Below are positions 1 through 64,000 of a stretch of DNA of 64,000 nt, in pieces. The DNA comes from Carcharhinus longimanus (Eukaryota). The stretch covers positions 34,596,301 to 34,660,300 of the forward strand of contig JASCQW010000098.1 of NCBI GenBank assembly GCA_030264375.1, read 5' to 3'. The notes beneath the pieces are model-generated. The model had not been told where the DNA came from. It saw nothing but the letters and a program-made list of their open reading frames with translations, and did no database searches. The translations under genes were made by a program, and so were the position numbers. Position 1 is the stretch's first letter. Each line of letters opens with the position of its first letter.

Positions 1-1515
1 TCTGTATACGTTTTGATGCATCAAGAGAGGATATATGAGTCACTCATTCAGAATAAGTGAACAGACAATTGATGTGGAGACCAGAATGAGCTGGAAATGA
101 AATTTTTATGAAACCTTCTTCCTGTTCAGAGGCAGACTAGAGCTTCTATGATCGTTTCTGGTAACAATTGGCTTCAGATCCCTGGGCATCATAATCATGA
201 TTCTGCATTGTATTAACTTGGACTTAACTATAAGATTCAGCTTCTGTCTCCAATCAGTTGCTCTGTTTTATGAGTTCTGGAAAGGCCCAATAAAATCTGA
301 ATCATCATCAAACCTGGCTTCCAATTTCTTCGACTCCTCACCATGATCGTGCTTCTGCACTGAATTACATTGGTTATATTATAAAACTCAGCTTCTGATT
401 TGCTACTCTTCTGCAATAATTAAATTCTGATCAGTCTACTGTCCTTCACCCACTTATGCTGTGACTTCCATCTCCTGCTGCTTCTGAAACTGGCCACTGA
501 TTATTCAGCTTTCTCTGCTCCTATTTTAGTCTGTTTCTGGTCAGAAACTCACTCACCTGGACTGAAGTGCAGACCACTTTTGCTTTTGATTTTTACGGTG
601 ATCCCCAGTTTCATTAGCACATTCCAGCCTTGGAATCAATTCTGTACAGCTCCAGGATCTCTATTCTGACAGAAATATCTGCATCCCAAAAAGCTGAATT
701 TCACTCACGACACCTACCTCCGAATTCAGAAAACAGCTCATTGATCCTCCGTGCTCCCTCCTCCCTCTTATGTCAATGTTATTCCACCTTGGGACTTTTG
801 AATTTAACTCTGGAGTATTTCCTAATATTTCCAATTTCCTTTTTACTATCAGGAATTTATATATCTTAATAACTATTATATGACAGGCCCATATAACCTA
901 TGTTAATGTAAAATGAGTTTACCCTATATCAATTTGCACTGTGGCTGCTATACGTGATAGAAACCATCACTTCTAGTTCCACTTTCAGTCTTCTTTGTAC
1001 CTCTTTTCTCATTACCCTCCCTATCCGCATCTCATCTATCCTCATTTCTGCTTTCACTTCTCCTCCCTCAGCTGCTCTACTAGCCCAATCCCCTGCATAC
1101 ATGCCGCTGTAATACTCCTAGGCTTTCCAGCTGATCACAAACAGTTTTTCTCTGTACCTCCCTTGCCATCATCTGAAGGATTCATCTAGGCATGTAGTGC
1201 AGGCTCATTATCAGCAGCATCTTCAATTGCTCAACCTTGCTATCTCTGAGGTCTAATCAGCAATTTTTTTCAATTCCACCTTCTTTGTCCCACTGCAGAT
1301 CCTGTAGTTCCTGCCAGTGGGTCAGTTGGTCAGCTCTCACCGCCGCTCTCGGTATCTCCGTCCAGAATGTCCATTCACACGTGAACAAGGCTCTTGTCAT
1401 CCATAGACTTACTGTGGATGATTGCATCAACATCTGGGTGGCACGATGGTTAGCACTGCTATTTCATAGCGCCAGGGACCTGGGTTCGATTCCGACCTTG
1501 GGTCACCATCTGTGG

Positions 1516-3244
1516 GACAGTGGACAATAGGAAAAACTAGAACCAGAGGGCACAACCTCAGGCTAAAGGGATGATTCTTTAGAACAGAGATGAGGAAGAA
1601 TTTCTTCAGCCAAAGAGTGGTGAATCTGTGGAACTGTTTGCACAGAAAGCTGTGGAGACCAGGTCATTGAGTGTCTTTAAGATAGAAATAGATAGGTTCT
1701 TGGTGGGTAAATTGTTGGAAGGCATTTTGAGAGACAAGATCTACAGGCATATAGAGATGTGAGGACTGATTAGGAACAGTCAGCATGGCTTTGTGGGTGG
1801 AAAATCATGTCTCACAAATTTGATTGAGTTTTTGGAAGGGGTAACTAAAAAGGTAGATGAGGGCAGTGCAGTTGATGTTGTCTACATGGACTTTACCAAG
1901 GCCTTTGACAAGGTATCACATGGTAGGTTGTTGCGTAAAGTTAAATCTCACAGGATCCAGGGTGAGGCATCTAAATGGATACAAAATTGGCTTCTTGACA
2001 GAAGCCAGAGAATGGTTGTAGAGAATTGCTTTTCAAATTGGAGGCCTTTGTCCAGCGGTGTGCCTCAGGGATCAGTGCTGGGCCCACAGTTATTGGTCAT
2101 TTACATTAATGATTTGGATAAGAATATAGGGGGCATGGTTACTAAGTTTGCAGATGACACCAAGATTGGTGGCATGGTGGATAGTGAGGAAGGTTATCTC
2201 CAATTACAGTGGGATCTTGATCAATTGGGCCAGTGGGCTGACAAATGGCAGATGGAGTTTAATTTAGACAATATGCGAGGTAATGCAGGACTTAAACAGT
2301 TGGGGAGAGTTACAGAACAAAGAGATCTAGGGGTACATGTTCATAGCTCCTTGAAAATGGNNNNNNNNNNNNNNNNNNNNNNNNNNNNNNNNNNNNNNNN
2401 NNNNNNNNNNNNNNNNNNNNNNNNNNNNNNNNNNNNNNNNNNNNNNNNNNNNNNNNNNNNGGCATTCGGCATGCTTGGTTTCATCGGTCAGAACATTGAA
2501 TACAGGAGTTGGGACGTCCTGTTGAAGTTGTACAAGATATTGGTAAGGCCACACTTGGAATACTGAGTGCAATTCTGGTCACCCTATTAAAGAAAGAATG
2601 TTATTAAACTAGAAAAAGTGCAGAACAGATTAACTAGGATGCTACCAAGACTTGATGGATTGATTTATAAGGAGAGGTCGAATAGACTGCAACTTTTTTC
2701 TCTGGAGCATAGGAGGCTGAGGGGTGACCTTATAGAGGTCTATAAAATAATGAGGGGCGTAGACAAGGTAGATAGTCAATATCTTTTGCCAAAGGTAGGG
2801 GAATCTAAAACTAGAGGGCATAGGCTTAAGGTGAGAGGAGAGAGATACAAAATTATCCAGAGGGGCAATTTTTTCACACAGAGGGTAGTGAGTGTCTGGA
2901 ACAAGCTGCCAGAGGTAGTAGTACAGGCGGCTACAATTTTATCTTTTAAAAAGCATTTAAATGGTTACATGGGTACGATGGATATAGAGGGATATGGGCC
3001 AAATGTGGGCAATTGGGATTAGGCTCAGGGTTTCAAAAAAAAGGGCAGCATGGACAAGTTGGGCCAAAGGGCCTGTTTCCATGCTGTAAACCTCTATAAC
3101 TGTATTAATTAATAAGGATATCAGGTGTTATGAGGAAAAGGCAGGAGAATGGGGATGAAAAAAAACAGGTATGATTGAATGGCGGAGCAGACTCGATGGG
3201 CAGAGTGGCCTAACTCTGCTCCTAAGTCCTATGGTCTTATGGTC
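1516..3244 (+). mobile_element. CR1 LINE 3' fragment (1516-1702 and 3109-3244), host of a second CR1
   Basis: Encodes TRGHNL...RNFFSQRVVNLWN...IDRFL, resumes at attaataaggatatc and ends in ctatggtcttatggtc. Confidence 0.85.
1703..3104 (+). mobile_element. 5'-truncated CR1 (HER1-like) LINE, RT and C-terminus, decayed
   Basis: ORFs 1793-2566 and 2618-3022 contain SCLTNLIEF, VDVVYMDFTKAFDKV, GVPQGSVLGP, KFADDTK and NFFTQRVVSVWNKLP; ctctata tail. Confidence 0.95.
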
Positions 3245-3679
3245 TGTGCAGAGTTTGTATGTTCACCCTGTGTCTGCGTGGGTTTCTTCCAGGTGCTCCG
3301 GTTTCCCCCCATAGTCCAAAAATATGCTGGTTAATGCATTGGCCATGCTAAATTGACCCTTTTGCCTCAGAATGTGTAGGTTAGAGGGATTAACGAGGTA
3401 AATATGTGAGGTTACGGGGATAGGATCTAGGTGGGATTGTTGTTGGTGCAGACTCGATGGGCTGAATGTCTGCTTCTGCACAGTACGGATTCTATAATTT
3501 CTTCGATAATTATAGCTTTATCTTAAACCTTGCTAAGGGTCGTTTGGTTCTTATCACCAAATTGCACCTTGGTCTGTCTTCTTACTCCTTTGCCACTTTG
3601 TCCTACCTTAGGAATCTGAATATTCACAGCTCCTCAGATACTGAAGCAATCCTTACTTGCATTCAGTGCCACACATGTA

Positions 3680-4240
3680 CCAGGCAATGACAGCCAAAGA
3701 AAATCTCAACATCTCTCCTTGTCATAGCCATTGCTTCATTCTTCACCAGCAACTTCCTGGAGGTTACCATTAACCAGAAACTTAATTGGACCAAATATAG
3801 ATACCATGGCTACAAGAATGGATCAGAGGCTGGAAATTCTCTGGTGGGTGATACACATTCTCTTGTAGTTCACCAACTACAAGGCACCAGTCAGGAGTTT
3901 GTTGGAATATTCTTCACCTTACCGGATGGCTACAGCTTCAACAATGCAACCTGTTTGACCAGTACCTAATCCAGCTCCTTAAATATTCAACAATTCTGCA
4001 TCAGAGCATGGTGTGTACCATCCATAAGCTGCACTGAGCATTTCGCTAAGTCTCCTTCAACAGCACCTTCAAACACATGATCTTTAACATCTAGAAGGGC
4101 AAGGGCAGATAAACATAGGACACCACCAACTGAAATTCCCATCCAAGCCACACACTATCCTGACCTGGAGCTATGTTGCTGTTTCTTCACTGTTGCTTGT
4201 CAAAATCCTGGAACTCACTTTCTAACTGTACTGTGAAGGA
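3680..4240 (+). mobile_element. Old non-LTR (CR1/L2-group) LINE 3' remnant
   Basis: Colinear with 49370-50290 (ccattaaccagaaacttaattggacc, gctacaaga, ccacacactatcctgacctgga). Confidence 0.75.
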
Positions 4241-4467
4241 TCAGACATTGAGATTTTCATCTGAGCTGATGCGCCAAGTAGGCACACCATATTGACACTG
4301 TCACAACAGAGTTGGGCTGGTCATGTAGCCAGGATGCCTGACCCACAGATACATGGCTTAATTTTCCAGCCCTTCCCACCGGCAGGATCTTCCGGTCCTG
4401 CTAATAGCGACCTGCCACAGCGGGTTCTCCAACAAAGCAGCTGACAAACAAGATACAACAGCATTTA

Positions 4468-4744
4468 CATAGAAACTATAAAAACTCTACAGTGCAGAAG
4501 GAGGCCATCAACTGATCGAGTCTGCACCGACAATAATCCCACCCCAGGCCCTAGCCCCACAACTCCACACATTTATCTCGCTAATTCCTCTAACCTACAC
4601 ATCCTGGACATTGTGTGCAATTTAACATAACCAATCAACCTAACCCACATATCTTTGGACTGTGGGAGCAAACCAGAGCATCCAGAGGAAACCCATGCAG
4701 ACAGGGGGAGATTGTACAAACCCCACACAGACAGCGACCCAAGC
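4468..4744 (-). mobile_element. HE1-like V-SINE, 5'-truncated
   Basis: tctttggactgtgggagcaaaccagagcatccagaggaaacccatgcagacag core and tail. Confidence 0.9.
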
Positions 4745-5349
4745 ATTCAGAGCATTGAGAAAACACAAGGAGGAAATTCTGAACGAACAGCTCCAAAACT
4801 CATCCAATCCTCGGCAGTATCTTACACTATTTACAGCAGAACATTCTGGATTCAAACATTCCCAGTGACCTATGTCTCCACTGGAACCTTACTAAACACC
4901 ACAAGTGATGAACATGGCCACGTTCATTTGAATGATGAACAAGGTGAGTGCACCTATACCACATGGATGCTAGAAGTTCAGGAATGTGGCTCCCATCAAA
5001 GGAATGTAGGATAGTCAATGAATTCTGGCTTTGCCAGCTATGTTTCAAGAACACATTAGAAAAATATCACTTTGCAACCTGCATTTGTGTCTAATAATAC
5101 TCAGCTAATTTCTCCTTCTCTCCTTCAACTCATTAAATTTGCAGAGATCTCCCAAAGGAAGCTGCTTTAATTTTATGTGCCCTGGATATGAATGTCATTG
5201 GCACGACCATTACTTGGCACGACCATTACATAGGCCAATATTATTGGCCTATTTTAATGCTCCACCATTGATGGTCAGTAAACTTGGACCTAAGCTCAAA
5301 AATTTCCTGTCTAAATATCTTTGGCTCTCTACCTCTCTTTTCTCTTTGG

Positions 5350-5602
5350 GAACATAAGAAATAGGAGCAGGAGTAGGCCATCTAGCCCCACGAGCCTGCC
5401 CGCCATTCAATAAGATCATGGCTGATCTGAAAGTGGTTCAGTTCCACTTACCCCCTGCTCCCCATAACCCTTGATTCTCTTATTGGTCAGAAATCTATCT
5501 ACCTGTGACTTAAACATATTCAACAAGGTAGCCTCCACGGCTTCAATGGGCAGAGAATTCCAAAGATTCACTACCCTCTGAGAGAAGAAGTTCCTCCTCA
5601 AC
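5350..5602 (-). mobile_element. CR1 LINE 3' end
   Basis: LRRNFFSQRVVNLWNSLP...KGYGE; tail ttcttatgttc; runs into a gap. Confidence 0.9.
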
Positions 5603-5939
5603 NNNNNNNNNNNNNNNNNNNNNNNNNNNNNNNNNNNNNNNNNNNNNNNNNNNNNNNNNNNNNNNNNNNNNNNNNNNNNNNNNNNNNNNNNNNNNNNNNN
5701 NNCTGAAGGGCCTCTTTCTGCACTGTAGGGTTCTATGTTCTCGAGCGCTCCCTGTAGGAAACTTTGGACACCTGAATGACAATGTGTTGCAGACATCATC
5801 AGCCGCTACCTGCAAGAGACTGTTAAAGTGGAAAGAAAAAAATGACAGTGAACTTCCCAGCTGCAGGAAGAGTCAATCTTAACCTGGCGAAAGGTTGTCA
5901 TGGAGAATGAAGTGAAAATTAGTGAAGCAAAGCCTCTTG

Positions 5940-6529
5940 AGGCTCCGTTCCTGCCCCATCGCAATGTAAGACTAGTGATTCTGGAAGACACTCTCAGAGT
6001 GTGTCCTCCTCCTCCCTCCTTACGACTACTGCCCCCATACAAATGGAGGAAAATGTAAATTTCTGCCTTTCCATGGTCAGCAAAAACAGTCAAACTCCTC
6101 TGACAACTCACCACAGCGGTTCCACCAAATTTGCCTGAGCAGAGGTAAGTCAAAAGCATCTTAGTTGCAACTGTTGAATGGTCCTTGATATAGGCCCAGA
6201 CAGGGCTTAGTTTGCGTAGTAACATTGTTGTTTCAGAAGTGAATATGAAATCAGGCTCTGAGCAGAATTATTTGGAAGTACATTCATCGAGGATATGCAG
6301 CCTTCCCCTACATCACAAATACTGTCTTGATTTACCTCTGCTCAGGCGAATTTGGTAGAAGCGCTGTGGTGAGTTGTCAGAGGAGTTTGACTACTTTTGC
6401 TGACCATGGAAAGGCAGAGATTTACATTTGTATGGGGGCAGTAGTTGTAAGGGGAGAGGAGGAGGACACACTCTCAGAGTGTCTTCCAGAAGCACTAGCC
6501 TTACATTGGGTGGGGTAGGAACAGAGCCT
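5940..6529. repeat. Inverted duplication, arms 5940-6153 and 6327-6529, 173-bp spacer
   Basis: Arms are reverse complements with roughly 90% identity and one ~11-bp indel. Confidence 0.9.
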
Positions 6530-7472
6530 GCACTCCCGTTACAAAATCTTAATAACAATGAGTTGCATCAGCTCATAAAATAATGACCCTTCTTTAACCT
6601 CTTTAGACACATGCAGTAAAATGCAAGGGTTGGAGTTATTCCTCTTATCTCACATCAGATGGGAATAGCCAGTAGCACTTCTCTGGATATGGCCTCCTGT
6701 TGAGAACCATTCTCCACTTCCTGTCAAGAATCCTTTTCCCCCCTCCCCACTTCATCATTGAGCAGTTTATCTCACTCTAATCACCTTTGCTCATTCTTTC
6801 AGTCATGCTGAATGCCAAGCAGAAGGTCTAGTGGTCAACCCATGTGTGGAAGCAAGTGGTTTGGAGTCAAAAAGATATATCGCTACCTGTAGACTACTCC
6901 CTACAGATTAGTGAAACTTGAAACAGCTATCAAATGTATCCATATTGTGTAAATTTACAGAAACAGGCAAAATCGACCAGCAACTAACCTGTAAATAGCT
7001 CATAATCTATTTAAGCAGCACTAGTATTGTGTTTATGTGAAGGAAGAGAGTTATTGGTTAAATATGTATTCAGCCTGATGGTGCTGCTGGAACTTAAAAG
7101 CTGCCAGCCATCTGATTGGGCAGCAGATCCTGGAGGTGGGACCTTTGCCATTAAAGGGATAGAAGCCCCTATGGCAGGCAGTTAACTGCCTGATAGATGT
7201 GAAATTATATTGGAGATTCAAGCAATGGCTATGGAGGGGTTGCTCTGCTTTCCACCCATTGGACAGAACCATCCCCGTGGCCATTAACTTCAGCTTGAAG
7301 TGCACTTGCTTGCCCCAGATATCATTTTGAAAGTTTAAGGATACTCCTGCTGGGACTACCAGCATCTGATTTCACTCTCCAATATACAAACTACACAGGC
7401 TCTGAGCAGAATTATTTAGAAATACATTCAGTGAGGATATGCAGCCTTCCCCTACACCACAAATACTCTTGA
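6252..7472 (+). repeat. ~78-bp direct duplication (6252-6330 and 7396-7472)
   Basis: caggctctgagcagaattattt...gaggatatgcagccttcccctac...acaaatact occurs twice. Confidence 0.9.
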
Positions 7473-8490
7473 ATCGCCACAATCACTGTTGCTTAATGTT
7501 AGTGATGCCACTCTGTAAAATATATACGACTTTCTGTATTTACCACAATTGAGTTCTATTGAGAAATTTACTTTGCATAAACTAATGATCCTTGTTGATT
7601 CTGAGTGGAGTGTACGTGATCTAACATTTTTATGTGGTATTCTAGCTTATTATCGAGCAATGCTTCTAGTCGCAACAAATTAAGTGTGGAGTTGTTGCAT
7701 TTTTATGGAGTTGCAGTTACGAGAGAGATTGAAATGCAAGGATACTTCAAATGTTTTTTTAAGTATCTACCAACAACGATTCTATCTTTCTTTAATAAGG
7801 GTTCACATTGCATGTCGTTTTCAACCCAACAACAATACAAATTACAACAAATGGTTGAACAGTTTAAGGATTTCTTTTAATTGTAACAGATGTTAAACCA
7901 ATACATTAGAAATTGTTCAAAGAAAAAGCATTATCCTTCCAGTAGCATATTCTAGGCGTAAGTTGCCACTATAAACTCAGCACTTATTTACATTCCACCC
8001 TCTTTTGTCTGACTCATATAATTAAGCACTCCCCTGTGGTACTTACGTCTTTCTCCCATAGCTGAATGGGATGTTTTGCTCTGCTCCCTGGTTGTTCCAC
8101 TTGTATACCAATAAATGGGTTCCAGGTGAGTGGTATTAGTCAAAATACTCAGTGACCAAATACTTTTAAAGATAATGAGACAGAATAATTTTGGCTAATG
8201 TTTCCCACCTGGAAACTATTTATTACTCACAAGTATGACAATTAAGCAAAAAAGCTTTTCCTGCGCTATTAACTCAGCCTATTTGTGTCGAGGCAAGCAA
8301 TTCAGAGGGAAATACCAATTTGTTGGTATCGAACAATAAATAAAATGTTGAATGGGAAAAATAAATTGCACATCTTTGTCTACCAATCTGTCTATCTAAT
8401 TTTCCATTTGTTAAGCCTTTTGTCTGTCTATCTCTGGATAATAACGGTGATCAATGTTGACTACTTCATGAGCTCTTTGGTCTGGTTGGT

Positions 8491-8623
8491 GCCTACAAAC
8501 ATAGTAGTAACAGGCATCGTAGTCTGAAGATGCTCAATTTTGTCTGATCTCGGAAGCTAAGCAGACTTAGGTCAATATTTGGATGAGGGGACTGCCTGGG
8601 AATACCAGCTGCAATAGGTTTTT
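8491..8623 (+). pseudogene. 5S rRNA-derived sequence (pseudogene or SINE head)
   Basis: gtctgatctcggaagctaagcag matches vertebrate 5S exactly; ttggatg...actgcctgggaatacc...taggttttt end; short tandem duplication near the 5' end and a small internal deletion. Confidence 0.9.
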
Positions 8624-8627
8624 ATCA

Positions 8628-8700
8628 GCCACAATAGTTCAGTTAGAAGGGTGTTAGTCTGAAGATCTAAATGTCCCTTGTTCAATCCCAGTTTTCCATT
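8628..8700 (+). pseudogene. tRNA-Phe(GAA)-derived pseudogene
   Basis: Colinear without indels to GCCGAAATAGCTCAGTTGGGAGAGCGTTAGACTGAAGATCTAAAGGTCCCTGGTTCGATCCCGGGTTTCGGCA; anticodon gaa at 8661-8663; acceptor stem degraded. Confidence 0.85.
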
Positions 8701-9770
8701 GGCTTCCTTCACTAATTCACATTACTTTGACTTCCTCCTGTGGTCTGGGTCAATCTGAACTGGTAAACCTGGCTCAAATCCTACCATGGTAGATGATTTC
8801 AATAGAAAATTGCCCTGTTGTAGCCATGGATGAGCCGGAAAGGATTGGTTTGCATTTTCTACAAAACTTTTTTGTTAGAATTGGTTTAAATTTTTGTTAC
8901 TATTGCTACAAATGATATCAATTCCTGGAAACAGAATAATTTCAATTTTTAGTGCAATTACTGCTATCTTACAGGAGTTTGAGGTTAGCTTCAGCAAAAG
9001 TTTGTCTTCATGTATCTCCTTATCAATCTTTCCACGAATATTTATATCTCTCCATCTTTTTCTCTAACTAAGGACATATTCTTCAATCTACATCTTTCTC
9101 TTTAGCAATCTAAAAGGGTACTTGGAAGATTGATAGATCAGAAAAGTAATATGACCACAGGGACTGACAGTAATGGAAAAGGAAATATAATGCTGATATT
9201 GTGGTATAGTCAATGGGAGGTGGACATTTAGACACATTATTAGTGTAGTTCCAATGATTATTTATCTAATTCCTAGTTTGTGCTACACCTGACCTTGGAC
9301 TTCTTTGCATGCATCGGGAATTGGAAAATATTCTCATTTCAGGAATTACAATTGTCCACAATGATAAGAACAGAAGTTAAAACATTTTGTGGAAAAGTGT
9401 CAACCAAATCAAAGAGCACATGATTAGTTACTGCTAACTGTTACGCAGACTATTCTAAATAGAAGTAATTGGAATTTAAGTGCTGCAAACTAGGTTATTT
9501 CAAATGCACCAAATAAATTGTCAACAATGACAAATATAACAATTGTTAAAATACAAATAATATACTCACATTATGATAGAATTTATTATTTCATGGGAGC
9601 TGCTTTTGAATTTTTTTCTGGTTTTATCTTAAGGGTGCTTGATAATACAAGCCTTTGAGCCTAGTTAAATGCCATAAGTAGTAATTGTTGACTAATAATG
9701 CCAGGATCTTTATGAGCATAATTTCAGTTGTTAAAATGTATTTGCAATGACCTTGTAAGTATTTAAATAT

Positions 9771-10106
9771 GGGGCAGCATGGTGGTACAGTTGTTAGCAT
9801 GGCTGCCTGAATGTGCCAGGGGCCCGGGTTCAATTATGTCCTTAGGTGACTGCCTCTGTGGAGTTTGCACATTCTCCTTGTGTCTGCGTGACTTTCTTCT
9901 AGGAACTCCAGTTTCATCCTGCAATCCAAAGATGTGCTATGTTAAATTGCCTCATAGTGTGTAAAGATTTGTAGGCTAGGGAGATTAGCAGGGTGAATGC
10001 ATGGGATTATAGGGATAGAGCGGAGTATAAGTAAGATGCTCTGTTGGAGAATCAGTATAGACTCGATGGGCCAAATGGCCTCCTTTTGTATTGGAGGGGC
10101 TCTGTG
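9771..10106 (+). mobile_element. HE1-like V-SINE, near full length
   Basis: ggggcagcatggtggtacag head, B box gggttcaatt, V-domain core, CR1-like tail. Confidence 0.9.
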
Positions 10107-10266
10107 AAACAATTCAGAATTTATTATTTCAACTGCTGAGAATGTATTTGCTTACATATAGAGCTGAGAATGTATTTATTTATATAAAAAGAGACAAATT
10201 GAGAGCAAACCTTGTTCAATAGTGGAAGGAATGGAACAATGTGCAGCAATTATTTAAAGAATCACA

Positions 10267-11331
10267 GGGATCTTGATCAATTGGGCCAGTGGGCTAACAA
10301 ATGGCAGATGGAGTTTAATTTAGACTAATGCAAGGTGATGCATTTTGGTAGATTGAACCAGGGCAGGACTTACTCAATTAATAATAGGGTGTTAGCGAGA
10401 GTTACAGAACAAAGAATCTAGGGGTACAGATTCATAGCTCCTTGAAAGTAGAGTCACAGGTGGACAGAGTGGTGAAGAAGGCATTTGGCATGCTTGGTTT
10501 CATCAGTCAGNNNNNNNNNNNNNNNNNNNNNNNNNNNNNNNNNNNNNNNNNNNNNNNNNNNNNNNNNNNNNNNNNNNNNNNNNNNNNNNNNNNNNNNNNN
10601 NNNNNNNNNNCAGGACTTACTTGGTTAATGGTAGGGCGTTGAGGAGAGTTACAAAACAAAGAGATCTAGGGGTACATGTTCATAGCTCCTTGAAAGTTGA
10701 GTCACAGGAGAACGGAATGGTGAAGAAGGCATTCGGCATGCTTGGTTTCATTGGTCAGAACATTGAATACAGGAGTTTGGATGTCTTGTTATAGTTGTAC
10801 AAGACATTGGTAAGGCCACGCCTGGAATACTGTGTGCAATTCTGGTCACCCTATTATAGAAAGGATATTATTGAACTAGAGAGAGTGCAGAAAGGATTTA
10901 CTAGGATGCTACTGAGACTTGATGGATTGAGTTATAAGGAGAGGCTGAATTGACTGGGACTTTTTTCTCTGGAACGTCTGTAAAATAATGAGGGGCATAA
11001 ACAAGGTAGATAGTCAACATCTTTTCCCAAAGTTTGGGGAGTCTAAAACTGGAGGACATAGGTTTAAGGTTTAAATGTCCAGAGGGGCAATTTTTTCACA
11101 CAGTGGGTGGTGAATGTCTGGAACAAGCTGCCAGAGATAGTAATAGCGGCAGGTACAATTTTATCTTTTGAAAAGCATTTAGATAGTTACATAGGTATGA
11201 TGGATATAGAGGGATATGGGCCAAATGCGGGCAATTGAGATTAGCATAGAGGTTTTAAAAAAGAAAGGGCGACATGGACAAGTTGGGCTGAAGGGCCTGT
11301 TTCCATGCTATAGATCTCATTGACTCTATGA
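10267..11331 (+). mobile_element. CR1 (HER1-like) LINE 3' part, same subfamily as 1703-3104
   Basis: High identity to 2211-3101; tail gactctatga; contains a gap. Confidence 0.9.
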
Positions 11332-11357
11332 CACAGACTTTATATTCCACTGGCACA

Positions 11358-11588
11358 TCATGTGGGGTTTAATTCAGTTGGCTGGACAGCTGGTTAGAGA
11401 TGCACAGTGACGCCAACATTGTGGGTTCAGTTTCCAAACCAGCTGAGGTTATTTATGAAGGCCTACCTTCTCAAACCTGCCCCTCGCCTGAGGTGTGGTG
11501 ACCCTCAGGTTAAATCGCCTTCAATCAGCTCTTCCTCTCAAAGGGGAGAATAGCCTCTGATCATCTGGAATGATGCTGACTTTACCTT
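11358..11588 (+). mobile_element. tRNA-derived SINE of a distinct family
   Basis: A-box-like taattcagttgg, B-box-like gggttcagtttcc, body with ctgagg-tgtggtgac-cctcag hairpin, tail ctttaccttta. Confidence 0.6.
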
Positions 11589-12787
11589 TAATATGGGGAT
11601 GCATCCTTGCCTCTGAGTCACTAGATCAGGGTTTGTGTGTCACTCCAGTATCTGATGGCCAAAGAGGGTGAGTTTATAATGTGGTCAAACGGGTTGTGTA
11701 TCAACCTGCAAAATCCTTCCAAATGGCAGGCAGAAAGAATGGGTAAATCTCCTGGTCGGCTGTGCTTGCTATGGCGTGGCACCCAGTCAAGTTTTAAACC
11801 TCTGGTGATAGGCTAGCAAACTGTTCCAGGAAAATAATTACTCTGGGATCAGATGAAGGTCTGCCTTGTGCATCACTAGGTACTCAGTGCAAGAAGTAAA
11901 ACAACACAAATTACTTTACACACAAGTGGAATTTAATGTCTATCAGCCCTCCCACAAATTCTGGCCCTAAAGTGAGTAATTAATGCCCATATAAGGGCCT
12001 CATAGGATCCCATCCCACTGTGGGTGGTACTCTTCCAGTAGTGGACAAAAAATTTACCATGCAGAAAACCTGAACAGTAACTCCTGTCAGGGTTGCTATT
12101 TGGGTGTTCTCTTGTCTTAAGATAATCAGTGCATGAACAAAGGACCTGATATCAGAAAATGGGGGCTGGCTGGGAGACACTCCTACCTTTGCTACTGACC
12201 TCCCTCTCACCCCATCCCACCTATTCCATTTCTCTTCCGTAACCCTGGCCCTCGGGTGAGTGTATTACTCGTAACAGATACCCTGTGCCCGTTGGTGCTA
12301 CTGAGCATTGCAGAGCTCCTAGCCTCTGAATGGCTGGCAGCTCTTGGGGTTACAGGGTGGTATTTTCTGCACATGGGAGGCCCAGTGTTGCCCAATTTAG
12401 CACTTTGCTCAGCAAACCATTCCAAAATTGGTGACGCAGGACTTGTGCAAGCTGTGTAGCTAAAGGTTGAGATCCCTATTGCCTAAACTTCCATCCATAG
12501 AACTGAACTTATCAGATCTGCTTGCATGTCTCACAAGTCAGGGGTTGACCGAAAATAACTTTTAACAGTATTATGTTGGTGCTTTTGTTCTGATCTTTCT
12601 AACTAATATTGGCACAGCCTTTATGGAAATATTTAATAGGCTCTTTTTTGTGTTAGGGAAAGGAGTGGCAAAAGCAAGGCCTCTATTCCAGTACTATAAT
12701 GTCACTTGCATTGATGAAGCATTTCAACACAGTTTGATTCTATTGTTCTATGTAATAGGAACAACTATAGAAATTGACAGTACAGTT

Positions 12788-13105
12788 AGGGCAGCATAGT
12801 GGCACAGTGGTTAGCACTGCTGCCTCACAGCACCAGGGACATGAGTTCAATTCCTGGTTTGGGTCACTGTCTGTGCGGAGTCTGCATATTCTCCCTGTGT
12901 CTGGGTTTCCTCTGGGTGCTCTGGTTTCCTCCCACAGTCCAAAGACGTACAGGTTAGGTTGATTGGCCTTGCTAAATTGCCCTTTTAGTGTCAGGGGAAT
13001 TAATACGTTAAATAAATATGGTTATGGGGATAGGACTTGGGTGGGACTGTGGTCAGTGCAGGCTTGATGGGCTGAATGACCTACTTCTGCACAGCAGAAT
13101 TGTAT
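12788..13105 (+). mobile_element. HE1-like V-SINE
   Basis: gggcagcatagtggcacagtggttagcactgctgcctcacag head and full body. Confidence 0.9.
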
Positions 13106-15662
13106 GAGGAAGAGACCATTTTCCCCAACGTGCCTCTGTCAGCTCCTTACTAGAGCAACCTCCTCTCTCCGATCTTCTCACTTCTCCAACATTCATATCA
13201 TGCTACAATGGCCTTCACCTCAACATCCCCTGTGGCAAAGCATTATTCCATATTCTAACAACTCGCTATATAAAGAATTTTTTTCCTAAATTTTGTCCTG
13301 ACACATATGATTAAAGTTTTGTCTGACACTCCTTCATTGAAACTTTCTGCCTTAAAGGTTGATGGCAGATTTTCAGAACATGAATTTTAGTATTCATAAA
13401 TTTTACAATTAATTGTTCAGATTTTTGTGGTTCAGCCTAATCTAGGGAGTTAGGAATTTTCTTGACCCTGTAATCCCATCTCCACCCAAGAGGAGCTTTC
13501 CCACTCACCAACCCTATTTCTGTACCAGAAAAGTGGGCAAGGACTGGTCTGCCAACTCTGGAGAAAGGCCAGAGGCAGAAACAGGCTCAGAGTTAAAGGG
13601 TGAGGACTGTACTAAAACAGCCCAGTGTCAAGGCCTATCTCCATAGATGGGAACAATGTTGGCTTGAAACAATACAGAAAAAAAGCAGGTCAGTTTTATG
13701 GCTCCCTCACCCCTATCTCCCTTCAACCACCCCCCTCCCCTGCCAATCCCACCTTCAACACCCTATACTCTTCTAACCCCCTATCTTTGCTTTCATCTAA
13801 CCTGGCAATGTGTTGTTAAGTTTTGCATTCAAAACCCTGCCAGCTGACAATGAAACAGTTACACCACTGATTGCAGCATTTCCTGATGATCCTGAATGCA
13901 TAAAACACTCTTCCCGCCTTCAGGTTGCAGTTCACAATCTCCACCATCAAGGGTAAGCCTTCCTGATCATGTCTGCCCCTATGAAAATCATGGGGGATTT
14001 GAATTGGCATTCTTTAAAATTATGTCAACAGACGGCTGCCGGCCACAATCTGTCCCACTACCTGTGCTGGTGTAAATAGCAATGGACTTCCATGTCCAGG
14101 GTCTGGCTGCCATTGTTTCTAAACCTTGCCTCCATTTCAGTCCTGATTAAACTTTGAAATGATGGTCTAGCCGGCAATGCCTCCATCCAGATCCATGGTG
14201 TCAGAGCCAGTAGTAAAAGAGGCTTCCTGGTATGTATACAATCTGTGCCACAAATCGATAGTTTCATAGTTGGGGTATTTGTTTTTCCTTTTTCTTTGTT
14301 CTGAAATCCGCACTGTGAAAGTTGATGACATTTTCTCAGCAAGCAAATGATGTTCATGCAGGTGGTTATCACAATGAGGTTAACTCATTGCAATTCAGGT
14401 ATGCAGTAGCCTAGGGGATATTTAACTATTCGCGATAGTGGGAGATGTGTTTGCATTTTCTCCTCTGGCTTAGAGGGAGGAAAATATGTTGGACTTATCT
14501 AAGTGTTGCTCTTCTTCATCACTTATTATGATCTATGGATTAACATCTCTATTTTGTATTTACACTATAATGTTAGGTCAACCTGAGAATGTTATATTTT
14601 TTGTCACTGCAAGTATTTATGATCCAATTTCTTTTACCGGGGGAGGGCGGGGGGCAAGTCAGAAGCTCTGTAATTTGATTGATGACCATGCCCCATTGGT
14701 TCAACATCCATCCATGTTTTTAATTGTTTGCAGAGTATTGGGTTCAGGACAGACAACAGTTGATGCAACAAATTTGAACATTTTGCCCAAGAATTGTTTA
14801 AAAAGCTTCCCTTGAAAACTATACAAAACAAAAAGATGGAATCTAGCACACCTTGCTTACACCAAAGCTGACAAAAAAATACAGTATGATTTCACAACAA
14901 GGATGGGGTACACATCCTGTTCAATTTTATCGAAGCACATCACAACTGAAGGAACAGACCTGGTAAACATTTAAACACGTCAAAACAATTTTACAAAATA
15001 GCCTGAGTAAGGCCAAACAAATTCTACACTTTTATTTTTCTTTAAGTAAACGCATAAATAACTTTTTAACAATTACTGTGAGGATTTTCAGCCTAGTGGG
15101 CACATTCTCTGGCAATGTTTGAATCCATAGTCCCCAGTCACACTGAAACTCAGCAAGAGAGGGGAGAAAAACTTATTTCCGAACAGTTGTAACACTTGAC
15201 GCCCACACTTTCTCTGCAAAGAAAAATACTCTCTGGTGATTTACACCCGCAGAAAAGTTTTTTGCATAAGAAATTATTTTGTAATTGGGAATCAGGGACT
15301 GTAATATCTTCATTAGCACCTTGCACAAAAGTAATTTATGTGAATCGACCAACTCCATTGCGAGGTGACAGCATGAGAATTATGTTGTAGGGAATGCTTG
15401 GTAAAAGATTGTGGTGGCTAATAAAGGTCTAGTCTGAGGAGAGCAAGACATGCGATACATGCAGGATGTGGCTGATTACTGTTGTCAGATCACTTTTTCT
15501 TTGAAGAGCAGAACCGTTCGCTGCGGCTGTCAAGCACCAGGTTTTTCATCTCCAAAATGGAGTCAAGTGCCATTTCTATTCCTGCTGTCAAAGGAACAGT
15601 TTCACTGCACAGCTACTCATCATTATCCACCATCTGTGCGACTGCTCCTCATAATTACTTAC

Positions 15663-15689
15663 ATACGGTGTGTTTGATCTGCTTTATTC
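15663..15689 (-). other. Candidate 27-nt microexon
   Basis: Minus strand: cttaattttattttctatttatcag|gaataaagcagatcaaacacaccgtat|gtaagt; frame-preserving; repeat-poor flanks. Confidence 0.3.
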
Positions 15690-16649
15690 CTGATAAATAG
15701 AAAATAAAATTAAGCCATCAAAGTCTATCAGTCACAAAAGAAATTGGAATTTTAGTGAGGTAATGATTTTTTTTCTTTGTGTATATCCTTTAAGAACTTA
15801 CCGAACATCTCATGTTGTTTACGTAAAGATATGTTTGATCGTGCTCATGTGAAAACTTGATAATGAATCAAAATGCTATTAAACATGGCACTTGTTTTTT
15901 ACATGTCAATTTTGAATAGAAGAGATCATTTTACCAAACTTTGTGAAGACTTTGTCAAAATGATATGGAAAAAACATATTAATAAACATGATTTCTTTAG
16001 CTTTTGAAAAAAAACACATTGCCTTGCTGAATCTTTAACCCTTTAACCAATGGCTTCAAGTGCTTAAGAGGAATTAACTTATCCTTCAGAAATATTGGCC
16101 TTGAAATTATGCTACGGGACAGTGGCATTCTGATTTTTTTGTGTGAAATTATTGTGTCTTTTTTATAGCTATTAACCCACTTATTTACCACCTTTGTTAA
16201 CATGATGGAGAAAAGAATTTTATTCAAATATTTGAATGTTCATATTCTACCATAAAATTTTAAGGTCATCATAAAGTGATTTTAAAAAAAGAGTGACCAT
16301 AAATCTCACTAAAATTGTATATAGTACATTAAAATTATCTCAAATCAAAATTCTCACACCTTGAAATGATGGAGTGAAGTGCTAACATTGCAGATATTAT
16401 GTTCTCTCACACTTAACATTGAGCAGCTCTCAAGTGTCCTGTCATGATTTCATTATAAATACACTCAGATATTAACAATTTACTGCAAGCTTCAGAACAA
16501 ACTGAACATTGAGATTTCTGTGCTCTGTGCAGTAAAAGCTTTTTTAAAACAGTGCTGAGAACCTCTCGTTTGTGACATCCAAAATTGAGGAAACCTCAAA
16601 GAAATCACACTAATTTATTTCTTAGCTTTTCCATTTAATTTGATGTTTA

Positions 16650-16766
16650 GGCTGGAATTTTGCAACCCTTCATGTNNNNNNNNNNNNNNNNNNNNNNNNN
16701 NNNNNNNNNNNNNNNNNNNNNNNNNNNNNNNNNNNNNNNNNNNNCCCCCCCCGCAAAATTCTGACC
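16650..16766. mobile_element. PIF/Harbinger-type MITE
   Basis: TIRs ggctggaattttgc / gcaaaattctgacc with tta on both sides; centre is a gap. Confidence 0.75.
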
Positions 16767-16868
16767 TTAGTTTTTATTCCTTTTAAGCTTTAGATTTGAT
16801 CAGAAATAAAAACAGAAAATGCTGGATAAACTCAGTAGGTCTGGCAGCTCTGTGGAGAAAGAGATTCT

Positions 16869-17660
16869 GGGCTGAATTCTCCCCCAAAAAACTTTAAGTG
16901 TTGAATTCACGGGAAAACTGGAGTAATTCATGTTGGTTTTTTCAATGGGAGTTCAGACTAGCATCTCCCACACTCAATGCAATGCAGAGGCCACCAGCGT
17001 GAATTAGATTTCAGGATAGGACCTATTCCCGCCTGGCAGGCTGAATCCAGCGAGCCTCTGCGCAAGTGATGATCCCCCCTCACCCCCTGCAGTGCAAACC
17101 CCTGGAGAGGCAGACCTTGCCTCCCCTCCCCCCAGCTCACCAGTCGCTGGCCTCCCTCCTGGCCCCACCAATCTCCATGCAGAGAGGCAGCAATAGCCTC
17201 CCACCTCTGGTGATTGCCCCCTAAGCCTTGCCATGTCCCTGTTGGCCTCACCCCTTGACACTGTCCCATGCCCAAAGGTGTCCCCTTGGGCAGTGCTGGG
17301 GGCACAGACTAGTACTGCCAGGGTGCCCATGTCCAGGGGTCAGCATCTTCCCACTGCCTGACTCCCTGGAGGCCCCCAATTGCTCTCCCTTTACTCTAAC
17401 GGGGTCATCCCAATAGTTCCTGGAAGTGGGGACTTACTGTAAATCTCCCTAGAGTGAACCATTCTGGCAGGGTGAGCGAGGCGAGCAGGCCCATAAAATT
17501 CAGTCCCGGGCCCACTAGTTACATTAAAAGCAAATTTAAGTTATATTAAAATCACTTACTTGGTTTCCTGTGGAGATCCAAAATCTGGCACTGGGAGATG
17601 CATGAATCCCACGCATGCCCTGCTGTGAAACTCTCCCACCCAGCCGGGAGAATTACCCCC
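16869..17660. mobile_element. Non-autonomous TIR element (Harbinger-like) inside a Penelope-derived short repeat
   Basis: TIRs gggctgaattctccc / gggagaattaccccc; host repeat 16803-16868 resumes at 17661-17703. Confidence 0.75.
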
Positions 17661-18089
17661 AGGGTTAATGTTTTTGGTCCATATGATTCTTCTTTAGAAC
17701 TCTAACCTTGATCAAATGGGTTTAAACATTCTTCCACTTCATTGTTCTGCTAAGAAAAATTAACTGGTATCTGTCATCCACTAGTACTTAAATCTAGCAA
17801 AACTTAACAGCACAGAGGAGGCCATTTGGTCTGTTGTGTCTCTAATGTCTTTTTGTTAGACCAATCCAAAATAAATCTCATTATCCTAATCTTTCTCCAT
17901 ATCTTTGTTTAAAAAATATATGTTTTTCTTTAAAACATCTAATTTCATCCCCATCAACTAATCCTGTTACCAATTTATTCATTTTCCAACAGCAATCCGC
18001 TGAACAATAAACAAATATTTTGTGTACCAAATACAATATTGATCATAATAGTATCAACTTTAGCTAACAGGGTACCTCTCTCATTTCTG

Positions 18090-19146
18090 TATTGAGGACA
18101 ATTCTGCATAGTTGAGCACATAGTCTTAGCTTACACTCCCGTGCTATACTGAGAGAGTACTGCAGTGCTGGAGGTGCTGCCTTTTATCTGGTATGTTAAC
18201 ATTTGAGGCTGTGGTTTTCCTCTCAAGTAAACGTAAAGCATTCCATGGCACAATGAATAAGAGCAGGAATGTGACCCTTCCAGTTTCCTACCAACATTTA
18301 AGAGAATTTTCATGGTAACTTCATTGCAATGTTAATGTAAACCTACTTGTGACACTAATAAATAAACTTTAAATTCCTCAACCAACAACTAAAATAAATC
18401 ACAGAATTGTTATGGTGCATACAGAGGCCACTTGTCCCAATGTGCTTGCATGAATGAACAATTCACTTAGTGCCATTCTCACACTTTCTCCCCATAACCC
18501 TTACTTTTCAGAGAATAGTCTCATTTCCTTTTGAATGCTTCAGTTGAACCTACCTCCACACTCTTGTCTCCTCTACTAACCACCACAAATCTGTGCCCTT
18601 CCATTACCAATCTCTTCCCAAATGGGAACCGCCTCTCCCCACCTATTCCATCCAGACCCCCTGTGATCCTGAACACCTCCATAAAACTTCCTTGAACCTT
18701 CTCCTTGCCGAGGAAAACACTCCCAAGCTTCTCCAATCCACCTTCACAACTGAAGTTCCTCTTTTTTGGAGCCACTCCTGTGAATTCCCTCTGCACCACA
18801 TCCAATACCCCTCAAATGTGTGGTGCCCAGATTTGGACACAAATCACCAGCTGAAGTACTAAATAAGTTCAACACAACCTCTCTGTTCTTATACTCCATG
18901 CCCCTATCAACAAGTCTCTGCACACTTCCCTAACTGTTCTCTCAACCTGTCCTGCCACCCCCAACAATTTATATAAATAAACACCCAGGTCTCTCTGCTC
19001 CTGCACCCACTTTCAATTTGTAATTATCTGATTAATTTGTTCCTGTTTGTGGACCTGGCTGTGTCCAAGTTGGCTGTCATTACAACAGTGGCTATTTCAA
19101 ATGAATTGATTAATTACAAAGTGCTATATAAGTGCAGGCTATTCTT
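18090..19146 (+). mobile_element. DeuSINE (SacSINE1-like) interrupted by a CR1 fragment
   Basis: ttgagcacatagtc...tactgagagagtactgcagtgctggaggtgc core; tail ttacaacagtg...gctatataagtgcag at 19020-19146. Confidence 0.7.
18400..19015 (-). mobile_element. CR1 LINE 3' fragment, G-enriched on the sense strand
   Basis: ORF 18521-18805 aligns to the CR1 C-terminus (VQREFT...MEVFRITGGLD...GHRF). Confidence 0.8.
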
Positions 19147-19390
19147 CAAAGTGACAGAAAATTAAATGTTTATGATTCAATACTCTCGGGTAGTTAAATC
19201 TGCCTACAGGTTTTGAGCATAGAGTCTCGATTATATGCATAATGATAATGCATAATGCAGTACTTGATAGAGTGCTGCGTTGTTAGCAGTGCTGACATTA
19301 ACTTGAGTGTCAGCTCAAAGAGACATACACTGTAACACTATTTGAGGGAAAATGGACGATATTCAATTGCTGTTAGGGTGAGGAATGGTA

Positions 19391-19976
19391 GGGGCGTAAT
19401 TTCAAAATAGCAGTCCCAGAATGCATTGCTGGATCCCAATGCTTCCAGGATAAACTCCAATTTTCAAGTGAGGTTGGGGAGGGGGTGGTGAAGGAAGTCA
19501 GGGCCCATTTGCCCCCAGTTAGTGGCCTTTTATGTTCCTTGTGGAGCTTGTTAACACAAGCTAGGGGACACGAAAGCAGAATATTCTACTTTACCTGAGA
19601 AGTGACAAATCCAGACTGCTGCTTATTAAAATACAGTGATCAGGCTCAATGTGGGGAGAAATGAGATTCTTTTTCTATAAAGTGGAAAATATTAACATTT
19701 GGGGACACTTGAGTCAGATTGGCCACTTTTGTGCTCATTGAGACTGCCAATCCTCTGCAGTGCTGCCTGCTCTTCAGCAAGACAGTGGCAGGTCCATCAT
19801 TGTTACCAATTGCTTCTGCTTCTTCTTCATGGAAACTAACTGTGCTCTCCTCTAGCCAAATTAGGGCACTTACGTTTCACAATAGTTTACTGCGGGTTAT
19901 ACATGAAGCACGGGATAGAGACTGGGAAACCATCCAGTCATTAGGTTCCCAAACCCAATTTGAAAATCAAGCCCAA
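19391..19976. mobile_element. Degenerate MITE-like TIR element
   Basis: Ends ggggcgtaatttcaaa and tttgaaaatcaagccc are imperfect inverted repeats of the Harbinger-like family. Confidence 0.5.
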
Positions 19977-21497
19977 TGAGTTTTGCATTTCTGCATATGT
20001 CCAAAATTCCTCTTCAAATTCCTCTCCAAAAACAGACTAATTAGTTCTTCATTGCATTAATATTTATGAGATTCATAGGTTAGCTGTGGTATTCATGTGT
20101 ATAACAACAGTGCTTGCACTTCTGAAATAATTAACTTTGGGTTGGTGGAGGGTGCAATGTGTCCCTAAATAAGTGAAAGTTCATTCCTTAACTAAATATT
20201 CTCTCTGACTTTTTTTAAGATTACAAATTATTATTTAATGATGCTTGTCCATCCCAAACTACTGATGTGTTGCTTTTAATGAAACTTGATTTATTTTGTT
20301 GAAAGTTGGCAATGTAAGAACAATCAATGCAGAATTATTTTTAACAGAATTAAATTCCATTCACATTCTGCCACTTTCACTTTATCCAAATGGACCAACC
20401 GTAATTCAAGTCTTCCTAACATTATTGTCTAAGTATGAAAGAAGTTACCAGTGGATGTGATTTTCATTTTAAATGAACATGCCACAATAAGAATGGAAAT
20501 ATTTTAAATCCAGCTCTCAGATATAAACAACAATGGTCCAGAATGTATGATGAGAACAGAGGTGAGGCTATCAGTGCCTATTGCATTGCTAATTCTGGAT
20601 CATTGTCATTTATAGCCAACAGCTGCATTTAAAACAACTGAAAAAGTTTGTATTGGTGTATTCAGGATGAAATGAATTTTTAATGGTATGATAGATGATA
20701 TTTACTGGTGAACAATCTCTCTGACCTCCAAAAAAAACTGATTCTACATGTGTGGAAGTTCAGTCCCTCTGATGAAAATTACCGTTGGAGATGTAAAGTG
20801 TATGTATTTTTTAACTTTTTTATTGCTTTTATCTCTCCCAGTTAACCCCATCTGTCTTTTCCAATCTCTATTTTCCCTTAAAGGTGCATCATTCACTGCG
20901 CGTTATCTGTCCTTCTTTTGTACCCTGTGTGTCTCAATGGGGATTCTTTACTCTGTTTGAAAAGCCTCACTATTGAGTATCTTGCTTGCACATGTAGCGT
21001 GCTCTTGTAGTGGGATAGCACTAGGGAAAAAAAAACATTGGATTAGAGGAAATCTTTGCCGACAAGCTCCTGAAATGTCTGTAGGCAGCTGTCAGCAAGG
21101 TGAATGGTGAGTGTCACTCCTTCACCACTGACAGAAAAATCTGAGTCAATTCTTTTTGAAGCATTCTTTAATGTTATACAGAGACTGTAATCTTTAAGGA
21201 CACTCTGTCCCTGTTATCAATTGTGGATATTGATATGCTGACCAATATGGAAAAATTACTTGTATCCATCCTTGTCTTTGTTGAGTGGACTATTAACTTT
21301 TCAAATATTCGGGAATTTAGAAGATTAACATTTGCTTGGCTCAAATATTTGCCTGTATGTTTCCAAGTTAGGAGGTCGTGGGTTTGAGTCTTACTTGAGA
21401 GCTTGAGCAATTATCTCAGCGGGCATTCTTGCCCAGTCCTTAATAGTGCCACATTGTCAGAGGTGTTGCCCTCAGATGGGATGAACCTGAAAGCTTG

Positions 21498-24400
21498 CGT
21501 AATATGTTCGAAAGAGTGGCAACCATTGGGTAGAGGAACTAAAGAACTATTTATTAACAGGAATGACTGTATACAGAGAGTGAGAAAGATGCCACTGATT
21601 ACTTTGACTCTAGTCTCCAGACTGCCTGGACCCGGACGTACTTCAACCGATTGGCTGCATGGGTCAGAATACTATGTGAATCTTTCACCTTAAAGGTGTT
21701 CACTATTACAGCCCTCCCCCTCAGTTCCTTATTAACACATACCATCAAAATGAAAAAGCGTGGTTATATTTTAAATATAACACCATAAATTAATTCCTCA
21801 GCACAGTCCATTATAAAATCAGTCTTTTCTATCCCTCTGGGAGTGATGCAGCTCAACTGGAGGTGCCTCAACAGCAGGGGTAAATTTGGTTCGATTTTCA
21901 AAAATCGGCCTGCCACTTGAAAGATGCATCAGTGCAGCTCACATCTCCAGTTCCTGCTGGAACGCTAGTCAACCCTTCCTCAAGCTGACTTGTTTCCATA
22001 TGCTTTCAACTCCAACAACATCACTGTTGGGCATACTCGGAGTGGACTGCCCCACTGGTTCTCAATGCAACTCCATTCTTCTCAGTGATCTAGATGTTAC
22101 TTAATCTTTTTATCTTGAACTTCAACTTCATATGATACTGGGCCCATCCTGGCCATGACAACACCCAACTCTGATCAGTCCCTAAATAGTCAGCAAATTT
22201 TCCACTTTGAATGTTCTCCCAGGCTTTGTTGAATCATGATTTTCCTTGCACACACTCTGCTTTATCTCCACTGTCGCCACCAAATTTGGAAACACCAGGT
22301 CTAACTTGGTTCAAATACTCCTATCCCCCATCAATAACTCAGCAGGAGTAACTCTGATGGTCATGTGGGGCATTGTTCTACAGCCAGTAAGAAAATGTGC
22401 TAATTTGGTCTATAGGGATACTGGTGGTTGCTTTTTCATAGCTATATTCTTTGTGGCTGGTGCTTCTTTAGTGGCCCTAACTTTATCTCCCAAAAGTTGC
22501 AACAGGTTAGGTGCTCCTCTTCTGTGGCTCCTGTGATTAGCACATCTCCCCTCCTCCTAGACAGTCATTGCTGGCATCTCCCTCTCATTCCCCCATCCCT
22601 CAACATCAATGGCAACATCCAACACGTCCTCAAAACAGTCATCACTGACATCTCCCTCTTTCCCCAGCATCTCCCACTCACCTCAGTGTCAACCTGTCAG
22701 TGCCGGCCTGTGCCAGGTGCTATTCTCACCTTTGCACACTCAGGGAGGATCCCCTCGACAGGCTCACATCCTTTGTAAGCCTTGTCATTGTGACAGCACC
22801 TCAGCAAGGTACGAAAATTTAGTGAGACGGAAGGATAGGGGGTGGGGGGGTGATGGGGGGCGTTAAATATATTGAAATTTGTTAAAATTAGTGTAAATCA
22901 GTTGCCCATTATGAGCATGAACCTGACTGTGTCACTGAGTGGTGGCGAAAATCAGAAATTACAATCTTGCCAGTGAGAGTTGTGATTTACGGGTTTAGCT
23001 GGACCTTGAGCTCTCACCACTGGTCCCAAGTGTGGAGAGTATGACTTCAAAATTTCCACATATTTGTATGGTCTTATCTGTCTTAACCATTGGCACAATA
23101 GCTGTTGCCCATTCCATGAATGATATAGGCTTGATATTGCCGTATTCTTCTAAGCATGTAAGTCCGATCTCCACCTTCTCATGTAGCAAATAGGATATGG
23201 GTCTTGCTCTGTAGAATTTTGGCATAGCCTCTGAACGCATATAAATTTTGGCTTTCAAGCCTCATATTTTGCTTAGCTCTTCAAATACCTCCTATGTCTC
23301 CTGAAGATGTCATATATGTCCCCTTTATTAATTTTAAAAATTTCTAGCCAATTTAATCTTATTTCCTGAAGCCAGTCTCGTCCCATCAAGTTTGGGCCTT
23401 GGTTCTCAATTACAATTAAAGGCAGTTGAGCAGATTGCTGCCTGTAACATATTGTTACTTATTGTTATCTGTAGCTTGTTCCCCAAACTAGTATAACTTC
23501 CCCTGTATACATCGCCAGCCTGGTTGCAGTGCTTNNNNNNNNNNNNNNNNNNNNNNNNNNNNNNNNNNNNNNNNNNNNNNNNNNNNNNNNNNNNNNNNNN
23601 NNNNNNNNNNNNNNNNNNNNNNNNNNNNGACAACCTTTAACCATCAATACGATTGTGATAGAAGCTATTTTGCCCTCCTTAATATCATTCAACCTATATA
23701 CATCCAACCTTCTTCAGAATTACTCTCTATGCTGTGCACTGGACCTGGAATGTTTCTTTTCTAGCACCAGGCAGCACTTGTTTAGGGTGGCACAGTGGTT
23801 AGCACTGCAGCTTCACAGTGTCAGAGTCCCGTGCTCGATTCCTGTTTTGGGTCACTGTCTGTGTGAAGTTTACATGTTCTCCCCATGTCTGTGTGGGCTT
23901 CCTCCAGGTGCTCTGGTGTCCTCCCACATTCTGAAAGATGTGCTGATTAGGTGCATTGATCTAAATAGGCGCTGGACTGTGGTGGCTAGGGGAATTTCAC
24001 AGTGACTTCATTGCAGTGTTAATGTAAGCCTTACTTGTGACTAATAAATAAACTTTACTTTTACACTTGCTTCTTATTTGCCCCTTCCTGCCTCAGACTT
24101 AACACACAGCTTCCCTAAACCTACACTTCTCTGGGGGTGGTTTCCCCACACCAAAAGCATTCCTCATAGTTCCTGGTTTATAGACTGAATCGCGTATCCC
24201 TTTGCACTTTTCTGGATCTGTACTTCTTTGTTCATTAAATTCCGTGCCCACATCCCCGTTGCTACTGTCAACAGCAGTTTTGCTCCAAACTTGGTGGACC
24301 TTGGCAGCTTGCAGGTTTGAAATTCCATCGTGCCTTTTTCTGCACTTCCCATAGTAAGGATAATTTCTAATGCCTTCCTTAGGATTATTTCTGTTCTGCC

Positions 24401-25116
24401 AACAGTTTCTTCTGATGGTAATATCATTCACCGCACACACTAGCCTCAGCATCTCATTAAGGGTCAGACCCAAACCTCATCGTGAAAGCTACTGCTTGGC
24501 GCTTTTGCCATTGAATTAAATTTATATTTCTACAAAGTTGCTGAGAGCTTTGGGTGATAATGCTTTTTTACTATTTCTATAGGTTCTTTGAAGATTTTAG
24601 TGTCAGTGGTACCTGGGAAGTCAAGCTCCTTGGTTTGGGCACTGCAGCTGTTAAGAGAATTACTGTCTGTTTTTCCTTCCTCCCCCACCCCATTTCATTT
24701 GGTTGAGGAAGTATCGCAGACGTTCAATGTATTGAATCCAAACCTCCAAATTTGGGTTTCTGAATAGAGGCATTATGACAACTCACTGATTGCTGATTAG
24801 ACGTGCTCCAAACAACTTGTACGTGAGGTTTGCTCTGCCATTCTCTGTGGCAAATGGAAAATATTCCATTGAACCTCGTTGCCAAAGGTAATATCTTGGA
24901 AAGAGTGCTATCAAGTGGGGCAACTAAAAAAACTATTCATTAGCAGGGATAACTACTTATAGAGAGTGAGAAAGATTCTATTGATTACTTTAACTCCAGT
25001 CTCCAGACTGCTTGGGAGAACCAATGCTTAGCCCAAGATTTCATGTGCTTCGACCCAATTGGCTGAAGGGGCCACATGACCCTCCAAAACTTTGCCCCTT
25101 AAAGAGGCTCATTACA
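21498..25116 (-). mobile_element. Decayed Gypsy/Ty3 LTR retrotransposon with both LTRs (about 21498-21710 and 24887-25116)
   Basis: Homologous LTRs (gtaatat...ttaca); PBS tggcaacgagg at 24874-24884 (tRNA-Ser GCU type); PPT at 21711-21723; RT start PKFYRARPISY...EWATAIVPMVK...ICG; integrase C-terminus TPAELLMG; large internal deletion. Confidence 0.9.
23783..24062 (+). mobile_element. V-SINE with HE1-like head and a different 3' tail
   Basis: HE1-like head and core, then cattgcagtgttaatgtaagccttacttgtgactaataaataaacttt; cacttg occurs on both flanks. Confidence 0.85.
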
Positions 25117-25261
25117 CCAGCCTGTCTGCCTGTTCAGGTGAATGTTAAAAATCTCTGGGCTGAAATGGAAGGAGAACTATGCACTTATATGTTTTGACTG
25201 GACAACATCAGTCAAAATCAAATTATCTGGATATTAATTAATTTGTTGCTTGTGGTATCTT

Positions 25262-25600
25262 CATAGAATCCTACAGTGCAGAAAGAGGCCCTTCGGTCCA
25301 TCGAGTCTGCACCGAACACAATCCCACCCAGGCCCTACCCCCCCATATCCCTCCCTATATGTTATACCCACTAATCCCTCTAACCTACACATCCCTGGAC
25401 ATTAAGGGGCAATTTCTTAGCATGGCCAATCAACCTAACCCACACATCTTTGGACTGTGGGAGGAAAGTGGAGTACCGAAGAGGAAACCCGCACAGGCAC
25501 AAGGAGAATGTGCAAACTCCACACAGACAGTGATCCAAGCTGGGAATCGAACGCAGGACCCTGGAGCTGTGAAGCAGCAGTGCTAACCGCTGTGCTACCG
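25262..25600 (-). mobile_element. HE1-like V-SINE, full length
   Basis: catagaatcctacagtgcagaa tail through gcagtgctaaccgctgtgctaccgtg head. Confidence 0.9.
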
Positions 25601-25609
25601 TGACGTCCG

Positions 25610-25705
25610 AGTCGATGAAAAGATCAGCCATGATCTCACTGAATGGCGGAGGAGGTTCGAGGGGCCAGTTGGCCCACTCCAGCTCCTACATCTTATGCTC
25701 TTATG
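25610..25705 (+). mobile_element. CR1 3' tail fragment
   Basis: agatcagccatgatc...cttatgctcttatg. Confidence 0.8.
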
Positions 25706-26804
25706 TGCCGCCTTCTCAAATGCAGTTAAAGATAGGCATGTATGCTGGCCTGGCCAATGACGTTCACATCATTAATAAAAAAAACCTTGCATTTTCTACA
25801 CTGCAACAGTGATTACATTTCAAAAAGACTTCATAGCTGTCAAGCACTTTGGTTGTGAGAGCTGCTGGATCATTGCAAACTCTCCAACTTGTTCTTTGCA
25901 GCAGGGTATAATTGCCCCTGTTTCGTTTTGTCATTATTTTTGAGCTGGAGATTCTACTTCTGCAAGCACTGCATCTAGCAATCAGCCCTTAACTGCTGAA
26001 AGAACTCGAGTAACGGCCCTGGATTAAATATGAATGCAAGTCATTTGAAAGGGATGCACCCAGGGTGACCGAGGATGAACAAAAGTTCGCTGAATTTTAA
26101 AAGGTCAGCTGTGTACTCCCCGTTCATCAGAATCCGTTGCACAAAGGAAGAAGTGAAAGGTGTTGAAGAGGCTAACAATATGAATTCAAATTACAGTGCT
26201 ATTTTGATTCTGACATTCTGATTGGAAAGAAATTGATGAAATATCACTTGAAAGATACAGTTAACAAGCCAAAAAAATGTTCAGTCGAGCTGGAATCTGA
26301 ATGTTGCATTAGTGATTTTTGTGGGAGACGGGTTCCAGGAGCTTGGAATGACACAAAATGCAATTTGATAAATAATTCAAAGTCACAAGGCAAAGAAAAC
26401 CTATAGAAATGACTATTTTTTCAGGTTTCATAGCTGGTAGGTGAAGATAAAATTAATAAGGGCTCACTTTTACAGAATGCTTTATTGGACTCGGAATTTG
26501 CTGGCAAAATAATGATAAATTTAGTGGCACATTGCTGTAACTGGTGTGTGAAAAATCTGACAACTTTGGCAAGGAAGAGATGTGTCTTGAGTTGCAACTT
26601 GTCACAAGTCACTGGACAAATTGCCATGCTCCTTTGTTCGCCTTGCTAGAACTGGAGTTCATCATAATCCTCTGTGTAATTGCTGAGAAATTGCTGCATT
26701 TGTACTCTAAAACTCACTTAGAAAGTTACGGCTGGTAAAACCACAAGGACCACGTAAAACAGGGATTTATTTATTTTTAATGGCCTTTCACTTTGAAAGT
26801 TGTT

Positions 26805-27250
26805 GATTTTGATTTGATTCATTATTGTCACATGTATTGAGATACACTGAGATGTATTGTTTATTGCACGCTAGACAAACAAAGCATACTGTTCATAGAG
26901 AAAGAAAGGTGCAGAACATAAGAACATAAGAAATAGGAGCAGGAGTAGGCCATCTAGCCCTTCGAGCCTGCCCCGCCATTCAATANNNNNNNNNNNNNNN
27001 NNNNNNNNNNNNNNNNNNNNNNNNNNNNNNNNNNNNNNNNNNNNNNNNNNNNNNNNNNNNNNNNNNNNNNNNNNNNNNNNNNNNNCACATCTTTGACTGT
27101 GGGAGGAAACCACAGCACCCAGAGGAAACCCACGCAGACATGAGGAGAATGTGCAAACTCCACACAGAAAGTGACCTGAGCCTGGAATTGAACCCAGGAT
27201 GCTGGGAGCTGCGAAGCAGTAGTGCTAACCACTGTGCTACCGTGCCGCCC
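26805..27250 (-). mobile_element. Cluster: Rex1-like tail (26805-26912), CR1 tail (26913-26985), gap, HE1 SINE (27086-27250)
   Basis: Matches to 31843-31980, 5350-5412 and other HE1 copies respectively. Confidence 0.8.
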
Positions 27251-29739
27251 AAGATTTGCTGCACATTCACCTCATTACAGCAGAGTTGCTTCTACTCCAA
27301 AAAATAATTTATTGCCTGAACAGCACATTTGGATTTGTGCAAAGAAGCTGCACAAATCGAAGCTTATTTACTTTTTTTTTCTTCTTGCATTGCCTGTAAA
27401 GTGCTGTGAACTGCATATTAAGCAGGATTAATGCAAACCTTTTTGTTTCATCTTTTATTCAGTAACAACTGTATAGGCATATTTCTACTCATGAAATTAT
27501 GGTGACTGAGACATCCTTCTATGTGAATCTATTTCTGGGAGAGTCAGAATCAGTAGCAGGAAACAATTTTTTCAAATCGATAACCCTACTTAAAAGACCT
27601 GAAGGCAGGACACCCTTGTAATATATACAAATGTTCTGAGTATGCACAATGCAGAATGACTTCATTATACATGGGGACTGGCTATCTTGATATCTATTTT
27701 TCTTTGCAAGTTCCTCCCAATGTGTAACAGGTTTTGGAGATGAAATTGAATCAAATACAAAAATATTGGCAGCAGACAGCGATAGGGACCGTGATCAACA
27801 AGATCAGCTGGCTCATGGTCACCTTCCTGCTAGGATGGAAGAAATTTCAATTGGATTGTACGGAGCCTCACTGTTCCTTACATCATGTGACCACTTTCAG
27901 TTAAATGGGCAGCTGCTGGGTCCTAAGGTCCATCTTATTCAGTTGCTAACCAGACTGGCTTCAGGCCAGTTTATTCTGATGAGACTGACTTAAAATCTAT
28001 ACCCCTGTTATAGACAACCACAGTGAAGGTTTACAGTGTAAAAGGTTCAGGCTTTCGTCCTGGGGTTGGGAGTGTAGAGTCGGGAGATTTCCCAGCTCTG
28101 TGGATATTATCTTTTAAAATAAATGTCCGTCCAAAGTCAAGTTTTCAGTTGGTGGAGACAGGCTGAAATAGATGATGACCACGGAATGAGTGTGAATGCT
28201 GATGGGTGTGAGGGCAGGCTTGGCATAAGACCTGTCCCTGTTCTTCAGCTCTGTGTTTAAATACAAAACAATACATCAAAGAAACTTCCAGCCTTTGTTC
28301 CCCTCATATAATCCCAATGTCTCATATATGCCAACCCATGCCCCTCTATCTAACCCCATGGATGGCTTCTCACATTCCAATGGCAAACCATGTCCATCTA
28401 TCATCCTCCATGGTCCCTCATCCCCTGTGCCAACTTAATGCCAACTCATGTCAACCCATGCCTCTCATCTACCACTCTTTGTCCTTATCCCTTCTATGCC
28501 AACTCAATGCCTTGGATAATTCATTGACAGCATTGGCATTTCCTGGCCATGGTTGACAATTTTGACACTGAAGACAGATCTGATAGCTCTGACACTTTGG
28601 CCCTGATTTTACTGGCTTACCTGCCCTGAAATTGGGGCGGGTGAGGCTTGTAGAATGGCATTCTCCATTGGCCTTGGGAGTGACCTTATGAGCCTCGGTG
28701 GGCATGTTGATAAAATTCTGATCTTTGTCTTTTGATGGTTGGAAAGTGTTTTTTTTAACGGCCGAACCATTCCTTTACAGCTGTACATATCTTTGACAGT
28801 TTGACAGTTCCAACTAGTTCATGTTAAAAATATGCATAATTAGGTTTAATTTTAACAATCCCAAAGAGTACCTTACCTCTCACAAAGGTGTCCCAGGACC
28901 CTACCCTGGAGGGAACATACATCTCTAAATGGTTGTCCAAGGAATCCTATAACTTGAGACATCCTCTTACCTAGTCTACTCTGTGCACTCAGGATTTATA
29001 CAGCTAGAGTTCAAAACTTGCATGGCAGGTGGTGATTTAAACAGCGAGCTGCCTCTGTGAGCCCCGACTCAACTCCCGTCCTTTGAAGATGGGAAATGTC
29101 AGGTTCAAGGCAAGAATTTGAATTCTGGCCATTCCCATGATATTGGGCATAGCAAAGAGCCTGTCTGTCATAACGAAAATCTGGCCCAGTTTTACATTTT
29201 GAAACAGGACATAATGTGAATGCACTGGAGGCTGGGAATATATAGAAGAACTTGAGAATGGTTCAGTTTATATACTGAAAAATAGACATCTTTTTCAGCA
29301 CTAATGGATTTTAGAACTTGATAGTGCAGATGCCTAGGCTCAGAATAAGGCAATTCTTGAGTGTGATCAAACAAGTTAGCTAATAGAAGTGTATGGCATG
29401 TTAACAAAACTTCTTATTCCTAACAAGGCAAAATATGTGCCATTCATCAGCAAGTTTGAGGAACATTTCAACCCTAAGCCATAAGGGATAGCATAAAGTG
29501 ACCAGAAACCACCAAAGTAGTGAAACAATTGGTGAATGCATTGTGACACTGAAGAATTTATCATTACATTGCAACTTTGGCATATTCTTGCATTGTGCAT
29601 AATCAGACATATTTGTGTATGGTTTGGATAATGGAGGAATCCAATCAAAGCTAATAAAGACAGAAAACTAACATGTAAGATTGCTTTGTCCTTGGAGATG
29701 GCATTGAAGAATGCTAAGGAATTTTGTCCGATACAGTTC

Positions 29740-31135
29740 ATACAGTCATAGAGTCAATAGTTTTACAGTACAAAAAGAGGCCCTTCAGCCCATTGTGCCT
29801 GCACTGGCCATCAAGCATTTATCTATTTTAATCCCATTTTCCAGCAATTAGTCGTGACCTTGTATGTTATGGCATTTCAACTGCTCTTCTAAATGCTTCT
29901 TAAATGTTGTGAATGTTCCCACTTCTACCACCCTTTCAGACAGCGAATTCCAGATATCAACCACACTCAGGTGAAAAAGCTTTTCTTCAAATCCCCTCTA
30001 AATCTCCTACATCTTACTTTAAATATCCCTTCGTTATTGACCCAAAGGGTTCCATCCTATCTATCCTATCTATGTCGCTCATAATGTTGTACATCTCAAT
30101 CAGGTCCTGCCTCAGCCTTCTTTGCTCTAAAGGGAAACAACTCCAGTCTAGCCAACCTCTCTTTCACAGCAGATACAGTCCAGCCAAGGCAATACCCTGG
30201 TGCATCTCATCTGTGATGTGCAATCACATCCTTCCTTTAGTGTGGTAAGTAGAACTGCACAAAGTACTCTAGCTGTGACCTAATGAGCAGTTTACACAAT
30301 TCCATCATAACCTCCCTGCTTTTATAATCTATGCTTCAGCTAATAAAGGCAAGAAACCCATTCTTAACCATCTGATCTACCTGTCCTGCTACCTCCAAGG
30401 ATCTATGGACATGCACCCCTTATCCACTCTACTTCCTGGTGTCCAACCATTTATGGTGTATTCCCTTGCCTTGTTAGTTCTTCCAAAATGTGTCACATCA
30501 CATTTTTCAAGGTTAAATTTGTTTTGCCACTGTTCTGCCCATCTGATCAACCTATCTATATCATCCTACAATCTAAACTCCTTTCATACTATTTATCACA
30601 TGATTTTCATGTCATCTGTGAACTTACTGACCATACCTTTTACTTTTATGTCTAGATCATTAATATACACTACAAACAGCAGATCCTTGCTGCACACTAC
30701 TGGACACAGGCTTCCATACGACACAGCCATTGACTATCGTCCTCTTTCTCCTGCCATTAAGCCAATTTTGGATCCAGTTTGCCAAATTGCCCTGGATCCC
30801 ATAGGATTTTACCTTCTTGACCAGTCTCTCACGTCAGATAATCAAAAGCCTTCCTGAAGTCCATGTGGACTACATCAGCTACGCTGTCCTCATCTGCAAA
30901 CCTTCTCAAAAAATTCAAATTTGTTAGACATGATCTCCCTATGACAAAGTCACACTGACTATCCCTGATTAGCCCCTGCTTCTCCAAGTGAGATTAATTC
31001 TGTCCCTTAGAATATTTTCCAATAATTTTCCTATCACTGATGTTAAACATATTGGCTTATAATTACCTGGCTTGTCACTACTTCCCTTCCTAAGTAATGC
31101 TACCACATAAGCTGTCTCCAGTCTTCTGTCATCTC
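29740..31135 (-). mobile_element. Old CR1 LINE, RT to 3' end
   Basis: KGSSDKPGNYKPICLTSVIGKLLENILRDRI at 30969-31110; tail gactctatgactgtatg. Confidence 0.9.
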
Positions 31136-31142
31136 TTTTGTA

Positions 31143-31325
31143 ATGATGTGGAGATGCTGGCATTGGACTGGGATAAAGACAATAAGAAGTGTCACAACAC
31201 CAGGTTAAAGTCCAACAGGTTTATTTGGCAGCACTAGCTTTCGGAGCGCTGCTCCTTCATCAGGTAAGTGGGAGTTCTGTTCATAAATAGGGCATACAAA
31301 GACACAAACTCAATTTACAAAATAG
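31143..31325 (-). mobile_element. Penelope pLTR fragment with 3' tail
   Basis: Homologous to 44960-45120. Confidence 0.85.
31232..31266 (-). ncRNA. Minimal type I hammerhead ribozyme motif in a Penelope pLTR
   Basis: UAC-CUGAUGA-A-GGAGC-AGC-GCUCC-GAAAGCUA-GUG: intact core, stem II, palindromic AGCU at stem III. Confidence 0.75.
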
Positions 31326-31842
31326 TTGCACCTTTGTAGAAACTTGTAAATTTTTGTAAACTTGTTTATTCTGTAAACTAGTTGATTCCACCCTTCACCT
31401 TGAGGGGAACATGTTGGCCCTGTACTGTACATATTGATTAATACAGCTTCTGTCCACAGTCAGATGGCTTCCAACAAGTCTAAGTTGGTGAGGCCTGGTT
31501 GGTAGAGTGCTTGAGATGGTGAGTTTGTGACTTTTTATTGATGTAATATCAACCACATGGTACTGGCATATCAGTGCAGGAATTTGCCAAGTTGCCAAAA
31601 GGTAACAATCAAAGTGGGAAAAAAAAACTTCTTCCAGTGGTATGCAAAACAGCAATATCACAAAGGTGATGTTCAGAGTGCTTAAATTAAGGGGAGTCAA
31701 GGTACAGCTCCAGGACAGAGACTCCTGTACAAAGGTGTTGGAGAATCAAGGTATGTCAATATGCACATCAATATGACAATGGATTATGTCTCTACTCATA
31801 AGTGAACATATCTCAGACAGGAAGTCCATTCTTGCCCTTAAT

Positions 31843-32295
31843 AATTTGCTTTGCTTTGATTTGATTTATTATTGTCACATGTTAGTATACAGTGAAAAGT
31901 ATGTTTTCTTGCATGCTATGCAGACAAAGCAGTCATAGACAAGGAAAGGTGATGGTGCAGAATGTAGTGTTACAGTCACAGCTAGGGTGTAGAGAAAGAT
32001 CAACTTATTGTGAGGTAGGACAATTCAAAAGTCTGATGGTAGTCGGGAAGAAGCTGTTCTTGAGTCAGTTGGTATGTGACCTCAGACTTTTGTATCATTT
32101 TCCAAATGGAAGATGGTGGAAGAAAGAATATCTGGGGTATGTGGGATCATTAATTATGCTGGCTGCTTTTCTGAGGCATTGGGAAGTGTAGACAGAATCA
32201 ATGGATGGGAGGCTGGTTTGTGTGCTGGACTGGGCTACATCCATGACATTTCGTAGTTTCTTGCAATCTTGTGCAGAGCAGGAGCCATATTGCAT
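31843..32295 (-). mobile_element. Rex1/Babar-type LINE 3' end
   Basis: YGSCSAQDCKKL...LPSIDSVYTSQCLRKAASIINDP; tail aataaatcaaatcaaagcaaagcaaa. Confidence 0.85.
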
Positions 32296-32814
32296 AATAA
32301 GTTTGAGGTCTTATCCTACCCAATCTCAATTTTCAGGCTGGCAAATGTTGGATATCTCAGGATGGGAAACAGAAAAAGGTAAGAAGCTCAATCTTGGGCA
32401 GGAAGGTAGGGTGGGGGGAAAGGGCACCTCCATCGGAAGCCTCTATCTGACTCAGGGAACCTCCTCACATGGACTGGATACCTCCAGATCACCCCCTTCT
32501 CTGCCTGGCATATCCCCTGATAACCCACTTGACCCCCTTGTGACCCCGAAGGGCACTCTCTTTCTTCTCCTTACCTGCCACTTACTTTCACACTGAGTCC
32601 TGACGCTTACCTCCAGGCATCGCATGGCAGTGCCTCTTCTGGTCAATTCAGCACTGTGTCTGGAGAGGCTGACAGCTCTCCAAGGTNNNNNNNNNNCTCC
32701 AAGGTGGGTACTTCCGGCAAGGGTAGCGCAGGTCCCACTTGCTGCCAATCAATTGAGTGTAAAATCATAATACGCCAGTTAGATTTCGCATCTGAAAAAA
32801 TCAAGCTCTGAAGT

Positions 32815-35345
32815 TGCAGCGGTGATTAGTCATGTCATAGATGATGATAGAGAAAAACAGTTATATTTGCATTATGCATTCTTCTCAAGAGTGAAAGCAA
32901 ATATACAAATGCAGAGAGAGAAGGTGCTTGACATCATTTTCAGAATCAAAAATGTTTCATCAGTCTTCATTAAATGGAAACTTTATGTTTCTGACAGATC
33001 AGAAACTTCTAGTAGTGATTTTGTAATNNNNNNNNNNNNNNNNNNNNNNNNNNNNNNNNNNNNNNNNNNNNNNNNNNNNNNNNNNNNNNNNNNNNNNNNN
33101 NNNNNNNNNNNNNNNNNNNNNNNNNNNATTTTGTAAGTCAATCCCGACAAGGGAAGTATCAAGGATACAGTGGTGGGCTGTACTCCTCTCAATAGTATTG
33201 AATATTGTACTTCGAAAGAGACTGATACCATTGATACTGTCAAATTTGCTACATGAGGACTCAGAAGTAGGCTGTGAAGAAACAATCTTAACAATAGGGT
33301 AGCAGATGATGAATTTTCAATCACAGCAATTGAAATTGTAGCTGGAACTCAAAAAGATTCTATTTCAAAGAGTCTGCAGGTGGAAATTGAATGGTTGGAG
33401 AGATTTTCACGTGAACGGATGAGGAGCTGAAATCCTTCCACAATCATGATAATAAGTTATCACCTGTACAGGGTTCATGAAGTGGTAGTTCCCAGTTCAT
33501 CTGAGTGATAGGATTCAGCCAGAACTCCATACAAACTCACAGAAACTGTCAGTACATAATCCATAGCAAGGGGACTTGTCAGTTGTGAGGAAAGGTCACG
33601 ACCTGACACATACAGCCAAATCTTCCAGGCTCTGGACCATCGGAGGCCAGATATAGAACTGAAAATGAGCCTTGTGGAAGTGCTGATATGCTGACCTATT
33701 ACTCCAAAAGTTTGAACTTTCAATCAATAACTCCTTCACTGCCCTGGGACCTCCAATGTCTCTGAACTTGAGCTGGAGTTGGAAACTTGGGAGAAATTTG
33801 TGGCACTTAGCTGAATAGTGACACTGCAAACCTATTTAAACCTAGTAGATTAAAACCTATACTAACACATAGCAGTTCCACAACTATCTCCACCTCAATC
33901 ACCCGACTAATCCCCAATCCAACTACCCCCAAGCTGGCTACCTCTCCATTGCCAGACTAGTTGTGTGATCTGAAATAACTACCCTTCAACCACCTGAGTA
34001 ATCCCCGATCTAACACAGCTGTCAAGCAACCACACTCAAGACCACTTGACTACTTCCTAACTCACCCCATCTGACCTGAACACTAACATGTAACTGACTG
34101 CCCATTCACCCACCCACCAAACTTACCAACTCACTTCCCACCTCTTACCCACCTCACCATTCACCCACCTACCTACCACCTCAGCCGTTTGCCCACACCA
34201 TCCATTCACCAGCCTACCCACTTACCCACCTATTCATTTGTACACTCACCTACCCACTCGTCTGTTTACTAACATTGAAAGACAGGATTTTTAAACTTAC
34301 CATACAAAGAGGGAGTTCTACTCCACTCAAATGGAGTTTCCCAATTGAACAGCATTTCTTTCACAGCCAGAATCAGAAGATCCCAGAAGAAATGCACAGC
34401 TGTGACGGATTGGGAAAATCGTTGCATGCAGCGTCCATCCGGTCAACATTGCCACTACTCAAAAGATTTGCGTCATTAACTCTGTTTCTCTCTCCACAGA
34501 TTTCATGGAATCACTACAGTGCAGAAGGAGTCCATTTAGCCCATCNNNNNNNNNNNNNNNNNNNNNNNNNNNNNNNNNNNNNNNNNNNNNNNNNNNNNNN
34601 NNNNNNNNNNNNNNNNNNNNNNNNNNNNNNNNNNNNNNNNNNNNNNNNNNNNNNNNNNNNNNNNNNNNNNNNNNNNNNNNNNCATCTTGGAATGCTAAGG
34701 AGCACATTAGCATGGCTAATGCACCTAACCTGCACATCTTTGGAATGTGGGAGGAAATCTAAGCACCTGGAGGGAATCCACGCAGACACGGGGAGAATAT
34801 GGAAACTCCACGCAGTCACCCAAGGGCGGAATTGAACCTGGACCCCGGCACTGTGAGGCAGCAGTGCTAACCATTGTGCCACTGTGCTGCCAACATGGTC
34901 GCACAGTGGTTAACATAAGCTGCTAGAACTGCTGTTTATTTCCAACATTTTTTGTAATGATCTAAACAGTGGTCTAGAATCAATGGTATTGCCTAGCAAA
35001 ATACACCACCCAAACTCTTCTTCAGAGATGGCCATTGTCAGGACGTCCATTTCTAAGAGTTCAAATAAACTTTTTAAAAGGAAGAATTAAAATTTCTTAG
35101 TTCTCATTGACAGTTGCTGGAAGCAGATCAAAGTAAAACACTAACACAGAAAATGTGCAGCAAATGAATTGCAGTCCAGTTTTGCTCGATGCGGATTACC
35201 TTAGGTAACAGTCCTCCTTTTTATTCAGCTCTAGCTGATGGGACAGCATGATATTGTGCAAACCATCACTTCTCCTTAATATCACCAATAGGAGCAGCTG
35301 AAGGACATGTTAGAATAGTTAAAGGAGCACTCAAGAAATAAGTGC
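32815..35345 (+). mobile_element. Highly decayed Gypsy pol (RNase H to integrase), split into 32815-33600 and 34905-35345
   Basis: Frameshifted motifs AVISHV, LTDQKLL, IQWWAVLLS, VVVP, WPLSGRPFLRVQINF, FLVLIDS, GAAEGHVRIVKGALKK. Confidence 0.7.
34503..34892 (-). mobile_element. HE1-like V-SINE with a gap
   Basis: Tail catggaatcactacagtgcag; head gcagtgctaaccattgtgccactgtgctgcc. Confidence 0.9.
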
Positions 35346-35604
35346 TACAATGGATGTTCACGTTTCAGCATGAAACACNNNNNNNNNNNNNNNNNNNNNN
35401 NNNNNNNNNNNNNNNNNNNNNNNNNNNNNNNNNNNNNNNNNNNNNNNNNNNNNNNNNNNNNNNNNNNNNNNNNNNNNNNNNNNNNNNNNNNNNNNNNNNN
35501 NNNNNNNNNNNNNNNNNNNNNNNNNNNNNNNNNNNNNCAATGGATGTTCACGTTTCAGCATGAAACACCACTGACTAATTTCCTTCTGAAGTTTTCTTTT
35601 TATT

Positions 35605-35988
35605 AATTTGTAGGACAGGGTGTCACTGGCTGGGCCAACATTTATTGACCATCCCTAGTTGCTCTTGAACTGAGTGATTTGCTTAGCCATTTCAGAGGAC
35701 ATTTGAGAGTCTACCACATTGCTGATAGTCTGGATTCACAGGGAGAGGCCAGACCAGGTAAGGACAGCAGATTTCCTTCCTTAAAGGACATAAGTGAACC
35801 AGATGGTTTTTTTCCCGACAATTGACAATAGTTTAATCATCTTTAGTAGATTCTTAATTCCAGATTTTTTTTTACTGAATTCAAGTTCCACCAGCTGCCA
35901 TAGCGGAATTTGAATCTGATTCCCTAGGACTTTAGTTGAGTTTCTGGATTAACAGTCCAGTGATTATACCACTAAGTCATCGCCTCCC
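35605..35988 (-). mobile_element. tRNA-derived SINE whose 3' tail resembles that of the old LINE at 48350-50400
   Basis: Head ggaggcgatgacttagtggtataatcactggact; tail tcaagagcaactagggatggtcaataaatgttggcc; related copies at 42260-42500 and 63905-64000. Confidence 0.7.
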
Positions 35989-37575
35989 TAAAGTTGAATG
36001 AAGTTTTTCATTTGGATGATTAGGTGAAACCAAATCAGTTTTTCCTGGAGCCTAAGAAAGGAAGAGAAACTTGAGGCTGGTGAGGAGCTCCGTCATTTTG
36101 GGGCGCTGGAGTTGGAGGTGACAATGGAGGTGGAGCTATAAGTGTTCATTTCAAAATAATGAAGGGAAAACAAGAAGGAGTGTCAAACTGTGGTTCTGTT
36201 CAGATGGTGAAATGCCATCTGGAGTGACTGACATTTTTAATCTGGAATTCAATAAAGCTGTTTCAAATTCTTTGACATATTCAGACATTGCATCAAATGA
36301 CACTCTAAATAAACTGTTTACGTAAATCAAGTTTCTTGTGAAAAAAGGCTACTCTATATGCAAATTTAGACAGGTAATGTGTAATTAAGATGTAGTCTCG
36401 GGACTGTATTTTTTAATCAGTATTTGGAATGAGAGCTGCCAAGTTCAAAAATCAATTGCCTGTGCTTAAATCTGAATGTTTTCATCAATGTAAATTATGA
36501 TATAAATTGCAGTGTTTCAGGAATGAGAGCACACCCTAATCTATTCCAAAGATTTGTCAACAACCTATATGATGCACTACTGTGGAGTTATGATCATGTA
36601 TTTACTACATGTTGTATTGTTAATATAAACCTTTGGATTGTACAATGATACATTTTCAAAAGTAATTATTTGATTGTTAGATGAAAGAGTAGCAAGGGAG
36701 GGGTGGTTGTATTGAAAGGACTGTGAGTACAATTTGGAGAATCAGGAAAGGAGGATGTTTATTCTTTTCTTGCGACTTAATAATACTATGATTTGTTAAT
36801 AAGAAAATATGCTTTAATGATTACAAATGTTGCCTATTTAGCTTGACTTTACTGTTGCCCGATCAGAAGGGTGCAACAGAGAATGCTGGTTGTAACAATA
36901 CAGCTCCTCATGGATTTTCCGACGCTCTGACTCAAACAAATTAGACATAAATAGACCTTCATCTATAAGGTGCTCTGGGTTGAAGTGATTTTTTTTAGTG
37001 CTACCATTAGTTATAGAAATAGGAAAATAGATTAGCTTTAGAATTTCATAGAGATGTCAATATGAAAATGACCATTGAATCCAATCAGCGTGAATTAGTC
37101 TGCATTCCTCATATAGTTCATTGTCAAAAGTCAAAAGGGAGGAGGTTGAAGGACAGATATTACATCGCCTGTACTTGCATAGCAAGGTATCATAGGAAAG
37201 GGAGAGATTGTTTGGGTGAATGTGAATGGACCAGAGTGTCAGGGAGAGAACAGTAAGTTCAGAATATTACAAGGTGAAGATGTGATCACAAGGGGTAGAG
37301 GATGATGCATTGAATAGAGGCACTGGGGACAAGGGGCACCTTATTGCGGTTTTGGGATGGATGGGAAGTTGGGATAGAAAGGGCCTGTAACAACACCAAA
37401 AGCACGTTCAATACTCCAGGATCTGGGAATTTGGGTGGGTTCTTGGGCCCTGCCTTCTCCCAGCTTGATGACATTTGTTGGCAGTTGGAAACAGTGGTAC
37501 TAATTTCATCATTTGTACTGTCTCCATTCTTGCTCCCGCTGCAATCTCAAATCCTGCCCCAATATTGCACTTAAA

Positions 37576-37647
37576 ACATAGAACATAGAACATACAGCGC
37601 GGAACAGGCCCTTCGGCCCACAATGTTGCGCCGGCCAGTCTTGTTTT
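37576..37647 (-). mobile_element. Young CR1 3' tail
   Basis: Apparently identical to the reverse complement of 49888-49960; repeated ttctatg tail. Confidence 0.85.
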
Positions 37648-37747
37648 NNNNNNNNNNNNNNNNNNNNNNNNNNNNNNNNNNNNNNNNNNNNNNNNNNNNN
37701 NNNNNNNNNNNNNNNNNNNNNNNNNNNNNNNNNNNNNNNNNNNNNNN

Positions 37748-38016
37748 ATCGGAGTTGTGGGGGGAAGCTTCTTCATTCGGGGGGGTGGTGGGTCTCTGGA
37801 GTTCTCTGCCTGTTGATGTGGTGGAGGCTACCTCGCTAAATATATTTAGGTCACGGGTGGATGGGTTTTTGACGGACGGGGGAATTGGGGGTTGTGGGGA
37901 GAGGGCGGGAAGGTGGGGCTGATCCACTTCAGATCAGCCATGGTCTTGTTGGGTGGCAGGGCGGGCTCGGGGGGCTGGATGGCCTGCTCCTGCTCCTATT
38001 TCTTATGTTCTTATGT
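37748..38016 (+). mobile_element. CR1 LINE 3' end with dense A>G substitutions
   Basis: Aligns end to end with the reverse complement of 5350-5602; GVVGLWSSLP versus RVVNLWNSLP. Confidence 0.9.
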
Positions 38017-38195
38017 CCTGATCTCAGGTGCCAACAATATTTCCATACTCCTTGATCTCTCATCCCTTCAGCTCTATCTAAGCTGTTCTTAAACATTCAC
38101 ATTGTCACTGATTCAATCAGTAATTTGGGTAGTACATTCCATAACTTGCCTTCTTGCTTTCTTTCCTAAATTTCTAACAATTAATCTTTAATCTA

Positions 38196-38926
38196 TAAGC
38201 AGAATTTAATTCCCCTCCCTGTGGCTTGTTTGTTGGTGAGCTAGCATTAAATCAGTCAGGAGGTTGGTGTTCCTGCCCTGCTACCCATTGAGGCTTTTAA
38301 ATGGGCACTGGTTGGCTGCTTAAGGATATAATTTCACTGCCGCTGGTACTCAGCCTACAGCAAGTGAGCAACTAGCCATGAGGGAAATATGCCAAGCAAA
38401 TGGTGCCGGATCCTTGCAGGCTCCGGAGGTGGAGTATGTCATTCAAAGGCACTGTGTCTGATTGAGAGACCTGGCATCAGGAAGTTGGGGAGGGAAAGAT
38501 TTTTTAAGAGCCAATCCCCTAGTCTTGACCCTTCCCACCACTTTTCCTCCAACCCCCATCTCATGACACCCCTCTTGCCATCAGTACCACTGCCTGGGAC
38601 CCAGCAACAATTCCATTTATAAACTGGCAGAAACCAGTACCTCTGATTGACTGACAGCTGTCATTGGATAGGACTTCCATCCTGAGTTCCTTTATGCCAG
38701 GAAAAATCCACAACTGCCTAGTTAAGTGTCTGAGTGGCACTAAATTCAATGGGCCTCTGGTTTTCCAATGGTCAGACAAGATCCCTCCATTAAATCCAAC
38801 TCTATGGGTTGAATTTTCCCGTTCTGACAGCGAGAGGAATAGTAGCAGGCAAGGTGCGGACCATGGAAAGGTCCATTGACCTCAGGTGGGATTTTCCGGA
38901 GCGAATGTGGCTGAAAAATCCTGCCC
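38196..38926. mobile_element. Two adjacent Harbinger-like MITEs (about 38196-38802 and 38806-38926)
   Basis: Second has TIRs gggttgaatttt / aaaatcctgccc; first has degenerate agcagaatttaat / attaaatccaact ends. Confidence 0.6.
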
Positions 38927-41900
38927 TACATATTCTCACTTCAGATCCATGTTTTACCTAGTCTGTTTACTGCCTGAGATTGCTTCCTGTAAATGTGAAT
39001 GATTCCAATTAGCAGTTATAGCAATTTCCATCAAACTGCAAACACTTTATGATTAAGTAAACTGATTCTTACCTTTCTCACAGAAACACACTCACATAAG
39101 CAGGTATCTTAGCAACAGTTGCATGGGTTTATGCCAAGTCAGCTCGATGTGCAGACATTTAAAAATGGTGGATGTGTCCTGATTCCAGTACTCCTGCCCC
39201 CTCACTTCCATTTCCATCAAATAAAACTTGCCAGTGGTGTATATTGCCAGCATGTAGCCTAGCCAGCAATACCACATCCTGTAAATAAATATTTTAAAAA
39301 ACTTACAGCATCCAAACAGTGCCAGCTTCATTGTGGGGTGAGTTGTGCAACACCCTACACACACCTTCTAAATTCCGGTTAAGTGACATCCTTTCTGTGA
39401 GCAGAAGTAATTCACAGATTCTCAGAGGAGTCATAAACAATGTGGTAGTGGTGAGGGTGGGGGGCGGGGTGCGTAGGGAAGTGGGGCTAAGCCTCAAGTC
39501 ATCAACCAAAAGAAAAACAACCATTCAGAAAGCTATTACAAAAATAATTGAACAAAACGTTCCCTCCCCTTTACAACTGCACAAATTTTGCTTGCTGAAA
39601 TCCAACTGGATGAGCCACTTTTGGAGCTGAGCAAGGTAGTCATAATTAGGTCATCTGTTCAGTCTGATTTTGTTGATATCGTTGCCTGATGGCCTCATCA
39701 TGAATGTCTTGCTGAACACCTGGGATGGATGGAGAGATAAAAGTTGGTAAAAGTTGGGATCTACCATTCATCATCACAACTAGACTGATGTCCCAGTGAC
39801 AGTGTTTCAGCCTGCCAAGCTAACCGCCTTCGTTTCTACCTTAGGACTGCCTCTGGAAATGATGAGCCTGACTCCATCACATCTCCACTCACCAGGGTTT
39901 ACAAAGTTGGGAACTTTCATGTCTCCTGCTTCCTGTCTACTTTGCAAAAATCCAGCCTAATATTGTTTAATAAAATTTTACAACACCCTTTCAAAAGGCC
40001 AATTAGTAGATTCATAAAGGTGTCTGGCTGCTGCTGCTTGTTTTTTTTTTAACCAGGCATAGGTGGGTCTATGCCACATAACAAGGTTTACCTGGTGGCT
40101 TGGCTACAGGCTTAGAGTACCCCTACCAACCCCACCCAACTCTAGCAAGAGCTTCCCCTTGTATTCAACTCCATCCTGTGCCTGACTGGCCCCAGTGAGC
40201 CTGTTGGGGATGATTGAGGAGTGGGTCAGGGTATAATGGAGGGATCAGTCTCTTCAGAATGTTGAAAGGGCAGGGAAGTGGGAGATGAGGTGGTATTATG
40301 CCAGAAGTGGTGGAAATGGCAGAAAATGATCAGTTGAATATAAAGTTTTTTGACCTGAAGGGTGACTATTTCAAGCATTTTCTGTTTTTATTTTGGATTT
40401 CCAGCATTCACTGTATTCTACGATCCAATCAGAAATTTCAATTTAGTTTCCTCTGGAAATATATTGGTGTAATGAGTATAATATGCCTCAGCCTATAATG
40501 TGATGTGACGAATATTGGTACTTGTGATCTTGGTCGTAGCTTTTACATGACTTTGCGACTAATGTATTATTCTGTGTGACTCACCAGTTGTATATTTATC
40601 ACATTAGACTGCTGCTCATCATGTTCTTTTCTGTACCAATTCAAACAATACCAACAGACCATTAATTCCATCATCTTCACTGCCCTTATTGTTCTCCCAG
40701 TTGCCAGTAAACTCCTTGACAGATTTCAACAAAGCAGCAGGATCAGATGTATAATTTGCATGTTTACCAGTCAATTCATGTTTAATGTTTCTCTGAATAC
40801 GGCGATCTTTCCCAAACGTTAACATTCAAGTTGATGCCAATGAAAGTCAGGCAGCTTTAGTTTCATTATTAGAAGCAGTTATCAGAACAGATCTCTATAA
40901 TTTACTGTCTATCATTTTGATAGAACTGAGAACTGATATCAGTTAAAATCTTGGCACATCACTGATACATTTTAAGTTGCTTTGTGTTGATATTACCAAC
41001 AAACTGTAATTTCCTTTCTTTATTAACTTCTTGAAACTTCCTTGATCATTTTCATGTCAGGCTGTTAATATTGGAAGTATTTTTCAGCCAAAAGAATGAT
41101 CCAAATATTGGTTGAAACAAGAGATTGGTTGATGTGAGTTCAGTGAGGGCAAAACACTATCCAACTGCTTGCAAATGAGTTGTGTGTATTGACCTGTAAG
41201 AAGGAGATGCAGACAAAAGTCTGACCTTGGTTCAGTGAAAATGATAAAGATTAGATGTTCTTGATATTTGCTATTGATTTAAATGTAAATATCTATTGCT
41301 TGCAGTAAGCATGAACTTTCAAAACAGAAACTTGAGAATGACTAACAGCAGCCACTTCAGTGAATAATTAATCTGGGGGGAAAAAAGAACATAGAGATAT
41401 GGGGCAACTACTGTAGCTGAGTTCCAGGAAAAGATTTAATCAATGAGGAGAAACAATGCACTTAACCATAGAGGAAATTGTCAGCTGCTCCCAAAGGACA
41501 TTATACTCACAGAGATTGGATCATACTCTGATCAAGGAATTAATCCACTTGCTTAACACACTTCATGTATCTAATGAGGTTGACGGGAAGCTCCATGTTA
41601 CATCAGTCCATCAGTTTAATGAAGCCCTTACCAGTGAGCTGCAGGCACCAGTACAATACAGAGGCTACTTGTTGATCACTTGTGGACGATGGAATTGGCT
41701 GGTTAATGTATTAGCCAAGGTCTCAGCAGAACACTGGACGAGAGAGGCAGTAATAAGACGAATGGCCAATGGCTGGCAATGTACTGAAATTTAATGTGAA
41801 GTTGGAAGCAACAGAGGTTATTGCAAGAAGATAGGAAAAAAAAAACCTATATCTTACCTTCTGGATGGCACCTTCCAGTGGTTCCCCATACTTCCAGTGG

Positions 41901-42570
41901 TTCCCTAACATCCACTAACTTCGTTGTTAAATGTCTGAAGAAATTGATGGAAGTATGGTACAATAATCAAAGTTTTCAAAGGATGCCTTTGCAGTCGTGA
42001 TCCAAAATGGATGCAAATTGCAACCAAAATGCTGCTAGTTTTGAAAAGTATTTTATTTTTCTAGTTTCTGCCCAAACACATTTTTTTACCACCCAACACA
42101 AGTCTAACCTGAGTCATGCATTTCCTAGATATGGATGAAGGGGACTTTGCAGGGTCGACTGAACAATGTTTGCCTATGTCATTTCTGGTACCTGACATGA
42201 TACCAGGTGATCTGTCCAAATTTATTAATATGCATACAGCCTTTCTGTAGCAGTTTTAGACAACTGATTGGCTTGCTTGGCTATTTCAGAGATCAGTTAA
42301 GAGTCAACCACACTGCTGTTGGTTTGGAATCACATGGAGGCCAGATTGGGTAAGGATGGCAGATTTCCTTGCACAGATCAGTTTTTACTGCAATCTAGGT
42401 GATTTGTGATCTTTATTAATAAGATTAATATTTTATTCCAAATTTAGTAACATGTGCTAGAATTTGAACTTACATTACTAGAACATTAACCTCCATGCTA
42501 TCTTTCTCCCTGAGTTTTTGACTCCTGAAAATTAGTTTTAAAAACTCTGCAGAATGATCTGTTTATATTG

Positions 42571-45120
42571 ACAGTAAGAAGTCTCACAACACCAGGTTAA
42601 AGTCCAACAATTTATTTGGTAGCACAAACTTTTGGAGTGCTGCCCCTTCATCCAGTGAGTGGAGAATTGGGTTCACAAACAGGGCATGTAATTGAGTTTG
42701 TATCTATATAAGATAATGGTTGGAATGTAATCACAGGCACAAACAATGCAAACGGAGAGAGGGTTAAGCACAGGCTAAGGAGATGTGTATTGTCTCCAGC
42801 CAGGACAGTTAGTGGGATTTTGCAAGCCCAGGCAAGTTGTGGCAGTTACAGGTAGTGTGACATGAATAAAGATCCCGATTGAGGCAGTCCTCATGTGTGT
42901 GGAACTTGGATATTAGTTTCTGCTTGGCGATTCTGTGTTGTCGTGTGTCTTGAAGGCCTCCTTGGAGAATGCTTACTCAAAGATCAGAAGCTGAATGCCC
43001 TTGACTGCTGAAGTGTTCCCCGACAGGAAGGGAACGCTCCTGCCTGGTGATTGCTGAGCAGTGTCCACTCATCCATTGTCGTAAAGCCTGCATGGTCTCG
43101 CCAATGTACCATGCCTCGGGCCATCCTTTCCTACAGTGTTTCAAGTAGACAATGTTGGCCAAATCACAAGAGTATGTACTGTGTCCCTGGTTGATGGCGT
43201 TCTCATGTGGGATGATGGCATCCATGTCGAGGATCCGGCATATTTTGTAGAGCTTGCTGTGGCAGCATTGTGTGGTGTCATGGCCACTGTTCTCCTGAAG
43301 GCTGGGTAGTTTGCTGCGAACAATGATGTGTTTGAGGTTGTGCAGTTGTTTGAAGGCAATTAGTGGAGGTGTGGGGATGGCCTTGGTGAGATTTTATGTT
43401 CATCAATGACGTGTTGAGGGCTCCGAAGAAGATGTTGTTGCTTTTCTGCTCTGCGGAAATACTGGATGACAAAGGGAACTCTGTTCGCCATGTCCTGTGT
43501 TTGTCTCCTGAGGAGTTCGATGAGGTTTTATGCTGTGGTGCGTCAGAACTGTTGATCGATGAGTCGAGCGCCATATCCTGTTCTTATGAGGGCATCTTTC
43601 AGCATCTGTAGGTGTCTATTGCATTCCTCCTTATCTGAGCTGATCCTGTGTATATAGAGGGTTTGTCTATAGGGAATATCTTCTTTAACGTGTTTAGGGT
43701 GGAAACTGGAGAAATGGACCATCATGACATTATCTGTGGGCTTGCGGTACAGTGAAGTACTGAGGCGACTGTCCTTGATGAAGATATGTTATCCAAGAAT
43801 GCAACCGATTCTGGAGAGTAGTCCATGGTGAATCTACTAATGGGAAGGAACTTGTTGATGTCGTCATGTTGTATTTTCAGTGATTGTTCGGTGTGAGTCC
43901 AAAGGAAGAAAATTTCATTGATATATCTAGTGTATAAGAACATAAGAACATAAGAAATAGGAGCAGGAGTAGGCCATCTGGCCCTTCGAGCCTGCCCCGC
44001 CATTCANNNNNNNNNNNNNNNNNNNNNNNNNNNNNNNNNNNNNNNNNNNNNNNNNNNNNNNNNNNNNNNNNNNNNNNNNNNNNNNNNNNNNNNNNNNNNN
44101 NNNNNNTTCACCACCCTTTGAGTGAAGAAGTTCCTCCTCAACTCCGTTCTAAACCGCCCCCCCTTTATCTTGAGGCTGTGCCGGTTGAAGATCCTTTGCG
44201 TTGAAGATGTCTTGCTCGAACCTGTGAATGAAGATGCTGGCATATTGAGGTGCGAATTTGGTCCCCATAGCTGTTCCGTGTATCTGGATGAAGAACTGGT
44301 TTTTGAAGGTAAAGACGTTGTGGTCCAGGATGAAGCGGATGAGTTATAGAATTGTGTCTGGAGATTGGCAGTTGTCGGCATTAAGCACTGAGGCAGTTGC
44401 AGCAATGCCATCATTGTGGAGGATGCTGGTGTAGGGTGCCGAAACATCCATTGTGACGAGGAGTGTTCCTAGTTCAACTGGTCCATGGGTGCTGAGTTTC
44501 TGTAGTGTCGCTACAGAAGCTGGGAGTTCTTTGTATCATGGGTTTTAGGATGCCCTCAACATAGCCGGATAAGTTCTCATACAGGGTCCCATTGCCCTGA
44601 TAATGATGAGACGGCTGGGTTTGTTGGCCTTGTGTATCTTTGGGAGGCAGTAGAGATCTCCAATGCAGGGAGCCAAGTTCCGCACACATGAGGATGGCCT
44701 CAACCAGGATCTTGGGTTCATGTCACACTACCTGTATCCCCACGACTTGCCAGGGCTTGCAAAATCTTACTAATTGTCCAGGCTTGACACAACATGTGCT
44801 TTAACCTGTGCTTAACCGTCTCTCCACTTGCATTGTCTGTGCTTGTAAAGACTTGATTACCTGTTAAGATTTGCATTCCAAACATTATCTCGTAAACTGA
44901 GTCTGTGTGTGTATATTGTATATATATTTGTATGTTATATATACATATATGTATATTATATATAATATGCCCTGTTTGTGAACCCAATTCTCCACTCACT
45001 TGATGAAGGGGCAGCCCTCTAAAAGCTTGTGCCAACAAATAAACCTGTTGGACTTTAACCTGGTGTTGTGAGACTTCTTACTGTGCTGACCTCAGTCCAA
45101 TGCTGGCAACTCCACATCAT
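42571..45120 (-). mobile_element. Penelope-like retroelement, 5'-truncated, with inverted pLTRs and a 10-bp TSD
   Basis: GIY-YIG (NIVYLKHCRKGWPEAWYIGET...PVGEHF); RT/thumb (HFSSFHPKHVKEDIPY); 42571-42909 inverted at 44674-45085; TSD gtttatattg / gtttataatg. Confidence 0.93.
43936..44182 (-). mobile_element. CR1 3' fragment inserted in the Penelope RT
   Basis: HSLKIKGGRFRTELRRNFFTQRVV; tail ttcttatgttcttatgttctt. Confidence 0.9.
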
Positions 45121-45551
45121 GTTTATAATGAAGAGACACAGTAGCTTTTTCCTTAATGAATTGGAAAGAAATATGACATTCAAAAAGCATTTAAAATGTT
45201 CCTGCAAGTATCTCTGTGCTTAACCTTTTGGAGTCTAAAAATAATATTAAGAATTTTACCATGATTGATTTCACAGGTGAACTTTGCAGATTTGTTGGTG
45301 GGACCAATATCTAGCTTGTCTTTAAACTAGTGCACAATGTCAAAAATCTTGATTTGCATTGAATATTATTTACATTTAAAATACCATGTTATTGTACATT
45401 GATTACACAGATTCCAGGTGAATGACACTGGCAAAACCAATGTACAAGAGTAGAAACTACAAACCAATATGCTGTTATACAGTCCCTGCTTATATGTGGT
45501 AGATTTGAAGCAGAATATGTTCAAGAATTGCCAGTCAATTAAAAACAACAT

Positions 45552-46210
45552 GGGTATATTTTCCTGAGATCACTGGGGCCCTGGTGTCAGGCTCGATTCC
45601 AGATTGGAAACCCAAAAGTGGATGTCACAGGATATCACTAGTTTTCTTCCTGGAGTTAACTAATTAAGAAACCACCTCCAGGAATTTTATTCAATGAAAG
45701 AAAGTGGCGGACCAATGAAATGGAAGGCCCAATTAGATGGCCCTCTATGTTGTCTGGTTGAAAAGGTTGACCCTGCTGAGGCAAGTAGGAGGCTGAGAGG
45801 ATGTCTCAGAAGAAGATCCTCTCTGTAGGATTTAGTTAAAACTCCCTCATGGGCACACCTAATAGGCTGTCATTGTGGAGGAGGCCATCTCATCAGGTAT
45901 GGAGAACAGGTTTCAATATCATCCGCATGGCCTTCTGCAAGAGGTTCAATTCTGGGCTCCAACCACAAGGCAGTTCTGGCCACTGTTGGGAAAGTCCTGG
46001 CAATGCTGATATCTCATCCACAATTTATCCAGTAATGGGCCTAAATGGTTACCTGCCACTGCCAGAGGCTGCCTTTGCCATGTTCACGTATCTCTGGTAA
46101 GCTAACAGAGGAAAAAATGTACCAGGTTGCCAAACCAATATACTATTTTCTGATTTTGATCCCATTCCCAACTCTTAGCCAACCTTCCCAACACTAGGAA
46201 AATTCAGCCC
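45552..46210. mobile_element. Harbinger-like MITE
   Basis: Ends gggtatattttcct / aggaaaattcagccc. Confidence 0.55.
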
Positions 46211-46759
46211 AATATTTCTGTTCTCTATCACATGTTTATGGAGGGAAATAATCCATTCTCTTTTCAACTACCTGGGATGAAAGGTTAAGAAATTTCTCTT
46301 CAGATTTGAGGTGTGGGTTTAAATTACACCCACACTGATGGAATAGAAACTCCATTTTCCTAATAGCTGTAAAGCAAAACTATTTTAGACAACCTAGGCT
46401 AGTGAATGGGCTGCATGATTGGCTTTCCTTCATCTCAGTGGGTCACGTGATTGAAATTGAGTTTGTTGACTAACCATGATTCCATGAATAAGATTGATTA
46501 CATGCTGAATATTTCATAACAAGTTATAGAAAATGTTTAATCATTCATATATGAATAGAATCACCATTGATTTCAAATGGTAACAATAAAAGAAATATTT
46601 ATACTTTAGTGCAGCTCTCACAGTCAATATTGTGTGCAATCAGCATGCAGCTCACTTCACTTGCCTTTGCTTTCCGTGTTTATCACTTCAGTCATACTGG
46701 TAGGAAAAAATTACGCGAATGGAAATTAGTGCACTGTGGCAACACTGCGAGTGAGCAGT

Positions 46760-46841
46760 GGTCACCAAAATGTCTTGTGGGCCACACTCAGACCCCCGTG
46801 TGGGCGGCCGGTGGCTCCCAGCCGTAGGTTGCCCACCTCTG
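46760..46841. mobile_element. hAT-like transposon end
   Basis: ggtggctcccagccgtaggttgcccacctctg is the reverse complement of a CAGRGGTGGGCAAC-type hAT terminus; partner end not found. Confidence 0.5.
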
Positions 46842-48355
46842 CTTTAGGGTGATTTAATCCAATTGTTTAATTCTACAGATTAACTGTGCCTGTGATTAAT
46901 TAGCTTTAATTTGCAAGCATTACTTTTATACTATAACTGGAGTGAGAGGCATGCTTATTTCACACTCCAACACTGCAGTTATTTAAGTAGGGTTTAAATC
47001 AATGGAAGGACAAGACAGTTCTTTTATTGGCATACATTTCATCCAGCCATATACATATCATGGCTACAAGAGTAGGTTAGAGACCAGGAATCCTGCGGAG
47101 AGTAACTCAGCTCCTGATTGCCCTGCACCCAGATAATTGCACAGAGTAGCTTGTTGAGCCTTGGCCCACAAGCAGTGCCTTCCGCTGGCTAGTTACCTGC
47201 TTCCGTTCCCCACCCTCCCAACCTTGTCCTGCCTCTGACAAAACTGGAAGTAGACAGGTCCCAAACATTTTCTTCTTTTTTTAATCAATTGTAAATTTCA
47301 CCTAACCCAACATTTTGAAAGTTAACATTATTCCCCCAGATGTTATTATATGATGAAGTTTTTCAGACAATCAGGATACCAACAGAATGTCCATGATTTT
47401 GCAAATATCAAAATAAAATGAGAAAAGCAACAGGAGACATAGCTGTAATGAGTTTCAAAAACTTTAGTAACCAGTAGCACAAAAAAGAATAGGCAGGAGA
47501 TGTGCATTCTCCACTGGGATTAAACATTGCATCAAAGTAACTGTTTTCAGTTCATGGAATATGTTGAGGAATTGCATTTACAAGTTAATCAGATACATCA
47601 GTCGCTAACATGTGCAACTATTTTATGTCTTTGTTACTTTGTAAAATATCAGACTAGGTTTATTGTTTCCATATCTTTTTCTTCGTGCATGTTAACTCAT
47701 GTGGATGTATAAGGAGAAAGCAGAGACAAAACATCAAGGATCCACAGAATGAAAAAAAATGTCCTCCACAGGCAAAGTCGGATCATGAACTGCAAACATG
47801 TCTGCTATTCATGAACTTGCCTACACAAGAAATGCAAGGAACCTGTCTCTGCAGAATCAAGTTTTAATGTAGATTTTTGATTGGCATAGGGATTGTTTTT
47901 ATTGTTTTGACAATTTGAAACAATCAATATTTCTTAATGAATTTGAGATGGGAATGAGGGACTGACTTTGTTTTATTAACTATTTTAAGCACGTCCAAAA
48001 TTCAGATATTTCAAAAGCGAATCCAGATAACAACAGATGCTGCTGTGCAGAGCAAACTGGAATACGTATCAGCAGTGTCAAGCAGTCTCACCTCTGAGTC
48101 AGAATGTATTGTTTGTCCCACTTCAAAGACTTGAACACATATTCTCGGTTGACATTTCTGAGAGAGTTAGGGAGTGCTGCACCATCAAAGATTCTTTCCT
48201 TCAAATGAAATATTAAACCAAGGCACCATCTGCCTTCTAGGATGGATAAAAAAAAACTCAATGTACTATTTCAAAGAAAAGCAGGTAAGGCTTTCGTGGT
48301 ATCCTGGCACAGAATTATCCTTCCATCAACAATACAAAAACAGATTACTGGCCAC

Positions 48356-50400
48356 TAAACAACCACTCATAAGAGAAGGCTCCATGAATATCTCCGTCCT
48401 CAGTGATGGCAGTGCCCATTACATCAGTACAAAACATAAAGTTGAAGCATTTGCAAAATCTTCAGCCTGAAGTGCCAAATGGATGATGCATCTCAGCCTC
48501 CTTTGGAGCATCACAGGTGTCAGTCTTTAGCCAATTTGATATAAAGAAATACCTGAAGGCACTGGATATAGCAAATGCTTTTGGCCCTGATAAGGTGCAG
48601 GTGGTAAGGTGCAGACTTATTTTCCAGAGCTAGCTGAGTCCCTAGCCAAGCTCTCCCATTATAACTATAAAACTGGCATTTACCCTGCAATATGGAATAT
48701 TGCCCTGGTATCTTCGGTCCATAAAAAGCAGGGCAATTCCAATCCAGCCAAATACTACATCATGAGTCTACTCCCAGTCATCAATAAAATGATATAAGAT
48801 ATTGTCCACAGTGTTATCAAGAAATAAATAAAATAATCTGCTCACTGATGCTCAGATTAGGTTCCAACAAAACCATTTGGCTCCTAACCTCATTACCGCC
48901 TTGGTCCAAACATAGTGAAAAGAGCAGTATTCAAGAGGAACTCAAGAGCAGAACTCAAGAGAGTGACTGCCATAGATATCAAGGAAACACTTGACCAAGT
49001 TTGGCATCAAGGAGTCGGAACAAAGTTGCAGTCATTAGGAATGAAAGGAAAAGCTCCATTGTTTGGAACCATACCTTGCACAAGGAAGGCTGTGGTTATT
49101 GGAAGCAAATCAGCTCAGCCCCAGAACATCTCTCATGGGATTCCTCAGGCCATTGTTCTAGGTGCAACTGTCTTCAGGTGCTTCATAACAAATGACCTTC
49201 CTCCATCACAAGGTCAGGATTTATGATTGCATAGTGTTCAGTACCAGTCACAATTCCTCAGACACTGAAGCAGTCTGTGTCCATTTGCAGCAAGATCTGG
49301 ACAACATTCAGTCTTGGCCTGATTAAGTAGCAAGTAAAATTTATGCCAAACAAGTACCAGAAATGACCATCTCCAACAAGCAAGAATCTAACCCTTTCCA
49401 TATTTATATTCAATGGCTTCACCATTACTGAATCCCCCATCATCAACATCCTGGAGATTGCCATTGACCAGAAATGGAAATGGACCAGCCATATAAAAAC
49501 TGTGCCTACAAGAGTGGCACAAAGCTAGGAATCTTGTGGAGAGTAACTCAGCTCCTGATTCCTCTAAGCCTGCCCACAATCTGCAAGGTACAAGTTAGAG
49601 CTGTGATAGAATATATCTACGTGTCTTGATGAGTAAAGCTGTAACAATAGTGGGCAAGGTTTTAGAAAGAATTATTAGGGATAGGATTTATAGTTATTTG
49701 GATAGTAATGAATTGATTAGAGATAGTCAGCATGGTTTTGTAGCGGGAAGGTCATGCCTTACTAACCTTATTGAGTTCTTTGNNNNNNNNNNNNNNNNNN
49801 NNNNNNNNNNNNNNNNNNNNNNNNNNNNNNNNNNNNNNNNNNNNNNNNNNNNNNNNNNNNNNNNNNNNNNNNNNNNNNNNNNNNNAAAAAACAAGACTGG
49901 CCGGCGCAACATTGTGGGCCGAAGGGCCTGTTCCGCGCTGTATGTTCTATGTTCTATGTTATGTTAATACTTAAGATGCTCTATGCCATCTAAACCAAAG
50001 CAGTCCACTTGATCAGCACACCATTCACCACCTTAAACATTCATTCCCTCCACCACCGATACATAGGCTGCAGCGTATACTATATACAAGTTGTACTGCA
50101 GCATTTCACCACGACTCCAACAACAATACCTTCCAAACTCACAATCTAAACTACCTGCAAGGACAAGGCCAGCGATCCAGGGGAATACCACCATTTGCAG
50201 TTTGCTCTCCAAACCACACACCATTCTAACTTGGAACTATTCACTGTCACGTGGTTAAAACATTTAAAATTCTCAATAATGTTGTAGTGTATCAATATCA
50301 GATGGAGCAGTTCAATATTTTAGCTCACCATGACCTTCTCAAGGACATTTAAGGTTAGGCAACAAATGTTGATGTTGCCAGTGATGTTTATATCACCAAT
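48356..50400 (+). mobile_element. Old non-LTR LINE (CR1/L2 group) with decayed RT
   Basis: GIYPAIWNIALV..VHKK..NPAKY, IDIKETLDQVWHQG, GIPQAIVLG..F..FITNDLP. Confidence 0.85.
49650..49965 (+). mobile_element. Young CR1 insertion, mostly hidden in a gap
   Basis: VGKVLERIIRDRI...SQHGFVAGRSCLTNLIEFF, gap, then repeated ttctatg tail. Confidence 0.9.
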
Positions 50401-52059
50401 ATGTTTAAACCCAGTGGAGAATGCACAAAAGAATTCAAAAAATTGCTGTTCATGGGAGCTTCCTGTTTGCAAATCTGCTGCTTTATTCCTGATATTATGA
50501 CAGTGATGACACTTCCAAGTACTTAATTGGCTGTAAATCACATTGTGACAGCCTGAGTTTGTGAAAGACACTATATAAATGCAGGTTTTTGTATCTTTTA
50601 ACCAGAGACTCAAATCCCTGTGTCTTGGCAGATTGTTCAGTCCCAAGGGCGAATGTTCTGCTAAACTGACAGGAATACGGACAGAAAACATTAAACGATA
50701 CTCAGTGCTTTTCAAGTACTCTCCTTCATGTCAGAAATATTGGCACAGATATTCCAAGGGCATCATTTGGCATTCTTCCCCGGAAAACTTTGTGTTTTAT
50801 TTTCAATGCTGTACATTTTGAATAATCTGTGAACACTTCGTTCTCCTGTAGGTGTTATGAATTCAGATATATCGCAGATTCCTACTTGGGTTTATTGCAG
50901 TCAGTCACTCCTCTAAACAATCCAAGTATCATACACTTAAGGAATTTAGCGTACATTTCCTAGTACTTACTTTTGCAACAATGTTTACACAAACATGTAT
51001 GAGTAATAACAAATTAGACTTGAGCTAAATGTCCATTGAACCATTGATAACCTGGGGAAGAATTTTAACCATATCATAACATTCCCAATTGTGGAACTGG
51101 AAGTGGCCACAACTCTGGTCACTGCTTTTTTGCTGTTTCCCATGTGATTCCAATTAAAATTTAAAGTGTTGTAGTGATGTGCATGTAGACGCATGCGATC
51201 ATTCAGCAAGAGAAGCTTTTCGTTCATGCAGCTGGCAGTGTATATGGGCAATATATAAAAGAGTCTCCTGGATGAACAAGAGGGTTTTTTCATGGCATCA
51301 ATTTTCCTGCCCAACTCCATTGGCATTAATATTAAATTTATTGAGGGCACAAATGGAGGCGGTGTGTTTTTCAAATTAAAATTTCACCTGCAAATATTTC
51401 ACATAGCGTCAGTTTCACTTTACTCATCTAAACATCGTCATTATTTGTTGAGATTAACTTAGTCAGAGAGCAACGTGGAAAGGAATGCTTCATGGCTGAC
51501 ACAAATTGATGATTACAAGCATGTTTGGGATATTTCTTTATTGTGGAAGAAGCAATGGCTTGAATAATACGTACCAAGTAATATATGCCATTGTGGTGGA
51601 TGGGACTCATAAGCAAAAATGGGTGCACTTCCAACTCCTGCCTTTGCCATTGCTGCATGCCATGTAACAGTGGTAATTAACCAATTGAGGGCAGGTTCAA
51701 TTTTGCAATGTCCAATGTCTGTTTGATATTTGCCCAAACAGAGGTGGAGGGCAGGATAACCAGCGTCCACAATCATTATCTGTGCCCTGGAAGGAGGTCA
51801 CAGTCATTCATTTAAAGGGGTACCTGGCACAGGCAGTGTCAGCTGACCTTATGGATGTGTGAATGTGGCAAAACAATGTATCTTTTTCAGAGAGAATATC
51901 AGGCATAATTTGAAGTGACTGTGATTTGTATTTCAAGTTTCTTAAATTCTGCTGAGATTTTGAGTTGTTTCTTGCCAGTGAACACAGACAACTTTAAATT
52001 TGATCATGTGTAAGATGAGGAGCTGTTTAGCTTTAGCATGTTTTCCTCCATAGGTGGCC

Positions 52060-52720
52060 GAGACCAGGGAGTGAGGGGAGAGGCAGGGCAGAAGGGAAAG
52101 AACAGCCCCACATTTTGCTGTTGAATCCCTCCGCGTTCTCGTCTAGGTCTGAGGTCCTTATGCCAGCAAACTAGGAAGAGGAGACCTCACTCCGTAACCC
52201 GTTCAACTTGGGAAGTGGTGACCACAGAGATCAGCAGATGGACATCATGCCTCGAACCTGGAGGCAAGGCAACATAAGGCTGAATGATCTCTTGGGATCA
52301 ATGAGAGGAGGCCCTCATTTGTGTATTAATGTATCAGAGAGCCACAGGGAAGACTTGGAAAAGCTGTGGGAAGACAGCTGCTTCTGAAGATGAAGAAGAG
52401 CCCTTAGAGGGTATATCATCTCATCCTATCCCTGCACTGAGCACCATTGAAGATACTAGTACCTTGGCGGTGATTAGCACATCAGGACAAGAGAGACACA
52501 TTGGTGAGGACACTTCACAATCACATGTGCAGCTGCTGGAGAATGTGGTGGAGTAGGCTTTGGGCAGTCAGAGGAGAGTTTGATACAGGGACTGATTTTG
52601 AGCTGGATGGTGTGCCTCTGGAATCCATTATGCACCCGTTGCTGGACATCCAGCATGAGGTGCATGGAGATTTGACAGAGGGGCTGCATGTTCCGGTCTG
52701 TTTATCCCTGCACTGCGATC
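52060..52720 (+). mobile_element. Decayed Harbinger Myb/SANT-like ORF remnant
   Basis: Frameshifted APHFAVESLRVLV...WEVVTTEIS...RTWRQGNIRLNDL, resembling the APRFS...W..VA..VS...RT..QCRKRFNDL Myb/SANT pattern. Confidence 0.6.
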
Positions 52721-53692
52721 CCCCACTTCGAAGCATCAAACTTCCTCTGTGGACAGACTGTCCTGGAATGCAAAACTTATGATTTTCAGGCCTTGATAAA
52801 GGGGGAAAAAGGGCAGAGGCAGGTGCGGATTTTTGAGCAATTGCAATGCTAACCTTTAGGTAAAACTGTTACCTTCTACTTCACTGGTTACAAGAGAATT
52901 GGAAAAAATGGGAAATTTAGTGTGATTACCATGGACACTGTCGCAGCAACAGTAGTAACCGATGTGGAAACACAGAACATCTGCAGATCACAGAAAATGC
53001 TAAATAAAGCAAAACCCAAAGAAGCCCTTATAATTTTTGAGCCTGTTATTTCAATACAATCACTGGGGGAAGTTTCAATGGATAGTAAGTGAATTATTTC
53101 AATAGGAATTCAAGCCAAATACTGGGGCATGTATAGCACTGCCTGTGATTGTAAAGGGAAATGGAGTCATTAACATTTATGCCATAGGTTTATTCCCAGC
53201 TTCAACAGGTGACATGAACAACAACAGGCAATTTTTATCCATACGGCCATCATGCAGTTGATGGATGACCTCTTCAAATGGAGAGAGCGATTTATTACCT
53301 TCCAAATGAAAGCTGTTGATCAGGATGAGAGAGTTTCGGTTTTATCCGCATCACCAGATTTCCCCAGGTGCAAGGTCTGCTCACATGCTGCTCTGTGTTT
53401 TCTCCTGAAGGACTAGACATGTTTCAAAACAGGAAAGGATTCTGTTCCTCCAATATTAAACAGGTCTGTGACCAACGGCAGTGAATAATGTAGCTCTGTG
53501 ACTGGTTTCCTGGCAATAGTCATGATACTGGGCCACATCATGAAATGCTAATCCTCAGTGCACCCCATCTTCCGTTTAGGCCAGTGGGTATTAGTCCAGC
53601 TTCTTGGAGACAAGGTCTATTCTCATTAACCCATGATTCCTGGAAGGTGTCTGGATACAGATGCTGGGCACTGATACAATGAGAGACACATA

Positions 53693-55090
53693 GGGCCCGA
53701 TTTTACCATCACGTTGTGCCTGTTTTCGGGTGCAAAAACTTGGTAAAGTTGGGGGTGGGGCAAGTAGCGCGATCTGTACCTGCCTCTGCTCTGGTTCCCC
53801 CTTTACCAAGGCCCGAAAATGGCTGTAGGCAGGACAGCACCCAAAACGGGCGCAACGGCCATTTAAATGCATTTAAGTTCACCATTCTGGAATCAGCACA
53901 AAACAGACATGCTCCATAAAAGTCTGATTTGGGCATTCCATCAATGAGGGTTAGTGAGGAGGTAAGTGTATAGCATCTGACAGCTCTCTGCTGCTCACGG
54001 GTGTCCTTTTGTTGCGGCCATTTTCTGTCTCAGGTTGGTGGCAGCTCTGCAATTGGTTGGGGGGTTGTGGGGGGCTATTGCTCGGCAGGGTCTCCACTGT
54101 CCAATTTGCAGCATGGACCCAGGTCTCAGCACTGACGTTGGGTCTTGTGGTGCTGNNNNNNNNNNNNNNNNNNNNNNNNNNNNNNNNNNNNNNNNNNNNN
54201 NNNNNNNNNNNNNNNNNNNNAACAAACACATGTAGAGATGCCAGCGTTGGACTGGGGTAAACACAGTAAGAAGAGGCTGAGCCACACTCTGCAATCCCTC
54301 AGCCATGGTGTTCTGATACTGGGCTGCACTTTGCAAACCTTCTGACATGACCCTCTGTGATTGGGCCACATTCTTAAGGGCTGCTGACATAGCCCGCTGT
54401 GTCTCGATGCTCTTGGACATCTCAGCCATGGGTCGCAGAATCTCAAAAAGCCTCAGTGCTTCAGATGTGGCCTGCTGTGACTCGGCCATTGTTTGGAGAC
54501 TGACACTCATGGTGAGGATCCCCTGCCCCAGGCTTCCCACTGCAGACATCTCCCTTGCAGTGTTGGCCTGGGAAGTGTGCAAGATAGGCAGTAGCTGGTA
54601 CACTTGAAAGCTTTGGAATTCCTCCCAACAGCCTAGCTGTTGGTCCAGTGTGGCCGTTAGCCCCTCTTGCATTCCCTGGCTCTGTTGCTGCGTCTCCAGC
54701 AGATGAGGGAGAAGTGTTTTCAGAGGACCAGCATGGAGCCTGGGGGCCAGCTGAGTCCTCGCCTCCAGCAGGCTCCCACATGCCAGAGACCTCCTCCTCC
54801 ACATTATCAGTTAAGTTGTGCTCACCAGAGAGTGACCCAGGAGCCTCACCACTAACTGGACCCATCGATGTGTCAGTATCTGGGATGGTGAGTTGTGAGG
54901 TGGAAGCTGATGGCAAAACTGTGTCACGTTGGATGTCCCTTCACCCATAAACTCCGAGAATCATCCAAGCTGTCTGGACCAGGATGGGCAGGAGCTGCAA
55001 TATGGGCCTGGAGTCCAGAAGGCCCCAGGGCATCTGGATCTATCCCTGCAACACAGGACACAAGGATAAGTTCAAGGGAGGGAGAGAAAT
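53693..55090 (-). mobile_element. Harbinger-like element fragment with a coiled-coil ORF
   Basis: Begins gggcccgattttacc (TIR family); ORF 53995-54804 has 14-aa repeats and resembles 52380-52690; 44-bp Penelope tail at 54229-54272. Confidence 0.55.
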
Positions 55091-55149
55091 GCCTTACACG
55101 TGATACACATTTCTCCATTGAACATAAAATAAAGCACCAAAAAAATTAT

Positions 55150-55405
55150 ATCACAGGAACAGGCCCTTCAGCCCTCCAAGCCTACAGCAACGAGGCTGTC
55201 CATCTGATTTGTTACTCTCTTCCCCTTCAGGGGAACATATGCCTTTATTCCTATCCCAGTCACATCGCTGTAGAGATGTCCCTTAAAGGTCACTTTTGTA
55301 TCTGCATTTGTGAACTCCCCCTGGCAGCGAGCTCCAGGCACCCACTGCCCTCTCTGCCAATAAACATGCTTGTACACCTCCTTTAAGCCTTGTCCGTCCC
55401 ACCCG
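55150..55405 (-). mobile_element. CR1 3' end
   Basis: caggaacaggcccttcagccc tail hairpin region and ggcagcgagctccaggcaccc. Confidence 0.7.
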
Positions 55406-56059
55406 AAACTTGTGCCCTTGACAAGTTGCCTCAAAGTGAGTGGACGAATGACAGGTGCTCATGTCATGAGGGCAGCCCGACTAAGCTGTTGCTGACAGCC
55501 TGCATCTCCCCTTCTCTTGACAGGACTGGTCCCTGCTCCTCAAAATGGGTGAGGACCTGGAAGTTTGGCTCACCACCCCCTGCCTTTGCCTTTCCATCTC
55601 AGCACGACATATGGAGCAACCTTCCTGAGTAGGATTTACCAGCAAATGTCATTTGGATCAAAAAATGGGAAACACAAAAAGTCACTATCAAATCCCTTGT
55701 GCCAAACCCGATCTGTTGAATGATAGATTTTGAACCACCATGGTGATACTGGTCCTTGCTAAACAGGTTCAGGATGGACCAGGGCCCCTATGCAGCAACT
55801 GGAACTTCAATTTAAACCTCTAATTCACTGATAGAAAGACACAAACAACACTGAACGTGACTGAAGAGTGTCTTCTCTCCAACTTTATGGAGGTCTACTC
55901 ACCTTGAACTCAACAAATGAGGAGGCTATTGTATGGCTTTGGGGATTTGCATTCATTAAATAAAAAATAAGCTTCACGCTCAACCTGCATTAAGCTGCAA
56001 TTGCCACATGTCTACCCATTTCACCAGGTTATATATGTCCTCCTGATTTGTATGTATGA

Positions 56060-56580
56060 ATATAAAAATTAGGAGTAGGATTAGGCCATTCAGCCCTCCT
56101 GGCCTGCTGCGCCATTCCATAAGATGATGGATGATCTGACTGCGGCTTTAACTCCACATTCTCTGATACTTCCATTGTTCTTTGACTCCCTTGTTAGTGA
56201 CAAATCTATCTATATTCAAAGAGCCTCCACTGTTCTCTGGAGAAGGGAGTTTCAAAGGGCTTTGACAAAGAATCATCTGGACTCGAAATGTCGACTGTTT
56301 TCTCTCCTTACACTTGCTGAGATTTTCTAGCATTTTCTCTTTTGGTTTTAGATTCCAGCATCCCTCATAATTTGCTTTTATTAAGGGAGTTTCAAAGACT
56401 CACTGCCCTCTGAAAGAGAACATTTCTCCTCATTGCTTTCTTAAATGGGAGAGCCCTTATTTCTAAACTGTGTCCCATAGTTCTAGTCTCTCCCATAATG
56501 GAAAACAGCACCCACCCTGTCACATCCCCTCAGGATCTTATGTATTTCAATAAGATCACCTTTCATTTTTCCAAACTCTA
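56060..56580 (-). mobile_element. Old CR1 3' fragment
   Basis: taggagtaggattaggccattcagccc tail; ctagtctctccc (TRG motif, antisense). Confidence 0.75.
56258..56382 (+). mobile_element. 125-bp Penelope-derived short element with a 15-bp TSD
   Basis: aagggagtttcaaag at 56243-56257 and 56383-56397; related copies at 16803, 40330, 56665, 57290 and 61780. Confidence 0.75.
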
Positions 56581-57429
56581 TCTGTCAGTTAATATCCTGT
56601 TGACTATTTACTAAGTTGCTGCAAATTTCAAAGTTGTAGTCCCAATACCCAAGTCCAGGCCATGTAAAATAAAAGCAGAAAATGCTGGAAACTTTTAGTA
56701 GGTCCGGCTGTATCTGTGGAGCTGAGTTTGTTGCCGGACCAGGAAAATTAATTCAGGAAATTAGACTGCCCAGGAGCTTTATTCACCCTGGCAGTTTCAG
56801 GAAGGCATTAGTAGCTGCTTCGGGACTGCAGAAGGAAAAGAAAATCAAGGCCCGTGTATCCATGGATAAGTAGACTTGAGGCCTTGGGTTTGGAGGACTT
56901 TGGTAGCTTAGCGAGAGGTGCAAAGAGGTGAGGGTTGGGTTTGAAGGAGGGAGCGGATGGGAAGACAGGTGGAGTTGACCTAAGGAGATTGCTGGAGGGG
57001 TCGGGGTGGGGGAATGTGGAGATTGGCAAAGGACAATCCCTGAGGACCGAACTGCCTTTTTCCTTAAATTAAAAATCATTCTTTCTGCCCCCCACCCTGC
57101 TGCCGACAATTGGCTTGATAACAAACCTAATTATTAATTATTAATTTAAATCTGCAGACTGCTGATTTTAGCACATGCCCTCCCTACACATGATGAAGAT
57201 CAGGGGTGGGCAGGAAGGTAGTGGGATAGATGCCCACCCTATTTTACAAGCCCCTCCCTCGCCCCAGAGCCCTACCCTCCAGAAACTCTTGCTGGGGTTA
57301 GCTTCGTTTTTCTGTCTCTCAGATGCTGCAGATTTTGCTATCGCTTTCCAGTATTTTCTGTTTTTATTTTACACAAAGAGTGACGTTAACTGGTACTTTG
57401 GAAGAATTTACAATTGAGAATTATGTGTC

Positions 57430-58098
57430 ATAAGGCCTATCTTCAAATAAAGTAGAGAAGATACCAGGATCGCATGAGGAACATTCAAGGGTACTGAAGG
57501 AAGTGAGAGTGGAAATAGAGGCAGTCATCACAATCTTCCAGAATTCCAGAGAAACAGAGATGGTGCCAGAGGACTGGGGGATTATGAATGTTACACCCTT
57601 ATTCAAAAAGGAATGCAAACATAAACCAACAAACGCAAATCAGTTTATTTGACTTCAGTGGTAGGGAGCATCTTACCCAGACCCTTCCCCTGCCCTATCC
57701 CAGTGACTACCATACATTTATCTCACTAATCCCCCTAACCTTCACATCTTGGGATGCTAATGGGCAACTTAGCATGGTTAACCAACCTGACCTGCACATC
57801 ATCGGACTGTGGGATGAAACAAGAGCATACGGAGGAAACCCCCGCAGACATGGGAAGAACATGTAAACTCCATACTGACAGTCACCCAAGGTTGGAATCG
57901 AACCCAGGTCCCTGGCGTTTGAGGCAGCAATGCTAACTAATGTGCACTGTGGGGCCTGGTATGGTGCTGAAGAATTTTTTAAGGAAGTAACAGAGAAGGT
58001 TAATAAGGACAACATTGTTGACGTCATGTATATGGATTTTAATAAAACATCTGATAAAATGCTACACAACGGAGCTATGAGCAAAAAGTTCAAGTTCA
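57430..58098 (+). mobile_element. CR1 ORF2 fragments interrupted by an HE1 SINE (57672-57955, minus strand)
   Basis: RVLKEV, PEDWGIMNVTPLFKK, EFFKEVTEKVNKDNIVDVMYMDFNK. Confidence 0.85.
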
Positions 58099-58845
58099 TG
58101 TGACAGGAAAACAGGTGGTTTAAAGTGATAAATATTTATATTGATAAATATTATAAATAAGGTGGGGGTTTAAGTGAGTTTAAGTTAACCTTAAGTCAAA
58201 GGAACAATGGAAACAGGAACTAGAATGGCATACTGTTCAGTAAAGACAGACAGCTGAAAGTGAATTGGCTAGTTAGAAGGCAGAAAGATATGTAAAGTGG
58301 TTCTAGGGACTACGATATCTTAGTACAGTGTGAGATATTAATTGAAATAATTATGGAACAATCAGTGGCTAGTTCTTGGAGTTTATGTGAACGCATTCAT
58401 GACAAAGGAATGCTAAAAGGAGAGTTGGAAAGACTGGAGGTGGATCTTTATCAAAACAGTGGAGAGGAAACTCCGAAAAGATTGTTGGAAAACCTGCAGG
58501 TAGATATTTGTTTAAAACAGCTGTTGGAAAGCATTGTTTGAAAGAAGATTTTAAAGTTTTTTTTTGCACGTGAAGTTTGGAAACCCATGTGACAATCATC
58601 TGGAAGGAAATTGAGGATAAATTCATAGAAGATCGATTGAGTGATACTGAAAATTTAGTTCCAGAGAGGAGTGTTATCCTTGAAATCTTGTAAAGATAAG
58701 AGGGAGTAAAGGAGTATTGTATAATAATCATTTATTTATCTTTATTAAATGTTTTCCCTTGTTGTTAACAAACTAATTCATAGTTCTGTGACTCTGTTCT
58801 TCCACATTTTCTTAAAAAAGTGTGAAGGAATTTTGTTCTTGACAA
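58099..58845. mobile_element. Possible solo LTR
   Basis: Starts tgtgaca and ends tgaca between CR1 fragments; no TSD seen. Confidence 0.3.
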
Positions 58846-59284
58846 TATGTTTCCATTATTAATATTAAATTGATAGTTTATTTTTTGCCCTATTTTTGAA
58901 CAAGAATGTAATACTTCTAACCCTTCAGTCCTCTGGGATCACTCCTATTTCCAAGGAAGAGTGAAAGATTGTGGTCAAAGCTTTTGTTATACCCACTCTA
59001 GCTTCCCTCAACAAGCCAGGATGCAGCCTACCTGGAGTGGGTGATTTGTTAGGAAAACATGCTAAGAGACATTAACAAATCTGTTCTTTCCATAAGGATG
59101 GATGTAGAAAAGTCAAGTTAACATGTAGAGAAAGAGAAACAGCAGGGTCAGAATAGAAGGAAACAGATGAGCAGGTCACTGCATTAGGCCATGATGAGTG
59201 AAAACAGCCAGAGACACAGTCAGATAGGCTTATCTGCACTAGTAAAATCAGACTGGAAATCTAGCATTGTGAATCTAGCATCAT

Positions 59285-59608
59285 GGATGGCCTAGTGGCA
59301 CAATGCTTAGCACTGCTGCCTCACAGTGCCAGGGTCCTGGGTTCAATTCCAGCCTTGGGTGACTGTCTGTGTGGACTTTGCACATTCTCCCTGTGTCTGC
59401 ATGGGTTTCTTCCAGGTGCTCTGGTTTCCTCCCAGAGTCCAAAGATGTGAGGGATAGGTTAATTTCCATGCTAAATTGCCCTTCAGTGCCAGGGAGATTA
59501 GCATGGTAAATATGTGGGGTTACAGGGGTAAGGACTGTGTGGAATGATTGTCCGCGCAGGCTCAATGGGCTAAATGGCCTCCGTCTGCACTGTGGGGATT
59601 CTATGATG
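59285..59608 (+). mobile_element. HE1-like V-SINE, full length
   Basis: gtggcacaatgcttagcactgctgcctcacag head; tail gattctatg. Confidence 0.9.
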
Positions 59609-60529
59609 ATGAACTTCACAGATAAAATGCACCATAAGGGCGACTCCGTAAAATCAATCCTCGTTATTCTTTTGAGGAACCTTTAATCTCCTGTCTAGAC
59701 TCCATAATTCAGTGATGAAGAAGAAGTAACAGTTTTAACTTTGTTTCTACCTTAAGACTTCCTGGAATGAAAAACTTTCATTCCCCCCACTTCAATTAGA
59801 AAAGCCTAAGTTGTTTTTGGTATTACAAGTGGAGAAATAAGTTATATCTGTGGGAATAAAGTTGAAGGAGTTCAAACAAAGACAACTGGAACCAGCTGGA
59901 GTTAATAATTAGGAGGCAGCCCAGGTCAGAACTTTAAATGTCAATCAATAAAAGTAATTAGTCTATTAAGTTATAATGGATGACGGCTGGCATTGTACCA
60001 GGAAATTGAGGACAGACAAGATACCTGAAGGACAAGCAATGGGTCAAGCCTTTCATTTGCCCTTCCAGTCTCAATTGCGTAACACAGTACAAGCATAATC
60101 CATTATGACCTCTTTGTCACAGTGAGACATTAAATTCGTTGATAAGCCTGAGAAACTGGGTTACAAAAGTTCTAGGCATTGCTGGTAAGAAAATGAAAAG
60201 CAGAGAGAATGATGATTGAGTAATGCTATATATTTCATGTGAATTGACTTGTTCTGTATTCTCGTGCACTTCTTGACTTTAAGATAAGGCTAATTTAAAT
60301 AGGATACAATTTGTGAATTTCTGAAGCATTTCTCAGTGCCCCTGTAGAAGTCCTTTCACCACTTCCCATTCTATTATTTGGGGTTTCCAAAACATCACAT
60401 ATGTGAGACAGTAATTTGCTGACACTTCCCTCAGTATAGAATGCTGTGTTAGCTGCGTATGTTCCTCCACATTCCAGACATGAGGAACACGAAATTCAAA
60501 AGGGGCAATATTGATTTGGCTGCTTTTCT

Positions 60530-60850
60530 GGGGAAACTCAGAAATCCGGATGACCGAGGGGGAGACTCAGAAATCCGGAGGACCGAGTGAGAAACTCAGA
60601 AATCCGGAGGACCGAGTGGGAAACTCAGAAATCCGGAGGACCGAGTGGGAAACTCAGAAATCCGGAGGACCGAGGGGGAAACTCAGAAATCCGGAGGACC
60701 AAGTGGGAAACTCAGAAATCCGGAGGACCGAGGGGGAGACTCAGAAATCCGGAGGACCGAGGGGGAGACTCAGAAATCCGGAGGACTGAGGGGGAGACTC
60801 AGAAATCCGGAGGGCATAGGGAGGAAATCCAGAAATCCCAAGGACATGGA
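60530..60850. repeat. 29-bp minisatellite, 10 copies plus 1 degenerate
   Basis: actcagaaatccgga recurs at 60536, 60565, 60594 and so on to 60797, with exact 29-bp spacing. Confidence 0.97.
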
Positions 60851-60869
60851 GGCCATCTGAACTTTACAG

Positions 60870-61272
60870 CAGGGCTTTGCAGCTGTTCATATTTACATTA
60901 TTCTGTGGCCTGGCCCCTTTCTATCCTTCTATTCTCTTCCAGCTCCTCCAAGATGCATGCATTCCTCAAATTCTGGCCTCTTGAGCTTTCCTGTTCTTAA
61001 TTGGTTAACAAACAGTGGCTGTGACTTTAGCTAGCTAAGCTCAAAGGCCTGGAATTGTTCCCCTACACCTGTCTGCCCCTCTATCTCCCTCTCCTCCCTA
61101 AAGGGACGCCTTACAATTTATAACCTTTGACCAAGCTTTTGGTCATCTGCCATAATATCTCCTTATGTGGTTTTATGTAATATTTTTTCTTATAATGCCT
61201 TTCTGAAGAACTCTGGGGGCATTTCTTTTATTTTAAAGGCACTATATAAATACAAGTTGCTGTAGTTGTTGT
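60870..61272 (+). mobile_element. L2-clade LINE 3' end
   Basis: Decayed WN.LP...LF.QAF region and tail aaaggcactatataaatacaagttgctgt, shared with the DeuSINE tails. Confidence 0.7.
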
Positions 61273-61466
61273 CACAGTGCCCAGTAATAAGGGAAGTTTG
61301 GGGGGGTGTGGTTAGTAAGGGTGGATGGGAATTGGGAGTGAGGGAGAAGTCAGAGCTTGGCAGTTGGGAGAGAATGGGGGGAGCTGGAAAACAATGAAGG
61401 TGAGCACAGTGAAATAAACAATAATGAAGCCTGTGGGAGAGAACAATACTTCAAGGTAGGCATTCG

Positions 61467-61748
61467 TAGAATCACCATAGAATCCCAACTGTACAGAAGT
61501 GGCCATTTGGCCCATTGAGTCTGCATCGACTCTCTGGCAGCATATGTTGCCCAGGCCCTCTCTCCCTGTCCTATCCCTATACGTTTACCATGGCTAATTC
61601 ACCTAATTTACGTATCTTGAGACACTCAGGGGCAACTTAGCACGGTCAATCCACCTAACCTGTGCACCTGTGGGAGAAAACTGAAAAACCAGTCACGAGG
61701 AGAATGTGCAGACTCCACAAAGCGCCACCAAATGCCACCATGCCACCA
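61467..61748 (-). mobile_element. HE1-like V-SINE with internal deletions
   Basis: catagaatcccaactgtacagaag tail; ggagaatgtgcagactccaca core. Confidence 0.8.
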
Positions 61749-63548
61749 TTCCTGGAAGAGATGTGGCAAAGTAAATAATAAAACAAAAGCAAAATATTGA
61801 AGATGACAGAAATTTGAAATAAAATAGAAAAACTCAGCACGTCTGGCAGCATCTGTGGAAAGAGAAACAGAGTTAATGTTTTGAGTCCATAAGATTCATC
61901 TTAAAAGTATTATTTTTCCTGTTTATTGTATAATGATAATATACAGCCATCAGTTCACTTCTGCATTGAAATTTCAGTTAGTCCCTGCATATATTTTTCC
62001 TTTAACTCTCTTTAATTTCAAAAGCCTGATGGTAAAGCAAAAGGGATATACCCCCATCTGTGCAGGTAATCAATCCTGCCCAGCATTACCCTTGTATGTC
62101 ATTCTGACTGTCTCCAAACACATCCTTTTTATAGTATAAAGATCACACCTGTGGCAATGACTGATGCAATTCCTGCTGTTGATTGGAACTTTTAATCTTA
62201 TACCACTCCTAGATCCTGGGTTCATGAATAGTCCATTAACAGGGAAAGGTGGGAGGGAGGGAGCAGCATTCTGGATAGATCGACATCGTAACGTTGGTGA
62301 ATGAGTTTTACCTTCTGAAAATGTTTGTGAGATTAGCATTTCCGCAGGATGGGAGTGGTGGTGGCAGCTGCAGATAAGTTGAAACAATGGCCATTATTTT
62401 GTACGTTCGACACAACTTCACTGCCAGGATTCAGTGGCTAAGACAGTCACTTAAATCTGGACCATACCATAGTGTGGTCTGACTGGACCAGCCATTTCTT
62501 GGTTAAGCCTTACTTGTGACCAACTTTAGCTTTATTTATGAAGTTAATTCATTTTGCCTTTGTCACAATTTGAATAATTTAATTTCAACTCCCAGCTCAT
62601 AGTCCCTTTGGTCCCTGGGATATGAAACTTGGCCAATTTTGACAATTATCACTTTACAAATCACCTTCACAGTACAGTCACTTGACCCTTTAATAATGTC
62701 TCACTAAGTTAAATGTATTCTTGCCAAAGGACGACATAATGCAATTGACTAAAATTTATTGCAGGCCAGCCAGGTTTCCCAGGAAACCTGGGCAACTAAC
62801 TGACAATGGGATCTGCAGAATTGAGCACTTCCACTCTGCAAAAGTTAGAAAAAGTAAAATGTGGGCATTTTCTGTTTTTAGCGGCCTTCAGAGGTCCCTT
62901 TAAGGGCAATTTGCACGGTTGGAAATTTCAGATATTTAACTGGATAATTTATAGGACCACTTGAAAATAGCATAAGGGTTTTTTTTTGGGTGTCCATGGG
63001 CTGACTGATCTACCACTCTGCTCTGTTATCAACACTGGTTACTTGTTCTCTAGATGATATAACGCAAGGCCAAAGTTGCAAAATACTGCTGTACCACCCC
63101 CTCCGTTATTGCGAATATGTTTACTGNNNNNNNNNNTCAAGCATTTTTCGAAGCCCGCGATGTGCATTGACAGATGTTTTTAAAATATGCCTGTTTCAAG
63201 GGTACATGCTGGGGACACCCATAGCAGTGCACTGGAATGGTGATGCATCAGCCTTGCCATTCACTGAAGTGGCAAAAAACCAAGTTGACATCAAAAAGCA
63301 GTAAAGAACAACAATTAATCTTTTAAAGGTTTTCAGAAGACATTGCTGACAGCAGACAATAGAATATCAATACTTTGTACTACATATTTATTTAGACTGA
63401 ATTTTTAAAATAAATTCACTGACGTATATACAGTTGCCTCTCCCCATCTTGACCAGTGACTTGCTTCTCTTGCCATTTATGACCATGTCCCGCTATGACA
63501 GCCACCTATTGTTACACTTGAGGATTTCTGTCCCTGGGGGGGTGGGGG

Positions 63549-63549
<1 letters not shown>

Positions 63550-63588
<39 letters not shown>
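63550..63588. repeat. (GT)19 microsatellite
   Basis: Direct read. Confidence 0.98.
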
Positions 63589-63591
<3 letters not shown>

Positions 63592-64000
63592 CAAAGTACT
63601 GGTACGTAATAGACACCGTGATTTGACTTGATAATTTTCCTTTGGTTTTTGTTCAATAATTATGCTTGTGCTCCTGTTATTTTAATTGATTTTGACTCAA
63701 ATTGATAGCTTAGAAGATTCGAGACTGCTGTAATTCATTTGGACCATGTATGAACTTCACTGCAGCACCAATTATCTACCTTTACTTCATGTCCTTTGAT
63801 AAACAAACCAAAGGAGATCTTATTTATCTAAACCAGAGAGAGAGAGGTGTGCGTGTTCCTTCATGGAAAACAACTAATTATACATGTTATCGGTAATGTG
63901 TGAGGCAACTGGATTATCATCAAAACCCGACCAGTTCAGTAATGCCCTGAAGGAAAGCAAATCTTCTGCCCTGTATGAGAGTCCAGGTCCACAGTAATGT

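Follow-up and report, generated by a model that had tools for sequence, protein, structure and literature searches.

The 3' end of a CR1-type LINE in the window (the whole stretch of 64,000 nucleotides analysed here) is densely changed from A to G on its sense strand, and it probably derives from a CR1 LINE RNA that was edited by ADAR and then retrotransposed into the germline. The observation made in the initial annotation of this DNA is confirmed and its interpretation is partly supported. Four further strongly changed copies were found in the assembly, two with A>G changes on the sense strand (L002 and L005) and two with T>C changes, i.e. A>G on the antisense strand (L162 and L214).

The hypermutated copy and its surroundings

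The features discussed below are the following (window positions):
37748..38016, + strand: 3' end of a CR1-type LINE, with the ORF2 C-terminus, the 3' UTR and a tail of 8-bp repeats, assigned from the sequence (ORF2 from an ordinary copy of the family)
37749..37922, + strand: remnant of the ORF2 C-terminal frame, 57 codons and a stop, with many A>G missense changes in the translation
37760..37986, + strand: hypermutated stretch, in which 32 of the 67 majority-A columns read G and 4 substitutions are of other kinds
37987..38016, + strand: unchanged last 30 bases, 3' motif and tail
37648..37747, no strand: assembly gap of nominally 100 N
37575..37647, - strand: tail (73 bp) that belongs to another young CR1 family and faces the edited copy head-to-head; its sequence is identical to 49888-49960
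43934..44182, - strand: closest inverted copy of the same family, about 6 kb downstream, split by a gap
5350..5602, - strand: sibling copy, used for comparison in the initial annotation, with an ordinary mutation spectrum

The CR1 label was assigned from protein matches, the repeat tail and C-terminal motifs that we take to be those of CR1, and is to be read as a putative assignment as regards CR1 proper versus L2 or Rex1. The C-terminal peptide of an ordinary copy matches proteins with PF00078, many of them also with PF14529/PF03372, at up to 76% identity; these are ORF2 proteins of cartilaginous fishes, birds, turtles and frogs, those of cartilaginous fishes being the closest by identity. 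An ORF2 with an AP endonuclease and a reverse transcriptase, as in CR1-group LINEs, is thus attributed to the family through the peptide of the ordinary copy, the window copy itself retaining only the last 57 ORF2 codons. A protein search with the edited peptide as query gave 0 matches and is uninformative. CR1-group LINEs have a 3' hairpin and a tail of short repeats in place of poly-A; the 8-bp repeat tail is present in the sequence and a stem-loop is predicted in the ordinary copy.

The edited copy begins at the right edge of the gap, in which its 5' part is hidden, and the junction between its tail and the flank is matched with 0 differences by a contig of run X1 (37993-38300). In runs X2 and X7, from related species, at least 0.66-1.2 kb of other sequence lies between the flanks of window 37572-38014, and the gap would appear to conceal, or to have lost, more than its nominal size, given the orientation that we infer for the run records. 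The identical 73-bp tails at 37575-37647 and 49888-49960 lie in opposite orientation, each at a gap edge, and their length equals the apparent word size of the assembler. The sibling (window 5350-5760) also stands head-to-head with another repeat tail across a 100-N gap. A poly-G tract just 5' of 37748 (family position) is a contig-break hotspot, at which 11 of the 29 copies retrieved with the upstream region end. Elsewhere in the window, duplicated sequences flanking gaps at 35348-35568 (31 bp) and 32678-32705 (9 bp) represent assembly overlap, and positions 5940-6529, 42571-45120 and 60530-60845 hold two inverted-repeat pairs (82-93% identity) and a tandem array with a period of about 87 bp.

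Mutation spectrum

Compared with the reverse complement of the sibling, the window copy shows 32 A>G, 2 G>A and 18 other differences over 252 aligned bases, so that the initial count of about 30 A>G and about 2 G>A holds. Many of the 18 other differences are variation of the sibling itself or of the subfamily, and one of the stretches quoted initially, aataagaga>gacggggga, mixes subfamily variation with edits. The quoted peptides are present in the translations, G is the derived state as had been proposed, and the change is one-directional and confined to one strand within the copy. A column majority built from 30 other rows (29 genome copies and the sibling) gives a cleaner reference: the 4 substitutions accompanying the 32 A>G are 1 A>T, 1 C>T, 1 G>A and 1 T>C. 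An excess of T>G or C>G had been named in the initial annotation as a result that would speak against its reading; against this majority, neither change occurs in the window copy. The APOBEC signature (sense G>A) is likewise absent, with 1 change at 75 G columns. Background A>G amounts to 40/1912 (2.1%) in 57 copies not selected for G, at which rate the probability of 32 or more changes at 67 sites is about 1e-35; chance is therefore excluded for the window copy.

The G alleles are private to the copy and are not those of a shared G-rich subfamily. Indeed, a three-site G pattern is matched in the 2.68-Gb assembly by the window copy and L002 alone (2 matches), and a two-site G pattern has 28 matches genome-wide among about 60,000 tails, a number estimated from 10 tails in 404 kb. 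A two-site sense pattern has 0 matches in the neighbouring young CR1 family, and a three-site antisense pattern has 0 matches. Most of the 28 two-site matches are near chance, and four of them (L133, L137, L147 and L151) carry 3-4 further A>G (22/548 versus 40/1912 in the background, p=0.02). L133 and L147, and also L137, L151 and L025, have the aspect of lightly edited sense copies; the first two, on different backgrounds, coincide in seven A>G sites of the 3' UTR. L025 was rejected as a strong copy after its 15 A>G dropped to 8/53 against its own subfamily.

Ordinary copies retrieved with an edited query have 5.0% sense A>G versus 0.9% T>C. In the set retrieved with the upstream region the values are 20/737 versus 11/846 (p=0.047), and in another set the excess is gone (29/1525 versus 30/1849). 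The excess of ordinary copies has no ADAR context and is uncorrelated with the hyperedited sites (rho 0.03); in the first search it is largely a matter of query selection. A low-level ADAR footprint across the family was considered and rejected, the excess being weak or absent in unselected sets and devoid of ADAR context.

Other hypermutated copies

In the first search, the sense copies L002 and L005 showed 30/66 and 24/67 A>G, respectively. The mirror pattern, on the antisense strand, has 3 matches, including L162 (G000:C4785:77-665), in which 68 T>C are found at 134 T columns and in which the edits extend into the tail although the 3' junction is normal. With L162 as query, 14 of 39 hits were fetched, of which one is strongly changed (L214), one lightly (L217) and 12 are ordinary. 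L214 (G000:C150:18304321-18304806; 486 bp) has 53 T>C at 102 T columns; it is truncated at both ends, has no tail, lies mid-contig and is patchily edited toward its 3' end. The lightly changed L217 (G000:C137:43695800-43697100) has 12/67 T>C and 8/81 A>G, some of the latter, common to L162, possibly being subfamily differences. L002 and the 3' part of L162, used as queries, led to 26 and 28 non-duplicate loci, none of them a new strong copy, and the 29 copies retrieved with the upstream region include 0 strong copies.

L162 has inverted CR1 sequences on both sides, a very young element on one and an older fragment on the other. The possibility that the inverted arm beside it was edited on the same RNA was rejected, this arm being identical to 7 other copies; no unedited second placement of the L162 flank was found (best 90%). 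At L005:1433-1915, two tandem 3' fragments of different subfamilies are both A>G-rich, which suggests a single RNA, or a single insertion event with a template jump.

L162 and L214 have 33 changes in common and 36 private ones, in addition to other differences, and look like separate events with a common site preference. The sense copies look alike in this respect: in 2 of 3 pairs the same sites are changed beyond what 5' context explains (permutation p=0.013 and 0.025), and the subfamilies differ. Hyperediting appears as a rare, nearly all-or-none event, of which five strong copies were found; because edited queries were used to find them, neither this frequency nor the 3:2 ratio of sense to antisense copies is a measurement.

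Neighbour preference

Neighbours were read on the changed strand, with the five strong copies pooled. The edited fraction by 5' neighbour is 70/121 for A, 63/110 for T, 33/111 for C and 28/117 for G, an order (A/T > C > G) that matches the preference of metazoan ADAR, given as U/A > C > G with a weaker 3' preference in the accessible part of PMC9989829. The initial annotation had proposed that 5' G would be depleted and 3' G enriched. The former is borne out in the pooled data (28/117 versus 166/342, p=3e-6), with a borderline value in the window copy alone (p=0.053) and no depletion in L214 alone (8/16); the latter is seen in the window copy (12/16 versus 16/43, p=0.018) but not in the pooled data (55/129 versus 139/330, p=0.92). 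AA and AAA runs are converted en bloc, e.g. at 37780-37782. In brief, the changes bear the marks of an ADAR footprint: A>G only, one strand per molecule, clustered, and affecting up to about 50% of adenines (32/67 in the window copy, and 24-68 changes in the four other copies).

Probable genomic origin of the G bases

The G bases are likely to be real genomic DNA. The assembly is rich in gaps (76 in 400 kb), and its contigs reach about 73-76 bp into young repeats; judging by these two features, it looks like a short-read word graph. An edited path of 230-590 bp would then require many overlapping fragments with identical changes, for which miscalls or mixed-in RNA would be insufficient. An error of nanopore reads at inverted repeats, described in the accessible part of PMC7229812, was set aside, the assembly appearing to be short-read. 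An early association of edited copies with gaps (4/8 versus 0/22) was dropped once the base rate had been measured, 8 of 9 other, unselected family tails having a gap within 350 bp. The gaps nearest to L214 are 1.4 kb and 6.3 kb away, and this mid-contig antisense copy rules out a general error at gap edges. Around the edited 590 bp of L162 lie an unedited flank and, at the opposite end, 76 bp of a young family that 7 other copies of this family have in identical form.

CpG sites created by the changes have decayed in 4/24 cases, versus 2/66 unedited equivalent sites (one-sided p=0.04) and 10/354 in the background (p=0.008); ancestral CpGs of the same copies have decayed in 10/53 cases, in both directions. 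This decay suggests a long residence in methylated germline DNA, as a pooled result from four events, none of them in the window copy (0/2 new CpGs decayed).

The contigs of run X1 bear on the other side of the question. Both flanks are found there without a difference and a contig enters the tail at 37993, hence X1 carries the insertion. The run holds 0.59 of 54 sampled words, which corresponds to the 57.6% of 31-mers that are free of edits; no contig longer than 59 bp is listed on the edited stretch, and depth is zero at 37741-37771. Logan contigs are simplified by SPAdes-type heuristics, according to the part available of bioRxiv 10.1101/2024.07.30.605881, and the X1 contigs can attest that a sequence is present but not that it is absent. 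At 37818, 37919-37921 and 37970-37987 the edited path runs into words that other copies also contain, and it is thereby split into low-depth arms of less than about 130 bp that graph cleaning may delete. In the same runs, however, other copies are still represented inside the repeat by short contigs of low depth, and the lack of edited words in X1 is therefore counted as moderate evidence against real G bases.

Proposed mechanism

The preferred explanation starts from what the copy displays, namely a one-strand A>G excess that is limited to the repeat, private to the copy and ordered A/T > C > G by 5' neighbour. A LINE RNA would have paired with antisense CR1 RNA, CR1 copies being present by tens of thousands in both orientations, and ADAR would have turned A into inosine in the duplex. 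Target-primed reverse transcription would then have read inosine as G, while the 3' 30 bases, bound or engaged in priming, would have escaped editing. The edited insertion would subsequently have aged in methylated DNA, as the CpG decay pooled over copies indicates in part. The three TAT adenines in the last 30 bases are unedited in the window copy, L002 and L005, and since the window copy, as these two, is changed on the sense strand, has a normal tail and has its last 30 bases spared, retrotransposition of an edited RNA is the simplest route to it. About 3 extra bases in the first 40 bp of the window copy, near the gap, and likewise a few extra bases in L002 count against this explanation, as they are not caused by ADAR. 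Of the 4 testable copies, 2 have an inverted copy of the same family within 7 kb, where the base rate is 5/16 and gaps hide sequence; such a copy lies about 6 kb from the window copy and from L002, and none was found within 6-10 kb of L005 or L214. The inverted copy at 43934..44182 is a possible but unproven duplex partner of the edited copy.

The retrotransposition of an edited LINE mRNA, as put forward initially, agrees with the sense-strand changes of the window copy, L002 and L005. The changes are not always on the sense strand, and with two of the five strong copies (L162 and L214) being antisense, this route cannot be the whole process. Antisense copies require the copying of antisense RNA, an edited host transcript overwriting an existing copy, or the action of ADAR on the cDNA strand of an RNA:DNA hybrid. 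Copying of an antisense RNA from the duplex is plausible for the tail-less L214, and deamination of the cDNA strand in a hybrid might account for the normal 3' junction of L162. In vitro, the DNA strand of long matched hybrids is edited by full-length ADAR2 (PMC5389660, in its accessible part), and ADAR editing of retroviral RNA:DNA hybrids is called unknown as to its occurrence in the available text of a review (PMC12925331). That ADAR leaves two heritable footprints in a vertebrate LINE, A>G through RNA before reverse transcription and T>C through the cDNA in the long RNA:DNA hybrid of target-primed insertion, is offered as a tentative extension of low probability; if true, L162 would be a case of natural germline DNA adenine editing by ADAR.

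Alternative explanations

An artefact of sequencing, library preparation or assembly is rather unlikely. The true allele would then be an ordinary young copy, and the G-rich path would consist of miscalls or RNA-derived reads at a contig end; edited words are indeed missing from the X1 contigs, the three sense copies all begin at a gap, the small insertions lie close to the gap edge, and same-type mismatch clusters can be technical (PMC2873906, as far as its text was available). However, L214 lies inside a contig and L162 has correct sequence on both sides, the occurrence of both strands leaves no tie to the direction of gaps, the change comes without an excess of T>G or C>G, 5' G is depleted rather than enriched, the new CpGs show decay, and Logan contig cleaning may remove the short arms of the edited path. 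The absence of edited words from X1, which has the insertion, would also be expected if editing had followed insertion, the edited allele then being possibly polymorphic. In this unlikely scenario, a host transcript would have been edited by ADAR and written back by RNA-templated repair or cDNA gene conversion, or ADAR would have acted on R-loop DNA, so that the strand would follow host transcription. It would cover sense and antisense copies alike, both A>G-rich tandem fragments of L005 in spite of their different subfamilies, and the tail edits of L162. On the other hand, decay at the new CpGs is about equal to that at ancestral ones, which suggests similar ages for the edits and the insertions, editing has spared the final 30 bases of each of the three sense copies, L005 and L214 lack an inverted partner within the 6-10 kb covered, and no host exon was found at candidate ORFs (0 Pfam hits in 150 of 367 ORFs).

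An origin without ADAR is given very little weight. It would involve either another adenine deaminase or a burst of wobble errors in which the reverse transcriptase, short of balanced nucleotides, inserts G for A, first-strand synthesis producing the T>C copies and second-strand synthesis the A>G copies; both strand types with a normal 3' junction and the lack of 3' G enrichment agree with it, whereas the en bloc conversion of AA and AAA (5' A edited 70/121) demands the extension of consecutive mismatches, the 5' order matches ADAR, and independent copies show the same site preferences. Hardly credible is a G-rich subfamily or an overall drift toward sense A>G in the CR1 family: the excess of A>G over T>C in copies retrieved with the edited query and in the upstream-region set points in this direction, but the counts of three-site and two-site matches among so many tails, together with the unselected sets, in which the excess is weak or absent, lacks ADAR context and does not follow the hyperedited sites, largely refute it.

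Significance

If the preferred explanation, ADAR editing of a CR1 RNA before its retrotransposition, is real, the window copy is a fossil record of A-to-I editing that reached the germline through a non-LTR retrotransposon, in contrast with L1 cell assays, in which no editing was found. From genomes only, the timing and number of ADAR attacks on LINEs could then be established, much as is possible with APOBEC footprints for endogenous retroviruses, and with the antisense copies one can test whether ADAR acts in vivo on the DNA strand of the RNA:DNA hybrids of retroelements. The effect of A>G hyperedited copies on genome evolution is probably small, as the event is rare, with five strong copies found.

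Comparison with known systems

In the literature searched, which covered few subscription papers, no paper describing genomic LINE copies hyperedited from A to G was found; a 2026 survey of the CR1 group is without the words ADAR or hypermutation (PMC13343379). In human cell assays, no editing of L1 RNA was found and the restriction of L1 by ADAR1 is editing-independent, according to the accessible part of PMC5224506, which counts against the reading of the window copy as an ADAR-edited LINE RNA.

The closest likeness is with retroviral proviruses. ADAR-type A>G stretches are recorded in the proviral DNA of HTLV-2/STLV-3, of RAV-1 and ALV (PMC12925331) and of BLV, in its 3' LTR (PMC8025556), as given in the available parts of both papers; there, as in the window copy, about 50% of adenines become G in a bounded stretch of integrated retroelement DNA, and the change is attributed to ADAR acting on RNA before reverse transcription. 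Unlike these proviruses, CR1 is a non-LTR LINE with target-primed insertion, its changes are read from a genome assembly and not from infected cells, and mirror-image antisense copies occur. With APOBEC DNA editing of endogenous retroviruses, the CR1 case shares clustered, one-directional, strand-biased deaminase footprints fixed in vertebrate retroelements. However, the vertebrate screen of Knisbacher and Levanon concerns LTR elements and G>A (PMC4866542, the portion available, in whose main text the word ADAR is not found), whereas in the CR1 case a LINE has undergone A>G changes, on one strand or the other. Metazoan A-to-I hyperediting, as described in the accessible text of PMC9989829, likewise targets young repeats, favours 5' U/A and disfavours 5' G, and affects both strands of sense-antisense duplexes, as here, but it remains in RNA, whereas the CR1 change sits in a DNA assembly. 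Finally, the hybrid editing by ADAR in the part seen of PMC5389660 concerns model substrates.
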